From positions 1,164,594-1,228,593 of the forward strand of contig JAMPAU010000001.1 in NCBI GenBank assembly GCA_023667045.1: a stretch of 64,000 bases of DNA. Reading direction: 5' to 3'. The notes below the pieces were generated by a model. The model ran no database searches, was not told where the DNA came from, and saw only the letters and a program-made list of their open reading frames with translations. Shown one piece after another: positions 1 through 64,000 of this stretch. The translations under genes and the position numbers were made by a program. Position 1 is the stretch's first letter. Every line of letters starts with the position of its first letter. This stretch comes from Ruminococcus flavefaciens. GTDB taxonomy: Bacteria; Bacillota; Clostridia; Oscillospirales; Ruminococcaceae.

Positions 1-771
1 GAGGCTGAAAACTCCGCACGCATGGGCAAAAAGGAAATAGTCCTTACCGGAATAAACCTCGCATTCTATGGCATTGAGTATGGTCTTAACCTTGCCGACG
101 CTGTGGAAGTCTGTGCCGGAGTTGACGGAATAGAACGCATAAGGCTTGGTTCTCTCGAACCGGAAAAAATGTCAGATGATTTGCTGAAAAGGCTTTCGGC
201 AGTTGAAAAGCTCTGTCCGCATTTTCATCTGTCACTGCAAAGCGGTTGCAACCGTACTCTAAAAGCCATGAACCGTCATTACACGGCAGAGGAGTATTAT
301 GAACTTACACGCAGAATAAGATATTATTTTCCGGAATGCTCTTTCACTACCGACGTTATGGTGGGTTTTCCGGACGAAACTGACGAGGATTTCAGAGAGT
401 CGGCTGATTTTGTCAGAAAAGTAGGATTCAGCCGTGTACACGTTTTTCGTTATTCAAGAAGAAAAGGCACTCCGGCGGACAGAATGACCGGACAGATTCC
501 CGAACACATAAAGTCACGCCGTGCCACAGAAATGGCGGAGACTGTCCGGCAGTCAGCAGAGGAGTATATGAAGTCTCTCGTCGGGAAAACTGTGAAAGTA
601 CTTTTTGAACGTGAAAACTGCACAGAATTTCATAGGGGATATTCAGCAGATTATACATTAATAAAAATTCCTCGTGAAAATTCTGAAAAAAGTTTGCGTA
701 ATCAGATGTTTTATGTTACAATAGAAGAAAGCCACTCCGATTTCTGCATTGGCAGAATGGTGAGTGAATAA
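1..771 (+). CDS. mtaB: tRNA methylthiotransferase MtaB (MiaB-like radical SAM), 5'-truncated by window edge
   Basis: Frame open from base 1; motifs RIRLGSLEPE, HFHLSLQSG, DVMVGFPDET, HVFRYSRRKGTPA; C-terminal TRAM-like region. Confidence 0.85.
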   Translation, partial: EAENSARMGKKEIVLTGINLAFYGIEYGLNLADAVEVCAGVDGIERIRLGSLEPEKMSDDLLKRLSAVEKLCPHFHLSLQSGCNRTLKAMNRHYTAEEYYELTRRIRYYFPECSFTTDVMVGFPDETDEDFRESADFVRKVGFSRVHVFRYSRRKGTPADRMTGQIPEHIKSRRATEMAETVRQSAEEYMKSLVGKTVKVLFERENCTEFHRGYSADYTLIKIPRENSEKSLRNQMFYVTIEESHSDFCIGRMVSE

Positions 772-822
772 TTCACAGCCTTGAAAAAGGTTGAAAATAA
801 TTTTAGAAATGGAGATTTTAAT

Positions 823-3800
823 ATGTCCGTATTCAGAATTTATGCCGAAAAAAAACCGGAATTTGCTGTTGAGGCACAGTCTGTACTCAGCGACGTGAGA
901 ACAGCCCTCAGACTGAATATCAACGGTCTGCGTATCCTCAACAGATACGACGCTGACAAGCTCAGTGAAGAAGATTTCAGAGCCTCTGTAAATACTGTCT
1001 TTTCAGAGCCTGCCGTTGACGTTGTTTACGAAGAACTCCCCGAAATCACTACCGACGACAGAGTTTTTGCCGTTGAGTATCTGCCGGGACAGTTTGACCA
1101 GCGTGCAGACAGCTGTGAACAGTGCATACAGATTCTCAGACAGGGCGAGCGTTGCCGTGTGAGAAATGCACGTGTGTATATTATTTCCGGCAATATCACA
1201 GATGAGGATTTCGACCGTCTCAAGTCCTATATCATAAACCCCGTCGAGAGCCGTGAGGCTTCACTGGAAAAGCCCGAAACTCTCGATACTAACTATGAGA
1301 TTCCCGAAACTGTAAAAACTCTGGACGGTTTCACAAGCCTTGACGATAACAGTCTGCATGATTTCATAAAACAGTATGGTCTTGCTATGGACTTTGATGA
1401 TATTAAATTCTGTCAGAAATATTTCCGTGACGACGAAAAGCGTGACCCCACTATCACTGAAATAAAGATGATTGATACCTACTGGTCTGACCACTGCCGT
1501 CATACTACATTCCTCACAAACGTCAAGGACGTTAAAATAGACGCTCCGTATATCAGAGATACTTATATTGAATATCTCGACGTGCGTGACGAACTCGGTC
1601 GCACCAAAAAGCCTATTACTCTCATGGATTTGGCTACAATCGGTGCAAGAAAACTCAAAGCCGACGGACTTCTTGACGACCTCGATGAGAGCGAGGAAAT
1701 AAATGCCTGTTCCGTTAAAATCAAGGTTGACGTTGACGGACAGCAGGAAGACTGGATTCTCATGTTCAAGAATGAGACACACAACCACCCCACTGAGATT
1801 GAACCATTCGGCGGTGCTGCTACCTGTCTCGGCGGTGCTATCCGTGACCCGCTCTCCGGACGTTCATATGTATATCAAGCTATGCGTGTTACCGGTGCTG
1901 CAAATCCTCTTGTACCCGTTGAGGACACTATCGCCGGAAAACTCCCACAGCGTAAGATAACTGTAGGTGCTGCCAACGGTTACAGCTCATACGGCAACCA
2001 GATTGGACTTGCTACCGGACACGTTGCAGAAGTATATCACCCCGGATATGTTGCAAAGAGAATGGAAATAGGTGCTGTAGTAGGTGCTGCACCTGCTGAA
2101 AATATCCGTCGTGAAAGACCTGCCCCGAATGATATAGTTGTACTGCTCGGCGGTAAGACAGGTCGTGACGGCTGTGGCGGTGCTACTGGTTCTTCAAAGT
2201 CGCATACTCTTGAATCTCTCGAAAATTGCGGTGCTGAAGTTCAGAAAGGCAATCCGCCGGAAGAAAGAAAGTTGCAGAGACTTTTCAGAAATCCGGAAGT
2301 TACAAAGATGATTAAACGCTGTAACGACTTCGGAGCAGGCGGTGTTTCTGTTGCTATCGGCGAACTTACAGACGGTCTTGTTATAAACCTCAATGCCGTG
2401 CCGAAAAAATATGACGGTCTTGACGGCACTGAAATTGCTATCAGTGAATCACAGGAAAGAATGGCTGTAGTTATCGCTCCGGAAGACCTTGAAAAGTTCA
2501 TGGCAGAGGCTAAAAAGGAAAACCTTGAGGCTACTGTAGTTGCTGACGTTGTTGAAGAACCACGCCTTAAAATGAACTGGAACGGTAAGACTATCGTAAA
2601 TCTTTCAAGGGATTTCCTCAATTCAAACGGTGCTGTCAAGTATACTGATATTGTCGTTGAAGAACCTGTCTTTACAGATGACGAGACTTTCACTGACAAT
2701 GCTGAAACATGGACAGAAATAATGTCCGGTCTTAACGTATGCTCACAGAAAGGTCTTATTGAAAAGTTCGATTCAACAATTGGTGCAGGTACTGTGCTTA
2801 TGCCCTTTGGTGGCGTATATCAGATGTCGCCATCACAGGCTATGGCAGGAAAGATTCCGGTACTCAAAGGCGAGACTAATACCTGTTCAATTATGGGCTG
2901 GGGCTATAATCCGGATATATCATCAAGAAGTCCGTATCATGGTGCAATGCTTGCTGTAGTTGAATCAATCGCAAAGGTAGTAGGAGCAGGCGGTTCATAT
3001 AAGCACTGCTGGCTTACTTTCCAGGAGTATTTTGAACGCACTCAGAATGACCCGAAACGCTGGGGAAAACCTCTCTCTGCATTGCTCGGTGCATTCAAGG
3101 CACAGCTTGAAATGGGTTGTGGTTCGATAGGCGGTAAGGATTCAATGTCGGGTACTTTCGAGAATATAGACGTACCGCCCACGCTTGTATCTTTTGCAGT
3201 ATCAACCGCACAGGCTAACAAGGTTGTTTCTACTGAATTTAAGGAAGCCGGAAACGACGTTATCATGATTGTACCGGAATACGACAGAAACGGTCTGCCG
3301 ATATTCGCAAGCCTTAAAAAGTGTTTTGACAAGGTTGAAAGTCTTATATCTTCCGGACGTGCTAATGCCGTATGGACACTTGGTTACGGCGGTGTTGCTG
3401 AGGGTATCGCAAAGATGTGTTTCGGCAATAAGCTCGGTTTTGAGTTCTCCGCACACCTCACACCGTCCGAACTCTATAAAGCCTGCTACGGTGCATTTAT
3501 CGTGGAAGTAATGGGCAATGCTCAGAATGATGAGTTTGTAATAGGCAAGACCATTTCCGACTATAAGATTTATACTGAAAAATACACTGTTAACCTTGAC
3601 AGTCTTCAGAGAGCGTGGGAGGGCAAGCTTGAACCTGTTTTCCCGTGCAGAATAAGAACTACTGACGTTACACCTCAGACTTATTCCCATGAAAATACTG
3701 AAAAGAAGTCCGCATCAATAAAGGTCGCACAGCCTAAGGTGCTTATTCCGGTATTCCCCGGCACTAACTGTGAGTACGATACAGCAAGAGCCTTTGAAAA

Positions 3801-4527
3801 AGCCGGTGCTGTAGCTGAAACTGTAGTTATCAAGAACCTTTCAGCCTCAGACCTCGAAGACAGCATAAACTACTTTGAAAAGGCTGTAAAGGAATCCCAG
3901 ATTATCATGATACCCGGCGGATTCAGCGGTGGTGACGAACCGGAAGGCAGTGGTAAGTTTATTACTGCATTCTTCCGCAACCCGAAAATCAAGGACGCTG
4001 TTCACGAACTCCTCAAAAACCGTGACGGTCTTATGCTTGGTATCTGCAACGGTTTTCAAGCATTAATAAAACTCGGTCTTGTGCCTTTCGGCGAAATAGT
4101 TGACATGACCGACGAATCACCTACACTTACATTCAATACAATAGCACGTCACCAGTCAATGATGGTGAATACAAGAATCGCTTCTAATAAGTCCCCATGG
4201 CTTTACGGCTGTGAGGTGGGAGACATTCACACAGTACCGATTTCGCACGGTGAGGGACGTTTTGTAGCACCTCAGAGCCTTATTCAGAGACTCGCTAATA
4301 ACGGTCAGATTGCTACCCAGTATGTTGACCTTGAGGGCTGTCCTACTATGGATATACGCTACAATCCCAATACCTCAATTGAGGCTATCGAGGGTATTAC
4401 TTCTCCGGACGGTCGTGTACTCGGTAAAATGGGTCACTCCGAGCGTAAGGGCAGTTACATCTGCAAGAACGTTTCCGGAAACAAAGACCAGAAAATATTT
4501 GAGAGCGGTGTAAACTACTTCAAGTAA
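823..4527 (+). CDS. purL: Phosphoribosylformylglycinamidine synthase (large fused PurL with glutaminase domain)
   Basis: WSDHCRH, KNETHNHPTEIEPFGGAATCLGGAIRD, GGFSGGD, GICNGFQ, SHGEG, MGHSER; ATG at 823 after GGAG. Confidence 0.97.
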   Translation: MSVFRIYAEKKPEFAVEAQSVLSDVRTALRLNINGLRILNRYDADKLSEEDFRASVNTVFSEPAVDVVYEELPEITTDDRVFAVEYLPGQFDQRADSCEQCIQILRQGERCRVRNARVYIISGNITDEDFDRLKSYIINPVESREASLEKPETLDTNYEIPETVKTLDGFTSLDDNSLHDFIKQYGLAMDFDDIKFCQKYFRDDEKRDPTITEIKMIDTYWSDHCRHTTFLTNVKDVKIDAPYIRDTYIEYLDVRDELGRTKKPITLMDLATIGARKLKADGLLDDLDESEEINACSVKIKVDVDGQQEDWILMFKNETHNHPTEIEPFGGAATCLGGAIRDPLSGRSYVYQAMRVTGAANPLVPVEDTIAGKLPQRKITVGAANGYSSYGNQIGLATGHVAEVYHPGYVAKRMEIGAVVGAAPAENIRRERPAPNDIVVLLGGKTGRDGCGGATGSSKSHTLESLENCGAEVQKGNPPEERKLQRLFRNPEVTKMIKRCNDFGAGGVSVAIGELTDGLVINLNAVPKKYDGLDGTEIAISESQERMAVVIAPEDLEKFMAEAKKENLEATVVADVVEEPRLKMNWNGKTIVNLSRDFLNSNGAVKYTDIVVEEPVFTDDETFTDNAETWTEIMSGLNVCSQKGLIEKFDSTIGAGTVLMPFGGVYQMSPSQAMAGKIPVLKGETNTCSIMGWGYNPDISSRSPYHGAMLAVVESIAKVVGAGGSYKHCWLTFQEYFERTQNDPKRWGKPLSALLGAFKAQLEMGCGSIGGKDSMSGTFENIDVPPTLVSFAVSTAQANKVVSTEFKEAGNDVIMIVPEYDRNGLPIFASLKKCFDKVESLISSGRANAVWTLGYGGVAEGIAKMCFGNKLGFEFSAHLTPSELYKACYGAFIVEVMGNAQNDEFVIGKTISDYKIYTEKYTVNLDSLQRAWEGKLEPVFPCRIRTTDVTPQTYSHENTEKKSASIKVAQPKVLIPVFPGTNCEYDTARAFEKAGAVAETVVIKNLSASDLEDSINYFEKAVKESQIIMIPGGFSGGDEPEGSGKFITAFFRNPKIKDAVHELLKNRDGLMLGICNGFQALIKLGLVPFGEIVDMTDESPTLTFNTIARHQSMMVNTRIASNKSPWLYGCEVGDIHTVPISHGEGRFVAPQSLIQRLANNGQIATQYVDLEGCPTMDIRYNPNTSIEAIEGITSPDGRVLGKMGHSERKGSYICKNVSGNKDQKIFESGVNYFK

Positions 4528-4534
4528 TATAAAT

Positions 4535-4731
4535 ATATGACGGATTGAAAAATATCCGTCATATCTGTTTAAGGCTATATATAGCTGAAAATATCACTTT
4601 TCGGTGACGGATATGACGGATTTTTACTATTTTTATAACTCCTTAATAAAAGAATATATAATATATATATAAAATAAAAAAACAGAAAAGGTTTATAAAA
4701 AAGGGTCATATCCGTCATATCCGTCACCCGA
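4535..4731. repeat. Iteron-like inverted repeats (TGACGGA units) flanking an AT-rich tract; phage/satellite origin-like
   Basis: Hairpin atatgacgga..tccgtcatat 4535-4564; arm tcggtgacggatatgacggat 4601-4621 inverted to atccgtcatatccgtcacccga 4710-4731; ~90 bp very AT-rich core. Confidence 0.7.
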
Positions 4732-4767
4732 AATAAGCAATGATATAAAAATTTTACCAAAAAATAC

Positions 4768-4796
4768 TTGACAAAGTTGAATATTTATGATATACT
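4768..4796 (+). promoter_or_regulatory. Sigma70 promoter of CRISPR-like leader, copy A (would also drive glgA)
   Basis: TTGACA 4768-4773, 17 bp, TG-extended TATACT 4791-4796; near-identical to promoters at 26426 and 26704. Confidence 0.85.
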
Positions 4797-4835
4797 GTTT
4801 TTATAACAGGGTCTGTTTTAAAGGGGCTTTTTATT

Positions 4836-4893
4836 ATTTTCCCTGCATACGCAGGGGTGACCCTAGTAAAAATTTTCCCCACATAGGCGTGGG
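4836..4893 (+). CRISPR. Type I-E-like repeat, 8-nt remnant spacer and degenerate second repeat (mini-array copy A)
   Basis: ATTTTCCCTGCATACGCAGGGGTGACCC 4836-4863, identical to 26769-26796; then tagtaaaa; then ATTTTCCCCACATAGGCGTGGG hairpin. Confidence 0.75.
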
Positions 4894-4916
4894 AGACACA
4901 TAAGGAGTTGATTGCA

Positions 4917-6371
4917 ATGAACCAAATTCTTTTTGCTGCTTCAGAGTGCGTACCATTTATAAAGACCGGCGGTCTTGCGGACGTTGTGGGCGCTCTTCCG
5001 AAGTACCTCAACAAGAACGATTTCGACGTAAGGGTTATCCTGCCTTACTATACCTGCATTCCTGCAAAATACAGGGATAATTTCAAGTATGTCACACATT
5101 TCTATATGGACTATGGCATGAGAAAGGAAAATGTTCATGTCGGCATTATGGAATACGAATACAGTGGTATCAAATTCTATTTCGTGGACAATGAATACTA
5201 CTTCAAGTGCGATACTCCTTATTCTGCTGATTTGAAGTGGGATATTGAAAGATATACTTTCTTCTGCAAGGCTGTACTCGCTATTCTTCCGGTTATTGGC
5301 TTCCGTCCGGACATCATTCACTGCCACGACTGGCAGGCATCGCTTATTCCGGTGTTCATGCACTCTACCTTTGCAACTAACCCTTTCTACAGCTCAACAA
5401 GAACTATCATGACTATCCACAACCTTAAATTTCAAGGTGTATGGAATATTGATACTTTCAAGTACAATACTGCACTTCCGGACTATATGTTTACTCCAGA
5501 TAAGCTCGAATTTAAAAAGGACGCTAATATGCTTAAGGGCGGTCTTGTTTATGCCGACTACATCACCACTGTAAGCGAAACATACGCTGAGGAAATCAAA
5601 TATCCTTTCTATGGCGAACAGCTTGACGGTCTTCTTCGTGCAAGGTCTGCTTCTCTGCGTGGTATCGTAAACGGCATTGACTACAATGTTTTCGACCCCA
5701 ACAACGACAAGCACATCTACAAGGAATACCATGCAAAGAACTTCAAGAAGAAAAAGGCTGTAAACAAAACTGAACTTCAGAAAGAACTTGGTCTTCCTGT
5801 TGATGAAAATAAGTACATGATAGCTATAATCTCACGTCTTACCGACCAGAAGGGTCTCGACCTCGTAAGCTACGTCATGGAGCGTATCTGCGATGAAAAC
5901 ACCCAGTTTGTCGTAATCGGTACTGGCGACCACAGATATGAAGATATGTTCCGTCACTATCAGTGGAAGTACCCCGACAGAGTTTCAGCTAATATCCTCT
6001 ATTCCGACCCTCTCGCTCACAAACTCTATGCTGCTGCCGACGCTATGCTTATGCCCTCTCTCTTTGAACCGTGCGGACTTACTCAGCTTATCTCCCTCAG
6101 ATATGGTACAGTGCCGATTGTACGTGAAACAGGCGGTCTCAAAGACACTGTAGCACCTTACAATGAATTTGACGGCACAGGCACTGGATTCTCCTTTGCA
6201 AACTACAACGGCGAGGAAATGCTCGGCGTAATCAACTACTCAAAGCACATTTACTTCAATCACCGTGACCAGTGGGACAAAATGGTTTACAGGGGCATGA
6301 CTACCGATTATTCATGGAACAGCTCCGCAAGACAGTATGAAGGTATGTACAACTGGATTATCAACTGGTAA
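4917..6371 (+). CDS. glgA: Glycogen synthase
   Basis: KTGGLADV motif, HCHDWQ, TIHNLKFQG, PSLFEPCGL; ATG 4917 after AAGGAG. Confidence 0.95.
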   Translation: MNQILFAASECVPFIKTGGLADVVGALPKYLNKNDFDVRVILPYYTCIPAKYRDNFKYVTHFYMDYGMRKENVHVGIMEYEYSGIKFYFVDNEYYFKCDTPYSADLKWDIERYTFFCKAVLAILPVIGFRPDIIHCHDWQASLIPVFMHSTFATNPFYSSTRTIMTIHNLKFQGVWNIDTFKYNTALPDYMFTPDKLEFKKDANMLKGGLVYADYITTVSETYAEEIKYPFYGEQLDGLLRARSASLRGIVNGIDYNVFDPNNDKHIYKEYHAKNFKKKKAVNKTELQKELGLPVDENKYMIAIISRLTDQKGLDLVSYVMERICDENTQFVVIGTGDHRYEDMFRHYQWKYPDRVSANILYSDPLAHKLYAAADAMLMPSLFEPCGLTQLISLRYGTVPIVRETGGLKDTVAPYNEFDGTGTGFSFANYNGEEMLGVINYSKHIYFNHRDQWDKMVYRGMTTDYSWNSSARQYEGMYNWIINW

Positions 6372-6456
6372 TTAAATCAAATTCTATGGGCGGACATTAT
6401 CTGTCTGCCCTTATTTTAATAAAATCTGTTGTAAATTATTTATTATTTTAGATATT

Positions 6457-6813
6457 ATGGACAAACAACTTGCAGTACAGATTATTGATATATGCTTTAC
6501 TGATGATGTAAGAAATACTTTTCGTAATGCAATACAAAGAGGTTATGAAAAAAATAGTAAAAAGAGATTGCTGTATTCTGCTATATATTCTTGTATTGAA
6601 AGCGACGAAATAAAAAATTTAGGATTTAATGCAGAATTGGAGCAGTATAAAAGTTCTTATAAAACACATATTTACAATGATAAATTTGTAATTGATGTAT
6701 TTGAAAGTAATCATAACAATAATACAAATTATGACAATAAAAAGACTTTATCTGAAATAAAAATACATATATATGACGAAAATATAAATCTTATTTATGA
6801 GGAAAATTTATAA
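6457..6813 (+). CDS. Hypothetical low-GC protein
   Basis: 118-aa ORF, markedly AT-rich, stop abuts the RBS of the next gene. Confidence 0.55.
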   Translation: MDKQLAVQIIDICFTDDVRNTFRNAIQRGYEKNSKKRLLYSAIYSCIESDEIKNLGFNAELEQYKSSYKTHIYNDKFVIDVFESNHNNNTNYDNKKTLSEIKIHIYDENINLIYEENL

Positions 6814-6824
6814 GGAGTGATTCT

Positions 6825-7478
6825 ATGAAAATAAAAGGTGCGGTATTTGATATGGACGGTCTTATGCTTGATACCGAAAAGCTCCTTGTGCGTTTCTGGA
6901 AAGATTCTGCCCGTGAATACGGCTACACCATGACCGATGAAAACGTCTTTGAGATACGCAGTCTTTCACGGAAGTATTCAGTGCCTTTGCTTAAAGGTAT
7001 TTTCGGCGAGGATTTCCCTTTCAATGAAGTACGGCAGAGGCGTATAGAACTTATGAACGACTACATAGACAGGTACGGATTTGAAGTGAAAAAAGGTCTG
7101 TTTGAACTTCTCGACTACCTTAAAAGCAATGATTACTGCATAGCCGTTGCCACAGCTACCGACCGTGAACGTGCTGAATGCTATCTGAAAAAAATAGGTG
7201 CGTATGAATATTTTGACGCTGTGATATGTGGCGATATGGTTACTAACGGCAAGCCCGAACCCGATATATATATTACCGCCTCTCAGAAACTCGGTCTTTC
7301 TGCAGATGAGTGTGTGGCTTTTGAGGATTCCCCTAACGGCATAAAATCGGCTTATTCGGCAGGCTGTAAAGTCATCATGATACCCGATCTTACTCAGCCC
7401 GACGACAGCATACTGCCTATGTTGTGTGGTGTATATGAAAGTCTTGACAGAGCGGTTGATTTCTTTAAAGGAGAGTAA
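6825..7478 (+). CDS. HAD-family phosphatase (beta-PGM/Gph-like)
   Basis: FDMDGLMLDTE, KPEPDIY, FEDSPNG. Confidence 0.9.
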   Translation: MKIKGAVFDMDGLMLDTEKLLVRFWKDSAREYGYTMTDENVFEIRSLSRKYSVPLLKGIFGEDFPFNEVRQRRIELMNDYIDRYGFEVKKGLFELLDYLKSNDYCIAVATATDRERAECYLKKIGAYEYFDAVICGDMVTNGKPEPDIYITASQKLGLSADECVAFEDSPNGIKSAYSAGCKVIMIPDLTQPDDSILPMLCGVYESLDRAVDFFKGE

Positions 7479-7481
7479 TTT

Positions 7482-7736
7482 ATGTCCGGAAAAACAAGCG
7501 TATCAGAAATTTTTGAAATACCTAAGTTCTATTATTTTCAGAGCGGAAACGATTACTCCGGCAGTATGGGAGACTTTGCCTACAAGATAAAAAACGGTGA
7601 AAAACTTAAATGTCTCACATGGCATGGCAGACTTTGCTCAATGAAAGCCACTATAGAAAACGAAAAGGATTTTGAAAAAACTCAAGAAGGTTTTGAATCT
7701 CTCATAAAGTGGCTTGAAGAAAAATATGCAGAATAA
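7482..7736 (+). CDS. Hypothetical protein
   Basis: 84-aa ORF with RBS GGAG, coupled to the HAD gene, followed by a terminator. Confidence 0.7.
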   Translation: MSGKTSVSEIFEIPKFYYFQSGNDYSGSMGDFAYKIKNGEKLKCLTWHGRLCSMKATIENEKDFEKTQEGFESLIKWLEEKYAE

Positions 7737-7737
7737 C

Positions 7738-7772
7738 AAAAAAGACTTCTGTTTTTTTGCAGAAGTCTTTTT
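7738..7772. terminator. Bidirectional intrinsic terminator
   Basis: aaaagacttctg-loop-cagaagtctttt between convergent genes. Confidence 0.8.
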
Positions 7773-7778
7773 ATTTTA

Positions 7779-9893
7779 TTAAATAACTCCGGGGTCGTCT
7801 CCGTTGCCTATTTCAATGGGCGGGTCGGGTTCAACGACAGGCGGTTGAGTTTCCGGCGGACTTGTCACTGGCGGGTCGGGTTCAACGACAGGCGGTTGGG
7901 TTTCCGGCGGACTTGTAACCGGCGGGTCTGTAACAGGCTGTTCAGTAACAGGTGTTTGAGTTTCCGGCGGATTTGTATAATATTGTGCAGTAGTAGTTAC
8001 GGCGGTTGTGACAGGTGCGACATACTGTGAGGTAGTTTGTTTCTGAGTAGTTTTTTCGGTAGTTTCTTCCTGCTGATAGCCGTTTCCGTCATTGATAAAG
8101 AGATTGTCGTTATTTGTAGTAACGTTTTCCGAGTAGTAATATACAATCAGCTTTTTGCCCTCTTTGTTGCTGAAAGTATCACCTGCTTTTACGTCTTTGC
8201 CCTCAACCTGCAAGTAAGTTACTACATCGGGTTCTACGCCTGTAGCCTTAGTGGCGAGTATCGAGTAATTGGATATACCTGCTTCTTTCAGCTTTGCCTC
8301 GTAATCTTTTATCTTTACGTCCTTGTATTCCGGAATCACAGCAGTTTCCTTGCCCTTGCTGACTTTAACCTTGATAGTGGCACGACCGCCTACAAGCTGT
8401 TCGCCCTCTTCAACGCTCTGCCAGAAAATCATATCCGGCTCATAGTCGTCATTGTAGTCGTATTCAGCTTCGAGGGTGAAGAAGTCCTTGTATTTTTCGG
8501 CGGTAAACTCATAGAATTTTCCAATAAGGTCGGGCATTAAAGTGTCAAGATTTTCTGTTGTTTCTTCCTGTTCCGGCGAATCTCCGGAAACCACATTATC
8601 AGAAGACGAAACTGAACTGTTGTGACGGTTAGCAGAATTATTCTGACGGTTAGCCTGAGTATCGGTAATCATATTGATTATGAAAACCGCTATTATCATA
8701 AGTATGGCAATAAGCAGTATGCCGATAATAACCGGAACTTTCAGACGGTCTACAGTTTCATAGCGGTAGTCGTTGTTGTTGCCGTCGTTGTTTCGTTCAT
8801 AGTCTGTATTGCGGTAATCTTCCGGCGGTCTGTACTGTCTTTCCGTATGATTTTCGGTCTGATGGTGCGTACGTTTTTCGGGATTCACACGGCTTATTAC
8901 GGTAGTATTCTGAATAGTCTTCGGAGCTGGCTGTTCAAAGAGTTTGGTAACGAGTTCGGTTATAGTCTGAATGCGGTCACAGCCGGAGAGGTTCATACCT
9001 GCCATTATAACCTTTGATACATGGCGTGGGATTTTAGCACTCAGCATATGAGGCTCGCATAGTTCGTCGTCTTTAAGTCTTCTCATTGAATCAACCGGCA
9101 TACAGCCTGTCAAAGCACGGTACATCAAGGCACAAACGCCGTATACGTCTGTCCATGAGCCTTGTCTGCTGTTACTGCTTGCCGAGTACTGTTCCGGAGC
9201 GGTATAGCCTTTAAATAGTTCATATTCAAGACCAGCGTCGGCGGTTCTCACGGCAGAAATGCAGAATCCTGTTAATTTCAGTTCGCCTTTGTTTGTTATG
9301 TATACTGTATCGGGACATATTGCACGGTGGATAATTCCTGCATTATGGAGAATACCAAGAGTAGTAAACATAGGCGGAAATAATTTTGAAATCTGTTCCC
9401 AGCTAAGTTCTCCGGCATTGTCTTTGAGGTAGTCAAGCATTTTTACGCCGTCGATATGCTCAAATACTGTATACGTGGTATTATTTTCAGTAAACATATC
9501 AAGCACAGGGTTTATATTTGAGTTATTACGCAGACGTGCAAGCGACTTGTTGAGTGCGGTATATTCTGCCATAAAAGCCTTATACTTGGCGAGGTTTTCA
9601 TAGCCCACCTCAATAGCAGTAGAACCGCTGACACGTGTGCAGAGATTGACAGGCATATATTCCTTGATGAGAACAGTGCATTCCGTTGATGTATCAAGGG
9701 CGATATAAGTAGCACCCTCGCCGTTGTATTCAAGCATTACGCCTACGAGGTATCTTTCATGGAGTATTGTACCCGGAGATATATACATGGGATTTGACGG
9801 AGTATTTTCAGAATATCCGCATGACGAACATATCGAAAGTACGTCATTGTCGTATCTTTTCATACATCTGTAACATATTTTGCGTTCTCCCAA
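7779..9893 (-). CDS. Membrane Hanks-type Ser/Thr kinase-like protein with PASTA domains, N-terminal Zn ribbon and Pro/Thr tail; probable pseudokinase
   Basis: CYRC..CSSC; kinase fold with IKE, APEQ and DVY but HRA and GFC in place of HRD and DFG; one TM segment; PASTA-like PDLIGK...VKVSKG; TTG start 9893 after GGAGG. Confidence 0.85.
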   Translation of the reverse strand: MGERKICYRCMKRYDNDVLSICSSCGYSENTPSNPMYISPGTILHERYLVGVMLEYNGEGATYIALDTSTECTVLIKEYMPVNLCTRVSGSTAIEVGYENLAKYKAFMAEYTALNKSLARLRNNSNINPVLDMFTENNTTYTVFEHIDGVKMLDYLKDNAGELSWEQISKLFPPMFTTLGILHNAGIIHRAICPDTVYITNKGELKLTGFCISAVRTADAGLEYELFKGYTAPEQYSASSNSRQGSWTDVYGVCALMYRALTGCMPVDSMRRLKDDELCEPHMLSAKIPRHVSKVIMAGMNLSGCDRIQTITELVTKLFEQPAPKTIQNTTVISRVNPEKRTHHQTENHTERQYRPPEDYRNTDYERNNDGNNNDYRYETVDRLKVPVIIGILLIAILMIIAVFIINMITDTQANRQNNSANRHNSSVSSSDNVVSGDSPEQEETTENLDTLMPDLIGKFYEFTAEKYKDFFTLEAEYDYNDDYEPDMIFWQSVEEGEQLVGGRATIKVKVSKGKETAVIPEYKDVKIKDYEAKLKEAGISNYSILATKATGVEPDVVTYLQVEGKDVKAGDTFSNKEGKKLIVYYYSENVTTNNDNLFINDGNGYQQEETTEKTTQKQTTSQYVAPVTTAVTTTAQYYTNPPETQTPVTEQPVTDPPVTSPPETQPPVVEPDPPVTSPPETQPPVVEPDPPIEIGNGDDPGVI
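7819..7928 (-). repeat. 51-bp coding tandem repeat (DPPVTSPPETQPPVVEP x2+)
   Basis: Near-identical units starting at 7819 and 7870. Confidence 0.9.
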
Positions 9894-10062
9894 ATCTGTT
9901 CCTCCTTTTATAATGTAATATTGTTTCAACATTTATTTTAACAGCATTTCAGTAAAATGTCAACCTTTAAGCAGATGATATTACGAAATCGTCTGAATTT
10001 GTATTTGAATTGTAATCAATTTATTACCTGTTTGTAGTAAATTGAAATATCCGGATATTTTT

Positions 10063-11343
10063 TCAGAGCGAAACAAGACCGCTGTCAAGCATTTCCTGCA
10101 CGGCAAGCATAACGCCAAGTTTACCGCTTGTATATGTAATACCGCCCTGCATCCATACTGCGAAAGGCTCACGCACAGGAGCATCAGCAGATAACTCGAT
10201 AGAAGCACCGTTTGTGAATGCACCTGCTGCCATTATAACCTTATCCGAATATCCGGGCATATCCCATGCTTCCGGAGTAACGAAAGAATCAACAGGAGCT
10301 CCTTTCTGAATACCACGACAGAATGCTGTAAGTAGTTCCTCACTGCCAAGTTTTACGGCGGTTATTATGTCGCCTCTGCTGTCGTCCTTGCGTGGCGAAC
10401 AGTCAAAGCCAAGCATTGTGAATAATTCGCTTGCAAAGGCAGAAGTCTTTATGGCATTTGAAACAACGTCCGGAGCAAAGAAAAGACCCAGCAGTATTTC
10501 ACGGTTCATGCCGAGAGTACAGCCTACTTCCTTGCCCATGCCCACACAGGTCAGACGGTATGAACATAACTCAACGAGGTCTGCACGTCCTGCAATGTAA
10601 CCGCCGGTGCGTGCTATACCTCCTCCGGCATTTTTTATGAGAGAACCTATTATTATGTCAGCACCGACCTGTGAGGGTTCTCTTTCCTCGACAAACTCGC
10701 CGTAGCAGTTGTCAACCATAATGATAACGTCCGGATTGCCTTTTTTGGCGGAGATAATCATTTTTTCTATATCGCCTACAGTGAATGCTGGTCTCAGTGA
10801 GTAGCCACGTGACCGCTGTATGTATGCAATCTTAGCACCCTGTACGGCTTTTTCTATTGCGGAATAGTCCGGTGTGCCGTCGGGGAGCAGGTCAACCTGT
10901 CCGTACTCAACGCCGTAATCCATGAGAGAGCCGTTGCCTTTCTGTCCGGAAATGCCTATAACTTCTTCCAGTGTGTCGTAAGGCTTGCCTGTTATGGAAA
11001 CAATTCTGTCGCCTGTGCGGAGAACTCCGAAAAGAGCGGTTGAAAGTGCATGAGTGCCGGAGACAAAGTTGAATCTTACAAGAGCGTCTTCTGTGCCGAG
11101 AGCCTGTGCGAATACCTTATCAATGACATCTCTGCCCACGTCGCCGTAGCCGTAGCCGGTAGAGCCGTAGAAACATGGTTCGCTTACCTTGTTGTCGGAG
11201 AATGCTTTAAGGACTTTAGCCCCGTTGTATTCGGCTGTTTCTTCAATACGGCGAAAAGATGCATTGCAGTTTTTTTCTGCCTGTTCAGCGAGTTCAATAA
11301 GTTTATCGCTGAAATTATAAATATCTTTTAAATTACTGTTCAT
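10063..11343 (-). CDS. PLP-dependent methionine gamma-lyase family protein (YnbB/aluminium-resistance type)
   Basis: GSTGYGYGD, FVSGTHA, IQRSRGYS, VDNCYGEF, GSLIKNAGGG. Confidence 0.9.
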   Translation of the reverse strand: MNSNLKDIYNFSDKLIELAEQAEKNCNASFRRIEETAEYNGAKVLKAFSDNKVSEPCFYGSTGYGYGDVGRDVIDKVFAQALGTEDALVRFNFVSGTHALSTALFGVLRTGDRIVSITGKPYDTLEEVIGISGQKGNGSLMDYGVEYGQVDLLPDGTPDYSAIEKAVQGAKIAYIQRSRGYSLRPAFTVGDIEKMIISAKKGNPDVIIMVDNCYGEFVEEREPSQVGADIIIGSLIKNAGGGIARTGGYIAGRADLVELCSYRLTCVGMGKEVGCTLGMNREILLGLFFAPDVVSNAIKTSAFASELFTMLGFDCSPRKDDSRGDIITAVKLGSEELLTAFCRGIQKGAPVDSFVTPEAWDMPGYSDKVIMAAGAFTNGASIELSADAPVREPFAVWMQGGITYTSGKLGVMLAVQEMLDSGLVSL

Positions 11344-12133
11344 CTGTCAGTTTTCCTTTCATTACACTTTCTTTTTCAATGTCGATACGTTCAAGGACTA
11401 TTTCCTTTTCTACTTCCTTGAAGCCTATTTCACGGTAAAAGCTCACTCTCACGTCGAGAGCCAGCAGATAGGATTTTTTACCAAGTCCGCTGAAGAATCC
11501 GGCGAGCCACTTTAAAAAGTCACGTGCATATCCCCGACCACGTGCGGATTCGGTAGTAGCGACCTGTCCTATCAGCACTACATTTTCAACATCAAATACA
11601 GCAGAGGCGGTTGTAGAATTTCTGTAGGTGAAAGTCCTGCTGATACCGTGACGGCAACGGTGCGAAGTATCGGTATACCACAGCGAGAAGTCGGCTATAT
11701 TCGGGAAACCCTCGCTGAGTATCTTGTAAACGTCCGGCAGATTCGGGTTAAGGTCTACAAACTCCTCTGTTGATTCAAGGGGTCTGCCGTCGGGGATAAG
11801 TTCAAACACTGTGCGGTTAAGTCGCTGATAGTGGCTGTCAAGCTTTATATTTCTGAGTATATGCTGTGAACCCTCAACACGAAACGGCAGATTCATGCTG
11901 ACAAAAAGGTTTATTTCTTCGTCTGCCTGTAGTTTGTCGTCGGCACAGATAATGAGGGTTGAGTTTATCATGAACATAAACCCCGTGCCGTCTCCGCCGG
12001 AAATCTTATAGAAACGGCAGAAATCATAGCCTGTGCCGTAAGCCTTCAGATATGCAAGCATCTTACGACCGGAGAGAGTTTTCAGAAGTAATTCCCTGTC
12101 AAATTCGCTTTCCTGTTCGATTAGTTTTATCAT
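11333..12133 (-). CDS. GNAT-family acetyltransferase
   Basis: C-terminal VATTESARGRGYA...FYREIGF. Confidence 0.7.
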   Translation of the reverse strand: MIKLIEQESEFDRELLLKTLSGRKMLAYLKAYGTGYDFCRFYKISGGDGTGFMFMINSTLIICADDKLQADEEINLFVSMNLPFRVEGSQHILRNIKLDSHYQRLNRTVFELIPDGRPLESTEEFVDLNPNLPDVYKILSEGFPNIADFSLWYTDTSHRCRHGISRTFTYRNSTTASAVFDVENVVLIGQVATTESARGRGYARDFLKWLAGFFSGLGKKSYLLALDVRVSFYREIGFKEVEKEIVLERIDIEKESVMKGKLTDEQ

Positions 12134-13146
12134 AACTGCTGAATCCTTTCAGCGAGTTTTTTAACAAGCGTGTATGAGTTTTCAAAATCTTCCGGATTTA
12201 TCACACATGAGGCAGAATGCAGATACCTGCACGGCACAGAAACGGCTATAGTGCGTATACCCCTGCCGGTAATGTGAATAGCTCCAGCGTCGTTACCGCC
12301 TGCAATCATAGTCTTTGTCTGACACGGGATATTATTTTCTTTTGCGACATCAAAGGCGAGTTTGTATAGTTCCTTGTCATATACTGTGCTTCTGTCCATG
12401 AAAGACACAACACCGCCGTCGCCGAGCGAGCAGACTCTTTTGTTGCCGGAAACTCCCTCAATATCAGAGGCGGTAGTAGCTTCAAGGACTATTGCAAAGT
12501 CTGGCTGTACTGCAAAAGCTGATACCCGTGAACCTCTCAGACCTATTTCTTCCTGTGTATTGAATACAAAATATGTATCGTATTCGGGCTTTTCTTGAAT
12601 CATTCGTATCATCATTGCACAGCCTGCACAGTCGTCAATGGCTTTGGACTTTATATGGCTTCCGGATTCAGTAAACTCCGAATCAAAGTATACACAGTCG
12701 CCGAGTGAGATATATTTTTCAGCGTCTTCTTTGTTTTCCGCACCGATGTCAATGTATAGGCTTTTCATATCGGGAGCTTTTTCACGCTGTTCCTTTGAGA
12801 GATTATGCACGGCAGTAGAGCCGACAACTCCATGCAGATGATTTTTTCCGACAGTCACCTGTCTGCCTATAGTCACCATAGAATCAACACCGCCTACCAT
12901 ATCAAAGGCAAGAGTACCGTCGGGGTATATTCCTGTGACTATAAAACCCACCTCGTCCATGTGACCGCAAATCATTACTTTCTTGTCAGAGGGCTTTTTA
13001 CCTTTGCAGAAACATATCAGATTGCCGATAGGGTCGGTGCTGTATTCGCAGAAGTCCTTTATTTTTTCTGTAATCAGCTCACGCACTGCCGATTCATCGC
13101 CGGAAATACTGTCCGTGAGACAGAGTTCTTTCAGTAAGTTTTTCAT
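12130..13146 (-). CDS. M42-family metallopeptidase (TET/FrvX-like)
   Basis: GHMDEVG, KAIDD, QEEIGLRG, GGNDAG, RYLHS. Confidence 0.9.
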   Translation of the reverse strand: MKNLLKELCLTDSISGDESAVRELITEKIKDFCEYSTDPIGNLICFCKGKKPSDKKVMICGHMDEVGFIVTGIYPDGTLAFDMVGGVDSMVTIGRQVTVGKNHLHGVVGSTAVHNLSKEQREKAPDMKSLYIDIGAENKEDAEKYISLGDCVYFDSEFTESGSHIKSKAIDDCAGCAMMIRMIQEKPEYDTYFVFNTQEEIGLRGSRVSAFAVQPDFAIVLEATTASDIEGVSGNKRVCSLGDGGVVSFMDRSTVYDKELYKLAFDVAKENNIPCQTKTMIAGGNDAGAIHITGRGIRTIAVSVPCRYLHSASCVINPEDFENSYTLVKKLAERIQQL

Positions 13147-13172
13147 AATAGATTCCTTTCAGTAAGTATATT

Positions 13173-13572
13173 GTGAATTACCCATTGTCTAAAGCTAATG
13201 GGTTTCTGCTTCATAGTCTTTGTAACCTCAGACTCCATAGGCTTGAAATCCGGCAGTCCCTGCCGTATATTGTTTATCATACAGAATTGTCTGCTCTTTC
13301 TGACTTCGCACTGATTCCGGTATTTCTACGGGTCGAGAGGATATTCTGAAAATCCCACACAGGCGGAATGATTACCCCTGCTATATTCTTATTTCGTAAT
13401 TCTCTGTACCAATGGCTTAGTTTTCGCTTCTTTTGTGGCACAGGCACACGAAAAGCACAGTGTCCTAACTGTACTTTATTCATACAACATTAATATAAAA
13501 ATATTAATATCACAATCTTTTTGTTTCGTCAACCTTAACCCACCGTCTGAATCCAGTGGAATTGCGGTTGAT
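13173..13572 (-). mobile_element. Non-autonomous IS200/IS605-family derivative with both end hairpins and a TnpB omegaRNA-like 3' segment; no transposase or nuclease gene
   Basis: Minus strand 3' end acggcagggactgccggatttcaagcctatggag...tgaagcagaaacccattagctttagacaatgggtaattcac has the typical tnpB right-end layout ending TCAC; left-end-like hairpin ccactggattcagacggtgggttaaggttgac at 13528-13572; separates two M42 paralogs. Confidence 0.65.
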
Positions 13573-13578
13573 TATATT

Positions 13579-14583
13579 TCAAGCCTTTATAAATTCAGCA
13601 ATAAGCCTGCCTGTAAGTTCAATATCCTCAATGTCAATGACCTCAACAGGAGTATGCATATTTCTTAATGGTATTGATACGGTACACGCTTCTGCACCAG
13701 TACGGCTCACGGAATACTGGTCGGCATTGGTAGAGGTAAGACCGTTCATTACTTCAATCTGATATGGAATATTATTTTTCTTTGCCGTATCAATAAGGCT
13801 TTCGGAAACTCTCCTTGACAGCGAGGGAGATACGCCAATCATAGCACCCTTGCCGAGATAACCGCATTTCATTTCGTCTTCTCCGTGAGCATATGCAAAG
13901 CTTACATCAACCGCTAAGGCTATATCCGGATTTATTTCAAAAGCCCCGATTTTCGCCCCACGCTCGCCGAGTTCTTCCTGTGTTGAGAAGATAACAGTGA
14001 CATTATATGCTGTTTTCTGATTTCTGAGAAGTTCAAGAGCATAAAGAATAGCAGTCATGCCGGAGCGGTCATCGAAAGCACCGCCAGTTACACGGTTATT
14101 CAGCAGTTCACGGCATTTCACATCAAAGGTTATCGTATCGCCGAGAGAGATTAATTCTTCAAGTTCAGCCTTTGTGAATCCTGTATCAACGGCTATATCG
14201 TCAAAAGAGGGTACTTTACTGCCGTCTGAGAGATGAGGCGGTATGGAGCATATCACGCCTTTTATGTCTTTTTTTCCGTGAATTACAACAGGCTGAGCAG
14301 GGAGCAAACGCCTGTCTATACCGCCGAGATTACCGACTTTGATAAAGCCGTCGTCTGTTATGTAAGTTACAATCATTCCAATCTGGTCAATATGAGCGTC
14401 AAGGACAAGCGAGGGCAGACTATCACTGAAATCCCCGAAATGCCCGATAACGTTTCCGTTTATTATTTCAGCTTTGTTGCAGTATTCTTTCAGCATATCG
14501 AGGGCTTTATCACAGACGGCATTTTCACTGCCGGAAGCCCCTGCCTTTTCAGCCAGTTCAAAAAGAGTATTTTTAATATCCAT
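13579..14583 (-). CDS. M42-family metallopeptidase (second paralog)
   Basis: DAHIDQIG, FDDRSG, QEELG, RNMHTPVE. Confidence 0.9.
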   Translation of the reverse strand: MDIKNTLFELAEKAGASGSENAVCDKALDMLKEYCNKAEIINGNVIGHFGDFSDSLPSLVLDAHIDQIGMIVTYITDDGFIKVGNLGGIDRRLLPAQPVVIHGKKDIKGVICSIPPHLSDGSKVPSFDDIAVDTGFTKAELEELISLGDTITFDVKCRELLNNRVTGGAFDDRSGMTAILYALELLRNQKTAYNVTVIFSTQEELGERGAKIGAFEINPDIALAVDVSFAYAHGEDEMKCGYLGKGAMIGVSPSLSRRVSESLIDTAKKNNIPYQIEVMNGLTSTNADQYSVSRTGAEACTVSIPLRNMHTPVEVIDIEDIELTGRLIAEFIKA

Positions 14584-14731
14584 ATAAAAAAGTTCCTTTC
14601 TGTCATATACTTCTATTATATCACGGAATTATATGTTTGTCCACTTTTTTTGCAGAAATGCAGTTATTGACAAATAATGCAGAGTATGCTATAATTTATC
14701 TGATAATTTTAATAAAAAAGGAGTTGTTTTT

Positions 14732-16615
14732 ATGACTGAACAGGAATTTAAAAACAGGTATCTTAAAGCAAAGCTTTCATGTAGAATAGAGAAGGATTTT
14801 GTGAAAGAACTTCTTTGTAATGAGATGAAGGAATCTGTTGAGGATTTTCGGCAATCACTTGAAATGGTGGAAAAAAAAGTATGCAATTTTCCATATACGA
14901 AAGAAGAAGTACTCGGCATTTTGTTCGCTCATGATTGTGACGAGACTTTTAAAGCTTTAAAAGCTTTAGGTTACTCTGATAACGAGGTGCTTTCGATAAT
15001 ACTTTTTCCGGATATAAAAGATTCGCCGGAAGATATTGTAAAGCGTTTTCCGGAGCGTGATTTGCCGTCTGGTGCTTGCGTTACACGTATAGGACCAAGC
15101 CCGACTGGTTTTGTACATCTCGGCAACCTCTACAATGCCGTAATCGCTGAAAGGCTCGCCCACCAGTCCGGCGGTGTTTTCTATCTCCGTATTGAAGATA
15201 CCGACAGCAAGAGAGAAGTAGAGGGTGCTGTTGAAACTCTCATAAACGCTATGAATTATTTCGGCGTTGAATTTGACGAGGGTGCAACTTCAGACGGCGA
15301 CAACGGCTCATATGCTCCGTACAGACAGAGACAGAGAAAAAATATATATCAGGTATTTGCTAAGGAACTCGTAAAACAGGGCAAGGCTTATCCGTGTTTC
15401 CTTACCGCTGAAGAACTCGAAGCTATCCGTGAACAGCAGACAGCCAATAAGGAAAATCCGGGCATTTACGGAAAATATGCCGAAAAAAGTCGTAGTCTCA
15501 CTATAGAACAGATTAAAGATAATATCGCCGGCGGTATGTCTTGGGTTTTGCGTTACATGGGCGAGGAAACAGACGAGTATATAACTGTTAATGACGCTGT
15601 ACGTGGTAAGCTCGAAATGCCACGCAACAATATGGATTTCGTAATTCTTAAAAGCGACGGTATACCAACCTACCATTTTGCACACGTTATAGACGACCAT
15701 TTCATGCACTCCACTCATGTCATAAGAGGCGAGGAGTGGCTTTCTTCTCTGCCTATGCACGTTGAGTTGTTTAACGTTCTTGGCTGGAAACAGCCCATAT
15801 ACTGTCACACTGCTACCCTCATGAAAATGGATGGCGGCAGCAAACGCAAGCTATCAAAGCGTAAAGACCCCGAACTTGCTTTATCATACTATCAGCAGGA
15901 GGGTATCTCGCAGGACGCTGTATGGGAATTTCTTCTTACTCTCCTTAACTCAAACTTTGAAGAATGGAGAATCGCCAACCCCGATACTGATTATATGGAG
16001 TTTCCTTATACTCTTGAAAAAATGTCCATATCCGGTGCTTTGGTTGATTTGGATAAGCTCCGTGACATCTCAAAGAATGTTATCTGCCATATGACTGCTG
16101 AGCAGGTCTATGACAAGTGGCTTGAATGGTGCGAAAAATACAATACGGACTTTGCACAGCTTATTAAAAAATATCCCGAAAGAACTCTCTCCGCTCTCAA
16201 TGTCGGAAAGGGCGGTAACAAGCCACGCAAGGATATTGAAACATGGAAACAGGCTTGCGATTTCATGAGTTTCTGGTATGACGAGACTTTCACTTTACAG
16301 GACGAAATGCTTAACGAATGCGACGACGAAACAAGAAAAGTCTTCTTTGAAAAATACCTTGAATCCTATAATCATGCCGATGATTCTTCCGCATGGTTCG
16401 CTAAGGTTAAGGAAATCACACAGGAGCTTGGTTTTGCCGTAAAGCCTAAGGATTACAAGAAAGCTCCCGACCAGTACAAAGGCAGTATTGTCAACATAAC
16501 AAATATGCTCCGTATAGCCCTCACAGGACGTGCCAACGCTCCGGACATATGGGAAATCTCAAATACTCTCGGCGAAGATATAGTTCGCAAGAGGCTTGAA
16601 AAATGGACGGATTAA
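14732..16615 (+). CDS. gltX: Glutamate--tRNA ligase with ~80-aa N-terminal extension
   Basis: TRIGPSPTGFVHLGN, LRIEDTD, GIPTYHFAHVIDDH, HVIRGEEW, KLSKR. Confidence 0.92.
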   Translation: MTEQEFKNRYLKAKLSCRIEKDFVKELLCNEMKESVEDFRQSLEMVEKKVCNFPYTKEEVLGILFAHDCDETFKALKALGYSDNEVLSIILFPDIKDSPEDIVKRFPERDLPSGACVTRIGPSPTGFVHLGNLYNAVIAERLAHQSGGVFYLRIEDTDSKREVEGAVETLINAMNYFGVEFDEGATSDGDNGSYAPYRQRQRKNIYQVFAKELVKQGKAYPCFLTAEELEAIREQQTANKENPGIYGKYAEKSRSLTIEQIKDNIAGGMSWVLRYMGEETDEYITVNDAVRGKLEMPRNNMDFVILKSDGIPTYHFAHVIDDHFMHSTHVIRGEEWLSSLPMHVELFNVLGWKQPIYCHTATLMKMDGGSKRKLSKRKDPELALSYYQQEGISQDAVWEFLLTLLNSNFEEWRIANPDTDYMEFPYTLEKMSISGALVDLDKLRDISKNVICHMTAEQVYDKWLEWCEKYNTDFAQLIKKYPERTLSALNVGKGGNKPRKDIETWKQACDFMSFWYDETFTLQDEMLNECDDETRKVFFEKYLESYNHADDSSAWFAKVKEITQELGFAVKPKDYKKAPDQYKGSIVNITNMLRIALTGRANAPDIWEISNTLGEDIVRKRLEKWTD

Positions 16616-16685
16616 TTTATAATGTATAATTCATAATGCATAATCAAAAATTATCAAATGATTTAATAAATTTCTGACCGAAAAA

Positions 16686-16701
16686 TGTTCCACGTGGAAC
16701 A
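16686..16701. promoter_or_regulatory. parS site
   Basis: Perfect palindrome TGTTCCACGTGGAACA matching the Firmicutes parS consensus. Confidence 0.85.
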
Positions 16702-16789
16702 CTATGTATAAATTTTGGATTGCATAAATATTTTAATAATTCAGCATTATGCATTTTTAATTTTTAATTAAAAAAGAGGTAATTTAGTT

Positions 16790-18796
16790 ATGGCAGAAAA
16801 GAAAAACAAAGATTTTGTTATACCACGTCCAGAGTTTCCGAAAAGAGCAATAGTCACAGGCGGTATGCCCTATGGCAACAAAACACTACATTTCGGACAC
16901 GTGGGCGGAATGTTCGTTTTCGCTGATACGTTCGCACGTTTCCTCCGTGACCGCATAGGCAAGGAAAACGTAATATTTGTAGGCGGTACAGACTGCTACG
17001 GCTCTCCGATTGCAGAGGGCTGGAGAGTTAAGGTAAAAAACGGCGAGTTTTCCGGCACGCTTGAGGAATTTGTCCAGCGTAACCATGATAAACAAAAGGC
17101 TACTCTCGACGACTACGGCATATCTCCGGACTTGTTCGGGGCTTCCGGTCTTGGACGTTCAAAGGAAATTCACGCTGAGGTCACAGACTGGTTTATAAGT
17201 TCGCTCTATAAAAAGGGTCAGCTTGACAAGATAACAACAATGCAGTTCTTTGACGAAAAAGCAGGGATTTTCCTCAACGGCAGACAGGTTATAGGAAAGT
17301 GTCCGGTAGAGGGCTGTACCTCTGAAAAAGGCTATGCCGACGAGTGTGATTTAGGACACCAGTATATGCCCGAAAATCTAATTAATCCGGTGAGTACTCT
17401 CACAGGCGAAAAGCCCACAATGAAACCGGTAACTAACTGGTATTTCAAGCTCCGTGACTATGAAAAGCTCTTGCAGGAATGGGTAGAGGACATGAAAAAA
17501 GACAAGTCAATCCGCCCTGTTGTATGGAAGACTATTTCTGAGTTCCTTAAACCGCCGGTAATCTATGTAAAGCGTGAGTTTGAGGAAAAATATAACGAAC
17601 TAAAAGCTACCATGCCAGAACACACATACATCGAGGAAAAGAAAAAACCGTCTTTCACGATAGAATTTGAAAAACTCTCCGACTGCGACACGGCTTGTAA
17701 AATCCTTACTGAAAACGGCATACGCTACCGTACCGGAAAAACTCTCGTGCCTTTCCGTCTTACCGGAAATATCGAGTGGGGCGTACCTGCACCCGTAATG
17801 GAAGGTGCTGACAGTCTGACCGTATGGGTATGGCCCGAATCGCTCTGGGCTCCTATATCTTTCACACAGACTTATCTTGAAAAGTCCGGCAGAAACCGTG
17901 AAGAATGGAAAGACTACTGGTGCAGTAAGGATTCTAAGGTGTATCAGTTTATCGGACAGGATAATATTTACTTCTATGGCATAGCCGAGCCTGCTATGTG
18001 GATTGCTCAACAGGAGAGCGAAACAAAAACCGCTGATATTCCGGACGGCGAATTGCAGATGCCTGTTATTGTTGCAAATCATCATATACTTTTCCTTGAC
18101 AAAAAGGCTTCCAGTTCCGGAGATGTTAAACCGCCTATGGCTGATGACTTACTCAATTATTATACACCCGAACAGCTCCGTATGCATTGGCTTGGTCTTG
18201 GTCTCGGACAGCGTTCAGTGAGTTTTATGCCTAAGCCATATAATCCGCTTGCAAAGCCGGAAGACAGCGACCCTGTTGTTAAGGACGGTCTGCTTTTGTC
18301 CAATGTATTCAACAGAATGATTCGTACGGCTTTTTATACTACACAGAAAGAGCTTGACGGAATAATGCCCTCTGTAGCACCGGAAGAAAAATTCATCAAA
18401 GAGGCTGAAAAGGCTGTACTTGAATACGAGAGGCATATGTCTAAGTTTGCGTTCCACCAGTGTACGTATGTTCTTGACAGCTACATCAGAAACGGCAGTA
18501 AGTACATGGCAAAGAACGTCACCGCCGACGCTGAAGACAAGGAAAAACTCGCACAGGCACTCGCTAACCTTTTCTATATGATTAGGATTGCAGGAGTACT
18601 TCTGCACCCGTTAGCACCATTCGGTACAGAAAAACTCCGTGAGTACTTGCAGGTTGGTGAGGAAATATGGTCGTGGGAAACTATCCTTGAACCGCTGACA
18701 TATTTCACTGGTGAAAATCATAAGCTGAAATTCTTACCGCCCCGAACTGATTTCTTTACACGCCACGAAAGCCAGTTTGAGAGCAGGGAAGATTAA
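16790..18796 (+). CDS. metG: Methionine--tRNA ligase (no C-terminal tRNA-binding appendix)
   Basis: GGMPYGNKTLHFGH, GTDCYG, Zn-knuckle GKCP..C..D.CDLGH, WVWPES, FIGQDNIYF. Confidence 0.85.
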   Translation: MAEKKNKDFVIPRPEFPKRAIVTGGMPYGNKTLHFGHVGGMFVFADTFARFLRDRIGKENVIFVGGTDCYGSPIAEGWRVKVKNGEFSGTLEEFVQRNHDKQKATLDDYGISPDLFGASGLGRSKEIHAEVTDWFISSLYKKGQLDKITTMQFFDEKAGIFLNGRQVIGKCPVEGCTSEKGYADECDLGHQYMPENLINPVSTLTGEKPTMKPVTNWYFKLRDYEKLLQEWVEDMKKDKSIRPVVWKTISEFLKPPVIYVKREFEEKYNELKATMPEHTYIEEKKKPSFTIEFEKLSDCDTACKILTENGIRYRTGKTLVPFRLTGNIEWGVPAPVMEGADSLTVWVWPESLWAPISFTQTYLEKSGRNREEWKDYWCSKDSKVYQFIGQDNIYFYGIAEPAMWIAQQESETKTADIPDGELQMPVIVANHHILFLDKKASSSGDVKPPMADDLLNYYTPEQLRMHWLGLGLGQRSVSFMPKPYNPLAKPEDSDPVVKDGLLLSNVFNRMIRTAFYTTQKELDGIMPSVAPEEKFIKEAEKAVLEYERHMSKFAFHQCTYVLDSYIRNGSKYMAKNVTADAEDKEKLAQALANLFYMIRIAGVLLHPLAPFGTEKLREYLQVGEEIWSWETILEPLTYFTGENHKLKFLPPRTDFFTRHESQFESRED

Positions 18797-18807
18797 TTTA
18801 ATATTAC

Positions 18808-18897
18808 AAGTCGGGGGAGCGTGCAGACACGCTGAGAGGGAATTGTGCATTCCGACCCTTTGAACCTGATACGGATAATACCGGTGCAGGAAGACCT
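18808..18897 (+). ncRNA. TPP riboswitch
   Basis: GGGGAGC...GCTGAGA...ACCCTTTGAACCTGAT.CGGATAATACCGG.GCAGGAAG directly upstream of thiS. Confidence 0.95.
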
Positions 18898-18909
18898 CAC
18901 ATTTTACAG

Positions 18910-18941
18910 GGGAACTGCATACGTGCGGTTTCCCTTTTTTT
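18910..18941 (+). terminator. TPP riboswitch expression-platform terminator
   Basis: gggaactgcatacgtgcggttccc followed by a T run, immediately before the thiS RBS. Confidence 0.85.
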
Positions 18942-18955
18942 AAAGGAGTGATAAA

Positions 18956-19147
18956 ATGATAACAGTAAACGGCGATAAGCTTGATTTTTCGGGTACTGTC
19001 ACGGAACTGCTTGACGTTATGGAGTATAACGGCAGACGTGTTGCGGTAGAACTAAATGAAAATATAGTCCCTAAGGCAGAGTATGACAGTACTGTAGTTT
19101 CAGACGGCGACAAGCTGGAAATAGTGCGTTTTGTAGGGGGAGGCTGA
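18956..19147 (+). CDS. thiS: Sulfur carrier protein ThiS
   Basis: 63 aa, VAVELN, C-terminal FVGGG. Confidence 0.95.
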
Positions 19148-19151
19148 TTTT

Positions 19152-19787
19152 ATGATACCGACAAGAGAAGATATGTACAAAGCACTGGTTAAACGTCATG
19201 GAGAGGAGTTGCAGGAAAAAATATCATCGGTGAGGGTGGCAGTATGCGGACTGGGCGGACTTGGTTCAAATATCGTCATATCACTGGCACGTGCAGGTGT
19301 GGGACATATTCACATCATGGATTTCGACAGGGTAGATATTTCAAACTTAAACCGTCAGCAGTATTCGGTGGAGCAGGTCGGGTTATACAAGACTATCGCC
19401 ATGACCGAAAATCTCAAGTCTGTAAATCCTTACTGTGAAGTAACCGCTGACTGCATAAGACTTGACGAAAACAATATATCCGGACTTCTCAGAAATGATG
19501 ATATTATATGCGAGGCTTTTGACAATCCGGAATCCAAAGCAGTACTGATAAACGCCGTACTTGAAAACTTTCCAGAAAAGTACGTGGTAGGCGGTTCTGG
19601 AATGGCTGGGCTTGGTTCTGCTAATACTATAACTACACGCCGTGCAATGAGGAATTTTTATCTGTGCGGTGACGGTGTAAGCGACGTTGCGGACGGCATG
19701 GGGCTTTTTTCGTCACGGGTGCTTGTCTGTGCAGGACATCAGGCTAATATGATACTCCGCATTATTGCCGGAGAATTAAACGTTTAA
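19152..19787 (+). CDS. thiF: ThiS adenylyltransferase ThiF
   Basis: GLGGLGS, DFDRVDISNLNRQ, EAFDN. Confidence 0.92.
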   Translation: MIPTREDMYKALVKRHGEELQEKISSVRVAVCGLGGLGSNIVISLARAGVGHIHIMDFDRVDISNLNRQQYSVEQVGLYKTIAMTENLKSVNPYCEVTADCIRLDENNISGLLRNDDIICEAFDNPESKAVLINAVLENFPEKYVVGGSGMAGLGSANTITTRRAMRNFYLCGDGVSDVADGMGLFSSRVLVCAGHQANMILRIIAGELNV

Positions 19788-19799
19788 AGGAGATTTTTT

Positions 19800-20567
19800 A
19801 TGGAAGACAAACTGATAATAGGCGGTCGTGAATTTAATTCAAGGTTTATACTGGGCTCGGGAAAGTACTCCCTCAGCCTTATTGAATCGGCAGTGAAGTA
19901 TGCAGGAGCAGAAATAATAACCCTTGCTGTACGCCGTGCCAACTCAAAGGAACACGAAAACATTCTTGATTATATACCGGAAAATATAACACTTCTGCCG
20001 AATACTTCCGGAGCAAGAAACGCCGACGAGGCAGTAAGAATAGCACGTCTTGCAAGAGAACTGGGTTGCGGAGACTTTGTTAAAATAGAAATCATGCGTG
20101 ACAGCAAGTATCTTCTGCCGGACAACGCCGAAACCGTAAAGGCTACGGAAATCCTTGCGAAAGAGGGTTTTGTTGTAATGCCGTATATGTACCCCGATTT
20201 GTATACTGCTCGTGACCTCGTGAACGCCGGAGCGTCGACGGTAATGCCTTTGGCTTCTCCGATAGGCTCAAATAAGGGGCTTGCTACTAAGGAGTTTATA
20301 CAGATTCTTATTGACGAAATAGACTTGCCGATAATAGTTGACGCAGGGATAGGCAGACCGTCACAGGCTTGTGAGGCTATGGAAATGGGCGCTTCTGCTG
20401 TTATGTGCAACACTGCACTTGCTACCGCAGGAGACTTGCCGGTTATGGCTGAGGCTTTCAAACAGGCTGTACAGGCAGGCAGAAAGGCTTATCTTTCAGG
20501 ACTGGGACGTGTTCTCACACGTGGTGCTTCGGCAAGCGATACACTGACAGGATTTCTGCACGACTGA
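19800..20567 (+). CDS. thiG: Thiazole synthase
   Basis: [37 protein letters not shown]. Confidence 0.96.
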
Positions 20568-20576
20568 GGGAACTTT

Positions 20577-20945
20577 ATGAAACTTAAATGCAAAGACTGT
20601 AAAAAGTATGTCAATACAGCTACTGAAGGTCATGGCGTGTGTAGTCTGCCGAATAGTTGGTTTCCGGTTGAATCAGAAAACGACTGTCATTATTTGTCCG
20701 GTGCGGAGATTAAATGCAAAGACTGCGGACGTTTCGGTGCGGATTTAGCCTGTATTACGGCAGACGAAAATGACTGTGCAGATGATTGTATGTTATTTAT
20801 TGACATTGAAGAAGAAAATCTGCACGGTATATTCTGGAAATGGCTTCAGAGAGGAACTTACAGCCGTGAAAAAATAATGGAATTATGTGATGAATTTGAA
20901 AATTCAGAAAGATATAAGTTATTTCGTAATATTATGAATAAGTAA
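20577..20945 (+). CDS. Cys-rich hypothetical protein with two CKDC repeats
   Basis: 122-aa ORF after GAGGG RBS; KCKDC occurs twice. Confidence 0.7.
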   Translation: MKLKCKDCKKYVNTATEGHGVCSLPNSWFPVESENDCHYLSGAEIKCKDCGRFGADLACITADENDCADDCMLFIDIEEENLHGIFWKWLQRGTYSREKIMELCDEFENSERYKLFRNIMNK

Positions 20946-20993
20946 TATTTAATCATTGAATAACTTAAACTATAATATATTATAAAAACAACG

Positions 20994-21009
20994 TGTTCCA
21001 CATGGAACA
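20994..21009. promoter_or_regulatory. parS site (1 mismatch)
   Basis: TGTTCCACATGGAACA. Confidence 0.7.
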
Positions 21010-21060
21010 TTTTTCAGAAAAAACACGTATTCTGAAATATTCTCCGGAAAATTACAGAAA

Positions 21061-21076
21061 TGTTCCACGTGGAACA
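21061..21076. promoter_or_regulatory. parS site
   Basis: Perfect TGTTCCACGTGGAACA. Confidence 0.85.
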
Positions 21077-21111
21077 TAAAATATCATGAAATGCGGTGAA
21101 AACTAAATATT

Positions 21112-22362
21112 ATGGAAAATAATTACTTTATCGATTCGGATAAACTTTCCGAAAAGGCTTTAAAGAAAAAGCATGAACTTGAAAATAATCCGTCTGTCCG
21201 TACAGACCATATGGAGTATATGTCCGGTATGGAACAGATTAACTCTGATATACGTGACAAGATAATTTCAGAAATGAATAAATATGATTACAATTCATAT
21301 ACTCCGGAAGATGTCCGCAAGGCATTACAGCATGAGAGATGCACGGTTGAGGACTTCAAAGCCTTGCTGTCGCCGTCGGCAGAGCCTTTCCTTGAGGAAA
21401 TGGCAGAAAAAGCACGTCTTGAAACAAGAAAACATTTCGGGAATACCGTTTATCTTTTCACCCCTCTGTATATCGCCAACTACTGCGAAAACTACTGCGT
21501 ATACTGCGGTTTTAACTGCTACAACGACATAAAGCGTATGAAACTCAACATGGAACAGATTGAGAATGAAATGAAAGTCATAGCCGACAGCGGTATGGAA
21601 GAAATACTGATACTCACAGGTGAAAGCCGTGCTAAAAGCAGTGTGGAGTATATCGGCGAGGCTTGCAAGCTGGCAAGAAAGTATTTCCGCATGGTAGGTC
21701 TTGAAATATATCCGGTCAATACCGACGAATATAAATATCTTCATGAATGCGGTGCGGATTATGTCACAGTATTTCAAGAGACTTACGACAGCGTGCGTTA
21801 TGAGCAGTTGCACCTTATGGGACATAAAAGAGTATTCCCGTATCGTGTCGAAGCACAGGAGCGTGCTTTAATGGGCGGTATGCGTGGTATAGCTTGTTCG
21901 GCACTGCTTGGGCTTTCCGATTTCAGAAAAGACGCTCTTGCCAGTGCATTGCACGTTTACTATCTGCAAAGGAAATACCCTCACGCTGAAATATCCCTGT
22001 CATGTCCACGTCTCAGACCCATTATAAACAACGACAAAATAAATCCGCTTGACGTTCACGAAAAACAGCTTTGTCAGATACTCTGTGCCTACAGGATTTT
22101 TCTGCCGTTCTGTGGTATAACGGTTTCTTCACGTGAGAGCGAGAGTTTCCGCAACGGCATTGTGAAAATCTGTGCAACCAAAGTTTCGGCAGGTGTTTCT
22201 ACCGGCATAGGCGACCATGAAAGCAAGTACACAGGAAAGGAGAATGATTCAGCAGGTGACGAGCAGTTTGAAATAAACGACGGCAGAAGTTTCAGTCAGA
22301 TGTACAAGGATATGTCAGACGAGGGACTGCAACCTGTGCTGAACGATTATCTTTATGTTTAA
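21112..22362 (+). CDS. thiH: 2-iminoacetate synthase (radical SAM)
   Basis: PLYIANYCENYCVYCGF, FQETY, ALLGL; thi operon context. Confidence 0.93.
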   Translation: MENNYFIDSDKLSEKALKKKHELENNPSVRTDHMEYMSGMEQINSDIRDKIISEMNKYDYNSYTPEDVRKALQHERCTVEDFKALLSPSAEPFLEEMAEKARLETRKHFGNTVYLFTPLYIANYCENYCVYCGFNCYNDIKRMKLNMEQIENEMKVIADSGMEEILILTGESRAKSSVEYIGEACKLARKYFRMVGLEIYPVNTDEYKYLHECGADYVTVFQETYDSVRYEQLHLMGHKRVFPYRVEAQERALMGGMRGIACSALLGLSDFRKDALASALHVYYLQRKYPHAEISLSCPRLRPIINNDKINPLDVHEKQLCQILCAYRIFLPFCGITVSSRESESFRNGIVKICATKVSAGVSTGIGDHESKYTGKENDSAGDEQFEINDGRSFSQMYKDMSDEGLQPVLNDYLYV

Positions 22363-22954
22363 GATTATATGCGTTACTGACAGAAAGTCATGCAGAGAAG
22401 ATTTTCTGACACGTATTGAAAAAATAGCCGCAGCAAAACCCGACAGAATAATATTCCGTGACAAAAAAAGCAGTTATGATTATTATTTTGAATTTGCCAT
22501 GAAAGTTCTTAAAATAAGCGATAAATATAATGTCCCTTGTAGTGTTTATTCACACTTTGAAATAATGGGGGATATTCATATGACAATGCCAATGCTGGAA
22601 CATTTTCCGTTGAGTGATATTAATGCAAAAAGGTTTATAGGAGCTTCCATACATTCGGTTGAAGAGGCTGTAAAGGCTGAAAAAATGGGAGTTAATTACG
22701 TTATAGCAGGTCATATTTTTGAAACGGACTGCAAAAAAGGTCTTGCACCACGTGGACTTGATTTTCTGCATGAAGTCTGCAACAGCGTGAAAATACCTGT
22801 TTATGCAATAGGTGGAATAAATCCGGACAATATAAAGCTTGTCGCAGAGACAGGTGCGGGCGGAGCTTGCATAATGAGCGGTTTTATGGCTTGCGAAAAT
22901 CCACATGAATACATGAATCAGTTAAGAAAGGCGGTTGCAGAATTTGAAGTTTAA
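22355..22954 (+). CDS. ThiE/TenI-like protein (thiamine phosphate synthase family)
   Basis: ICVTDRK, ASIHSVEEA, GHIFETDCK, PVYAIGGI. Confidence 0.8.
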   Translation: MFKIICVTDRKSCREDFLTRIEKIAAAKPDRIIFRDKKSSYDYYFEFAMKVLKISDKYNVPCSVYSHFEIMGDIHMTMPMLEHFPLSDINAKRFIGASIHSVEEAVKAEKMGVNYVIAGHIFETDCKKGLAPRGLDFLHEVCNSVKIPVYAIGGINPDNIKLVAETGAGGACIMSGFMACENPHEYMNQLRKAVAEFEV

Positions 22955-23564
22955 TAAAGATATGCTGAAACTTTATGCAGTCACGGACAGAACGAATCTG
23001 AAAACAAGTCTTGAAACGGCAGTTGAGCAGGCTATACAGGGTGGTACAACGTGTGTGCAGTTGAGGGAGAAGAATATAAGCTTTGAGGAGTATGTTTCAC
23101 GTGCCGTTGAGATACGCAAGGTCTGCCATGCATATGGCGTACCACTGATAATAAACGACGATTACAGGGTAGCACTTGCGAGCAGTGCGGACGGTGTACA
23201 CGTCGGTGCGGAAGATACTGCTGTTGCCGAAATAAGAAAACACGTCGGTGAAAACTTCATAATTGGTGCTACTGCCAAAACCATACAGCAGGCTCAAAAG
23301 GCACAGTCTGAGGGTGCGGACTATCTCGGAGTAGGTGCGGTTTTTCCGTCCCCGACAAAGACCAACGCTATACGTATTACTCCGGAAATCCTCACAGAAA
23401 TCTGCAAAAGCGTAAGTATACCGGTAGTTGCGATAGGCGGAATAAGCCTTGAAAACGTCCATATAATAAAAGGTTGCGGACAGTCCGGAATAGCTGTAGT
23501 ATCGGCGTTGTTTGCACAGGAAGATGTAAAGCTCTCTGCGGAACGTCTTAGGGCAGAGTTATGA
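22944..23564 (+). CDS. thiE: Thiamine phosphate synthase
   Basis: LYAVTDR, VQLREK, INDD, DGVHVG, GAVFPSPTK, VAIGGI; TTG start 22944 chosen from RBS position. Confidence 0.9.
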   Translation: MKFNKDMLKLYAVTDRTNLKTSLETAVEQAIQGGTTCVQLREKNISFEEYVSRAVEIRKVCHAYGVPLIINDDYRVALASSADGVHVGAEDTAVAEIRKHVGENFIIGATAKTIQQAQKAQSEGADYLGVGAVFPSPTKTNAIRITPEILTEICKSVSIPVVAIGGISLENVHIIKGCGQSGIAVVSALFAQEDVKLSAERLRAEL

Positions 23565-23800
23565 AAAAGAAAATCATATTTATTGTTTTTATAGCTTTTG
23601 TTATAGTTATGTGCATTCCGGCAACAGAATATTACGACGACGGCGGAACAATTAAATACAACGCAATATTATGGAGCGTGACCAAACACCACAGCATGAC
23701 ATATGATTCAGACGGAAATTCCGGTTACAATATCGGCACGACCATTAGAATATTTTGTTTTGAGGTCTACAGCGACTATCCGAAATTCGTTGAGGTGTAG
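23561..23800 (+). CDS. Small secreted/membrane protein, paralog 1 of tandem triplet
   Basis: Hydrophobic N-terminus then DDGGTIKYNAILW; similar to the next two ORFs. Confidence 0.75.
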   Translation: MKKKIIFIVFIAFVIVMCIPATEYYDDGGTIKYNAILWSVTKHHSMTYDSDGNSGYNIGTTIRIFCFEVYSDYPKFVEV

Positions 23801-23801
23801 C

Positions 23802-24038
23802 ATGAAAAAGTTTAGAATAATAATTCCGCTGATTGTTGCGTTGATTCTGCTTGTACCTGTTAAAGTGGGTTACAAAGACGGTGGAACAATAAAATACAAC
23901 GCTTTACTATGGGGCGTAACCAAACACCACAGTATAACATTTGATTCAGACGGAAATTACGGCTACAATACAGGCACAACCGTCAGAATACTTTGTTTTG
24001 ACATTTACAGCGACTATCCGAAATTCGTTGAGGTGTAG
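23802..24038 (+). CDS. Small secreted/membrane protein, paralog 2
   Basis: MKKFRIIIPL...KDGGTIKYNALLW; ATG 23802 after GAGGTG. Confidence 0.75.
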   Translation: MKKFRIIIPLIVALILLVPVKVGYKDGGTIKYNALLWGVTKHHSITFDSDGNYGYNTGTTVRILCFDIYSDYPKFVEV

Positions 24039-24039
24039 C

Positions 24040-24285
24040 ATGAAAAAGTTTAGAATAATAATTCCGCTGATTGTTGCGTTGATTCTGCTTGTACCTGTTA
24101 AAGTGGGTTACAAAGACGGTGGAACAATAAAATACAACGCTTTACTATGGGGCGTAACCAAACACCACAGTATAACATTTGATTCAGACGGAAATTACGG
24201 CTACAATACAGGCACAACCGTTAGAATACTTTGGTTTGACATTTACAAGGATTTAAAATTTATTCCCGAACAGAAAGGAGCATGA
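24040..24285 (+). CDS. Small secreted/membrane protein, paralog 3
   Basis: Nearly identical DNA to paralog 2 (238-bp period), different C-terminus. Confidence 0.75.
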   Translation: MKKFRIIIPLIVALILLVPVKVGYKDGGTIKYNALLWGVTKHHSITFDSDGNYGYNTGTTVRILWFDIYKDLKFIPEQKGA

Positions 24286-24288
24286 TAA

Positions 24289-25074
24289 TTGAAAAAAGTA
24301 CTTACAATAGCAGGTAGCGACAGTTCCGGTGGAGCAGGCATACAGGCAGATATAAAGACAATGACTATGCATGGAGTTTATGCCATGAGTGCCATAACCG
24401 CCCTTACGGCTCAGAATACCACCGGAGTGCGTTCTATATATCCGGTAACGCCCGACTTCCTCGCACAGCAGATAGATATGGTCTTTGAGGACATACGCCC
24501 CGACGCTGTAAAAATCGGCATGGTGTCTTCTCCCGAACTCGCCGAAGTAATCGCTGAGAGACTTGTTTTCTACAGGGCGGAAAACATAGTAACCGACCCT
24601 GTGGCAGTTGCTACAAGCGGTTCAGAACTCAGCACGTCGGAAGCTTACGAGATAATAAAGAAAAAACTTTTTCCGATTTCAAGGCTTATAACCCCTAATA
24701 TCCCCGAAACTGAACTTATCTCCGGCATGAGAATAGAAAGTTCGGAAGACATGGAAAAAGTCTCTGAATATATTTCGGAAAAATATAACTGTGCAGTTAT
24801 GTGCAAGGGCGGACATTGCAAAGAAAATGCAGACGATTTCCTTTTCAGCAAGGGCAGGGGAGTATGGTTTAAAGGAAAACGTCTCACTGACAGCGAAATT
24901 CACGGCACTGGCTGTACGCTGTCAAGTGCCATAGCCTCAAATTTTGCAAAGGGCTATAGCATTGAAAAAAGTATACAGCTTGCAAAAGCCTATATTTCAG
25001 ACTGCATAGATACTTTGTCAGATATAGGTCACGGCTGTAAGCCACTTAATCACATGAAAGGAGTTTTGAAATGA
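24289..25074 (+). CDS. thiD: Hydroxymethylpyrimidine/phosphomethylpyrimidine kinase
   Basis: [37 protein letters not shown]. Confidence 0.95.
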
Positions 25075-26384
25075 AAAACTACAGTACACAAATGGAAGCC
25101 GGTAAAAAAGGCATTATAACCCCAGAAATGAAAGCGGTTGCAGAAAAAGAGTATATCTCTCCGGAGGAACTCTGCAAACTTGTCGCAAAAGGTGAGGTCT
25201 GCATACCTTGCAACGTAAACCACAAGTCTATATCGCCGGAGGGAATAGGTTCACGCATGAGAACCAAAATAAATGTAAACTTAGGCATTTCCGGCGACTG
25301 CAACAATTACGACAACGAAATGAAAAAAGTTGACATGGCTCTGAAATATGGTGCGGACGCTATCATGGATTTGAGCAATTACGGCAAGACTAATACTTTC
25401 CGCCGACAGCTTATAGAAAAGTCTCCGGCAATGATAGGCACAGTTCCCATGTACGACGCTATCGGCTATCTTGAAAAGGATTTGCTTGAAATAAAGGCGG
25501 AAGATTTCTTGAAAGTAGTAGAGGCTCACGCAAAAGAGGGTGTTGACTTTATGACTATCCATGCAGGTATTAACCGCCGTGCCGTTGAGGCTTTCAGACG
25601 TGACAAGCGTAAGATGAATATTGTATCTCGTGGCGGTTCGTTGCTTTTTGCATGGATGATGATGACAGGCAATGAGAATCCTTTTTATGAATACTATGAT
25701 GACGTGCTTGATATTCTCCGTGAATACGACTGTACAATAAGTCTTGGTGACGCACTCCGTCCGGGCTGTATAGACGATTCAACAGACGCAGGACAGATTT
25801 CAGAGCTTATTGAACTCGGTGCTTTGACTGAACGTGCATGGGCTAAGGACGTACAGGTTATGGTTGAAGGTCCGGGACACATGGCTATGAACGAAATAAC
25901 CGCAAACATGAAGATTCAGAAGCGTATCTGCCACAATGCACCTTTTTATGTTTTAGGACCTCTTGTTACGGACATTGCACCTGGTTACGACCATATAACG
26001 TCCGCTATCGGCGGTGCTATAGCTGCCGCAAGCGGTGCGGACTTCCTCTGTTATGTAACTCCTGCCGAACACCTCCGTCTGCCCGACATAGCCGACGTTA
26101 AAGAGGGCATTATTGCAAGTCGTATAGCTGCCCACGCTGCCGATATTGCTAAGGGCATTCCGCACGCCACAGACCCCGACAACGCTATGGCAGAAGCACG
26201 TCATGCTGTTGACTGGGAAAAAATGTTTGATATTGCGATTGACGGCGACAAGGCACGTGAATATTTTGAAAGCACACCTCCGGCTGACCGCCACACCTGT
26301 TCAATGTGCGGACGAATGTGTGCAGTCCGCACGACAAATGCGATTCTCAACGGCGAGAAAGTCGAATTCTGTACGGAAAAGTAA
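25071..26384 (+). CDS. thiC: Phosphomethylpyrimidine synthase
   Basis: [48 protein letters not shown]-terminal CSMCGRMC. Confidence 0.97.
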
Positions 26385-26414
26385 AAAATAAGTCCCTGTA
26401 AAAAGGGACTTTTT
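26361..26414 (+). repeat. Direct repeat 1: last 24 nt of thiC plus terminator (att-like)
   Basis: gtcgaattctgtacggaaaagtaa-aaaataagtccctgtaaaaagggactttt; recurs at 26637 and 26915. Confidence 0.9.
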
Positions 26415-26425
26415 CGTGGTTTCTC

Positions 26426-26454
26426 TTGACAAAGCCGAATATTTATGATATACT
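26426..26454 (+). promoter_or_regulatory. Sigma70 promoter of mini-array copy B
   Basis: TTGACA, 17 bp, TG-extended TATACT. Confidence 0.88.
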
Positions 26455-26491
26455 TCTTTTAGCAAGGATTATTTAAAAGGGTCTTTTTAGT

Positions 26492-26578
26492 ATTTTCTCT
26501 GCATACGCAGGGGTGACCCGATGTGTGCGGTCCGCACAACAATATGATTCTATTTTCCCCGAGTTATCGGGGCTGTCC
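26492..26578 (+). CRISPR. Type I-E-like mini-array B (repeat, 32-nt thiC-matching spacer, degenerate repeat)
   Basis: ATTTTCTCTGCATACGCAGGGGTGACCC 26492-26519; spacer gatgtgtgcggtccgcacaacaatatgattct 26520-26551; ATTTTCCCCGAGTTATCGGGGCTGTCC 26552-26578. Confidence 0.85.
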
Positions 26579-26589
26579 TTGTTACAGTT

Positions 26590-26616
26590 AAGCACTTCTT
26601 CGGAGGTGCTTTTTTT
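26590..26616 (+). terminator. Intrinsic terminator of mini-array B
   Basis: aagcacttcttcggaggtgct followed by a T run; identical copy at ~26868-26894. Confidence 0.85.
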
Positions 26617-26636
26617 CGTGTCAGCATGGATAACCC

Positions 26637-26693
26637 GTCAAATTCTGTACTGAAAAGTAAAAAAATAAAGTCCCTTTTTACAGGGACTTTTTT
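26637..26693 (+). repeat. Direct repeat 2: variant thiC 3' end plus terminator
   Basis: gtcaaattctgtactgaaaagtaa...gtccctttttacagggactttt. Confidence 0.9.
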
Positions 26694-26703
26694 GTGATTT
26701 CTC

Positions 26704-26732
26704 TTGACAAAGTCGAATATTTATGCTATACT
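26704..26732 (+). promoter_or_regulatory. Sigma70 promoter of mini-array copy C
   Basis: TTGACA 26704-26709, 17 bp, TG-extended TATACT 26727-26732. Confidence 0.88.
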
Positions 26733-26768
26733 GTATTTAAAGCAAGGGCTATTAAAAAGGGTTTTAGT

Positions 26769-26856
26769 ATTTTCCCTGCATACGCAGGGGTGACCCCGTC
26801 GGAGACGAGTTTATGTTTTACCGCAACGAATTTTCCCCGCACACGCAGGGCTGTCC
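26769..26856 (+). CRISPR. Type I-E-like mini-array C (repeat, 33-nt spacer, degenerate repeat)
   Basis: ATTTTCCCTGCATACGCAGGGGTGACCC 26769-26796; spacer cgtcggagacgagtttatgttttaccgcaacga 26797-26829; ATTTTCCCCGCACACGCAGGGCTGTCC 26830-26856. Confidence 0.87.
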
Positions 26857-26914
26857 TTGCTACAGTTAAGCACTTCTTCGGAGGTGCTTTTTTTCGTGTC
26901 GGCATGGATAACCC

Positions 26915-26974
26915 GTCAAATTCTGTACTGAAAAGTAAAAAAAAATAAAGTCCCTTTTTACAGGGACTTTTTTT
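26915..26974 (+). repeat. Direct repeat 3: variant thiC 3' end plus bidirectional terminator
   Basis: Same as repeat 2 apart from A/T-run length. Confidence 0.9.
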
Positions 26975-27287
26975 ATGACATGATTGTTTCAAGCTTTTTC
27001 ACATGGACGGAAATATCATCAATACTTTCAAAGTCAACGACAGACTGACAGAAACATTCATCTTTATCAAAACTAACGCACTCCAAATCAACCCAGTAAC
27101 AGCCGTTGCTCTCAAATAAAGTTATTGTACCTTCGCTGTTTTTGGTAATAAGTTCAATCTTGTAATTATGATAATAGGTTTTTGTTTTCTTTTCATAGTA
27201 CGCATTTTTCACTGAAATTCCCATGTCAGACCATTTGTTTTTCTGCACTTTAAACCATTCGTCAAACAGTATGAATTTATCGTCCAT
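26973..27287 (-). CDS. Hypothetical protein
   Basis: 104-aa ORF coupled to the asnA stop. Confidence 0.65.
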   Translation of the reverse strand: MDDKFILFDEWFKVQKNKWSDMGISVKNAYYEKKTKTYYHNYKIELITKNSEGTITLFESNGCYWVDLECVSFDKDECFCQSVVDFESIDDISVHVKKLETIMS

Positions 27288-28300
27288 TAAAGAAGTGTAA
27301 TGCCGTTTTCAGCACACTTGGAAATCATCTCGTCGCTCCAGATTGATGATTGTACTTCGCCGATGTGTGCCTTTTCGAGAAGGAACATACAAAGTCTTGA
27401 CTGTCCGATACCTCCACCGATAGTAAGTGGGAGTGTACCGTCTGCAATCATCTTGTGATAGTCATACTGCATTCTGTCTTCTGCACCGGCTTCGGCGAGC
27501 TGTTTTTTAAGGGAAGTTTCATTAACACGTATACCCATTGAGGAGATTTCAAGAGCGTTGTCAAGAACTTCGTCCCATACGAAAATATCGCCGTTAAGTG
27601 ACCAGTCGTCATAGTCGGGCGCACGACCGTCATGTTTCTGACCGCTTGCGAGAAGTCCGCCAATCTGCATAATGAAAACTGTCTTGTGTTCTTTGGTTAT
27701 GAGGCGTTCACGTTCCTTGGGGGTCTTGTCGGGGAACATATCTTCGAGTTCCTGAGTAGTAATAAAGAAAACGTCTTCACAGACACTTCCAGCGATAGCA
27801 GGATAACGCAGACCTACTTTTCTTTTGACGAAAGAAACAGCCTTTACAACGTTCTTAACGGTCTCTTTGAGGAAGTCAACGTTTCTCTGTTCACGAGTGA
27901 TAACCTTTTCCCAGTCCCACTGGTCAACGAAAATAGAGTGAGTATTGTCTGTGTCGTCGTCACGGCGGATAGCGTTCATATCGGTATAGATACCCTCGCC
28001 AGCATTGTAGCCGTAACGGTAGAGTGCCATTCTTTTCCACTTTGCGAGCGACTGAACGACTTCAGCTTCACTTCCGCCGATTTCCTTGATAGTGAAATCA
28101 ACTTTTCTTTCCACGCCGTTGAGGTCGTCATTGATACCACTGCCCTTTTTTACGATAAGCGGAGCGGACACACGGTCAAGAGTGAGGGCGAAAGAAAGAG
28201 CCTGCTGAAAAACGTCCTTAATGTACTTGATAGCGTGCTGGGTTTCTCTGAGTGAGAGCGCGGATTTGTAGCCCTCTGGAATATACAGCGATTTTGACAT
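27287..28300 (-). CDS. asnA: Aspartate--ammonia ligase
   Basis: DDLNGVER, QSLAKWKR, DMNAIRRD, VDQWDWEK, RAPDYDDW, TIGGGIGQSR. Confidence 0.96.
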   Translation of the reverse strand: MSKSLYIPEGYKSALSLRETQHAIKYIKDVFQQALSFALTLDRVSAPLIVKKGSGINDDLNGVERKVDFTIKEIGGSEAEVVQSLAKWKRMALYRYGYNAGEGIYTDMNAIRRDDDTDNTHSIFVDQWDWEKVITREQRNVDFLKETVKNVVKAVSFVKRKVGLRYPAIAGSVCEDVFFITTQELEDMFPDKTPKERERLITKEHKTVFIMQIGGLLASGQKHDGRAPDYDDWSLNGDIFVWDEVLDNALEISSMGIRVNETSLKKQLAEAGAEDRMQYDYHKMIADGTLPLTIGGGIGQSRLCMFLLEKAHIGEVQSSIWSDEMISKCAENGITLL

Positions 28301-28404
28301 AAAATACCATTCCTTTACTGTTTATTTAATCGGGAAACAGCGTCATTGATGTTTCCCGATGCTGTCATATTTATATTTGCCGGACTTGTTATTTATTCAG
28401 AAAA

Positions 28405-29775
28405 TTATCTGATACTGCCGACTGTTCTCGGATAGAGAATAACGTCACGGATATTTGACATACCTGTTGTGTACATGATAAGTCTTTCAAAGCCAAGACC
28501 AAAACCACCATGCGGTACAGAGCCGAATTTACGCAAATCAAGATAATCTGAATACAAGTCAAGATTCATGTTTCTTTCGTTCATAGCGGTAACGAGCTTG
28601 TCATAGTCTGCCTCACGTTCGCTTCCGCCTATAATCTCGCCAACGCCGGGTACGAGCAGGTCAACAGCGGCTACAGTTTTGCCGTCGGGATTCTGTTTCA
28701 TGTAAAAAGATTTTATTTCCTTTGGATAGTCTGTCACGAAAACAGCCTTATTGAAGACCTTTTCAGAAATATATCTTTCGTGTTCTGTCTGTAAGTCACA
28801 GCCCCACTCAACAGGATAAACGAACTTTTCGCCGGATTCCTGTAAGAGCTTTATAGCCTCTGTATAAGTTATTCTGCCGAAATCATGCGAGATGAGTTCT
28901 TCGAGACGTGCAACAAGACCCTTTTCAAAGTGTGCGTCAAAGAATTTCATATCGTCGGGGCAGGTGTCAAGGAGTTCACGGATAACGAATTTCAGCATAC
29001 TTTCAGCGATTTCTATAACGTCATCGAGTTCAGCAAAAGCTACTTCCGGCTCAATGTGCCAGAACTCAGCAAGGTGTTTAGGAGTATTGCTGTTTTCTGC
29101 ACGGAAACTCGGACCGAAAGTATATATCTTGCCCATAGCCATAGCAGCCATTTCGCCTTCAAGCTGTCCGGAAACTGAAAGTCCTGCACGTCTGCCGAAA
29201 AAGTCGTTAGCGTAATATTCTTCCTCAGATTTGTATTCATTGGAGTAGCCTATAGTTGTAACATTGAACATTTCGCCTGCACCCTCACAGTCACTGCCTG
29301 TGATAAGTGGAGTGTTTACGTAAACGTAGTTATTCTGCTGAAAGTACTTATGAATAGCAGAAGCAAGCACTGAACGTACACGCCATACAGCATTGAAAGT
29401 ATTTGTACGTCCTCTGAGGTGTGGCATAGAACGGAGATACTCCATAGTACAGCCTTTTTTCTGTAAAGGGTAGTCTTCCGGACATACGCCGAGAACTTCA
29501 ACTCCTGCCGGAACAGCGTTTATTTCAACGGTATTGTTTCTGCCCTCAACAAGCGTGCCGGTTACTTTAACGGAAGTGCCTACACGTGAAGCCTTATAAT
29601 CAGCGTCGGCGGACTTATCCACAACTACTTGAATATTTTTCAGTGATGTGCCGTCGTTCACCTCAATGAATGCAACGCTTTTTGAGTTTCTTGAAGTACG
29701 CACCCAACCGCAGATTGTTACTTCTTGATTTTCGGCTTTAGTGCCGAGAAGATTTTTAATATCGGTATGTTTCAT
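28405..29775 (-). CDS. asnS: Asparagine--tRNA ligase
   Basis: GWVRTSR, CEGAGEMF, SGQLEGE, FRAENSNT, GEIIGGSERE, GFGLGFER; Asn T-box upstream. Confidence 0.95.
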   Translation of the reverse strand: MKHTDIKNLLGTKAENQEVTICGWVRTSRNSKSVAFIEVNDGTSLKNIQVVVDKSADADYKASRVGTSVKVTGTLVEGRNNTVEINAVPAGVEVLGVCPEDYPLQKKGCTMEYLRSMPHLRGRTNTFNAVWRVRSVLASAIHKYFQQNNYVYVNTPLITGSDCEGAGEMFNVTTIGYSNEYKSEEEYYANDFFGRRAGLSVSGQLEGEMAAMAMGKIYTFGPSFRAENSNTPKHLAEFWHIEPEVAFAELDDVIEIAESMLKFVIRELLDTCPDDMKFFDAHFEKGLVARLEELISHDFGRITYTEAIKLLQESGEKFVYPVEWGCDLQTEHERYISEKVFNKAVFVTDYPKEIKSFYMKQNPDGKTVAAVDLLVPGVGEIIGGSEREADYDKLVTAMNERNMNLDLYSDYLDLRKFGSVPHGGFGLGFERLIMYTTGMSNIRDVILYPRTVGSIR

Positions 29776-29794
29776 AAAAAATCAGTCCTTTCAA

Positions 29795-30045
29795 GTAATA
29801 AAAAATCCGTCCTGCATGAAAACAGGACGGGAATAAAAATTCTCGTGGTACCACCTGAATTACTGTACATAGAATACAGTCACTCTTGACCGTTTAACGC
29901 ACGGAAAACGTTTCACCTACTTGCTTTTAGGCTTTCAGGTCACTGCTCTTGAGTGTTATTCGCACGGCATCGGATATGCGGATTTCAGCACATTCCGCAC
30001 TCTCTGTGAACGTCACACCGTGTTACTTCTCTCCGTCAAAGCATT
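29795..30045 (-). ncRNA. T-box riboswitch (Asn, AAC specifier)
   Basis: AGGTGGTACCACG at 29844-29856 (minus), terminator 29803-29832, AGAGA stem-I motif, AAC at 29955-29957. Confidence 0.9.
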
Positions 30046-30108
30046 TATTGTCATATATTTTATCATGTTTTGCGGAATATGTCAATAGAAATTTAAAATA
30101 AAAATCTT

Positions 30109-30915
30109 TTAACAATACTTTTCAGAAAATTCATTCAGTACGTTTTTCAGTGTCATGTCGATTTTCGGATAGCAAAAATTCTTTATTTCTTCCGGAATAT
30201 CCTTATAAAAAGCCTCTGCAATACCTCCTGCAATGCACGCCATAGTGTCAGCGTCACCGCCGAGAGATACGGCATTACGGACAGCACTTTCATAGTCGTG
30301 CGAATCAAGAAAAGCTACTATCGCCGGCGGTACACTGTAAAGAGTTTCACTGCTGAAACTGTAATCCGGCTTTATGTCTTCTATTGTATAGTCAATGTCA
30401 TATTTAAAGTTGTTAGTTATATATTCACGGATAGAATTTTTCTTTTCGCCGTTTCTTGCCATGAATACCGCCATAGCTACCGCCTGTGTACCTCTTATAG
30501 CCTCTTTGTGATTGTGAGTATAGTAACAGCTTGCCTTAGCCTGTAGGAGTACCTGTTCTTCTGTATTATATGCATAGCCAATAGGTACGCAACGCATAGC
30601 ACCGCCGTTTCCATAACTGTCCTGTACTTTCATATTATTAACGTCTTTAGCCCAATTCCTGAACATATAGCCATATCCGGCGTATGGAAAATATGAGTAA
30701 TATTGTTTATAGCGGACAGCATACTCATATCCACGTGATTCTATCTGAGTTTTTGTTATATCGTTGCCGTTTTCGAGAATAGCCTTACATACGGCGGTGG
30801 TCATTACAGTATCGTCAGTGAATCTTGACTGATTCTGTAATGGAAAATCATAATTTTTTGTAGAGTGGTGTTCATAATAAGAGCCTATTATATCACCATA
30901 AACTGCACCTAACAT
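30109..30915 (-). CDS. ADP-ribosylglycohydrolase (DraG/ARH family)
   Basis: GAVYGDIIG, FTDDT, SYGNGGAMR, THNH, GGDADT; ATG 30915 after GGGGG. Confidence 0.9.
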   Translation of the reverse strand: MLGAVYGDIIGSYYEHHSTKNYDFPLQNQSRFTDDTVMTTAVCKAILENGNDITKTQIESRGYEYAVRYKQYYSYFPYAGYGYMFRNWAKDVNNMKVQDSYGNGGAMRCVPIGYAYNTEEQVLLQAKASCYYTHNHKEAIRGTQAVAMAVFMARNGEKKNSIREYITNNFKYDIDYTIEDIKPDYSFSSETLYSVPPAIVAFLDSHDYESAVRNAVSLGGDADTMACIAGGIAEAFYKDIPEEIKNFCYPKIDMTLKNVLNEFSEKYC

Positions 30916-30928
30916 GAGCTTGCCCCCT

Positions 30929-31324
30929 TTAGTTTTCATTCATAAAGTCGAAATGCCGTCTGTAGCGTTTAGGAATATTTATACCGACAATATATCCGAT
31001 ATTGTCAAGAAATTCAGAAATCGTGTGTATTCCGTCCCTGTAGAATGTCTTTATTCTTTTATCCTTGAATGGAATATTTTTATAGTCCGGCGGACATACA
31101 AAAGTCCAGTCAGCACCGCTCTTATCGAATACAATACGAAAAAATTTGTCTATATCAGTATCTTTGTAGCCGTTTTTCATAAGCAGAATGTGATGCTCCA
31201 TAGCCTCGTCAATCTGAGACATTACAGCCGTTTTGCCGTCAAATGATATTACAGCAAGAAACGGCTCGTCTGCCCTGACGGCATTTTTAACGCTTTCTTC
31301 CGACGGATATTTAATTATCTGCAT
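30929..31324 (-). CDS. Hypothetical protein
   Basis: 131-aa ORF overlapping the hflX stop. Confidence 0.7.
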   Translation of the reverse strand: MQIIKYPSEESVKNAVRADEPFLAVISFDGKTAVMSQIDEAMEHHILLMKNGYKDTDIDKFFRIVFDKSGADWTFVCPPDYKNIPFKDKRIKTFYRDGIHTISEFLDNIGYIVGINIPKRYRRHFDFMNEN

Positions 31325-32567
31325 AAATATACACCTCTGCTTCTTTGATTAGTTTCACATCAACGAGTGCGTCAATGAGAGTACCGTTTTCAATGTATTC
31401 TTCGGAGAATATTTTACCGTCGGTTCTTATTTTGTTTATAAAGGACGTTTTTTCATATGGGACTAAAAGTTTCATGCGTTTTGAAGTTTCGGGCAGATTT
31501 TTCATAATGCATTCAAGCAGTCTGTCAAAACCTGTCTGTTGCCTTGCACTGATTAAAACCGTTGTGTCGTTTTCAAAAACCGTGTCGGTATATTCGGAAA
31601 CATCAGCCTTGTTCATGACGTTAATCTGCGGTATGCCGTCGCAACCCAGTTCCGAGAGTAAGGAGCGTGTGACTTCTGCCTGCTGTTCACGTTCGGGAGA
31701 GGAAATATCTTGAACATTCAGTATTATGTCAGCACATGAGGCTTCTTCCAGCGTGGACTTGAAAGCCTCGACGAGATTATGCGGTAAACGTCTAATAAGT
31801 CCGACGGTATCTATCAACATAACGCTCCTGCCGTCCGGAAGTTCTATAGAGCGTGACGTTATGTCAAGTGTTGCAAAGAGCTTGTTTTCGGCGAGTACTC
31901 CGGCATCTGTGAGGGCGTTTAAAAGCGTTGACTTGCCGACGTTAGTATATCCGACTATCGCACAGCACAGTACGCCGTCTTTTTTCCGTCGTGAACGTGA
32001 AAAGTCACGGTGTTTTTTAAGTTCGTCGAGTTCGTTTTCAAGATATGAGATACGTTTTCTTATGTGGCGTTTATCGGATTCAAGTTTTGTTTCGCCCGGA
32101 CCTCTTGTACCTATACCACCGCCGAGACGTGAAAGTTCCGTACCCATACCGGTAAGGCGTGGAAGTCTGTATTTCTGCTGTGCAAGCTCTACCTGTAGTT
32201 TGCCCTCTTTGGTTCTTGCCCTCTGTGCGAAAATATCAAGTATAAGGGTTGTGCGGTCTATCACACGGACTTCAAGGATTTTTTCTATATTACGCACCTG
32301 TACGCCTGTGAGTTCGTGGTCAAATATGACAAGTTCAGCTTCAAGTAATTCAAGCTGTTCTTTTAGTTCTTCAAGCCGTCCAGAACCCATACAGGTTGCA
32401 GGGTCGTAAGTCTGTTTTTTCTGGATTATTTCCCCGATTACTTCAGCGTTGGCAGTCTGTGCAAGTTCGGCGAGTTCCTTTATTGATATTTCCGAATCAA
32501 ATTCTCCGGTATCAACGCACGCAAGGACAGCTTTTACCGGAATGTCATCTGTTTTGTTTTCGTACAT
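31311..32567 (-). CDS. hflX: GTPase HflX
   Basis: ILDIFAQRA, GGIGTRGPGETKLE, GYTNVGKSTL, LFATLD, DTVG, NKAD. Confidence 0.96.
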   Translation of the reverse strand: MYENKTDDIPVKAVLACVDTGEFDSEISIKELAELAQTANAEVIGEIIQKKQTYDPATCMGSGRLEELKEQLELLEAELVIFDHELTGVQVRNIEKILEVRVIDRTTLILDIFAQRARTKEGKLQVELAQQKYRLPRLTGMGTELSRLGGGIGTRGPGETKLESDKRHIRKRISYLENELDELKKHRDFSRSRRKKDGVLCCAIVGYTNVGKSTLLNALTDAGVLAENKLFATLDITSRSIELPDGRSVMLIDTVGLIRRLPHNLVEAFKSTLEEASCADIILNVQDISSPEREQQAEVTRSLLSELGCDGIPQINVMNKADVSEYTDTVFENDTTVLISARQQTGFDRLLECIMKNLPETSKRMKLLVPYEKTSFINKIRTDGKIFSEEYIENGTLIDALVDVKLIKEAEVYIYADN

Positions 32568-32579
32568 AGATTCACCTCA

Positions 32580-33452
32580 TTAATTTCCGGCGAGATTTTT
32601 TATTTCCTCCGGAGTGAAGATATATTCCTTACCGCAGAAGTGGCAGTTTATAGAAATATCCTTGCCGTCTTCAGCGATGTTATTGAGTTCTTTTTTTCCG
32701 AGACTGATTAAAACCTTTTCGGTACGTTCACGGCTACAGTCGCATTTGTAAGCCGGATTTGCTTCGTCAAGGGGTTCGGGATTAAGACCGTCCATAAGCA
32801 TACCGGCGATTTCTTCCGGAGTTATGCCGTCCGCAAGCATAGCCGAAACAGGACGTATTTTTTTCAGATTGTTTTCAATTATGTCAATGCATTTTTCGTC
32901 AGCGAAAGGCAGTAACTGCACAAGAAAACCTCCGGCGGACTTTACGGAAAGGTCGGGGTTTACGAGTACGCCGAGACTGCATACTGTAGGAATCTGTTCG
33001 CTTGTGGCATAGTAGCTTGCAATATCTTCAGCGATTTCACCGGAAACAAGCGGAATAACTCCAACATATGGCTCTTTCAGTCCTAAGTCCTTGACTACCG
33101 AGAGTGTGCCATTATGACCGACAGCACCGCCTACATCAAGTTTTCCCTGTGCGTTAAGCGGTATTTCAACCACCGGATTATTTACATAGCTTTTTACGTT
33201 GCCTATGCTGTCCGATACTGCCACAAGCTGACCTGTCTGACCGTCCGCATCTACACGCAGTGTCAGACTGTCGTCTTTGCCTTTGAGCATATAGCCCATG
33301 AGAGAAGCCCCTATTGTAAGCCGTCCGAGACCTGCCGTAACTACAGCGGAAGTTTTGTGTATTCTTTCTATTTCCGAGACTATATCCTTAGCGTCAAGCA
33401 CCTCTGCAAATGCCGAGCCGTCAGCGGAAATAACCCTGTATAATTTACCCAT
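32580..33452 (-). CDS. hslO: Hsp33 redox-regulated chaperone
   Basis: LVSGEIAEDIASY, CDC...CHFC Zn motif. Confidence 0.93.
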   Translation of the reverse strand: MGKLYRVISADGSAFAEVLDAKDIVSEIERIHKTSAVVTAGLGRLTIGASLMGYMLKGKDDSLTLRVDADGQTGQLVAVSDSIGNVKSYVNNPVVEIPLNAQGKLDVGGAVGHNGTLSVVKDLGLKEPYVGVIPLVSGEIAEDIASYYATSEQIPTVCSLGVLVNPDLSVKSAGGFLVQLLPFADEKCIDIIENNLKKIRPVSAMLADGITPEEIAGMLMDGLNPEPLDEANPAYKCDCSRERTEKVLISLGKKELNNIAEDGKDISINCHFCGKEYIFTPEEIKNLAGN

Positions 33453-33453
33453 T

Positions 33454-34221
33454 TCAAATTCCTTCTTTCATAAGTTTGCAACGTGCCGTGTATATTATTC
33501 TCTGGGAAGTTTCACACGGCGGACTAAAAGTATCGTCGCCGTATTTTGCTATAATTTCAAAGTTGTTTTCAGCAAGGAGTTTTTCTATAGTTTCCTCGCT
33601 GTAAGCCTTTTCAGAAAAGCTGTCCGAACTTCTTGAATAAAGACCGTTTTCTTCGAGTTCAAAAAATTCAAGGTTCATTTTAACCTCGTCCGTGTCGGGA
33701 TTAAGTGTGTTTTCCCATATGCAGTAGAGATTGTCTGTTTCATAAGTGAAAGTATTATCGGCGAGGACTTTTCTGTGTTTGTAGACTGTGTTCACGTCGA
33801 AAATAAAAAGCCCGTCATATTCTGAAAATAAAGATACTTTTTCAAAGACCTTTCTTACGTCGTCAATGCATGACAGGTGGTTTATGCTGTCCAAAGCACA
33901 TATAGTAATGTCGATAGTACCAAACATATCAATATCACGCATATCCTGACACAGATATTGAATATTAAGTCCGCTGTCAAACTTCTTGTCCAGAGCTATG
34001 CCGAGCATTTCCTGTGAGTTGTCAACGCCGATTACGTCATAGCCGAGCCGTGCCATTTCCTCTGAGATACTGCCTGTACCGCACGCAAGGTCAAGAAGTA
34101 TGTTATTTTCAGTTTTCTTGAATTTCTTTATTATTTCGTGAAAGTATTCCGCACGTTTTCTGTAGTCTATGTTTTGTGTTAGGTCGTCGTAGTAGCGTGC
34201 GAAAACATTGTAACCGCTCAT
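33454..34221 (-). CDS. Class I SAM-dependent methyltransferase
   Basis: LDLACGTG, GVDNS, QDMR, DSINH. Confidence 0.9.
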   Translation of the reverse strand: MSGYNVFARYYDDLTQNIDYRKRAEYFHEIIKKFKKTENNILLDLACGTGSISEEMARLGYDVIGVDNSQEMLGIALDKKFDSGLNIQYLCQDMRDIDMFGTIDITICALDSINHLSCIDDVRKVFEKVSLFSEYDGLFIFDVNTVYKHRKVLADNTFTYETDNLYCIWENTLNPDTDEVKMNLEFFELEENGLYSRSSDSFSEKAYSEETIEKLLAENNFEIIAKYGDDTFSPPCETSQRIIYTARCKLMKEGI

Positions 34222-34581
34222 TTAATCACCTTCTTGTCAAATAAATTTTAATTTATGTGCCGTTATAATTGTGTAACTGTATGAATTGACCGTTATCTTT
34301 ATATCACTGGTTTCACAATACCATTTTTTCCCTTGCCTGTATATATTGCAGTTTTTGTCCGATACTTTGTCTTTACAATATCCGACAACATCATTAATAT
34401 CTAATCTGAGATTTTTTTTGATTCTGCAAATACCAAGTTCAGTTGTATGAAGTTTATCTATATTATTAAGTAATATTTGTCTGTCCGCTGTTAATTCACA
34501 ATCCATAATATCTCCTGTTTTTGATATTTTTAGTCAAATCGTCGTAGTAGCGTGCGAAAACATTATAACCGCTCATTTAAT
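34184..34581 (-). repeat. 43-bp direct repeat (methyltransferase start region) flanking the DUF3781-like gene
   Basis: 34184-34226 vs 34539-34581 differ at one base (tcgtcgtagtagcgtgcgaaaacatt[g/a]taaccgctcatttaat). Confidence 0.9.
34237..34506 (-). CDS. DUF3781-like small protein
   Basis: LHTTELG..RIKKNL...GKKWY....ITVNSYSYTIITAH pattern recalled from this family. Confidence 0.7.
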   Translation of the reverse strand: MDCELTADRQILLNNIDKLHTTELGICRIKKNLRLDINDVVGYCKDKVSDKNCNIYRQGKKWYCETSDIKITVNSYSYTIITAHKLKFI

Positions 34582-34585
34582 TGTT

Positions 34586-35017
34586 TTACTTGTCAATTAA
34601 GATTTCGTTTCCGTTTTCGTCGATATAATACCATGTTTCAGTATTGTTATTTTTATCTGTTTCACGGCGTTCAACCATATTCAGTTGGTTGCCGTTCCAT
34701 TTGTATATGAAACGCTGACCGTCATCAGTGTCCAGAGAAAGAATATGTCCTAAGCGGACATTTTCGGACATACCAACATTAAGCAGTCTGCCGATTTTGT
34801 TGAGTTCGTCCCATTCGTCAAATTTTTCAGTATCGGGATTATAATGGTAGTATGTGCCGTGAAGTCCGTCATAATCGGGAACGTACAAATCATCATATCC
34901 GTCAAAATCGAAATCAGAAGTAACGGACTGCTGAGTTTCAGAGTAAGATGATTCCGGCATATTTTCTGCCGTACAGCCACAAAGAAACATCATACATAAA
35001 AGTAAGTATTTTTTCAT
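34586..35017 (-). CDS. Putative lipoprotein
   Basis: MKKYLLLCMMFLCGC lipobox-like signal; DFDFDGYDD acidic motif; ATG 35017 after CAGGAG. Confidence 0.65.
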   Translation of the reverse strand: MKKYLLLCMMFLCGCTAENMPESSYSETQQSVTSDFDFDGYDDLYVPDYDGLHGTYYHYNPDTEKFDEWDELNKIGRLLNVGMSENVRLGHILSLDTDDGQRFIYKWNGNQLNMVERRETDKNNNTETWYYIDENGNEILIDK

Positions 35018-35319
35018 AATATCTCCTGTTTTTTCTGTACTCGATATGCAGAAATATACTATTATCTTTAACATATATCACTGCTGACCTATTACATAAA
35101 ACAGTCTCTTTTATATTTTTTTATCATGAATAATATAAAAAGAAAACATTTCTGTTATTGTCGGTATGTAACCAATCATATTATATAAATCAGCAGGATA
35201 TTCATAACCTCTTTTTTATGTGGGTGGTTAAACCCATTTTCAGAAATTATTTCATTTTTTTCTTTATCTGTTAGTTTACTGTAAACAAGAGCCATAAAAT
35301 CATTGTCTTCTTAAAACAA

Positions 35320-35340
35320 GGGACGGAAAAACTCCGTCCC
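35320..35340 (-). terminator. Probable secA terminator
   Basis: gggacgga-aaaac-tccgtccc hairpin just after the secA stop. Confidence 0.6.
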
Positions 35341-35347
35341 GATATGG

Positions 35348-38101
35348 TTATTTATTGTCCTTGCCTTTGCAACATTTCTTGTACTTTTTACCGCTTCCGC
35401 ATGGACATGGGTCATTATCGCCTATTTTTTCGCTTTTTGCAGTGGTGGAAAAGCTACCATCGCCTGCACCTGCATTGGGAGCGTCGGGTTTAGCGACCTG
35501 TTCACGCTGAGGTTTCTGATTCTGCTGGAGTTTAACAGTAAGGAGCATACGGATAGTATCTTCACGTATGGATTCAACCATAGCGTCAAACATCTCAAAG
35601 CCCTCGTATCTGTATTCAATAACAGGGTTTTTCTGTCCGTATGAGCGGAGACTTATACCTTTTTTGAGTTCTTCCATGTCGTCGATGTGAGCCATCCACT
35701 TGGTATCAACAACTTTAAGGAGTATAACTCTTTCGAGTTCACGCATAATATCAGTGCCGTACTGTTCTTCCTTAGCCTGATAGATTTCACCGGCTTTGGT
35801 GTTAAGTGCGGTTATAATATCCTGTTTTGTTACTGAAGCGATTTCGTCATCTTCAAAAGTAAGGTCTTCTTGACCGACAAGCCAGCCCATGAAGAAATCC
35901 TTAAGACCTACAATATTCCACTCTGACTTCTCGTCGTCATCTGCAAGGTAGGTATCAACAGTTGATGTGATAAGGTCTTCCATCATTTTCAGAATGCTCT
36001 CATGGAGGTCTTCGCCGTCAAGCACCTGTGAACGCTGTTTATAGATGATTTCACGCTGAGTATTCATAACGTCGTCGTAATTGAGAACGTTCTTTCTTAT
36101 ACTGAAGTTATTTCCTTCTACTTTCTTCTGTGAGGATTCAATAATCTTTGTAAGCATTTTGCTTTCAATAGGCATAGTTTCCTCAACGTTAAGGGTTTTC
36201 ATCATATTTTCAAGACGGTCTCCGGCGAAAATACGCATGAGGTCGTCTTCAACGGAAAGGAAGAAACAGCTTTCACCGGGGTCACCTTGACGACCTGCAC
36301 GACCTCTTAACTGGTTGTCGATACGTCGTGATTCATGTCTTTCAGTACCGAGAATATACAGACCGCCTGCCTCACGTACAGCAACGGCTTTTTCCTTTAC
36401 TTCCGCATTGTACTTGTCGAAAAGTTCTTGATAGAGTTTTCTTGCCTTGATAACTTCCTCGTCGTCGGTATCAGCAAAACCTATAGCCTCTGTTATGAGT
36501 TCTTCGGGCATTTCACGCTTGCGGAGTTCTGCCCTTGCGAGAAATTCAGCATTACCGCCGAGCATAATATCAGTACCACGACCTGCCATATTAGTAGCGA
36601 TTGTTACAGCACCGAATTTACCAGCCTGTGCTACGATTTCAGCTTCTTTTGCATGATGTTTAGCGTTGAGAACCTCGTGTTTTATGCCACGTCTTTTCAG
36701 CATAGCCGAGAGAAGTTCAGATTTTTCGATTGATACAGTACCCACGAGTATAGGCTGTCCTTTGTCGTGACACTTTATAATCTGCTCTATTATAGCGGAG
36801 TACTTGCCTTTTTCGGAGCTGTATATCTGGTCATTCTGGTCTATACGGATAACAGGCTTGTTGGTCGGGATTGATATAACGTCAAGCTTGTATATTTCTT
36901 TAAATTCATCTTCTTCTGTCATAGCAGTACCAGTCATACCGGAGAGTTTATTATACAGACGGAAGAAATTCTGGAAAGTAATAGTAGCAAGAGTTTTTGA
37001 TTCGCTCTTAATCTTAACACCTTCTTTAGCCTCAATAGCTTGATGCAGACCGTCATTGAAACGTCTGCCCTCCATCATACGTCCGGTGAACTCGTCAACG
37101 ATAACGATTTCGCCGTCTCTTACAACGTAGTCGATGTCATTTTTCATAACGCCGTTAGCCTTGATAGCCTGATTGATATGATGTAAAAGAGTAAGGTTTT
37201 CGGAATCCATGAGGTTATCAACATTGAATACCTGTTCAGCCTTTTTAACGCCACGCTGAGTGATAGTAGCGGTCTTGGCTTTTTCGTCAATGATGTAGTC
37301 GGCAGTTTCGTTGATAGTGTCTTGGTCTTCCTTGCTGTCCATTTCAACAACGGTTGTGGAAGTGAGAGTTTTTGCGAAACGGTCAACTATTGAGTATAGA
37401 TTGGTGGACTTATCGCCCTTTCCGGAAATGATAAGCGGAGTACGGGCTTCATCAATGAGAATGGAGTCAACCTCATCGACGATAGCAAAGTTAGGTTTAC
37501 GCTGTACACGTTCTTCCTTGTGGGTAACCATGTTGTCACGGAGATAGTCGAAACCGAGTTCATTGTTTGTAGCATAAGTAACGTCGCAGTTATATGCCGC
37601 ACGTCTCTGGGAGTTATTGAGACCATGAAGAATACAGCCTACAGTAAGACCGAGCCAGCGGAGAACTTTTCCCATTTCTTCAGCCTGAGTTTTAGCGAGG
37701 TAGTCGTTTACAGTAACTACATGAACGCCGAGACCGGTAAGTGCGTTGAGATATGAGGCAACACAGGCAACGAGAGTTTTACCCTCACCGGTACGCATTT
37801 CGGCAATACGTCCTTGATGAAGAACTATTGCACCGATAATCTGAACAGGGTACGGCTTTTTTTCGAGTACACGCCATGCACCCTCACGGACAGTAGCGAG
37901 AGCCTCTGCCATCATGCTGTCAAGACTTTCGCCGGAAGCGAGCCTGTCCTTAAATTCCTGTGTTTTGCCTTTAAGTTCAGCGTCTGAAAGCTTTGAATAT
38001 TCCTCTTCGAGTTCGAGGACTTTATCTTTAATAGGGACAATACGTTTCAGTTCTCTGTTTGAATAAGCGTTAGCACCGAATATGTTTTTAAATAAACCCA
38101 T
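35348..38101 (-). CDS. secA: Preprotein translocase SecA
   Basis: EMRTGEGKT, DEVDSILIDEARTPLIISG, TNMAGRGTDI, GRAGRQGDPG, C-terminal CPCGSGKKYKKCC. Confidence 0.98.
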   Translation of the reverse strand: MGLFKNIFGANAYSNRELKRIVPIKDKVLELEEEYSKLSDAELKGKTQEFKDRLASGESLDSMMAEALATVREGAWRVLEKKPYPVQIIGAIVLHQGRIAEMRTGEGKTLVACVASYLNALTGLGVHVVTVNDYLAKTQAEEMGKVLRWLGLTVGCILHGLNNSQRRAAYNCDVTYATNNELGFDYLRDNMVTHKEERVQRKPNFAIVDEVDSILIDEARTPLIISGKGDKSTNLYSIVDRFAKTLTSTTVVEMDSKEDQDTINETADYIIDEKAKTATITQRGVKKAEQVFNVDNLMDSENLTLLHHINQAIKANGVMKNDIDYVVRDGEIVIVDEFTGRMMEGRRFNDGLHQAIEAKEGVKIKSESKTLATITFQNFFRLYNKLSGMTGTAMTEEDEFKEIYKLDVISIPTNKPVIRIDQNDQIYSSEKGKYSAIIEQIIKCHDKGQPILVGTVSIEKSELLSAMLKRRGIKHEVLNAKHHAKEAEIVAQAGKFGAVTIATNMAGRGTDIMLGGNAEFLARAELRKREMPEELITEAIGFADTDDEEVIKARKLYQELFDKYNAEVKEKAVAVREAGGLYILGTERHESRRIDNQLRGRAGRQGDPGESCFFLSVEDDLMRIFAGDRLENMMKTLNVEETMPIESKMLTKIIESSQKKVEGNNFSIRKNVLNYDDVMNTQREIIYKQRSQVLDGEDLHESILKMMEDLITSTVDTYLADDDEKSEWNIVGLKDFFMGWLVGQEDLTFEDDEIASVTKQDIITALNTKAGEIYQAKEEQYGTDIMRELERVILLKVVDTKWMAHIDDMEELKKGISLRSYGQKNPVIEYRYEGFEMFDAMVESIREDTIRMLLTVKLQQNQKPQREQVAKPDAPNAGAGDGSFSTTAKSEKIGDNDPCPCGSGKKYKKCCKGKDNK

Positions 38102-38216
38102 TTATTTACCGCCTTTACGAATTATTAAACCTGTATAAATACATATATTATATTTTACAACAAACAAAGCGGTTTGTCAATACCCGAATTAAAAAGCCTT
38201 GAATAAATTAAATAAA

Positions 38217-38264
38217 GAAAATATGTTCTTTTTACTTTACTGTTTATTCAGACTGTGGTATAAT
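38217..38264 (+). promoter_or_regulatory. uvrB promoter with possible LexA (Cheo) box
   Basis: TTTACT 38236-38241, 17 bp, TG-extended TATAAT 38259-38264; GAAAATATGTTC 38217-38228 is one mismatch from GAAC-N4-GTTC. Confidence 0.5.
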
Positions 38265-38298
38265 AGAAATACAGAAAATCAGCAAAGGAGTTTTATAA

Positions 38299-40260
38299 AT
38301 GGAGCGTTTCATACTACATTCAAAGTATGCCCCCGCCGGCGACCAGCCACAAGCAATAGAAAAGCTTGTCAGAAACATTGAGGACGGAAAAAAAGAACAG
38401 ATTTTATTAGGCGTGACGGGTTCGGGAAAGACTTTCACTATGGCTAATGTAATTGCACGTGTGAATAAACCTACTCTTGTGCTTGCACACAACAAGATAC
38501 TTGCGGCACAGCTATGCTCTGAGTTTCGGGAATTTTTTCCGGAAAATGCCGTTGAGTATTTCGTTTCATATTATGACTATTATCAGCCGGAAGCGTATGT
38601 TCCCAGTACCGACAGCTATATAGAAAAAGACTCCTCGATAAATGACGAAATAGACAAGCTCCGGCACTCCGCAACCACTGCCCTTGCTGAACGCCGTGAC
38701 GTTATAATAGTAGCGAGTGTTTCGTGTATATATTCACTTGGCAGTCCGGAGGAATATCGCTCTATGGTTGTTTCTATACGGCAGGGAACTGAAAAGTCAC
38801 GTGAGCAGTTAATCAGCGAACTTGTAAAAATCCGCTATGAAAGAAACGATATAGCTTTTGAGAGAAATAAATTCCGTGTGCATGGCGACGTGGTTGAAAT
38901 TTTTCCGGCACGTTCAAGTGATACCGCTGTCCGTGTGGAGTATTTCGGGGACGAGATAGACCGTATTTCTGAAATAAACGCACTCACCGGCGAGGTAAAG
39001 GCTGTTGTTTCACACACGGCGATATTTCCGGCATCTCACTATGTTGTAGGCGACGAAAAAATAGAATCCGCTCTTGAGGAAATAGACCGTGAACTTGCCG
39101 AGCGTATAGAGTACTTTACGGAAAACAACAAGCTGATAGAGGCACAGCGTATTGAACAGCGTACTCATTACGACATGGAAATGCTCCGTGAAGTAGGCTA
39201 CTGCTCCGGCGTTGAAAACTATTCACGTGTGCTTGCCGGAAGACCAGCCGGAAGTACTCCGCTGACCTTGCTTGACCATTTCCCAGATGATTTTCTGCTG
39301 ATAGTAGACGAAAGTCATGTTACGCTACCGCAGGTGCGTGCGATGTATGCCGGAGACAAGGCACGCAAAACAACTCTTGTTGATTATGGTTTCCGTCTGC
39401 CGAGTGCTTTTGATAACAGACCGCTTAATTTCGAGGAGTTCAATGCACATATAAATCAAGCTGTATACGTCAGTGCCACGCCGTCTAAACTGGAGCGTGA
39501 AAAGACCGATATTATAGTTGAGCAGGTTATAAGACCTACCGGACTTGTTGACCCCGAAATAATCGTAAAGCCTACTCTGAATCAGATAGACGACTTGTTT
39601 TCAGAAATAAATATACGTTCTGCCAAAAATGAGCGTGTACTTATTACAACGCTTACCAAGAAAATGGCTGAAGACCTTACAGATTATTACGACCGTCTCG
39701 GTGTTAAAGTCCGCTATCTGCACCACGATATTGACACTATTGAACGCATGGAAATTATAAAGGATTTGCGTAACGGCGTTTTTGATGTGCTTGTGGGAAT
39801 AAATCTTCTCCGTGAGGGTCTGGATATTCCGGAAGTAAGCCTTGTGGCAATTCTTGACGCTGACAAGGAAGGCTTTCTGAGAAGTGAAACCTCGCTCATT
39901 CAGACTATAGGACGTACTGCAAGAAACAGTCACGGACAGGTTATTATGTACGCCGACGAGGTGACAGGCTCTATGGAGCGTGCCATACTCGAAACTAACC
40001 GCCGTCGTGCCTTACAGATAGCTTACAATCAGGAACACGGCATAGTGCCGGAAACTATAATAAAAGACGTTCGTGATGTTATTGAAATAACCTCAAAGAA
40101 AAAGCTTGAAAAGTCCGGCAGTAAAAAACTTTCTGCTAAGGAACGCAATAAACTTATTGAAAGACTTACCGTTGAAATGAAAAATGCCGCTAAGATGCTT
40201 GAATTTGAGCACGCTATGTATCTCCGTGACAGAATAAAAGAACTGAAAGGAAGTAAATGA
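38299..40260 (+). CDS. uvrB: Excinuclease ABC subunit B
   Basis: [43 protein letters not shown]. Confidence 0.97.
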
Positions 40261-40263
40261 TTT

Positions 40264-40827
40264 ATGAAGTATTCAGTAAAGAATATATGTGAAAGATTCA
40301 ATAAAAAGGAAAAACTGAAATATATCTTTTTTTGGGGACACACTCCCTCGCCCGACGGCACTATTACTAAAACCTGTTTCAGTCAGTGGTTTAACTGCAA
40401 CTTTATCATTGACGGCGTGCAATACCATACAGCCGAGCAGTATATGATGTCACAAAAGGCTCTACTTTTTGGCGACACTGAAATAAACAAGGAAATAATG
40501 TCAGCCAAACACCCTAAGCAGTTCAAGGATTTGGGACGGAGAATATCCGGATTCAATGAAAAAATCTGGAACGATAACAAGACAGATATTGTTATAAGGG
40601 GTAACTATGCTAAATTCTCACAGAATCCTAAACTGAAATATTTTCTGCTTGGCACGGGAAAACGCATTCTTGTTGAGGCAAGCCCATATGACAAGATATG
40701 GGGAATAGGTATGCAGGCAGACAGCAAGGGCGTTGAAAATCCGCTGAACTGGAACGGCGAAAACCTATTGGGATTCTGTCTCATGGAAGTAAGAGACATG
40801 ATTTTGGAGGGCAAAGGCAATGACTGA
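40264..40827 (+). CDS. NADAR (YbiA-like) family protein
   Basis: [50 protein letters not shown]. Confidence 0.9.
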
Positions 40828-43639
40828 CAAGATTATTATAAAAGGTGCAAGAGCTAACAATCTCAAAAATATAGACCTCGAAATTCCCCGTGACAAGCTC
40901 GTTGTAATGACAGGTCTTTCCGGTTCGGGAAAGTCCTCACTTGCCTTTGATACTATATATGCCGACGGTCAGAGACGTTACGTTGAAAGTCTCTCGTCAT
41001 ATGCACGTATGTTTCTTGGACAAATGGAAAAACCCGACGTTGACAGCATAGAGGGACTTTCTCCGGCTATATCAATCGACCAGAAAACCACCTCAAAAAA
41101 CCCACGTTCTACAGTAGGCACGGTTACGGAAATATACGACTATTTAAGGCTTTTATATGCAAGAACAGGTATTCCGCACTGCCCGATATGCAACAGGGAG
41201 ATTTCACAGCAGAGCATTGACCAGATAGTAGACAGGATAATGTCACTGCCCGAAAAAACTAAAATACAACTGCTTGCTCCGATAGCACGTAACAGGAAAG
41301 GAACATTTCAGAAAGAGTTTGAGAATGCACGCAAGAGCGGTTATGTGCGTGTGAGGGCTGACGGCATTATTTACGACCTTAACGAAGAAATAAAGCTTGA
41401 AAAGAACAAAAAGCACAATATTGAAATAGTAGTTGACAGGCTTGTTATAAAGGATGGCATTGAATCACGATTGGCGGACAGCCTTGAAACTGTTTTCAGT
41501 TTGGGAGAGCTTGCACTTGTTGATGTTATCGGCGGTGAGGAAATGCTTTTTTCACAGAGCTATGCCTGTCCGGAGCATGATATAAGCATAGGCGAACTTG
41601 AGCCAGTAATGTTTTCTTTCAATAATCCTGTGGGAGCTTGTCCACACTGTACCGGACTTGGTATGTACCGCCATATAGACCCCGAAATAGTTATACCGGA
41701 CAGGAGCGTTTCCATTCAGAACGGTGCAATAAAGGCTCACGGCTGGAACAGTCTTGACGAACACTCTATAGCCATGATGTACTATAAAGCTATTTCGGAA
41801 AAGTTCAATATACCGCTTGACGTTCCGGTAAAGAAACTGAAAAAAAGTCAGCTTGATATGTTTTTGTACGGAACTAAGGGCGAGAAGATTGAAATTGCAC
41901 GTCCGGAATCAATAGGGGGCGGTACGTACAAATATGCTTTTGAGGGCGTAATAAATAACCTTGAAAGACGTTACAACAGCACAGACAGCGAATCCGCAAA
42001 GGCTGAACTCGAAAACTATATGAGTGATACAGAGTGTCCGGAGTGTCATGGAAAACGTCTCAAACCGGAGTATTTGGCGGTTACAGTAGGCGGAAAGAAT
42101 ATCAGCGAACTTACAGAAATGTCCGTAAGCGACTGCCTTGATTTCTTTGAAGACCTTAAACTTTCAGAGCAGAATATGCTCATAGGCGGACGTATTATAA
42201 AGGAAATAAAAGAACGTTTAGGATTTCTGAAAAGCGTTGGACTGGAATATTTAAGTCTTGCACGGTCTTCCGGCACTCTCTCCGGCGGTGAAAGCCAGCG
42301 TATACGCCTTGCCACACAGATAGGGTCTTCACTGGTGGGGGTGCTGTATATCCTTGATGAGCCAAGCATTGGTCTGCACCAGCGTGACAACGACAAACTC
42401 ATTGCTACCCTTAAACGTCTCAGAGATTTAGGTAACACCCTCATAGTAGTGGAGCATGACGACGACACAATACTTTCCGCTGATTATGTGGTTGACATAG
42501 GAGTGGGAGCAGGTGTCAACGGCGGTGAGGTGGTCTATGCCGGAGACGTTGCAGGTCTGCTGAAATGCGAAAAATCCATTACCGGACAGTATCTCAGCGG
42601 AAAGAAAAAAATTGAAGTGCCGAAAAGCAGACGTGCCGGCAACGGTAAGTATTTAGTAGTGAAAGGTGCAAAGGAGCATAATTTAAAGAATATTGACGTG
42701 AAAATACCTCTCGGTAAACTGATATGCGTTACTGGCGTGTCGGGTTCGGGTAAGTCTTCACTTGTCAACGAAATAATCTATAAGCACCTCGCCGGAAAAC
42801 TCAACCGTGCAAGGATAAAGTCCGGAAAATTCGACAGCATGGAAGGTCTTGAAAATCTCGATAAAGTAATATGCATAGACCAGTCGCCGATAGGCAGAAC
42901 TCCACGCTCCAATCCGGCAACATATACCGGAGTGTTTACTGATATTCGTGAACTCTTTGCAAAGACTTCCGACGCTAAGGCTCACGGCTATAACAGCGGT
43001 CGTTTTTCTTTCAATATAAAGGGTGGTCGCTGTGAGGCTTGCGAGGGCGACGGAATTATTAAAATAGAAATGCACTTCCTGCCGGACGTTTACGTGCCGT
43101 GTGAGGTCTGCAACGGCAAACGCTATAACCGTGAAACCCTTGAAGTAAAATACAAGGGCAAGTCAATTCATGACGTTCTTGAAATGACAGTTGATGAGGG
43201 TGTGGAGTTTTTTGAACATATCCCAAAGATTTCACGTAAGCTAAAAACTTTGCAGGAAGTAGGTTTAGGCTATATAAAATTAGGACAGTCCGCTACTACT
43301 CTTTCGGGCGGTGAGGCACAGCGTGTGAAGCTTTCAACGGAACTTTCCAAACGCTCCACCGGAAAAACTATATATATCCTTGACGAACCAACAACGGGAC
43401 TTCATACGGCTGATGTGCATATGCTGATAGACGTTTTGCAGAAACTCACTGAGCAGGGCAATACAGTGCTTGTCATTGAGCATAATCTTAACGTCATAAA
43501 GGTTGCCGACCATATCATAGATTTAGGTGCAGAGGGCGGTGACAAGGGCGGTACTGTTGTGGCACAGGGTACTCCGGAAGAAATCGCACAGTGTGAAAAT
43601 TCCTATACAGGTCAGTACCTTAAACCCTACCTTGAATAG
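40820..43639 (+). CDS. uvrA: Excinuclease ABC subunit A
   Basis: Two ABC cassettes ([21 protein letters not shown]), Zn fingers. Confidence 0.97.
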
Positions 43640-43640
43640 C

Positions 43641-43667
43641 AAAAAAGACGCATTATGCGTCTTTTTA
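43641..43667. terminator. Bidirectional terminator
   Basis: aaaaaagacgca-tta-tgcgtcttttt. Confidence 0.75.
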
Positions 43668-44201
43668 TTTTTTCAGAAACTTTTTTCTTATGTACCGAAA
43701 TGTATAGTCTTCTCCTTTTTCGGCGAGCATTCTCAGCAGAATCTCTATTTTCCTCGATGTGTTTTTTTCAATCAGACGGTTTGTTTTTCCTCTCATGAAA
43801 TATTCTAGAGGGCATGAATCATTGTAGTTTTTTCCGTTGTAGGTTTTTGAGGCAGAAAGGCGGTCACAGAACATCTCAACAATGTATTCGTCCGGCATGG
43901 GAACAGGTTCAAGACGGCGAGTTATCGGGCTGTAGTCTGTCCAGTACTCAAAGTGGTGGCGGTTTCTGCCCTTGTGATGAATCCACGCCTTTGAGTAGCC
44001 GTTGACTTCACGCTCACGCTCATTCGGACTGCGGTTGCCTTGAAAGTACATCACGCTGGGAATAAATTCAGTCGGTGAAAATTTCGAGAGGTCATGCGTA
44101 AGACCGTGACGGAAAATGCCGGCTTTGAAGCAGTGAATCATGACAAGATGACGGTGGTGCAGAACGGTTTTCAGATGACCGATAAAATTTTTAATAATCA
44201 T
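43665..44201 (-). CDS. DUF5662-like HD-type hypothetical protein
   Basis: HR.LV...C...G...HDLSKFSP.EF, HHKGRNRHHFEYW, EMFCDR; ATG 44201 after AGGAGG. Confidence 0.7.
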   Translation of the reverse strand: MIIKNFIGHLKTVLHHRHLVMIHCFKAGIFRHGLTHDLSKFSPTEFIPSVMYFQGNRSPNEREREVNGYSKAWIHHKGRNRHHFEYWTDYSPITRRLEPVPMPDEYIVEMFCDRLSASKTYNGKNYNDSCPLEYFMRGKTNRLIEKNTSRKIEILLRMLAEKGEDYTFRYIRKKFLKK

Positions 44202-44360
44202 GTTATTTTCCTCCTGAAAAGATATTCTGTATAATATTATATCATTCTGGAGATTAGAAATAAAGCGTTGAATTATTTTTACGTCGGAATGCACAAATAT
44301 CACTGAAAAAAATACGCATAATGCACAAAAAATAACGCTCCGGTGAAAGAGCGTCATTGG

Positions 44361-44549
44361 TTACTGTTCGGGAATTTTTACGTCAATGTCTGTCATATAT
44401 GGAAAGAAACCGTCACTGTAGCCTGTTTTGGTGTTGTTTTCGGCGGTAAATGGTGTGATTCCGGATTTTTCCCATGAGGCAGACGGGAAAAAATATTCAT
44501 ATTCTTTTGAAAAAGGGTCAGGGACAGGTATTTCATTTGTTCTGTTCAT
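44361..44549 (-). CDS. Small hypothetical protein
   Basis: 62-aa ORF with GGAG RBS. Confidence 0.45.
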   Translation of the reverse strand: MNRTNEIPVPDPFSKEYEYFFPSASWEKSGITPFTAENNTKTGYSDGFFPYMTDIDVKIPEQ

Positions 44550-44680
44550 TTTATCATCTCCCGAAATTATTATTGACATATTCGAGAAATAATATTCATA
44601 GTAAAATTTTACAATTAGTTACTTGATTTTTTTGTGAAAATATGATAAAATAAATTATCTGAAAAAAGGAGGGATTTTTT

Positions 44681-45028
44681 TTGAACGATTTTGACGAAAA
44701 TGACGAGTATTTCAGCAGTGAGGAAGTTCAGGAGCTTATGTCGGATATTGCCAATGAATTTATTGACGAAGCTCAAAATGAAAGCGAATTTATCACTCTG
44801 ACAAATGAAGACGGCGAACCGGAAGAATTTCTTGTGCTTGGCATTGTTGAGTATGAGGAAAAGTTTTATATTGTTCTTCTGCCGACAGAGGAAGACGCTG
44901 ACCATAACGTTATCCTTGAACTTGTTCCCGATGAGGAAAACGGCTGTAGCACTTTTGCACCAGTGCCGGAAGATATTCTACAGAATATTATGAATAAATT
45001 CATTGCTGAATACGGCGGAAATCAGTAG
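44681..45028 (+). CDS. DUF1292-like acidic protein, paralog 1
   Basis: ITLTNEDGEPEEF.VLG.VEYE...Y.VLLP. Confidence 0.75.
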   Translation: MNDFDENDEYFSSEEVQELMSDIANEFIDEAQNESEFITLTNEDGEPEEFLVLGIVEYEEKFYIVLLPTEEDADHNVILELVPDEENGCSTFAPVPEDILQNIMNKFIAEYGGNQ

Positions 45029-45046
45029 TAAACAGGATATGTTTTT

Positions 45047-45256
45047 TTGAACAGTTTTATCAGAAATGAAGAAATAAAAGGTGAATACAAAAAATATTTA
45101 TACCTTGAAGATGAAGACGGAAACAAAGTCCGTTTTGAAATTCTTGACGTAGTTAAGTATGATGAGCGTTCTTTTATAATTGTGCAGTTTATCGAAGATG
45201 ACGACGATGACAAGGAACTTTTACAGGTGGTCTTTGATGAATTTAAGAAACAATAA
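45047..45256 (+). CDS. DUF1292-like acidic protein, paralog 2 (short)
   Basis: YLEDEDGNKVRFEILDVVKYDERSF; TTG start. Confidence 0.6.
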   Translation: MNSFIRNEEIKGEYKKYLYLEDEDGNKVRFEILDVVKYDERSFIIVQFIEDDDDDKELLQVVFDEFKKQ

Positions 45257-45296
45257 ACTGAAATGTTTTATTTTCAGTAAACAGGAGGTATTTTTT

Positions 45297-45593
45297 ATGA
45301 GCGATTTTATCGAAAATGAAGAAATGGAAGAAAACGAAAACTACATCACCCTTACCGACGACGACGGAAATGAAGTCTCTTTTGAGGTTATCGGAGAAGT
45401 TGAGTATCAAGAGCGTTACTTTGCCGTTTTACTGCCTTTTGACGAGGAAGACGACGGCGTTGTGATACTTGAAATCATGCCGTCCGATAACGAGGAAATG
45501 GGCGAGTTTCTTTCAATCGAAGACGAGGAACTTCTACAGAATGTCTTTGAAAAGTTCAAGTCTGAGTATGAGGGAAGATACGACTTTGAATAA
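45297..45593 (+). CDS. DUF1292-like acidic protein, paralog 3
   Basis: ITLTDDDGNEVSFEVIGEVEY..RYFAVLLP; ATG 45297 after AGGAGGT. Confidence 0.8.
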   Translation: MSDFIENEEMEENENYITLTDDDGNEVSFEVIGEVEYQERYFAVLLPFDEEDDGVVILEIMPSDNEEMGEFLSIEDEELLQNVFEKFKSEYEGRYDFE

Positions 45594-45715
45594 CAATAAA
45601 AGGACTGTTTTATTACAGTCCTTTTTTATGACATAAAAAATCCCCTGCTGGTTAGCACAACAGGGGATTGATATTTTTATTTAATTCTGATGAGTCACTA
45701 TCAGTTATTTTTTAA

Positions 45716-47125
<1,410 letters not shown>

Positions 47126-47230
47126 TTATAAAAAAAAATTTGCAATAGTTTGGGAATAAAAAAATTCCGTAAAGATTACGATTTGTTAAAAATTAACAGA
47201 TTTTATTCATAATCTTCGCGGATATTTGAG

Positions 47231-48487
47231 TTATTTGCCGATAAAATTGAGATATTCGCTTGCCAAATAAAGTGAACCGCATACAACAACTATGCCGTTA
47301 TTTAAAAGTGCGTATTCCTCAGCCTTTGCGATAGCATCATTCAGAGAGTGATAAACTCCTGTGTGAGTGCCGACAGTGCGGGATATTTCAGCGAGTTTTT
47401 CAGACGGTACGGCATTAGGTGCAAAACCGTCCACAGTAAACATAACCTTTGAACAGCGTGCAATATAACGCACACACTCCGGATAGTCCTTTGAATCAAT
47501 CATGCCCATGACTGCATAAATAGTCTTGTCCATGACAGAAAGAGCGTGATATAACTGATAAACACCGTCCGGATTATGTCCGCCGTCCACGATAACAGGT
47601 GGTTCGCCGTCAATGTACTGTATACGTGCCTTTACTTGAGTATTTTCTATGGATTTTTTTATATTTTCGTCTGATATTTCAAAACCCTTTTTTCTGAGGT
47701 ATTCGCACGTCTCAATAGCTGTCACGGCATTCATGGGCTGATGAAATCCGAACATAGCCGGTTTATACTGGATTTCCTTGTAAGTGAATACATTGTCCTG
47801 TGCTGAAAAACAGGTTTTAAAGTCCTTGTTTTGAGGGGTGATAAATTCGGCGTTCTTTTCATTTGCGGTTTTTTCAACAAGATATTTTACATTATGTTTG
47901 TTGTCGAGGGAAAGAATAACAGCCGAACTCTCTTTTATTATTCCGGCTTTCTGGACGGCTATTTTTTCGACGGTATCGCCTAAAATATCGGTATGGTCAA
48001 GGGAGATTGATGTAATCACGGACAGCAACGGCGAGGGTATAACGTTTGTGCAGTCAAGAAGTCCGCCTATACCGCATTCCAGCACGACTATATCGCACTT
48101 TTCACTGACATACCAAAGAAAAGCCACAGCCATAGTTATTTCAAACTGCGAATAAGGTTTATCATCAATATTTTCTTTTATAATAGTGCAGATTTCGCAA
48201 AGTGAACCGTCGTCTATTTCGTTGCCGTTTATGCGGATTCTGTCGTTATACCGGAGTATAAACGGCGATGTAAACTGTCCGGTCTTATAGCCGGAATAAA
48301 TAAGAGCGTTTGAGATGTACTCCACTGTAGAGCCTTTGCCGTTAGTTCCAGCGACGTGTACGAATTTAAGTTCTTTTTCGGGATTGCCAATAATACGCAT
48401 TAAGTTTTCCGCACGTGAAAGGTCTGTTATTTTACCGCCGGACTTGCTGTATGAATTTATAAATTCCATGCATTCATTAAAATTCAT
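47231..48487 (-). CDS. folC: Folylpolyglutamate synthase/dihydrofolate synthase
   Basis: HVAGTNGKGS, FTSP, ECGIGG.LD.TN, DGGHNP, CGSLYL; ATG 48487. Confidence 0.92.
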   Translation of the reverse strand: MNFNECMEFINSYSKSGGKITDLSRAENLMRIIGNPEKELKFVHVAGTNGKGSTVEYISNALIYSGYKTGQFTSPFILRYNDRIRINGNEIDDGSLCEICTIIKENIDDKPYSQFEITMAVAFLWYVSEKCDIVVLECGIGGLLDCTNVIPSPLLSVITSISLDHTDILGDTVEKIAVQKAGIIKESSAVILSLDNKHNVKYLVEKTANEKNAEFITPQNKDFKTCFSAQDNVFTYKEIQYKPAMFGFHQPMNAVTAIETCEYLRKKGFEISDENIKKSIENTQVKARIQYIDGEPPVIVDGGHNPDGVYQLYHALSVMDKTIYAVMGMIDSKDYPECVRYIARCSKVMFTVDGFAPNAVPSEKLAEISRTVGTHTGVYHSLNDAIAKAEEYALLNNGIVVVCGSLYLASEYLNFIGK

Positions 48488-48497
48488 AAGTTCCCCC

Positions 48498-49583
48498 TTA
48501 AAGATTCGTGTAGAAAATTCCTGTTGCAAGCTGTACGCCCACAGAAACAAGCGTTATCATCACCCAGCACGAAAGCCCTAAAATTATAGGTTTTTTGCCG
48601 TTTTTAATCAGTTTGACTATGTTTGTGTTCAGACCTATAGCACACATTGCCATAGCTATGAAGAACTTAGCAAGCCACTTTGCAAATTTTACAAAACTTT
48701 CGTTATAGAAATCAGTGAAAGAGGTTTCCGGCATTATTCCGACAACTGTTGTTATCACAGAGGCAAGTATGAAGAATATTATGAAAAACGGAAAAATTTT
48801 CTTGATTGAGAATTTGCCCGACTGTACGCCGGATTTTTTGGCTTTGCGAGTGCGGTATACGGCAAGTGCAAGGGTTATCGGAATAATTGCAAGGGTACGT
48901 GTTAGCTTTACGGTTACGGCAGACGAGAGAATACCGTCAACGCCATAAATGCCCTCAGCGGTTGAGGCAGTAGAGGTTACGGAAGACGTATCGTTTACGG
49001 CAGTACCGGCGAAAATAGCGAATCCCTCCGAGCCGAGACCTATAGCGTGTCCAAACTGTGGGAAAATCAAAGCTGCAAGTACGTTAAACAGAAATATAAC
49101 TGAAATAGCCTGTGCAACATCCTCATCGTCAGCGTCGATTACCGGAGCAGTGGCGGCTATTGCAGAACCTCCGCATATCGACGAACCCACCCCGATAAGA
49201 CAAGCTGTTTTTTTGTTTATTTTCAGTACTTTCATAAGCACAAAAGCCGTTATCAGCGATACGGAAATAGTCGAAATTATTACCGGCAGACTTTTACCGC
49301 CTACCTTTAAAATTGTGCTTAGATTAAGCGAAAAGCCAAGTATTATTACCGCCCATTGCAGAATCTTCTTTGATGTGAATTTTATGCCGTCTTTGAGGTT
49401 TTGGTTTGCGGAAAGTTCCGGCATTGCAAGGCTGATAATCATTCCTATGAGTATCGCAAAAACAGGAGCTCCTATTATTTCAAGCGAAAAAGAACCCATA
49501 TTTATAGTAGCAAGGAATGAGGAAAGTCCGGCTATTGCAATGCAGAGAACTATTCCCAGTGAATTTTTTTTAATCCAGTTCAT
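48498..49583 (-). CDS. YeiH/UPF0324 family membrane protein
   Basis: GSSICGGSAIAA, GTAVNDTSSV, VKLTR; multiple TM segments. Confidence 0.88.
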   Translation of the reverse strand: MNWIKKNSLGIVLCIAIAGLSSFLATINMGSFSLEIIGAPVFAILIGMIISLAMPELSANQNLKDGIKFTSKKILQWAVIILGFSLNLSTILKVGGKSLPVIISTISVSLITAFVLMKVLKINKKTACLIGVGSSICGGSAIAATAPVIDADDEDVAQAISVIFLFNVLAALIFPQFGHAIGLGSEGFAIFAGTAVNDTSSVTSTASTAEGIYGVDGILSSAVTVKLTRTLAIIPITLALAVYRTRKAKKSGVQSGKFSIKKIFPFFIIFFILASVITTVVGIMPETSFTDFYNESFVKFAKWLAKFFIAMAMCAIGLNTNIVKLIKNGKKPIILGLSCWVMITLVSVGVQLATGIFYTNL

Positions 49584-49603
49584 AAAATTTTCCTTGTCTT
49601 ATA

Positions 49604-49903
49604 TTAATATTCGTAATCTATGCAGGCACGGTCTGTTTTTATAGTGCCGATGAACTTACCGAAAGCGACGTGAGCAGGGTGTACTTGATAGGCGTTGAGG
49701 TCTTCAATAGTTTCAAAGTCGCAGAGGAGCGAGATTGTATAGTTGGACTGGTCTGCTTCCTTTGAGTTGATGACAATTTCACCCTTTTTGAGTTCCTTGA
49801 CGTTTGCGATAACGTCGTTGAAACGCTCCTTAGCTTCTAAAGCGTTTTCATAAACTGACTTGTCAGTTTCCTTTAATTTGAACATTACAATATGTTTAAT
49901 CAT
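49604..49903 (-). CDS. Dabb (stress-responsive A/B barrel) protein
   Basis: IKHIVMFKLK...Y..HPAH...DY. Confidence 0.85.
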   Translation of the reverse strand: MIKHIVMFKLKETDKSVYENALEAKERFNDVIANVKELKKGEIVINSKEADQSNYTISLLCDFETIEDLNAYQVHPAHVAFGKFIGTIKTDRACIDYEY

Positions 49904-49925
49904 GATAAATTTCTCCTTTTTTATT

Positions 49926-50228
49926 TTAGTTTTCTGCCTTTCTGACATCTACTTTTTTAACATCAGCTTTTTTTATCTCCATAAAGACAATGCCCAGTGA
50001 ATACGGGTTTTCGTTGGTAAAGCTGGATTCAAGGGTATGAATGACTGAGGCAGTTGATTCATTGCTGAATCTGTAATCGCCGAATATATCAAAGTTTAAT
50101 TTCAGTGGATTTTCTACTTCTGTCCATACCAATTCGCCGTACATACAGCTCATTTTTTCTATTTTTGTTATTCCGGTAAAACTCTGTACAATTCCGTTGG
50201 AAAAACCTACAGTAATGTTATATGCCAT
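49926..50228 (-). CDS. Hypothetical protein
   Basis: 100-aa ORF with GAGGTG RBS in a co-oriented gene string. Confidence 0.6.
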   Translation of the reverse strand: MAYNITVGFSNGIVQSFTGITKIEKMSCMYGELVWTEVENPLKLNFDIFGDYRFSNESTASVIHTLESSFTNENPYSLGIVFMEIKKADVKKVDVRKAEN

Positions 50229-50237
50229 ATTATCACC

Positions 50238-50765
50238 TCACTTTAAAGTCATTCTGTATTTTTTGCATTTGAAAGTATGGCTGTTGTCAAGTTTTGAGTA
50301 TTGAGAATATCCCTCAAAGACAAGACCGCACTTTTCAATTACTCTGCCGGAAGACGTGTTTTCTATGGCGTGTTCAGCGACAAACTCACGGGCGTTATTT
50401 TCGGAATAAGCATATTCTATCATGCGTTTTGCGGATTCTGTCGCATAGCCCATGCCCCAGCAGTCAGACCGCAGATTATAGCCGAAACTCCACACATTTT
50501 CGTCCTTCCTTAATCTGATACCGCCCGAACCGATAAGCTTGTTGTCTGATTTCCGGACAAATCCCCATGTGTATTCATTTTCAAGGCTTGCAAGGGAATA
50601 GAGCCATTCCCTTGTAACCTCGATATTTTCATGACATGGATAAATCATATATTCCGCAACACGACTGTCTCCAGTCCACTCAAATACGGCTTTGGCATCG
50701 TTCATGGTTAGCGGTCTTAAAATCAAGCGTTCAGTCTCGATAACCGGAGTTATAAATATACTCAT
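50238..50765 (-). CDS. GNAT N-acetyltransferase (RimJ/RimL type)
   Basis: IETERLILR, WGMGYATE, N.SSGRVIEKCG. Confidence 0.88.
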   Translation of the reverse strand: MSIFITPVIETERLILRPLTMNDAKAVFEWTGDSRVAEYMIYPCHENIEVTREWLYSLASLENEYTWGFVRKSDNKLIGSGGIRLRKDENVWSFGYNLRSDCWGMGYATESAKRMIEYAYSENNAREFVAEHAIENTSSGRVIEKCGLVFEGYSQYSKLDNSHTFKCKKYRMTLK

Positions 50766-50769
50766 AGTA

Positions 50770-51123
50770 TCACCTGTTTACGATATTATAGCTTTCGTCA
50801 ATGATATTGCATAATATCTGAAAGTCAATATTATCATCAAGGATAATAGAAATCCATAGTTTTTTGTTCATGTGGTATGCCGGAAAGGCTTTACCTTCAG
50901 CAAGCAGACACTCTCTTGTGAGAGGTTCGCACTTGATATTTATTATATCTGTGAATCCTTCTGCACCGGAAATCAGCACAGATTTCTTAACCCTCATCAC
51001 TAAAGCATACCACTTTTTGTTTTTTGAGTTTCTGAGAATAAATGCGTCGGGGGTTTTCAGCCACAGATATTCAGGGTCTGTGGCGTACTTTTCCCTTGCG
51101 TATGATATTATCTTATCACGCAT
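50770..51123 (-). CDS. MmcQ/YjbR family protein
   Basis: KWYAL, NIKCEP, PAYHMNKKLWISI. Confidence 0.85.
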   Translation of the reverse strand: MRDKIISYAREKYATDPEYLWLKTPDAFILRNSKNKKWYALVMRVKKSVLISGAEGFTDIINIKCEPLTRECLLAEGKAFPAYHMNKKLWISIILDDNIDFQILCNIIDESYNIVNR

Positions 51124-53744
51124 TATTTCTTGAAAGTCTCTATAGACTGATTGATTTTTGCCATTTTTTCCTCTGCCTTTGCGAGTTTAGCCTTTTCAGC
51201 CTCAATGAGTTTTTCGGGGGCTTTTGCGATAAATCCTTGATTATTGAGTTTTCCGCTGAGGAAGTCAATATCTTTCTGTACTTTAGCCTTTTCCTTTTCG
51301 AGACGTGCTATTTCCTTTTCCTTGTCAACGAGTTCGTCCATAGGAATGAAAATTCTTGCTGAATCCGTAACGGCATTAGCTGAATCGGGAATATCGAACT
51401 TTTCGCCTGTCTCAACGGAAGAAGCAGAAGCGAGTTTTTCAAAGAACAAAGCACACGATTTAAATAACTCCGGTTCTGCTGTCTCAATGAAAAGTTTAGC
51501 CTTTACTGACGGCGGAACATTCATCTCACTGCGTGTGTTTCTTACTGCTTTAATAGCGGAAATCACCTTTTCAAAGGATTTTTCTTCTGCTGAATAGTCA
51601 ATAGTTTCATCGTAAACCGGATAGCTTTCAAGGATAATCATTGACTTTTCATTAGTGAGAACCTGCCATATTTCTTCAGTAATGAAAGGCATGAAAGGGT
51701 GGAGCAGTTTAAGCATACCCTGCATAGCCCATACAAGTACGGACTGTGCCTTTGCCATAGTCTCACCGCCAGCCTGAATGCGTGGTTTAGTGAGTTCGAT
51801 GTACCAGTCACAGAAAACGTCCCATATAAAGTCATAGAGTTTCTGAGAGGCAACACCTAACTCGAACTTGTCGAGGTTTTCATTTACTTCCTTTGCAAGA
51901 TTGTTGAATTTATTTACAAGCCACTTGTCTTCAAGTTCGAGGTCTTTGGGCAGTCCTGTAAACTCAAAGTCTTCCGGAAGATTCATCATTATAAAGCGTG
52001 AGGCGTTCCAGAGTTTGTTAGCAAAGTTACGTGCGGATTTAACCTTTTCGTCGATATAACGCATATCGTTTCCGGGAGAGTTGCCGGTAGCAAGCATAAA
52101 GCGGAGAGCGTCAGCACCGTATTCGTTGATTACTTCGAGGGGGTCAATGCCGTTGCCGAGAGATTTGGACATCTTGCGACCCTGTGAATCACGTACAAGT
52201 CCATGAATCAGAACAGTATCGAAAGGCACTTTGCCCATATTTTCAAGTCCGCTGAACATCATTCTTATTACCCAGAAGAAAATGATGTCATAGCCTGTTA
52301 CGAGAGTATTTGTCGGATAGAAGTAGTCTAAATCCTCTGTCTTTTCGGGGAAGCCGAGAGTTGAAAAGGGCCACAGTGCAGAGCTGAACCATGTGTCGAG
52401 AGTGTCGGGGTCTTGTCTCATGGGCTTGTTGCACTTAGGACAGTTGCATGAATCCTCTTTGGTTACTACCATTTCACCGCATTCGTCACAGTAGAAAGCC
52501 GGTATCTGATGTCCCCACCAAATCTGACGGGATATGCACCAGTCACGGATATTTTCAAGCCAGTGGAAATATATTTTATCGAATCTTTCCGGCACGAACT
52601 TTGTAGCACCGTTCTTTACAGCGTCGATAGCCGGCTGTGCAAGGGGTTTCATTTTTACAAACCATTGTGTTGAGACTTTCGGCTCTACAGTAGTACCGCA
52701 ACGGTAGCAAGTGCCGACATTATGACTGTAGTCTTCAATCTCAACCAATGCACCCTCTTTTTCGAGGTCTGCAACGATAGCTTTTCTTGCTTCGTATCTG
52801 TCCATGCCAGCGTATGCCGGATAGTCATCGGTAATGGTCGCATCGTCGTTCATTACATTGATGACAGGGAGATTATGTCTCAGACCTACTTCAAAGTCGT
52901 TGGGGTCGTGTGCCGGAGTGATTTTAACAACGCCTGTACCGAAATCCATTTCAACGTAATCGTCTGCCACTATAGGTATTTCCCTGTGGACGATAGGCAG
53001 AATTACAGTCTTGCCTACTAAATCCTTATAGCGTTCGTCGTTGGGGTTTACGGCAACCGCTGTATCTCCTAAAAGAGTTTCCGGACGTGTTGTAGCTAAT
53101 TCAAGATACTGGTCTGTGTCTTTTATTTGATAGCGGATATGCCAGAAATTCCCTGCCTGCTCCTCAAATGTAACCTCAGCGTCTGAAAGTGATGTCTTGC
53201 ATTTCGGACACCAGTTGATAATCCTCTCGCCACGATATATGAGACCTTTGTTATAATACTTGACGAACACTTCCTTTACAGCTTTAGAACAGCCCTCGTC
53301 CATAGTGAAACGCTCTCTTGACCAGTCGCATGAAGAACCGAGTTTTTTTAACTGTTCAACGATACGTCCGCCGTATTGTTTTTTCCATTCCCATGCACGC
53401 TCCATGAAGCCGTCACGTCCGAGGTCTTCCTTTGTAACGCCCTCTTTGCGCATAGCCTCAACGATTTTTGCCTCAGTAGCGATAGCAGCGTGGTCTGTAC
53501 CGGGTAGCCACAATGCAGAATAACCGCACATTCTTTTCCAGCGTATGAGAATATCCTGTAAAGTCTCGTCGAGAGCGTGACCCATGTGTAGCTGTCCGGT
53601 AATGTTCGGCGGAGGGATTACTATAGTATAGGGTGTTTTTTTCGGGTCGGCTTCTGCACGGAAACAGCCCTTGTCGTTCCATGCCTTGTAGATTCTGTCC
53701 TCAAAATCCTTAGGACTGTAGGCTTTTGCAAGTTCTTTTGCCAT
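51123..53744 (-). CDS. valS: Valine--tRNA ligase
   Basis: [35 protein letters not shown]-terminal coiled coil. Confidence 0.98.
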
Positions 53745-53779
53745 TGGTTAAACTCCTTTTTTATAAATTTTCTTGTAAC

Positions 53780-54040
53780 AACAGAAAAGCCCCGAACCTT
53801 TTACGGCTCAGGGCGAATAATAACTATCCGTGTTACCACCTGCATTCAAGGGGGGAAAAATCCTCTTGCACTCTGTTCCCTGTAACGTGGGAAAAATCCG
53901 TCGGCACTTACTGAATAAAAAATCCGTTCACTGCCGAAGCTCAGGAACTACTTCAGAACAGCACTTCATACCGCCTTGCACCGTCCGGCGACTCTCTGCA
54001 AATCCGCAACCGCTCCTACTTCTTTCCGTCACAGCTTTTA
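53780..54040 (-). ncRNA. T-box riboswitch (Val, GUA specifier)
   Basis: AGGTGGTAACACG at 53829-53841 (minus), terminator ~53787-53815, GTA at 53949-53951. Confidence 0.9.
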
Positions 54041-54100
54041 AAATATAAGTAAATAATATCATATTCGTTTTGTTTTGTCAACAGTTTTGAGGGAAATTTT

Positions 54101-54538
54101 TTATATGTTTGTGTTTTCACTGTCGCACCAACCGCAAAGGTCGCACATTAAAAAAGTTCTTTTTATGCCATGTATTTCAGCAGGATAAAGACTAAGTTCA
54201 TTGGATTTGCAGTTGGGACAGTCTGTGCCGGATTTAATAGTTATCATTTCACGCATAATATCGCTGATAATCATTAAAACAATCCATCGGTTGTTATTCA
54301 TGTGCATTTTTTTAAGACGGTCGTATTCTTTTTCAAGGCATATATCGGGATTTTCTATGACATATTCATTAATGTCAAGATTAAGCAGAAAATTCAAATC
54401 ATTGCTTTTAATCATTTCGTCCGTAAAGAGCTTTATGCGTTTTTCAGTCCACTGTACTATTGCGTAGTAATAAGTCTTGTAATCTGTCAGATTGTTTTTG
54501 TCAGATACCATTTCAAGAAAGCTGTCCCATAGTTTCAT
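54101..54538 (-). CDS. Hypothetical protein with C-terminal Zn ribbon
   Basis: CPNC...CDLC; low GC. Confidence 0.6.
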   Translation of the reverse strand: MKLWDSFLEMVSDKNNLTDYKTYYYAIVQWTEKRIKLFTDEMIKSNDLNFLLNLDINEYVIENPDICLEKEYDRLKKMHMNNNRWIVLMIISDIMREMITIKSGTDCPNCKSNELSLYPAEIHGIKRTFLMCDLCGWCDSENTNI

Positions 54539-55352
54539 GTACTGAATTTCCTTTCTTTTTTATCATGGCAAATGCAATAATGCTTACTATAATATATCCG
54601 GCTATGGAAATTATGGAAGATTCAATGCCGAAATCACCGCCTGTTATAATCCTGTTATCTGAATCAAGCACAAAACTGAAAACTGATAAATCATCAGTTT
54701 TAGTGCCTATGTGCATAATTCCTATTGTTGACATATTCCACACGGCATGGACAAGAGCATTGTTCCAGAAATTATTTTCGTTCAGCATGATAAGCGAAAA
54801 CATTATACCTACAGCAGTTCCGGCGATAATAAGCTGTACGGCACTTATAATATCAAGTTTTCCGTTTGCGAGGTGTGCCACTCCGAAAAGCACTGACGGC
54901 ACAATGACAGCGGATTTTATGTTATAATTCTTCCGGATTATTCCCATTATCAGTCCACGGAATACCATTTCCTCGACTATTCCTCCGGCTATGCTGTAAA
55001 GGCATATACCAGTTACGGCGGTATTGAGTTTATTGGATTCAAGGGTATGCCATTCTCCGCCGGTAAGGATTAGTGCAGTATCAACAACAAGCGGAAGTCC
55101 CACAGCTAAAATTATCCATACGGGATTCATCCTGAATTTTTTTATTCCCATTTCTGATAGTTCTGTTTTTAGTAATTTTTTACAGAATAATTTAATTCCT
55201 AAGTACGCAAGCACCGGATAAAGTACTGAGGCTATTATTCCGCCGATAAGTTCCGGCATAAGTTCGCCTATGCCCACGCCTATAAGCTGTGCAATTACAA
55301 GAATGACCATTCCGGCGAGGCATACGGCAATGGTTTTAAAAAATTTATTCAT
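54513..55352 (-). CDS. CPBP/CAAX-family (Abi) intramembrane metalloprotease
   Basis: EEMVFRG, FGVAH, HAVWN; many TM segments. Confidence 0.88.
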   Translation of the reverse strand: MNKFFKTIAVCLAGMVILVIAQLIGVGIGELMPELIGGIIASVLYPVLAYLGIKLFCKKLLKTELSEMGIKKFRMNPVWIILAVGLPLVVDTALILTGGEWHTLESNKLNTAVTGICLYSIAGGIVEEMVFRGLIMGIIRKNYNIKSAVIVPSVLFGVAHLANGKLDIISAVQLIIAGTAVGIMFSLIMLNENNFWNNALVHAVWNMSTIGIMHIGTKTDDLSVFSFVLDSDNRIITGGDFGIESSIISIAGYIIVSIIAFAMIKKKGNSVHETMGQLS

Positions 55353-55465
55353 TATGTTCCTCTTTTCATTAAGTTTTTTTACTGTTGGAATTATTATATT
55401 GTATTTTCACGGTAAAGTCAACAAAATACTTGAATTTTTTATATCAATGTTTTGAAAAAACATCG

Positions 55466-55494
55466 TTGACATGGTGGTAAATTTGTGATAGAAT
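55466..55494 (+). promoter_or_regulatory. Sigma70 promoter upstream of pcrA
   Basis: TTGACA 55466-55471, 17 bp, TAGAAT 55489-55494. Confidence 0.65.
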
Positions 55495-55641
55495 AGATAA
55501 TGGCATAAATTCGAGAGCAGGGTCTTGACAGCTATGATATAATATTTATTTGGGGAATACCGTACATAAAACAAAACAGCAGGCTTTTTCTGCACAGTCA
55601 GACTTTTCCCATACCACTAAAAAAATTGTAGGAGACTTTTT

Positions 55642-58014
55642 ATGAATAATAATTCTTTTTACAAGCAAAAAAAATCTGCGATGAAAAAATACTTCAGCCG
55701 TATGAATCCAAATCAGCAGGAAGCCGTGTTTACTGTAAAAGGTCCGGTGCTTGTCCTTGCCGGAGCAGGAAGCGGTAAGACTACTGTTATTGTGAACCGT
55801 ATCGCAAATATGATTAAATTCGGAAACGCCTATGCCGACGAAACAGGCGACGCACGCCCGAATGATATTGAATTTCTTAAGGACTATGCAGACGGCGAAT
55901 ACGATGACGACCCCGACGCTGTACTTGACGTACAGGACATAATAGCCGTCGATACTGTAAAGCCATGGAATATATTAGCAATTACCTTTACTAATAAGGC
56001 TGCTAACGAACTCCGTGAAAGGCTATGTGCCATGCTCGGCGACGACGGTCACAAGATAAACGCCTCTACTTTCCATTCGGCTTGCGTTAGGATTCTCAGA
56101 ACAGAAATAGAAACACTCGGCTACGGCAGGGATTTCACCATATACGATTCCGACGACAGCAAGAGACTGCTGACCACTATTATCCGTGATGAAATGGATA
56201 TTTCCGAAAAGGTCTTTGCGGTCAGCTCCGTGCAGAGCGAAATAAGCTCGGCAAAAAACAGAATGATTTCACCGGAGCGTATGCACGTAACTGCCGGACA
56301 GGATTACAGAAAAAAAATAATCTCACGTGTGTACAGCACATATCAAGAACGGCTTAAACAGGCAAATGCCCTTGACTTTGATGATATTCTTGTGCTTACT
56401 GTTGAGATTTTTGAAAAATATCCGGAGATTCTTAAAAAATATCAGGAGCGTTTCAAGTATATAATGGTTGACGAATATCAGGATACTAACCATGTACAGT
56501 TTAGACTTGTTTCACTGCTTGCCGGAGAAGAACAGAATATATGCGTTGTGGGCGACGACGACCAGAGTATATATAGTTTTCGTGGTGCTGATATAAGCAA
56601 TATACTTGACTTTGAAAAGCATTTCAGCGGTGCTAAGGTTATACGTCTTGAACAGAATTACCGTTCCACACAGACTATACTTGATGCAGCCAATTCCGTG
56701 ATAAGCCACAACAACGGCAGAAAAGTCAAGACCTTATGGACAGACGGCATTAAAGGCTCTAAAGTCTACTGGTACAAGTCTTTTGACGAAAACGACGAGG
56801 CAAGGTTTATTGCACGTACTGTCAAGGAAAAATATGAAAAAACAGGTAAGTATTCTGATAATGCAGTGCTTTACAGAATGAATGCACAGTCCAACTCAAT
56901 TGAAAAAGCATTTGTGAGTGCCAACATTCCTTATAGAGTATACGGCGGTATGCGTTTCTATGACCGCAAGGAAATAAGAGACATCATAGCATATATGGCT
57001 TTTATAAATAACCCGTATGATATGTTGCGTTTCAAGAGAATAATAAACGAGCCTAAGAGAAGCATAGGCGACGCTACTATTGCACTCATAGAGGATATAA
57101 GCCGTGACCTTAATATTTCGCCTTTCGGGGTAATGAAAAACTGTGAAGAATACACTCCGCTTGCCAAGAAAACTGCTGTGCTTAAAAGCGTTGCCGGAAT
57201 GTTTGAGACCCTTATAGAAAAGTCCTATACACTACCGCTTGACGAGTTTTATGACTTCATGCTTGAAAAGACAGGCTACCTTGAATACGTTCAGACTTTG
57301 GAAAATGCCGATACAAAAATTGAATACATACAGGAAATGCGGTCGTCGGTGGTGCAGTATATGCATACAGCTCCTTGTCCTACTCTAAGCGGATTCCTTG
57401 AGGATATTGTACTTTACACAGAGGCAGACCGTGACGACAATTCAGAAGATAAGGTTACACTTATGACTGTCCATTCAGCTAAAGGTCTTGAATATGAAAA
57501 CGTCTTTGTTATAGGCATGGAAGAAGGCATTTTTCCAAGTTCACGCTCTTTCGACAATGGCGAGGATTTGGAAGAAGAACGCCGTCTCGCATACGTCGCT
57601 ATAACACGTGCAAAGAATAATCTTTATCTTACAAGTGCCTCACAGAGAATGCTTTTCGGTCAGACCCACAGAAATATTACATCACGTTTTATGCGTGAAA
57701 TCGGCAGTGAACTTATTGAAAAGCACGACAACGCCGTTGTTATGCGTAATAAGACGGAAGCAAACGATAATCCGGTGACAGCCGTCTATTCCTCAACGCT
57801 ACAGCAACAGCTTGCAAGAAACAAAATGCATTCAGTTTCTTCAACCTCAAACGCCACATACTCGGCAGGTGAAAGAGTACAGCATAATGTTTTCGGAGCA
57901 GGCACGGTTATTTCCTCAACGCCTATGGGTAACGACGCAATGCTTGAAATAGCCTTTGACAGCGTGGGAACTAAAAGAATTATGGCTAATCTTGCCAGAC
58001 TTAAAAAGATTTGA
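55642..58014 (+). CDS. pcrA: ATP-dependent DNA helicase PcrA/UvrD
   Basis: AGAGSGKT, ITFTNKAA, VDEYQDTN, VGDDDQSIY.FRGA, MTVHSAKGLE, EERRLAYVAITRAK. Confidence 0.95.
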   Translation: MNNNSFYKQKKSAMKKYFSRMNPNQQEAVFTVKGPVLVLAGAGSGKTTVIVNRIANMIKFGNAYADETGDARPNDIEFLKDYADGEYDDDPDAVLDVQDIIAVDTVKPWNILAITFTNKAANELRERLCAMLGDDGHKINASTFHSACVRILRTEIETLGYGRDFTIYDSDDSKRLLTTIIRDEMDISEKVFAVSSVQSEISSAKNRMISPERMHVTAGQDYRKKIISRVYSTYQERLKQANALDFDDILVLTVEIFEKYPEILKKYQERFKYIMVDEYQDTNHVQFRLVSLLAGEEQNICVVGDDDQSIYSFRGADISNILDFEKHFSGAKVIRLEQNYRSTQTILDAANSVISHNNGRKVKTLWTDGIKGSKVYWYKSFDENDEARFIARTVKEKYEKTGKYSDNAVLYRMNAQSNSIEKAFVSANIPYRVYGGMRFYDRKEIRDIIAYMAFINNPYDMLRFKRIINEPKRSIGDATIALIEDISRDLNISPFGVMKNCEEYTPLAKKTAVLKSVAGMFETLIEKSYTLPLDEFYDFMLEKTGYLEYVQTLENADTKIEYIQEMRSSVVQYMHTAPCPTLSGFLEDIVLYTEADRDDNSEDKVTLMTVHSAKGLEYENVFVIGMEEGIFPSSRSFDNGEDLEEERRLAYVAITRAKNNLYLTSASQRMLFGQTHRNITSRFMREIGSELIEKHDNAVVMRNKTEANDNPVTAVYSSTLQQQLARNKMHSVSSTSNATYSAGERVQHNVFGAGTVISSTPMGNDAMLEIAFDSVGTKRIMANLARLKKI

Positions 58015-58037
58015 TAATAAAGTAAGGAGAAAATTTT

Positions 58038-59462
58038 ATGAGAAAAACCAAAATTGTCTGTACAATCGGTCCGGCTACCGACGATAAAAATATCATGCGT
58101 GAGCTTATGCTTGCCGGCATGAACGTTGCACGTTTCAACTTCTCGCACGGTGAGTATGAAACACATGAAAAGCGTTTGCGTATGGTTGAAAAGCTCCGCA
58201 AGGAACTTGATTTACCGATTGCAACACTTCTTGATACAAAAGGTCCTGAAATACGTCTCGGAAAATTTGTAGACGACAAGCCCGTTGAAATCTATGACGG
58301 CGATATTTACACTCTTACTACTGAAGATATTCTTTGTGATAATCAGCGTGGAAGTATAAGTTTCAAGAAACTCCCCCGTGACGTAAGCATAGGTACACGC
58401 ATACTCATCAACGACGGTGTTATTGAACTCCTCGCCGAAAAGGTCACAAAAAGTGAAATAACCTGCCGTGTTATTCATGGTGGTACTCTCTCAAACAACA
58501 AGGGCATAAACGTACCGGGAGTAAAGCTCTCCATGCCTTACCTCAGCGAGAGCGACATGAATGACCTTGAATTTGGTGCAAAAATGGGATTCGACTTTAT
58601 AGCAGCAAGTTTTGTACGCACCGCCGCTGACATAAACTATTTAAGAAAGTTCACGCATAGTCTTGGCTGGTTTGACGTGCGTATAATCGCTAAAATCGAG
58701 AATGCAGAGGGCGTTGAAAACATAGATGAAATCCTTGAGGCTGCCGACGGCATAATGGTTGCACGTGGCGATATGGGCGTTGAGATACCTTTTGAACGCA
58801 TTCCGGCTATACAGAAAGAACTTATCCATAAGGGCTATAATGCCGGTAAACAGGTTATCACGGCTACACAGATGCTTGAATCCATGATAACTAATCCACG
58901 TCCTACACGTGCAGAGATTACAGACGTTGCCAATGCTATATATGACGGCACAAGTGCTATAATGCTTTCCGGCGAAACAGCCGCCGGTGCATATCCGGTT
59001 GAGGTAGTAAAGACTATGGCTTTAATCGCTGAAACTACTGAAAACAATATCGATTATAAGGGTGAGTTTTCGGCACGCCGTACAGAACCAAACAGCAATA
59101 TCGCTGAGGCTATCGCACACGCTGTAGTTACTACCGCCCACGACCTTAACGCACGTGCTATTATTACGGTATCGCTCGGCGGAGGTACAGCAAGGCTTAT
59201 CTCAAAGTACCGTCCACTGTGTCCGATTATATGCTGTACTACTGGTGAAGTAGCACAGAGACAGATGAATATGAGCTGGGGAGTTATTCCGCTTATAGTC
59301 GAGGAAAAGACAAGCACCGACGAACTATTTTCAACGGCTGTCGAGACGGCAGAAGCACACGGTCTTGTACAGGACGGCGATGTTGTAGCCATTACTGCCG
59401 GAGTACCTATAGGAGTTTCCGGCACTACCAACATGATGAGAATTGTAAAAATAGGCAAATAA
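58038..59462 (+). CDS. pyk: Pyruvate kinase
   Basis: KTKIVCTIGP, RFNFSHG, DTKGPEIR, AKIEN, MVARGDMG, ATQMLESM. Confidence 0.97.
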   Translation: MRKTKIVCTIGPATDDKNIMRELMLAGMNVARFNFSHGEYETHEKRLRMVEKLRKELDLPIATLLDTKGPEIRLGKFVDDKPVEIYDGDIYTLTTEDILCDNQRGSISFKKLPRDVSIGTRILINDGVIELLAEKVTKSEITCRVIHGGTLSNNKGINVPGVKLSMPYLSESDMNDLEFGAKMGFDFIAASFVRTAADINYLRKFTHSLGWFDVRIIAKIENAEGVENIDEILEAADGIMVARGDMGVEIPFERIPAIQKELIHKGYNAGKQVITATQMLESMITNPRPTRAEITDVANAIYDGTSAIMLSGETAAGAYPVEVVKTMALIAETTENNIDYKGEFSARRTEPNSNIAEAIAHAVVTTAHDLNARAIITVSLGGGTARLISKYRPLCPIICCTTGEVAQRQMNMSWGVIPLIVEEKTSTDELFSTAVETAEAHGLVQDGDVVAITAGVPIGVSGTTNMMRIVKIGK

Positions 59463-59468
59463 TATATA

Positions 59469-59500
59469 AAAAAGTCCCCTCTGCTGTGAGGGGATTTTTT
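59469..59500. terminator. Bidirectional terminator after pyk
   Basis: aaaaagtcccctc...gagggatttttt. Confidence 0.7.
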
Positions 59501-59789
59501 CAGTTATAATTGACAGTAATAGTCTGCCATAATTCGCCGTAGTACGAAAATCTTTTCTGAATGACTTTCTTTTCGGTCTGCTCTATGGCGAGACGGATTA
59601 TTTTTTCAAAGTTTTCGGCTTTTTTGTATGAGTATACCGTTACCGGAGACTGCCAGTTATTGTCCCATATTATGCGACACTGAAAGTCCCATGATAGAAT
59701 CATGCGTCAAGCCATGTTTCAGAGTATTTTACTTCTCCGGAAAATGTGAATCTTTCCCAGAATCCGTCACTGAGTTTATCGTATTTCAT
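59500..59789 (-). pseudogene. Probably frameshifted hypothetical gene (29-aa and 67-aa parts)
   Basis: ATG 59789 coupled to the upstream stop gives MKYDKLSDGFWERF...WLDA*; that stop overlaps the ATG of ORF 59500-59703 (ATGA). Confidence 0.4.
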
Positions 59790-60289
59790 ACAATTTCAGA
59801 TATTTTATTTATGATATTATCCATAAATTCAATAATACTTTCAATAGTTTCCCATTTATCATCAATGATGTTCTTGTAATTATCAAGAATATTTTTGTAG
59901 CAGTCAATAATATCCATTTTATATCCTATCATATTTTCCGGTATTCCAGCACTTTCAACATTACCTTTGATGTCATTAATTTCGGACTGCATTTCCTCAA
60001 AAGAATTATAATTAATAGCTTGCAGATTATATATTTTTATTAAATAGTTTGTTACTAAATTTAATCCATTTATTTTCGTATCATATGTATTGCCTAACTG
60101 TAACATCACTTGAGGTACATTAACATTCTTTTTACCTAAGAGAAGCTCCTCAATATATTTAAGAATATCATCAGTAAAATATTCATTTTGTAAAGAACCG
60201 TTTTCCATATATTGTTCAAGGCATTCTTTTTGCTGTTTGATGTTTTCTTTAATATCAGTAAGTTCTTTTTTTATTGTTCTTATATCCAC
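59786..60289 (-). CDS. Low-GC helical hypothetical protein
   Basis: 167 aa, coiled-coil-like, GGAGG RBS. Confidence 0.65.
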   Translation of the reverse strand: MDIRTIKKELTDIKENIKQQKECLEQYMENGSLQNEYFTDDILKYIEELLLGKKNVNVPQVMLQLGNTYDTKINGLNLVTNYLIKIYNLQAINYNSFEEMQSEINDIKGNVESAGIPENMIGYKMDIIDCYKNILDNYKNIIDDKWETIESIIEFMDNIINKISEIV

Positions 60290-60302
60290 GTTAGTCCTCC
60301 TT

Positions 60303-60593
60303 TCATTTATTGTAGCTTTTTAAATTTTCCAGATTTTCAGATAAACTATTTAAATTCTCTGTTAAACTTGAAAGAATATAAAGTTGAGTATTGATTTCTT
60401 CAAGCTCTAAGGATATATTTTCAATACTTTCTCTTCCATGGTCTGTAAGATAATTCTGACGGTCATCATCTCCGTCTGTAAGGCTCTCTATATTTTTGGG
60501 AATGTCATTTAGAATATCACACAAAAGATTAACATTTTTCAACTGTTTATCAATTATTTTCCAACAATCTTTAGACATACCGTTTACTGACAT
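60303..60593 (-). CDS. Low-GC small helical hypothetical protein
   Basis: 96 aa, heptad-rich, AGGAGG RBS. Confidence 0.65.
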   Translation of the reverse strand: MSVNGMSKDCWKIIDKQLKNVNLLCDILNDIPKNIESLTDGDDDRQNYLTDHGRESIENISLELEEINTQLYILSSLTENLNSLSENLENLKSYNK

Positions 60594-60738
60594 AAAAATT
60601 CCTCCTTTCTGTATTTTTCGTGCTGATAAGTCTGGTATTTGATTTTTAAATATAAATCATAATACACCACTATATTAATAATACTACATTTACTTAATAT
60701 TGTCAATGCAAAATATTATATTTTAAATTTATAATTAT

Positions 60739-61326
60739 TTATATTTCTATAATGTATTTTTCAAAGGCATTTACAACTTTAGTCTGCCCGACCGTCTGAA
60801 TGCGTGTGAAATTTCCGTAAGTCTTATGTACGTGACCGTGTACGAAAAATGCCGGCTGATACTTTTCGATAAGGGCGTTGAAGCACTCAAAACCTCTATG
60901 TGTTAGGTCGTCCATATCGTTGAGATTTCGGGCAGGGGAGTGGGTCAGCAGAATATCAAAGCCCTTGTTTTTCAGCAGACCTAAACGGCGTTTTCTGATA
61001 CGGCTTTTCATTTCCTTTTCAGTGTACTGGAAGTGACCGTTGCCGTAACGCATTGAACCGCCTAACCCGAAAATCCGTAATCCGTTGTAATTGATTATTC
61101 TGTCATCAACACATATGCAGCCGTCGGGGGCTTTTTTAAGATAGCCGTCGTCGTGGTTGCCGTGTACGTAAAGAACATCTACATTTGCCATAGTGGCAAG
61201 AAATGAAAGATATTCGGCGTTTAGGTCACCGCAAGAGAGTATTAAATCTATGCCGTCTGTTTTGGACTTGTCCCAGAAGTCCCACAATGAACGGCTTTCC
61301 TCGTCGGCGATTACAAGTATTTTCAT
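60739..61326 (-). CDS. Metallophosphoesterase (calcineurin-like)
   Basis: IAD, GDL, HGNHD, THSP, HGHVH. Confidence 0.9.
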   Translation of the reverse strand: MKILVIADEESRSLWDFWDKSKTDGIDLILSCGDLNAEYLSFLATMANVDVLYVHGNHDDGYLKKAPDGCICVDDRIINYNGLRIFGLGGSMRYGNGHFQYTEKEMKSRIRKRRLGLLKNKGFDILLTHSPARNLNDMDDLTHRGFECFNALIEKYQPAFFVHGHVHKTYGNFTRIQTVGQTKVVNAFEKYIIEI

Positions 61327-61599
61327 TTAAATTTACGGCAGTATAGTCCGACCTCTGTAGGTCTGATAGGAATGCCGTTTACCTCCTTTTGTGATATATC
61401 GTGCTTTAGTCCATTGCAAAGATATGGGATTTTTTCATTGTCTGTACTACATATATCTATATTGGGATATTCCTTGAGAAGTAATTTCTTGTTTTAACGT
61501 GTCCGATTTTTCCAGAGTTATTTTCATTTTTTACGCTTAAAATTTTACATACTATCTTAACTTTTCAAATTTCTTGACACTTGTTTATTAACTCACCTC

Positions 61600-62268
61600 T
61601 TAGTGAGGTGTACGAACGTATACAGGGGGAGTTGAAAGAATGAATCCGGCTATATCTTCCGGAGAATAGGCTATGAAGTCCGCACCTGCGGTAGTGAGTT
61701 CCTCAACGCCACGGAATCCCCACGCACAGCCTATTGAACGTATTCCGGCATTTTTAGCGGTCTGAATATCAACGTTGCTGTCGCCAATCATGAAAATATT
61801 TTCCTCGTCCGGAAGTCCAGAAATAATTTCGTTGATAATAGCAGTGTCGGGTTTTTTGTGACGTTCCGCACAACCGCCCAGTACTTTTATAAAATTAAAT
61901 TCCGGAAGTAATTTATTTACAATCTTACGTGCGAAATCCTGTGGCTTGTTTGTCGCAACCGCAAGAATGACATTATTTTCTTTGAGAGTTTCAAGAGTTT
62001 TTTTCATGCCGGAATAGAGTGCCGTTTTGTCAAGGAAATGTTTTCCGTAATAATCGCTGAAAATTTCAAGGAGCTTTTCGATGTCGTCTTTTTTGTCGTC
62101 CGGCAAGGCACGGTAACATAATTTCTGTACGCCGTTACCGACAAACTGCTTGTAACTTTCATACGGGTGGACAGGGTAGCCGAGTTGTTCAAGGGCGTAA
62201 TTAGTAGCGTCTGCGAGGTCGTAAAGAGTATCGGCAAGAGTGCCGTCGAGGTCGAAAATTGCAATCAT
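61600..62268 (-). CDS. HAD-family hydrolase (phosphoglycolate phosphatase-like)
   Basis: FDLDGTLADT, ATNKP, KKPD, IGDSNVD. Confidence 0.9.
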   Translation of the reverse strand: MIAIFDLDGTLADTLYDLADATNYALEQLGYPVHPYESYKQFVGNGVQKLCYRALPDDKKDDIEKLLEIFSDYYGKHFLDKTALYSGMKKTLETLKENNVILAVATNKPQDFARKIVNKLLPEFNFIKVLGGCAERHKKPDTAIINEIISGLPDEENIFMIGDSNVDIQTAKNAGIRSIGCAWGFRGVEELTTAGADFIAYSPEDIAGFILSTPPVYVRTPH

Positions 62269-62281
62269 TTAAATCCCTCCT

Positions 62282-63313
62282 TTACAGAATACACATACAG
62301 TCGCCGAAACTGAAAAACCTGTACTTTTCGTCAACGGCTATCTTGTAAGCGTTCATTGTGTTTTCATAGCCCATGAATGCCGAGACAAGCATAATTAGAG
62401 TACTTTCGGGCAGGTGGAAATTAGTAATAAGCCCATCAATGCACTTGAATTTATACGACGGATAAATGAAAATATCGGTGTAGCCCTCGTGTGCGGAAAT
62501 CTCATTGTAGAAAGTAGCCACACTTTCGAGGGTACGGCAAGCGGTAGTACCTACAGCTATGACACGTCCGCCGTTGGCTTTAGTCTCGTTTATAAGGTCG
62601 GCGGTTTCCTGTGGTAAATAGTAATGTTCGCTGTGCATTTTGTGATTAAGGACGTTGTCTTCTTTTACCGGACGGAAAGTACCCAGTCCGACGTGCAGTG
62701 TAACAAAAGCGGTCTTTATGCCTTTTTCGTAGAGTTCGTCAAGCATTTCCGGCGTGAAGTGCAGTCCGGCTGTGGGGGCTGCCGCTGAACCGAGTTCACG
62801 GGAATATACAGTCTGATAACGTTCTTTGTTTTCGAGTTTTGCGGTGATATACGGCGGTAACGGCATTTGTCCGACATCTTCCAGTGCTGTGAAGAAATTC
62901 CCCTCGCACTCGAATTGGACTATTCTGTTTCCGTCATCTTTGGCTTCAATGACTTCCGCAATAAGTCTGCCGTCGCCGAAAGAGAATTTAACGCCTTTTT
63001 TAGCCTTTTTAGCCGGACGGCAGATTATCTCCCATAGCTTGTCGCCTTTTTGTTCGAGTAATAAAAACTCTATAAAAGTATGGTTTTCTATTTTTTCGCC
63101 GTAAAGACGTGCCGGAATAACTCGTGAATCGTTCATGACGAGCAAATCACCCTTTTTCAAGTGACTGCATAAATTATAGAAATGTTCATGCTCAACCGCA
63201 CCTGTCTGACGGTTAACGCACATCATGCGAGAAGCGTTGCGTGGCTCAACCGGAGTCTGTGCTATAAGTTCCTCCGGTAAATCGTAGTAAAAATCGGATT
63301 TTAAAAGTTCCAT
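62282..63313 (-). CDS. queA: S-adenosylmethionine:tRNA ribosyltransferase-isomerase
   Basis: YDLPEELIAQ, PLPPYI, AAPTAGLHF, TLHVGLGTF, TNFHLP, FFSFGD. Confidence 0.97.
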   Translation of the reverse strand: MELLKSDFYYDLPEELIAQTPVEPRNASRMMCVNRQTGAVEHEHFYNLCSHLKKGDLLVMNDSRVIPARLYGEKIENHTFIEFLLLEQKGDKLWEIICRPAKKAKKGVKFSFGDGRLIAEVIEAKDDGNRIVQFECEGNFFTALEDVGQMPLPPYITAKLENKERYQTVYSRELGSAAAPTAGLHFTPEMLDELYEKGIKTAFVTLHVGLGTFRPVKEDNVLNHKMHSEHYYLPQETADLINETKANGGRVIAVGTTACRTLESVATFYNEISAHEGYTDIFIYPSYKFKCIDGLITNFHLPESTLIMLVSAFMGYENTMNAYKIAVDEKYRFFSFGDCMCIL

Positions 63314-63338
63314 GTCATAAAATCTCCCTTTTTCATAT

Positions 63339-63998
63339 TTATTTGTTTATAAGTTCCGGAATAAGAAAATCACGGAGGGCAGAAAGATGCTGATTTTCTT
63401 TTATGTTATTTTCATGTTTATTCATTAAAGCAGTTATATTATTTTCGTATTTTATAAGAATCTGTAAATCCGGAATAATTATATTTACTTTATTCATATC
63501 ACCTTGTGTAATCAAAGGCTGAGTTGACCCTCTATTAAGAATGCTGTAATCAATTTGTTTCAATAATTGATATACGTATTCATAATAATCAGTTTTTATA
63601 ACTAATGTATTGTCTGAAGTCCAGCACGGACAATTAAATCTTTGAATTATTCCATGAGTTCCGACACGTCCGATTACAAGTATTTTTTCGTTATGATTAT
63701 AATTATTTGTAAATCCCATTACAGACGTTGCCCCTACAATTTGTATATTTGCTGTTTCAGTTTTTTCAGTCTGTTTTAATGGTGGTCTTTTTCCGCTTTG
63801 AATTTCTGCAATTTCTGATAAAATACCTATACGCCAATCTTCTGGCATGATATTGCCGAAAGGCTCAAAATCAACAAACCATGACTTAAAAATCGCCTGT
63901 GCCTGTTCTTCAAGATTCTTGTTAATGCGTTTTTTTAAATCAATTCTTTCTGTTATGATTTTGTATATATCAATAATTTTCTGTTGTTTTTCAATATC
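63339..63998 (-). CDS. hsdS: Type I restriction-modification specificity subunit (3' part; continues past window edge)
   Basis: Frame open to the edge: EKQQKII..., INKNLEEQAQAIFKSWFVDFEPFG..MPEDW, GSTQPLITQ, L.ALRD.L.PEL. Confidence 0.85.
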   Translation of the reverse strand, partial: DIEKQQKIIDIYKIITERIDLKKRINKNLEEQAQAIFKSWFVDFEPFGNIMPEDWRIGILSEIAEIQSGKRPPLKQTEKTETANIQIVGATSVMGFTNNYNHNEKILVIGRVGTHGIIQRFNCPCWTSDNTLVIKTDYYEYVYQLLKQIDYSILNRGSTQPLITQGDMNKVNIIIPDLQILIKYENNITALMNKHENNIKENQHLSALRDFLIPELINK

Positions 63999-64000
63999 CG

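Follow-up and report, generated by a model that had tools for sequence, protein, structure and literature searches.

A type I-E CRISPR-derived cassette in place of the native glgA control region of Ruminococcus flavefaciens

Small units derived from CRISPR arrays are known to us for regulating cas genes and for acting as phage decoys, and we know of none that serves as the promoter or leader of a housekeeping gene. Nivala et al. reportedly described in 2018 how off-target integration by Cas1-Cas2 creates "neo-CRISPR" loci, with a pseudo-repeat duplicated around the new spacer, and Qi et al. are said to have engineered Cas6/Csy4 hairpins in 5′ UTRs in 2012 to insulate or control mRNAs. Among the closest described systems are the CreR/CreA mini-arrays, which combine a promoter of their own with a host-type repeat, a short stretch resembling a spacer, and a distal repeat that is degenerate, and which come from the end or the leader unit of an array (Shmakov et al. 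2023, PMC10120712; bioRxiv 10.1101/2023.03.10.532045). They lie inside CRISPR-cas loci, where their spacer base-pairs, beside a PAM, with the promoter of a cas or toxin gene, and the published pipeline for finding mini-arrays required repeats 15-60 bp apart (PMC10120712). Racr units place a mimic of the host repeat directly behind a promoter, and type I-E examples exist; they are encoded by viruses, proviruses, or plasmids, often beside acr genes, and yield small RNAs (Camara-Wilpert et al. 2023, PMC10651486). In engineered constructs, a Cas6-family hairpin stands between promoter and ribosome-binding site, and once it is cleaved the mRNA has a defined 5′ end whatever the promoter (Borchardt et al. 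2015, PMC4604432). Finally, virus-borne mini-CRISPR arrays hold a single spacer, lack cas genes, and are directed against rival viruses; the spacer matches a gene variant of which the element's own copy is mismatched (Medvedeva et al. 2019, PMC6858448).

We analyzed a window of 64,000 nucleotides from the chromosome of R. flavefaciens in which a related unit lies directly ahead of the glycogen synthase gene glgA (Table 1). Positions 4767-4899 of the window consist of a promoter, a shortened CRISPR leader, an intact type I-E repeat (repeat 1), an 8-nt spacer remnant, and a degenerate second repeat (repeat 2). This cassette shares with CreR/CreA all of the parts named above, as well as the derivation from the end or leader unit of an array. 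However, it is located neither in nor beside a CRISPR-cas locus; the closest array is over 60 kb away. The two repeats of the cassette are separated by 8 bp, no target is detectable, and the unit runs on into the mRNA of a housekeeping gene. As in Racr, a solitary mimic of the host repeat directly follows a promoter, but the unit is chromosomal and fused to an mRNA. The engineered hairpins occupy the same place between promoter and ribosome-binding site, although they are synthetic, whereas the arrangement at glgA is natural and recurs before 7 genes, with cleavage a prediction here. Virus-borne mini-arrays are most like the sister cassettes found elsewhere in this genome, which are also single-spacer units without cas genes; here, in contrast, both the carrier and the targets belong to the host chromosome, and the spacer at glgA has been lost. 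Neo-CRISPR loci, too, are CRISPR-type units at non-CRISPR sites, and in this genome a CRISPR repeat inserted in rnpB is flanked by a duplication of ~28 nt, as expected for such events. In contrast, the glgA copy has bona fide repeats, a leader, and a promoter, and lacks a flank duplication.

Table 1. Features of the purL-glgA region and two sister cassettes, with positions counted from the first nucleotide of the window
Feature	Position	Strand	Remarks
purL (FGAR amidotransferase)	781..4527	+	ORF; orthologous neighbours carry FGAR-AT_linker/AIRS_C/GATase_5
MITE-like repeat, ~200 bp, inverted TGACGGA-rich ends	4522..4766	.	between purL stop and cassette
Cassette promoter, cTTGACA-17-TATACT, TTGACA-17-(TG)ATATACT	4767/4768-4796	+	near-consensus
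Shortened CRISPR leader	4797..4835	+	GGGTC and AAAGGGxCTTTTTAxT motifs; aligns with sister cassettes
Repeat 1, ATTTTCCCTGCATACGCAGGGGTGACCC	4836-4863	+	intact type I-E repeat
Spacer remnant, TAGTAAAA	4864-4871	+	8 nt, direct sequence reading
Repeat 2, ATTTTCCCCACATAGGCGTGGGAGACAC	4872-4899	+	degenerate terminal repeat, 5 substitutions vs family consensus
glgA ribosome-binding site, AAGGAG	4902-4907	+	begins 2 nt past end of repeat 2
glgA, glycogen synthase, 484 aa, intact	4917..6371	+	96-97% identical to GlgA-named proteins with PF08323/PF00534
Sister cassette A: promoter, leader, repeat, 32-nt spacer, terminal repeat, terminator	26425..26600	+	downstream of thiC
Sister cassette B: scaffold as A, other 33-nt spacer	26703..26880	+	repeat 1 identical to glgA copy

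The genome encodes a complete type I-E operon (cas3, cse1, cse2, cas7, cas5, cas6e, cas1, and cas2-DnaQ, as typed with Pfam) and three genuine arrays whose repeats belong to the same family as those of the cassette. The operon is on contig C45 (cas6e at 2975-3610) and the glgA cassette on a different contig, where the nearest array is ~66 kb away, ~6.4 kb beyond the end of the window. Aligned with the array leaders, the cassette leader proved to be an internally deleted version in which both ends match and ~65 nt of the middle are missing. The promoter, the GGGTC motif, and the repeat-proximal CTTTTTAGT block are common to the cassette and the leaders of the C24, C40, and C45 arrays. Between repeat 1 and the array repeat, 3 of 28 positions differ; two of these make up a compensatory change from a C-G to a U-A pair, and repeat 1 is predicted to fold (-11.7 kcal/mol) into a stem of CCCTGC/GCAGGG with the loop ATAC and the 3′ handle GTGACCC. 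Over 25 copies of the repeat, the hairpin is paired in 97% of cells, with C-G to U-A changes in five. With this host-type repeat and hairpin, and with a leader homologous to those of the arrays, the glgA cassette is truly CRISPR-derived and of type I-E, as judged from its sequence.

The first-pass annotation of this DNA had described the promoter and repeat as shared with a pair of copies at 26.4-26.9 kb. The promoter does recur there, at 26425 and 26703, with two mismatches each. The repeat, said to be identical over 28 nt, is so in one copy (26769-26796) and differs at one position in the other (26492-26519); in shuffled sequences, 0 such matches would be expected. The promoter at glgA looks like a strong one of the sigma-70 type: it scores 11 of 12 against the consensus and has a TG extension, and it was the sole promoter-like site on the + strand in the 800 bp from 4300 to 5100. 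Across 7 cassettes, which elsewhere differ by 15-25%, its hexamers are invariant. We also agree with the earlier reading that the spacer is just 8 nt long and that the second repeat forms a hairpin of its own: this hairpin is shifted by one base in register and has a 5-bp stem (CCCAC/GTGGG) and a 6-nt loop. Because 28-35% of random mutants of the consensus with 5 substitutions fold equally well or better, we rejected selection as the reason for its persistence, and repeat 2 looks decayed or decaying. The terminator hairpin that both sister cassettes (26425 and 26703) have on their 3′ side is absent at glgA, as the annotation had noted, and there is no terminator between the cassette promoter and glgA. 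A suggestion made by eye only, that the 8-nt remnant is native UTR left in place (AGTAA...), was dropped. Neither repeat 2 nor the repeat 1 variant had a match in two metagenome scans.

We read 84 related Ruminococcus glgA loci, the nearest of which are ~86% identical in DNA. In most of these loci, glgA is preceded by a conserved native promoter (TTGACT-17-TGgTGTATAAT) and by a 5′ UTR that contains a small hairpin; a handful of loci are truncated or divergent, and the cassette occurs in none of the 84. The purL and glgA flanks align with the relatives, in the case of purL up to the stop codon, which forms the left border of the rearranged intergenic region, whereas the intervening 368 bp do not. 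In BLAST alignments, homology to the nearest relative restarts at ~4901, straight after repeat 2. The aligned sequences therefore establish that the cassette took the place of the native glgA promoter and 5′ UTR, and with that replacement no other recognizable glgA promoter is left. The comparison, which had been proposed as a check, thus upheld the earlier claim that a CRISPR leader occupies this region, and the leader is an array-derived one. Synteny of the purL-glgA neighborhood is conserved with relatives, and no mobile-element genes were found at the site. The MITE-like repeat, which is outside the cassette, has ~20 copies in the genome (72-88% identity) and is missing from the site in relatives. 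No target-site duplication was found at the glgA cassette, the likeness of its flanks being reached by 47% of shuffles.

Our preferred explanation, which we regard as fairly probable, is that a worn-down single-unit type I-E cassette replaced the control region of glgA and now supplies its promoter, with a repeat 1 that is cut by Cas6e, a repeat 2 that is decaying, and no guide function. Transcription of glgA would most likely begin at the cassette promoter, with a predicted start near 4803 and a 114-nt leader containing both hairpins. Cas6e would bind repeat 1 and probably cut at the 3′ base of its stem, between ~4856 and 4857. The product would be a glgA mRNA with a 5′-OH, after which would come a handle of 7-8 nt, the 8-nt remnant, and, just before the ribosome-binding site, the repeat-2 hairpin, and this 5′ end is expected to be fairly stable. 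The three positions by which repeat 1 differs from the array repeat count against assuming cleavage. In addition, the main array contains perfect self-targeting spacers, a hint that the system may be repressed or inhibited, in which case Cas6e might be scarce. Read-through from purL into glgA is also possible: between purL and the cassette, no terminator was called on the + strand.

Control of glgA by Cascade, which the first-pass annotation had raised, is unlikely because the spacer has only 8 nt, compared with 33-35 nt for genuine spacers in this genome. Shortened type I-E spacers were reportedly found by Kuznedelov et al. in 2016 to be tolerated only to about -12 nt. We infer that the glgA cassette does not act as a guide, since a spacer of 8 nt can neither assemble Cascade nor direct it. 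No meaningful target search could be made for the remnant, as an 8-mer is expected to occur ~100 times by chance in 3.6 Mb. The glgA cassette would be a burnt-out member of its family.

That family is more interesting than the glgA copy alone. Thirteen promoter-bearing cassettes are scattered in the genome in ordinary chromosomal contexts, and 7 of the 13, at glgA and six other genes, end 9-43 nt ahead of a start codon with a ribosome-binding site. Native promoters have also been replaced at an HD-domain gene, queD, and thrE; an upstream comparison for a cassette at a GH25 gene was dropped, its orthologues being only ~50% identical. The thiC cassette, unlike the one at glgA, has a clear flank duplication, and around sister cassette B the 3′ end and terminator of thiC are duplicated. 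Where sister cassettes have full-length spacers, these are not phage sequences but stretches of host DNA conserved in the genus, and intact members of the family carry spacers copied from adjoining host DNA. In two cases, the spacer is native regulatory DNA of the gene now downstream: that of the HD-domain gene cassette is the native -10 promoter segment of this gene in the sister species, and that of the queD cassette is the reverse complement of a 5′ UTR element that is native to queD and conserved. Four spacers have 26-29 of 33 matches at a distance of 200-400 bp, with mismatches in the seed or flank. The spacer of sister cassette A is related to the 3′ end of thiC, whose own site in this genome has lost its PAM-like flank. 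In relatives this flank is of the AA type, while here it is ACG through a Lys-to-Arg codon change; protospacers of the genuine arrays are flanked by AA(A).

These spacers bear on how the cassette came to lie before glgA. We tentatively propose that, in this Ruminococcus lineage, leader-repeat units are a self-spreading family of promoter modules, which would install themselves at chromosomal genes, take up a spacer from native or neighboring DNA (in one case apparently enclosed in place), force the loss or mutation of its target through type I-E interference, and end as a promoter with a Cas6e-processed 5′ UTR, glgA being a burnt-out case. A further possibility, which we find rather doubtful, is that the element at glgA was self-targeting and self-installing, with an original full-length spacer against the native glgA promoter or 5′ UTR. 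In such a gene-drive-like, CRISPR-enforced allele replacement, chromosomes with the native region would have been cut by Cascade-Cas3, the replaced allele alone would have survived or spread, and the spacer would have decayed to 8 nt once its target was gone. This possibility concerns origin and is compatible with our preferred explanation of present function. It draws support from the genus-conserved host spacers, from the HD-domain gene and queD spacers in particular, from the four imperfect matches with altered seed or flank, and from the thiC flank, which has departed from the AA type. On the other hand, the 8 nt at glgA carry no information on the original target, the locus shows neither a flank duplication nor another insertion signature, in relatives the flank of the HD-gene spacer is not of the AA type, and the perfect self-targets in the main array imply that interference may be inactive. 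Nor are the HD-gene junctions fully accounted for by any known mechanism: we considered homologous recombination, strand-annealing repair, and half- or full-site integration for the in-place structure, and none fits without coincidence.

It is also conceivable that the cassette is an inert scar of array rearrangement or of an off-target integrase, with glgA expressed mainly by purL read-through or from an unrecognized promoter and the repeats without effect. The decay of repeat 2, with a hairpin no better than chance, and the truncated spacer would fit such a scar, as would the result that no + strand terminator was called after purL, the MITE in the same intergenic region, by which the site tolerates junk, and the repeat inside rnpB, by which repeats get scattered in this genome. 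We nevertheless consider it unlikely, given that the native promoter is wholly gone, that the near-consensus cassette promoter has kept its hexamers while cassettes diverged, and that repeat 1 is intact and matches another copy exactly. Moreover, the cassette end abuts a ribosome-binding site here and likewise at six other genes, a recurrence unexpected for neutral scars. More improbable still is a host-encoded decoy like Racr, by which the cassettes would soak up Cas6e and Cas7, damp type I-E activity, and so make the cell's self-targeting spacers tolerable. Solitary repeat units are defined by just this look, a host-repeat mimic directly behind a promoter (PMC10651486). An 8-nt spacer would yield an aberrant short complex, 13 cassettes with near-consensus promoters could outcompete three arrays, and the genome is viable despite three perfect self-targeting spacers with PAM-like flanks. 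Yet the neighbors of the cassette are purL and glgA, with nothing acr-like among them and no virus, plasmid, or provirus around it, and its transcript would run on into glgA instead of ending as a small RNA. Most sister cassettes also keep full-length spacers and proper crRNA geometry, pointing to guide over decoy function. The repeat and promoter had no match in IMG/VR and only a trivial 39-nt AT-rich match in GenBank phages. Because the site is chromosomal and nothing matched in the phage collections, the Racr-type role put forward in the first-pass annotation found no support.

If CRISPR leaders indeed drive glgA and six further genes and Cas6e trims their transcripts, the synthetic Cas6 "insulator" design would have a counterpart in nature, and ordinary metabolism would be coupled to how an immune system is expressed. 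Should the cassettes also be self-spreading, a CRISPR nuclease would now be needed to mature the products of at least 7 ordinary genes and perhaps RNase P RNA as well. Allele replacement driven by CRISPR self-targeting is much discussed, and natural examples are scarce; sister-cassette spacers that are host alleles, together with escape changes at the matching sites of the same genome, suggest that self-targeting can drive the replacement of promoters and alleles in the chromosome. The cassette family also supplies concrete sequences on which off-target activity of the integrase can be tested.

Several smaller points concern the genes themselves. An identification of the upstream gene as nifJ was rejected in favor of purL on the domains of its orthologous neighbors, and a reading of 4535-4731 as iterons or an origin was discarded, the region being the repeat with ~20 genome copies. 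Exact look-ups of GlgA and of a neighboring 84-aa protein found nothing. The upstream element of queD in relatives resembles preQ1-I by eye only and had no Rfam match at E <= 0.01. For glgA, the ORF listing offers a TTG start at 4908, and the alignment of relatives favors the ATG at 4917. A paralogue of glgA, 42% identical, is located on another contig.

The first-pass annotation had placed a CRISPR-like cassette in the promoter and 5' untranslated region (UTR) of glgA, and its reading of the sequence held on reexamination. The cassette promoter (11/12 plus a TG extension) was the sole plus-strand candidate in positions 4300 to 5100, with no terminator between it and glgA. Sharing with the sister cassettes downstream of thiC was confirmed, if slightly overstated. 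Repeat 1 has an identical copy at 26769, while the copy at 26492, also called identical, carries one mismatch; further copies of the promoter, each with two mismatches, start at 26425 and 26703. Shuffled sequences yielded 0 such matches.

The genome encodes three arrays of the same repeat family, together with a complete type I-E operon on contig C45 (cas3, cse1, cse2, cas7, cas5, cas6e, cas1, and a cas2-DnaQ fusion). Genuine array leaders begin with a similar promoter followed by ACAGGGTCT and end with CTTCTTTTTAGT adjoining the first repeat. The glgA cassette leader contains both ends and lacks the ~65 nt between them. Compared with the array repeat, repeat 1 is changed at three positions; two of these changes convert a stem C-G pair into U-A, a compensatory change present in five of the 25 repeat copies in the genome. 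Counted over these copies, pairing is intact in 97% of cells for the six stem pairs, a value that shared descent may inflate. The matching repeat family and leader bear out the proposed CRISPR origin, and on sequence grounds we regard the cassette as genuinely CRISPR derived. Upstream of cas3 is a tandem triplication (units of ~230 to 270 bp), each unit with a promoter resembling CRISPR-leader promoters (cTTGACAAAtT...ATATATGTTAyAyT).

Features of the glgA region and related loci. Window positions refer to C24:1164594-1228593 of the 3.64-Mb, 112-contig assembly; C and L numbers denote contigs and loci.
Feature	Location	Strand	Details
Cassette promoter	window 4768-4796	+	TTGACA-17-TATACT
Cassette leader	window 4797-4835		39 nt
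Repeat 1	window 4836-4863		ATTTTCCCTGCATACGCAGGGGTGACCC
Spacer remnant	window 4864-4871		TAGTAAAA, 8 nt
Repeat 2	window 4872-4899		ATTTTCCCCACATAGGCGTGGGAGACAC
glgA ribosome-binding site	window 4902-4907		AAGGAG
glgA start codon	window 4917		ATG
purL	window 781-4527
MITE-like element	window 4522-4766
118-aa ORF	window 6457-6813
thiC_A spacer	window 26520-26551		32 nt
Cassettes, C24	window		3: glgA, thiC_A, thiC_B
Cassettes, C35	50k, 137k, 140k, 172k		4
Cassettes, C57	121k, 128k, 130k		3
Cassettes, C68	72k, 80k		2
Cassettes, C79	90k		1
HD-domain gene cassette	C35:172012-172164 (L006 2512-2665)
thrE cassette	C57:128038-128177 (L004 9039-9178)
Second-class cassettes	C35:50583-50720, C35:140685-140880, C68:72660-72830, C68:80317-80480, C79:90700-90850
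Main array	C24:1235021-1236027		17 repeats; ~6.4 kb past window end
Array	C45		at least 12 repeats
Array	C40		3 repeats
Triplication upstream of cas3	C45:10262-10900
Main-array self-target	C24:637632-637665
RNase P RNA gene	C68:47324-47727 (L158 325-728)		outside window

The host is a Ruminococcus of the flavefaciens group, whose nearest GlgA proteins are 96 to 97% identical (DNA, ~86%). We compared the region upstream of glgA in 80 related species and four closer metagenomic contigs, a few of which are truncated at a contig end or diverge upstream; no genome of the same species was found for comparison. A CRISPR repeat occurred in none of them. Most instead have TTGACTT-17-TGgTGTATAAT and AAGGAG, plus a UTR of ~60 nt containing a small CTGC...GCAG hairpin. 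purL immediately precedes glgA in 24 of the 80 species, as it does here. When 40 relatives were searched, the end of purL and the start of glgA aligned and the intervening 368 bp did not; homology to the nearest relative resumes at position 4901, right after repeat 2. The purL-glgA intergenic region consists of a MITE-like repeat and the cassette, and no flank duplication marking cassette insertion was found. Judged from these alignments, the cassette took the place of the native glgA control region. The MITE-like element (~200 bp, with inverted TGACGGA-rich ends) has ~20 genome copies, several less than 2 kb from CRISPR-type units; an assignment of this stretch as a replication origin was rejected.

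There are 13 promoter-bearing cassettes in the genome, with promoter hexamers that are invariant across seven of them. A covariance model of promoter, leader, and repeat 1 found 13 places (10 cassettes and three array leaders). Outside this genome, it matched only 7 of 150 genomes from the genus, several of these matches being ordinary array leaders. The sister species has about five dispersed cassette-type units, at other loci. Cassette contexts are ordinary chromosomal ones, with neighbors including metK, a VanY-family gene, an HD-domain gene with an amylase gene, a GH25 gene, a copper ATPase gene, thrE, a PBP gene, and queD. Seven of the 13 stop 9 to 43 nt before a same-strand start codon with a ribosome-binding site (17 nt for glgA), and four stand alone with terminators. 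Like the glgA copy, two of the cassettes have short spacers (15 and 23 nt). Over its whole length, the glgA cassette most closely resembles the thrE cassette (78%), and native promoters have also been lost at thrE and queD. The 15-nt thrE spacer is complementary to its own leader (TTTTGTGG..AGGGAGG versus CCCTCCACAAAA), and thrE starts with CTG (ATG in relatives). In a second cassette class, leader and trailer are complementary over ~10 to 20 nt, so that a long stem, resembling a processing stalk, encloses the repeat-spacer-repeat unit.

Cassette spacers of full length are host rather than phage sequences and are conserved within the genus. At the HD-domain gene, a mini-array with a 33-nt spacer, the spacer equals the native -10 promoter segment found at that gene in the sister species and in another relative, and the DNA after repeat 2 (TGTCTTTACAAAGGAG) equals what follows that segment there. 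The native segment is thus apparently still in place, with a repeat on either side; we found no simple mechanism yielding such junctions. At queD, the spacer reads antisense to a 5' UTR element that is conserved ahead of this gene in relatives; Rfam gave no match to the element. Four cassette spacers match a site 200 to 400 bp away at 26 to 29 of 33 positions, the mismatches falling in the seed or the flank. The thiC_A spacer falls one base short of the native segment and corresponds to the 3' end of thiC in relatives, where a near-identical protospacer has an AA-type flank; AA(A) is the flank seen at protospacers matched by genuine array spacers. In the genome's own thiC (window 26315-26347), the flank reads ACG via a Lys-to-Arg codon change, which looks like PAM escape. 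Together, the spacer matches, flanks, and replaced promoters suggest that functional crRNAs against host alleles are, or once were, produced from the cassettes. A self-installing or allele-replacing origin is supported for these sister copies. Three main-array spacers have perfect matches within this assembly, flanked by AAA or GAA, which means that interference is off or inhibited or else that more than one cell type went into the assembly. One target lies in a 506-aa ORF next to a Zot-like ATPase gene, possibly in an integrated filamentous-phage-like element; the other two are on C20, a 34-kb contig.

The glgA copy is a decayed member of this family. Its repeat 2 has five substitutions and a fold register shifted by one base, and because 28 to 35% of random five-substitution mutants equal or beat its stability, there is no sign that this repeat is maintained. 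Three features have been kept (a near-consensus promoter, an intact repeat 1, and a cassette end that abuts the ribosome-binding site), and they make promoter replacement the best-supported account. The cassette could possibly be an inert scar, but this is hard to square with a native promoter that is entirely gone and with the recurring architecture flush to the ribosome-binding site. glgA itself is intact, with a 42% identical paralogue on another contig. Between glgA and a HAD-family gene lies a 118-aa ORF without obvious relatives; the closest related contigs have no gene at the equivalent site.

The first-pass reading is thus partly supported: a CRISPR-derived glgA control region is upheld, and its Cascade and Racr readings are not. 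With a spacer of only 8 nt, the RNA cannot guide Cascade, which makes Cascade control of glgA through this cassette unlikely. A decoy like Racr, the RNA anti-CRISPR (PMC10651486), would look like this unit, yet Racrs are defined by location on mobile elements, and the cassette lies off such elements and has no phage relatives in IMG/VR or among GenBank phages. Regulation of the CreR/CreA type, by crRNA-like RNAs of CRISPR-cas loci, likewise fails on location. Under promoter replacement, Cas6e would likely cut repeat 1 if the cas operon were expressed, which would leave a short 5'-OH leader and a small hairpin ahead of the ribosome-binding site. The closest functional analogue is synthetic, namely Csy4 or Cas6 hairpins placed in 5' UTRs (PMC4604432).

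Surveys of mini-arrays center on CRISPR-cas loci and repeat spacings of 15 to 60 bp, and treat regulation at other genomic sites as no more than possible (PMC10120712). No paper in the full-text literature found describes housekeeping genes that use CRISPR leader-repeat units as their promoters or leaders. The interest lies in the family and its implications for CRISPR self-targeting and for Cas6e action on ordinary mRNAs. A repeat also lies within the RNase P RNA gene (Rfam class A, 254.8 bits), where ~57 nt absent from relatives are inserted at the tip of P12: one CRISPR repeat, ACTTTCCCCGCATACGTGGGGGTGACCC, between two diverged ~28-nt copies of the native P12 hairpin. The insertion has the look of an off-target event by the integrase that duplicated its target site, and RNase P RNA might thereby be a Cas6e substrate.

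Follow-up and report, generated by a model that had tools for sequence, protein, structure and literature searches.

We analyzed a window of 64,000 nucleotides from Ruminococcus flavefaciens (contig JAMPAU010000001.1, positions 1,164,594 to 1,228,593, forward strand), in a genome represented by one draft assembly of 112 contigs with a contamination estimate of 4.8%. Within the window there is an intact thiC gene, and on its 3′ side lies a unit of 277 or 278 bp that is repeated 2.2 times between 26361 and 26974, with every unit bracketed by copies of the 3′ end of thiC. The neighboring genes are thiH, thiE, thiD and thiC itself, asnA and asnRS. The features are listed below in window coordinates, with the strand and the basis of each assignment.

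25071–26384, + strand: thiC, phosphomethylpyrimidine synthase, intact (Pfam ThiC_Rad_SAM, E = 4.5e-195; top homologues are Ruminococcus ThiC at 93% identity).
26313–26347, + strand: resident protospacer of spacer 1 (26316–26347) with the destroyed PAM codon CGA (26313–26315), from local alignment and the DNA of relatives.
26361–26415, + strand: copy A, comprising the last eight, working codons of thiC with their stop and a terminator hairpin (26390–26411), from the repeat search and terminator scan.
26426–26454, + strand: unit 1 promoter, TTGACA-17-TATACT, TG-extended, 11/12, homologous to the promoters of canonical array leaders.
26455–26491, + strand: unit 1 leader, a canonical CRISPR leader with an internal deletion, from leader comparison and fold.
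26492–26519, + strand: unit 1 R1 (ATTTTCTCTGCATACGCAGGGGTGACCC), matching the type I-E repeat of the genome, with a compensatory stem change and a hairpin in the fold.
26520–26551, + strand: spacer 1, 32 nt, derived from thiC; a PAM-derived G then thiC sequence, with one base deleted relative to every coding allele.
26552–26579, + strand: unit 1 R2, hairpin kept through compensatory changes, 3′ handle degenerate (CTGTCCT).
26580–26608, + strand: unit 1 Sx, a 29-nt spacer-like segment with a UUCG-loop terminator hairpin (terminator scan).
26609–26636, + strand: unit 1 R3, a putative degenerate third repeat, 17–18/28 match, judged against shuffles.
26637–26693, + strand: copy A′, thiC from −24 to +9 plus terminator, in register with R3 (repeat search, junction test).
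26704–26732, + strand: unit 2 promoter (promoter scan).
26769–26796, + strand: unit 2 R1 (repeat-core match).
26797–26829, + strand: spacer 2, 33 nt (source search gave no match).
26830–26857, + strand: unit 2 R2, a hybrid of two repeat variants (repeat comparison, fold).
26858–26886, + strand: unit 2 Sx with terminator hairpin (terminator scan).
26887–26914, + strand: unit 2 R3, putatively degenerate, read by eye; it is 1 nt from the unit 1 R3, the one that was tested.
26915–26974, + strand: copy A″, thiC end and bidirectional terminator, running on into the native downstream flank, which starting with the T-run shows homology to the locus in relative G004.
4768–4897, + strand: a third cassette, in the glgA 5′ region; promoter, leader, identical R1, 8 nt, second hairpin and glgA RBS, 96 bits.

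Tandem Repeats Finder returns one array at 26361–26973, with a period of 278, 2.2 copies, 83% matches and a score of 798. A repeat search of the window places the thiC-end copies at 26361, 26637 and 26915, giving the three direct copies, two units and spacings of 276 and 278 that had been described in the initial annotation. As also described there, the reading frame ends in VEFCTEK* within the gene and in VKFCTEK* in both distal copies, and the two units share a scaffold but differ in spacer and leader. The spacers are wholly different, and the leaders differ at many positions. These differences rule out a duplication generated in assembly, the objection that the annotation had itself raised.

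Each unit begins with a sigma-70 promoter (TTGACA-17-TATACT, 11 of 12 positions matching the consensus, with a TG extension), followed by a shortened CRISPR leader, a 28-nt repeat R1, a spacer of 32 or 33 nt, a second repeat R2 that retains a hairpin, a 29-nt terminator segment and the degenerate R3. The parts named in the initial annotation (promoter, leader, repeat, spacer, degenerate repeat and terminator) are all present, and only its 20-nt 'linker' is not a separate element, being part of R3. The step from R1 to R2 measures 60 nt in the first unit and 61 nt in the second, and that from R2 to R3 measures 57 nt. The repeat core occurs four times in the window, where 0.01 occurrences are expected by chance. 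Intrinsic terminators are predicted at 26590–26611 in unit 1 and 26868–26889 in unit 2. In the predicted folds both repeats, R1 and R2, form hairpins, alongside a closing stem and the terminator; the z-scores are −4.5 and −3.2. The 5′ part of the unit 1 leader pairs in these folds with the trailer, and the 3′ handle of R2 pairs with the leader. R2 is predicted to keep its Cas6e hairpin, with its 3′ handle re-used for pairing with the leader. Promoter, hairpin and terminator are all predictions from sequence; transcription of the units and their cleavage by Cas6e probably continue.

Two further observations concern the terminators. A 26-nt stretch of the unit 1 Sx is identical to a terminator at contig C20:28294, and the terminator loops of A′ and A″ have exactly the reverse-complementary sequence of that in the in-gene copy A. 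The initial annotation had overlooked this inverted loop, together with R3, the thiC origin of spacer 1 and ten more cassettes in the genome.

The genome has a complete type I-E cas operon on contig C45, running from cas3 to cas2e-DnaQ, with NCBIfam equivalogs for Cas3, Cse1, Cse2, Cas7, Cas5, Cas6e, Cas1e and a Cas2e-DnaQ fusion. The operon is on another contig than the window, and neither the surroundings of the window nor those of the orphan array contain cas genes. The canonical arrays, of 17 repeats at C24:1235021–1236026 and of 12 repeats on C45, have 33-nt spacers and a period of 61 nt; a search for one canonical spacer in viral contigs gave no match. R1 has three to four differences from the canonical repeat CTTTTCCCCGCATACGCGGGGGTGACCC, including a compensatory stem pair. 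The cassette leader shares the promoter block and the leader–repeat junction (..gggtc..tctttttagt) with the canonical leaders, with about 100 nt deleted internally. The locus therefore has the repeat family, the 28/29 plus 32/33-nt ruler, the leader homology and the cognate Cas genes of an isolated type I-E array. By sequence, what lies at the 3′ side of thiC is a tandem pair of satellite CRISPR mini-arrays of type I-E, each with its own promoter.

Spacer 1 aligns locally with thiC with a score of 42, the best of 300 random windows scoring 30. Its source is on the same strand, 13 nt upstream of the start of the duplicated end. The DNA of eight relatives was read at this site, where five have gga-AAG-ATGTGTGC and three have AAA. 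The closest allele, that of G004, differs from spacer 1 by one substitution and one indel. The spacer carries the PAM-derived G, and its length of 32 nt fits a 33-nt spacer minus one base. Such marks, with an AAG PAM present at the site in most relatives, are typical of a spacer acquired in the ordinary way, and they speak against the earlier suggestion that the array grew without Cas1-Cas2. Thus thiC is evidently the origin of spacer 1, as it is of the thiC-end copies. For spacer 2 no source was matched in this genome, among 162 genomes of the genus, in phage records or, with a codon-degenerate pattern, in viral contigs. R1 and R2 differ at six to ten positions, so that simple recent acquisition does not account for the present spacers.

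The PAM codon encodes lysine in all 120 ThiC homologues compared, and the resident thiC alone is K415R (CGA). M424A in the resident protein is likewise unique among the 120. Six of the 437 residues of the resident ThiC are unique in this comparison, two of them in the 12 codons that span PAM and protospacer, and the Poisson probability of two unique residues inside PAM and protospacer codons is about 0.01. At the resident target, within the final 25 codons, CGA stands where the PAM would be, and pairing can extend over at least 22 nt. K415R and M424A are best read as the escape of the resident thiC from spacer 1, which should no longer be able to attack this allele. With its 1-nt deletion relative to every coding allele, spacer 1 matches no functional thiC. 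Escape by changing a conserved residue is expected to be much rarer than plain loss of the spacer.

Over the 28 nt that precede A′, 17–18 positions agree with the canonical and the terminal repeat, a level equalled by four to five of 5000 shuffles, and the best placement of R3 ends exactly at the start of A′. Five of the matches are a T-run and the hairpin has been lost, so that R3 is weak as a repeat. The first base of A′ is G. In thiC the sequence there is ..GAGAA|A-G.., with AA directly before the G, that is, an AAG PAM. By this alignment the 'linker' and the T-run of the terminator are read as a degenerate third CRISPR repeat. The duplicated end of thiC would then be no attachment site, but thiC sequence in register with R3, from the G of the AAG PAM into the native terminator. 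In effect the chromosome would act as the last spacer, as A″ continues into the native downstream flank. Since the thiC copy starts right after a degenerate repeat and at a PAM-flanked base, the junction points to CRISPR machinery or spacer–protospacer homology and not to an att core. At the left junction, from terminator T-run to promoter, no homology is demonstrated, and the history that we propose below needs microhomology or stalling there.

A covariance model finds 12 cassettes at separate chromosomal sites in the genome, ten besides the two thiC units. The description of each unit as a self-contained promoter-to-terminator CRISPR expression module was apt, and such modules have multiplied. 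The same model applied to 18 congeners gave only one weak match, in G018. At least four cassettes carry spacers from DNA within 400 nt. Among nine solo-array spacers, four match DNA within 1.5 kb, where random windows do as well in 0–1 of 300 cases; for the spacers left unmatched, a six-frame search at the protein level gave no local source. One cassette (C57:130227–130319) is just promoter, repeat and terminator.

Several of these loci parallel that at thiC. Downstream of metK, a 119-codon open reading frame (ORF119) adjoins a spacer that encodes the common allele NQAEILHRTMLN. The resident copy of the frame carries Q69C (CAA to TGT), a unique substitution, and of the six mismatches five lie at positions 2–6 of the spacer. 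At an HD-hydrolase gene the spacer is the native promoter and is colinear with the native flank, with the repeat exactly between them, and both junctions come after AA in G004. The RNase P RNA gene contains an insertion of about 56 nt, absent in relatives, that consists of one repeat and a copy of about 30 nt of the adjoining P12 segment. When the genome was scanned for other cases of a repeat with a protospacer duplicate on its flanks, the RNase P RNA gene alone showed this pattern. In the rpmB case it is the spacer that is mutated and not the gene, and the rpmB-directed guide retains a PAM and an 8-nt seed.

Empty sites were sought by comparison with relatives. At metK-ORF119 there is a clean empty site of 12–14 nt, compatible with more than one junction register. 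In the relative, a thrE-like gene is served by a promoter of its own, and the junction can be read in more than one way. The upstream regions of glgA are not alignable with those of relatives, homologues at a lipoprotein gene are only 40% identical, the orthologue of a dockerin gene is too diverged, and upstream of the HD gene the relatives do not share synteny even with one another.

On balance we favor the reading that the thiC units are scars of CRISPR autoimmunity, in which array sequence was copied into a self-targeted site by spacer–protospacer recombination. The order of events and the mechanism of repair that we infer are as follows. An array would have acquired spacers from the 3′ end of thiC, so that the cell targeted itself. 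Repair or template switching between the spacers and their protospacers would then have transferred a copy of the leader-proximal array segment to the 3′ region of thiC, with duplication of the last ~59 nt, so that thiC stayed whole. The second unit would have arisen by unequal exchange between thiC-end copies, and the leader-proximal spacers would have turned over independently in each unit. The resident thiC would have escaped by loss of the PAM (AAG to CGA) and change of the protospacer, and the spacer would have dropped one base. The postulated donor array with both thiC spacers is no longer present in the genome.

A more general possibility, which we advance tentatively, is that CRISPR arrays can seed copies of themselves at wrongly targeted sites. 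The host-derived spacer in the array would be the sole homologous template left uncut, because without a PAM it is protected. Repair or template switching on the array template would bring repeats, and often leader and promoter, into the protospacer locus. Alternatively, Cas1-Cas2 might carry out strand transfer with a protospacer that is still tethered to the chromosome. The outcome would be the mirror image of spacer integration, with repeats entering the chromosome and the protospacer kept or duplicated. If so, the 12 dispersed mini-arrays and the RNase P RNA repeat of this Ruminococcus would have been made in that way, several housekeeping promoters would have been replaced, and amino acid changes would have been forced in ThiC and other proteins.

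Other histories have been proposed or can be imagined. The initial annotation attributed the duplication to an integrase, with 277-bp mobile circles carrying the thiC end as attachment site and inserting site-specifically so as to restore thiC. Successive Campbell-type insertions would indeed leave an A-B-A′-B′-A″ layout, the duplicated part has a hairpin, and the distal copies are near-identical to each other and unlike the in-gene copy. However, the left edge of the duplication is set by the end of a repeat and a PAM site, spacer 1 bears the canonical marks of acquisition, and no recombinase lies within ~6 kb, all ten neighboring genes being housekeeping. The thiC end does not occur elsewhere in the genome, so this attachment sequence does not bound the other cassettes, and flanking duplication is seen at none of those ten, only at the thiC units. 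Exact-pattern scans of viral, genome and metagenome collections were also empty: the unit terminator pattern had no exact match in metagenome contigs, nor did the leader–repeat junction pattern in contigs of genomes and viruses. When ThiC and the downstream 104-amino-acid protein were looked up as exact sequences, no other strain was matched, and the contigs of the nearest ThiC homologues (93% identical) contain no cassette. An integrase or integron cassette is not supported on these grounds, and we regard stacking of this kind as highly improbable. A CRISPR-associated transposon is rejected; Tn7-like genes and ends are absent for ~5 kb upstream and 6.5 kb downstream, and the duplication is 59 nt, not 5 bp. 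DNA beside an active array is said, by Levy et al. in 2015, to be a hotspot of spacer uptake. An ordinary satellite array could for that reason have taken self spacers from thiC after a leader–repeat module landed nearby, the duplication then being due to unequal crossing-over and the register of R3 coincidental. Such an array needs no new mechanism and agrees with local targets 120–400 nt away on either side and either strand, and with the AA-N PAMs that are respected. It leaves unexplained the first A-B-A duplication, the in-register junction of R3 with the G, the way in which spacer and flank run exactly colinear at the HD gene, the RNase P RNA repeat with its duplicated protospacer and the spread of 12 modules, and we consider it unlikely.

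The scar reading has also to be weighed against a selfish poison–antidote or homing module, in which the guide destroys the common thiC allele and the linked resident allele is immune. A cassette of this kind would resist replacement by recombination, or would spread by break-induced repair. Three loci have a guide encoding the common allele tightly linked to a uniquely altered target, and such a module would explain why the target changed in place of loss of the spacer. It is difficult to reconcile with a spacer 1 whose 1-nt deletion leaves it no functional thiC to match, with an rpmB guide that has itself diverged, and with the lack of any convincing cassette among the 18 congeners searched; we think it improbable. 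The units also resemble CreA of CreTA, CreR and crlRNAs in being one-spacer mini-arrays with a degenerate second repeat, their own promoter and a partial nearby match, features typical of such regulators (10.1101/2023.03.03.530964; 10.1101/2023.03.10.532045; PMC9458426). A guide of this type would pair partially with thiC or a neighbor and repress transcription without cleavage, and the rpmB-directed guide, with its PAM and seed, might suit that role. CreA, CreR and crlRNAs, however, lie in or beside cas loci and use a PAM and seed pairing with a promoter (same sources), whereas the cassettes are far from cas genes. The thiC guide has no target PAM, is aimed at the extreme 3′ end of the gene and not at a promoter, and pairs along its PAM-distal part rather than through the seed alone. 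A regulator of the CreA/CreR type would call for a PAM-plus-seed match to a promoter and for an adjacent cas locus, and the thiC units have neither; regulation on this model is scarcely credible.

Comparison with other known systems places the units more closely. Like integron cassettes and att duplications they are small tandem units, each followed by a hairpin-bearing copy, with the target gene intact; unlike integrons they have no integrase and no attC-like conservation elsewhere, and the boundary of the duplication is set by CRISPR repeat and PAM. In the neo-CRISPR loci that Nivala et al. reportedly described in 2018, a 33-bp spacer is flanked by duplicated native DNA of ~28 bp. As there, adaptation machinery leaves array-like structures outside arrays. 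The present arrangement is the mirror of it, most clearly in the RNase P RNA gene, with genuine 28-nt repeats flanking native segments of 30–33 nt. Neo-CRISPR is rejected here, since the repeats are genuine CRISPR repeats and native DNA sits between or around them. Phage RNA anti-CRISPRs, or solitary repeat units (PMC10651486), are similar in combining promoter, repeat and terminator in a small stand-alone unit, and the C57 cassette is exactly of this form. The thiC units differ from them in having full spacers, a setting among chromosomal housekeeping genes and the repeat lineage of the host, and we reject their assignment to that class.

CRISPR autoimmunity provides a host-gene spacer, escape through mutation of PAM and protospacer, and a degenerate flanking repeat, as here. 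The escapes known are spacer loss, mutation of cas genes, and mutation or deletion of the target (reviewed in PMC6990116). In contrast to these cases the thiC array adjoins its target and array sequence is found at the target, an outcome of which that review makes no mention. For isolated arrays distant from cas genes, three origins have been proposed, as cited in PMC13142298 from Shmakov et al. 2020: transfer by mobile elements, loss of a cas operon and off-target integration of spacers. Like such arrays, the thiC units have the repeats of a cas-adjacent array and their own leader, and lie far from cas genes. As the origins are outlined in that source, none predicts that a terminal repeat should be joined in register to a chromosomal site flanked by a PAM, nor do they predict spacers from adjoining genes or 12 dispersed single-spacer copies.

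The locus therefore bears on the origin of cas-distal arrays and on the fate of cells that acquire self spacers. It offers evidence, at the level of sequence, for a route outside the three origins as summarized in that source, in which an array is transplanted to the site that it wrongly targets. The unique substitutions fall exactly at the PAM (ThiC K415R) and seed (ORF119 Q69C), which suggests that autoimmunity has shaped conserved genes. If the route is true, mini-arrays beside partial self-matches need not be regulators, and the process would be a natural counterpart of 'self-homing' guides. CRISPR systems would then be able to rearrange chromosomes and rewire promoters.

The region behind thiC at 26361-26973 is reported by Tandem Repeats Finder as one array (period 278, 2.2 copies, 83% matches, score 798). 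It comprises two tandem units of about 277 bp bounded by three copies of the thiC end, starting at 26361 (A, within the gene), 26637 (A') and 26915 (A''), as the initial annotation had described. The two spacers are wholly unlike and many further positions differ, and duplication in assembly, already thought improbable there, is therefore excluded. Each unit runs from promoter and leader through a 28-nt hairpin repeat (R1), a 32- or 33-nt spacer and another hairpin repeat (R2) to a 29-nt terminator-bearing segment (Sx) and a further element, R3.

26426-26454 (unit 1) and 26704-26732 (unit 2), near-consensus, TG-extended promoter
26590-26611 (unit 1) and 26868-26889 (unit 2), intrinsic terminator with UUCG loop

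In the folds predicted for the transcripts (z-scores -4.5 and -3.2), the R1 and R2 hairpins form along with the terminator, and leader and trailer pair in a closing stem. R1 and R2 have diverged from each other, and R2 of unit 2 is visibly a hybrid of two repeat variants. The terminator hairpin inside unit 1 (TAAGCACTTCTTCGGAGGTGCTTTTT, 26589-26614) shares all 26 nt with a terminator in a prophage-like region (C20:28294-28319). It may have begun as a spacer taken from a phage, which by chance ends transcription in concert with the T-run of the following repeat. The loop of the functional thiC terminator (26390-26411), once reverse-complemented, is exactly that of the distal copies (26667-26690 and 26947-26970), a sequence relationship that suggests template switching inside the palindrome. 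The window also contains ordinary features, a TPP riboswitch ahead of the thi operon (18803-18909) and two T-box leaders (29820-30048 and 53806-54041), one of which precedes an asparaginyl-tRNA synthetase gene near the units.

The repeats of the thiC units are genuinely those of a type I-E CRISPR system. The 3.64-Mb draft genome, whose ThiC homologues point to Ruminococcus, has a complete type I-E operon on contig C45 (Cas3, Cse1, Cse2, Cas7, Cas5, Cas6e, Cas1e and a Cas2e-DnaQ fusion, every one confirmed with NCBIfam) adjoining a 12-repeat array. On the contig of the window, C24, a 17-repeat array with a full, promoter-bearing leader lies 6.4 kb past the window end (C24:1235021-1236026); there are no cas genes nearby, making it an orphan type I-E array. 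Two of its spacers, 2 and 5, are nearly identical. The canonical repeat is CTTTTCCCCGCATACGCGGGGGTGACCC, with spacers of 33 nt and a period of 61 nt, and the differences of R1 from it include a compensatory stem change. Canonical leaders and thiC units have in common the promoter and the final ~13 nt of the leader, the ~100 nt between being deleted in the units, which belong to the known class of isolated CRISPR arrays.

Spacer 1 (26520-26551) aligns with thiC 26316-26347 in the same orientation, 13 nt ahead of the start of A, scoring 42 in local alignment against a maximum of 30 among 300 random windows. In eight relatives read as DNA the target site is gga-AAG-ATGTGTGC in five and has AAA in the remaining three, and spacer 1 carries the G of AAG. 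The closest allele, in the relative G004, differs from it by one substitution and a 1-nt indel; at 32 nt rather than 33, the spacer does not keep the reading frame of any coding allele. The motif CGKMC..TTN(M/K)IL is found in 120 of the 120 closest proteins, and the resident ThiC alone has CGRMC..TTNAIL. Two of the six residues (of 437) unique to resident ThiC, K415R (AAG to CGA) and M424A, fall within the 12 codons of PAM and protospacer, where ~0.17 would be expected by chance (p ~0.01). Spacer 1 is a self-targeting spacer with an escaped target. From these alleles we read thiC as having formerly matched spacer 1, and as probably altered later under selection. No source for spacer 2 was found in this genome, 162 genomes of the genus, phage records or viral contigs.

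The initial annotation had attributed the duplicated thiC ends to integrase-type insertion, with cassettes stacking at thiC; the junctions give this no support. Its division of the unit into promoter, leader, repeat, spacer, degenerate repeat and terminator holds, and its 20-nt 'linker' is part of a third, degenerate repeat, R3. Of the 28 nt preceding A' (CTTTTTTTCGTGTCAGCATGGATAACCC, 26609-26636), 17 agree with the canonical repeat and 18 with the terminal repeat of the main array, a level reached by just 4-5 of 5000 shuffles, and the best placement stops exactly at the first base of A'. Both A' and A'' begin with G, and the same G in thiC is preceded by AA (..GAG AAA GTC..). Homology to thiC extends well past 33 nt to the terminator, and that of A'' carries on beyond it through the native flank on the downstream side, a stretch alignable with G004. 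Given this register and the homology beyond 33 nt, the duplicated end is therefore chromosome attached to a repeat like a spacer, and not an att core. An AA-N PAM, its last base carried into the spacer, is supported by four other sites:

thiC in most relatives, AAG
rpmB, AAT
ORF119 (a 119-codon ORF downstream of metK), AAT
partial self-match of one canonical spacer, AAC

A covariance model spanning promoter to R1 found 12 cassettes in this genome and one weak match only in 18 congeners. The thiC units are members of this dispersed family, with the same habits. The sites are ordinary chromosomal intergenic regions, several immediately ahead of a gene's RBS, and a strong, though imperfect, match lies within 1.5 kb of four of the nine full-length spacers, a result equalled in 0-1 of 300 random windows.

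C35:137708-137860, cassette behind metK and ahead of conserved ORF119 (C35:137876-138235)
C35:140686-140831, cassette convergent with rpmB (C35:140939-141121)
C35:172012-172165, cassette ahead of an HD-domain hydrolase gene
4768-4897 in the window, third cassette there, ahead of glgA: family promoter, R1, 8-nt 'spacer', second hairpin and glgA RBS

Relatives have a gap of just 12-14 nt between metK and ORF119 at the cassette's position. The peptide encoded by the spacer there, NQAEILHRTMLN, is the allele shared by 37 homologues, and resident ORF119 is alone in having Q69C (CAA to TGT), a change in the seed; of the six mismatches to the target, five lie at spacer positions 2-6. The rpmB spacer matches the first 11 codons of L28 with AAT PAM and 8-nt seed intact and 7-8 mismatches; in this case it is the spacer that has diverged, the gene being normal. 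The 'spacer' of the dockerin-gene cassette duplicates the 33 nt immediately upstream of its promoter. At glgA, R1 is identical to that of the thiC units and the second hairpin is different; relatives have their own promoter and a small CTGCA..TGCAG leader hairpin resembling the repeat core. Between the upstream gene and this cassette lies a large imperfect palindrome (4535-4731) of six TGACGGA(T) units round an AT-rich core, with no replication or transposition gene nearby. In several cassettes the 5' end of the leader is complementary to the trailer after the last repeat, closing a stem round the mini-array whose sequence varies between copies (C35:50580-50725, C35:140686-140870, C68:80318-80480 and window 26462-26582).

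Two loci contain native DNA between repeats. The HD cassette spacer, TATTTTTCTGATATGTGGTATAATTATAACATA, is the gene's own promoter (-10 TGTGGTATAAT), as kept in G004 and G003, and past the next repeat the sequence resumes exactly at the native continuation, colinear with the native 5' UTR. The uninterrupted G004 site reads ..ttgAA/TATATTTTCATAATGTGGTATAATTATAATATA/A/TGTCTG..aggag..ATG, and both junctions are preceded by AA. In the RNase P RNA gene (RF00010, 254.8 bits; C68:47324-47727) the P12 region is 77 nt, against 21-25 nt in relatives. The surplus of ~56 nt consists of one CRISPR repeat and a second, diverged version (~30 nt) of the adjoining segment; both versions begin T-AAACTGCCTC, and AA precedes the first. 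The arrangement mirrors spacer integration: it is a repeat that has been put into the chromosome, with duplication of the protospacer. The junction-register evidence comes from the thiC, HD and RNase P RNA loci, and the metK-ORF119, thrE-like and glgA cassettes contribute none to it.

The simplest common cause, we infer, would be ectopic repair or template switching between the array's self-derived spacer and the chromosomal protospacer; lacking a PAM, the spacer is the only homologous copy safe from cutting. In the RNase P RNA gene both break ends would invade the spacer, extend into the identical flanking repeats and anneal there, giving protospacer-repeat-protospacer. For the HD gene, an array with two spacers from neighbouring protospacers would replace the inter-protospacer stretch with the inter-spacer stretch, 1 nt giving way to one repeat. 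At thiC the 13 nt between two protospacers would correspond to R2-Sx-R3 of unit 1. Leaving the chromosome past the terminator hairpin and re-entering at the A protospacer would insert promoter through R3 and duplicate the last 59 nt, so that thiC stays intact. Unequal exchange between thiC-end copies could give the second unit, and spacer turnover the different spacers. Not everything agrees with this scheme: the proposed donor array is no longer present in the genome, no homology is shown at the left junction of the thiC insertion, and R1 has diverged from R2. Alternatively, strand transfer by Cas1-Cas2 with a tethered protospacer would yield similar products.

In a tested defining feature the units depart from each of several known classes: integrase or integron cassettes, guides of CRISPR-associated transposons, neo-CRISPRs, CreA/CreR regulators and RNA anti-CRISPRs. 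One element (C57:130227-130319: promoter, leader, single degenerate repeat and terminator, with no spacer) has the solitary-repeat-unit form of RNA anti-CRISPRs, yet is set among chromosomal genes. According to PMC13142298, which cites Shmakov et al. 2020, the accepted routes to isolated arrays are mobile-element transfer, cas operon loss and off-target spacer integration; transplantation to the protospacer, as proposed here for thiC, is not among them. Nor is such transplantation described in a review of self-targeting (PMC6990116).

Escape by changing conserved residues is unlikely compared with spacer loss, and this leaves room for a selfish reading of the thiC locus as guide plus immune allele. 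The best reading of the locus is that of a scar of CRISPR autoimmunity turned into a pair of satellite mini-arrays, with several scars of this kind in the genome.
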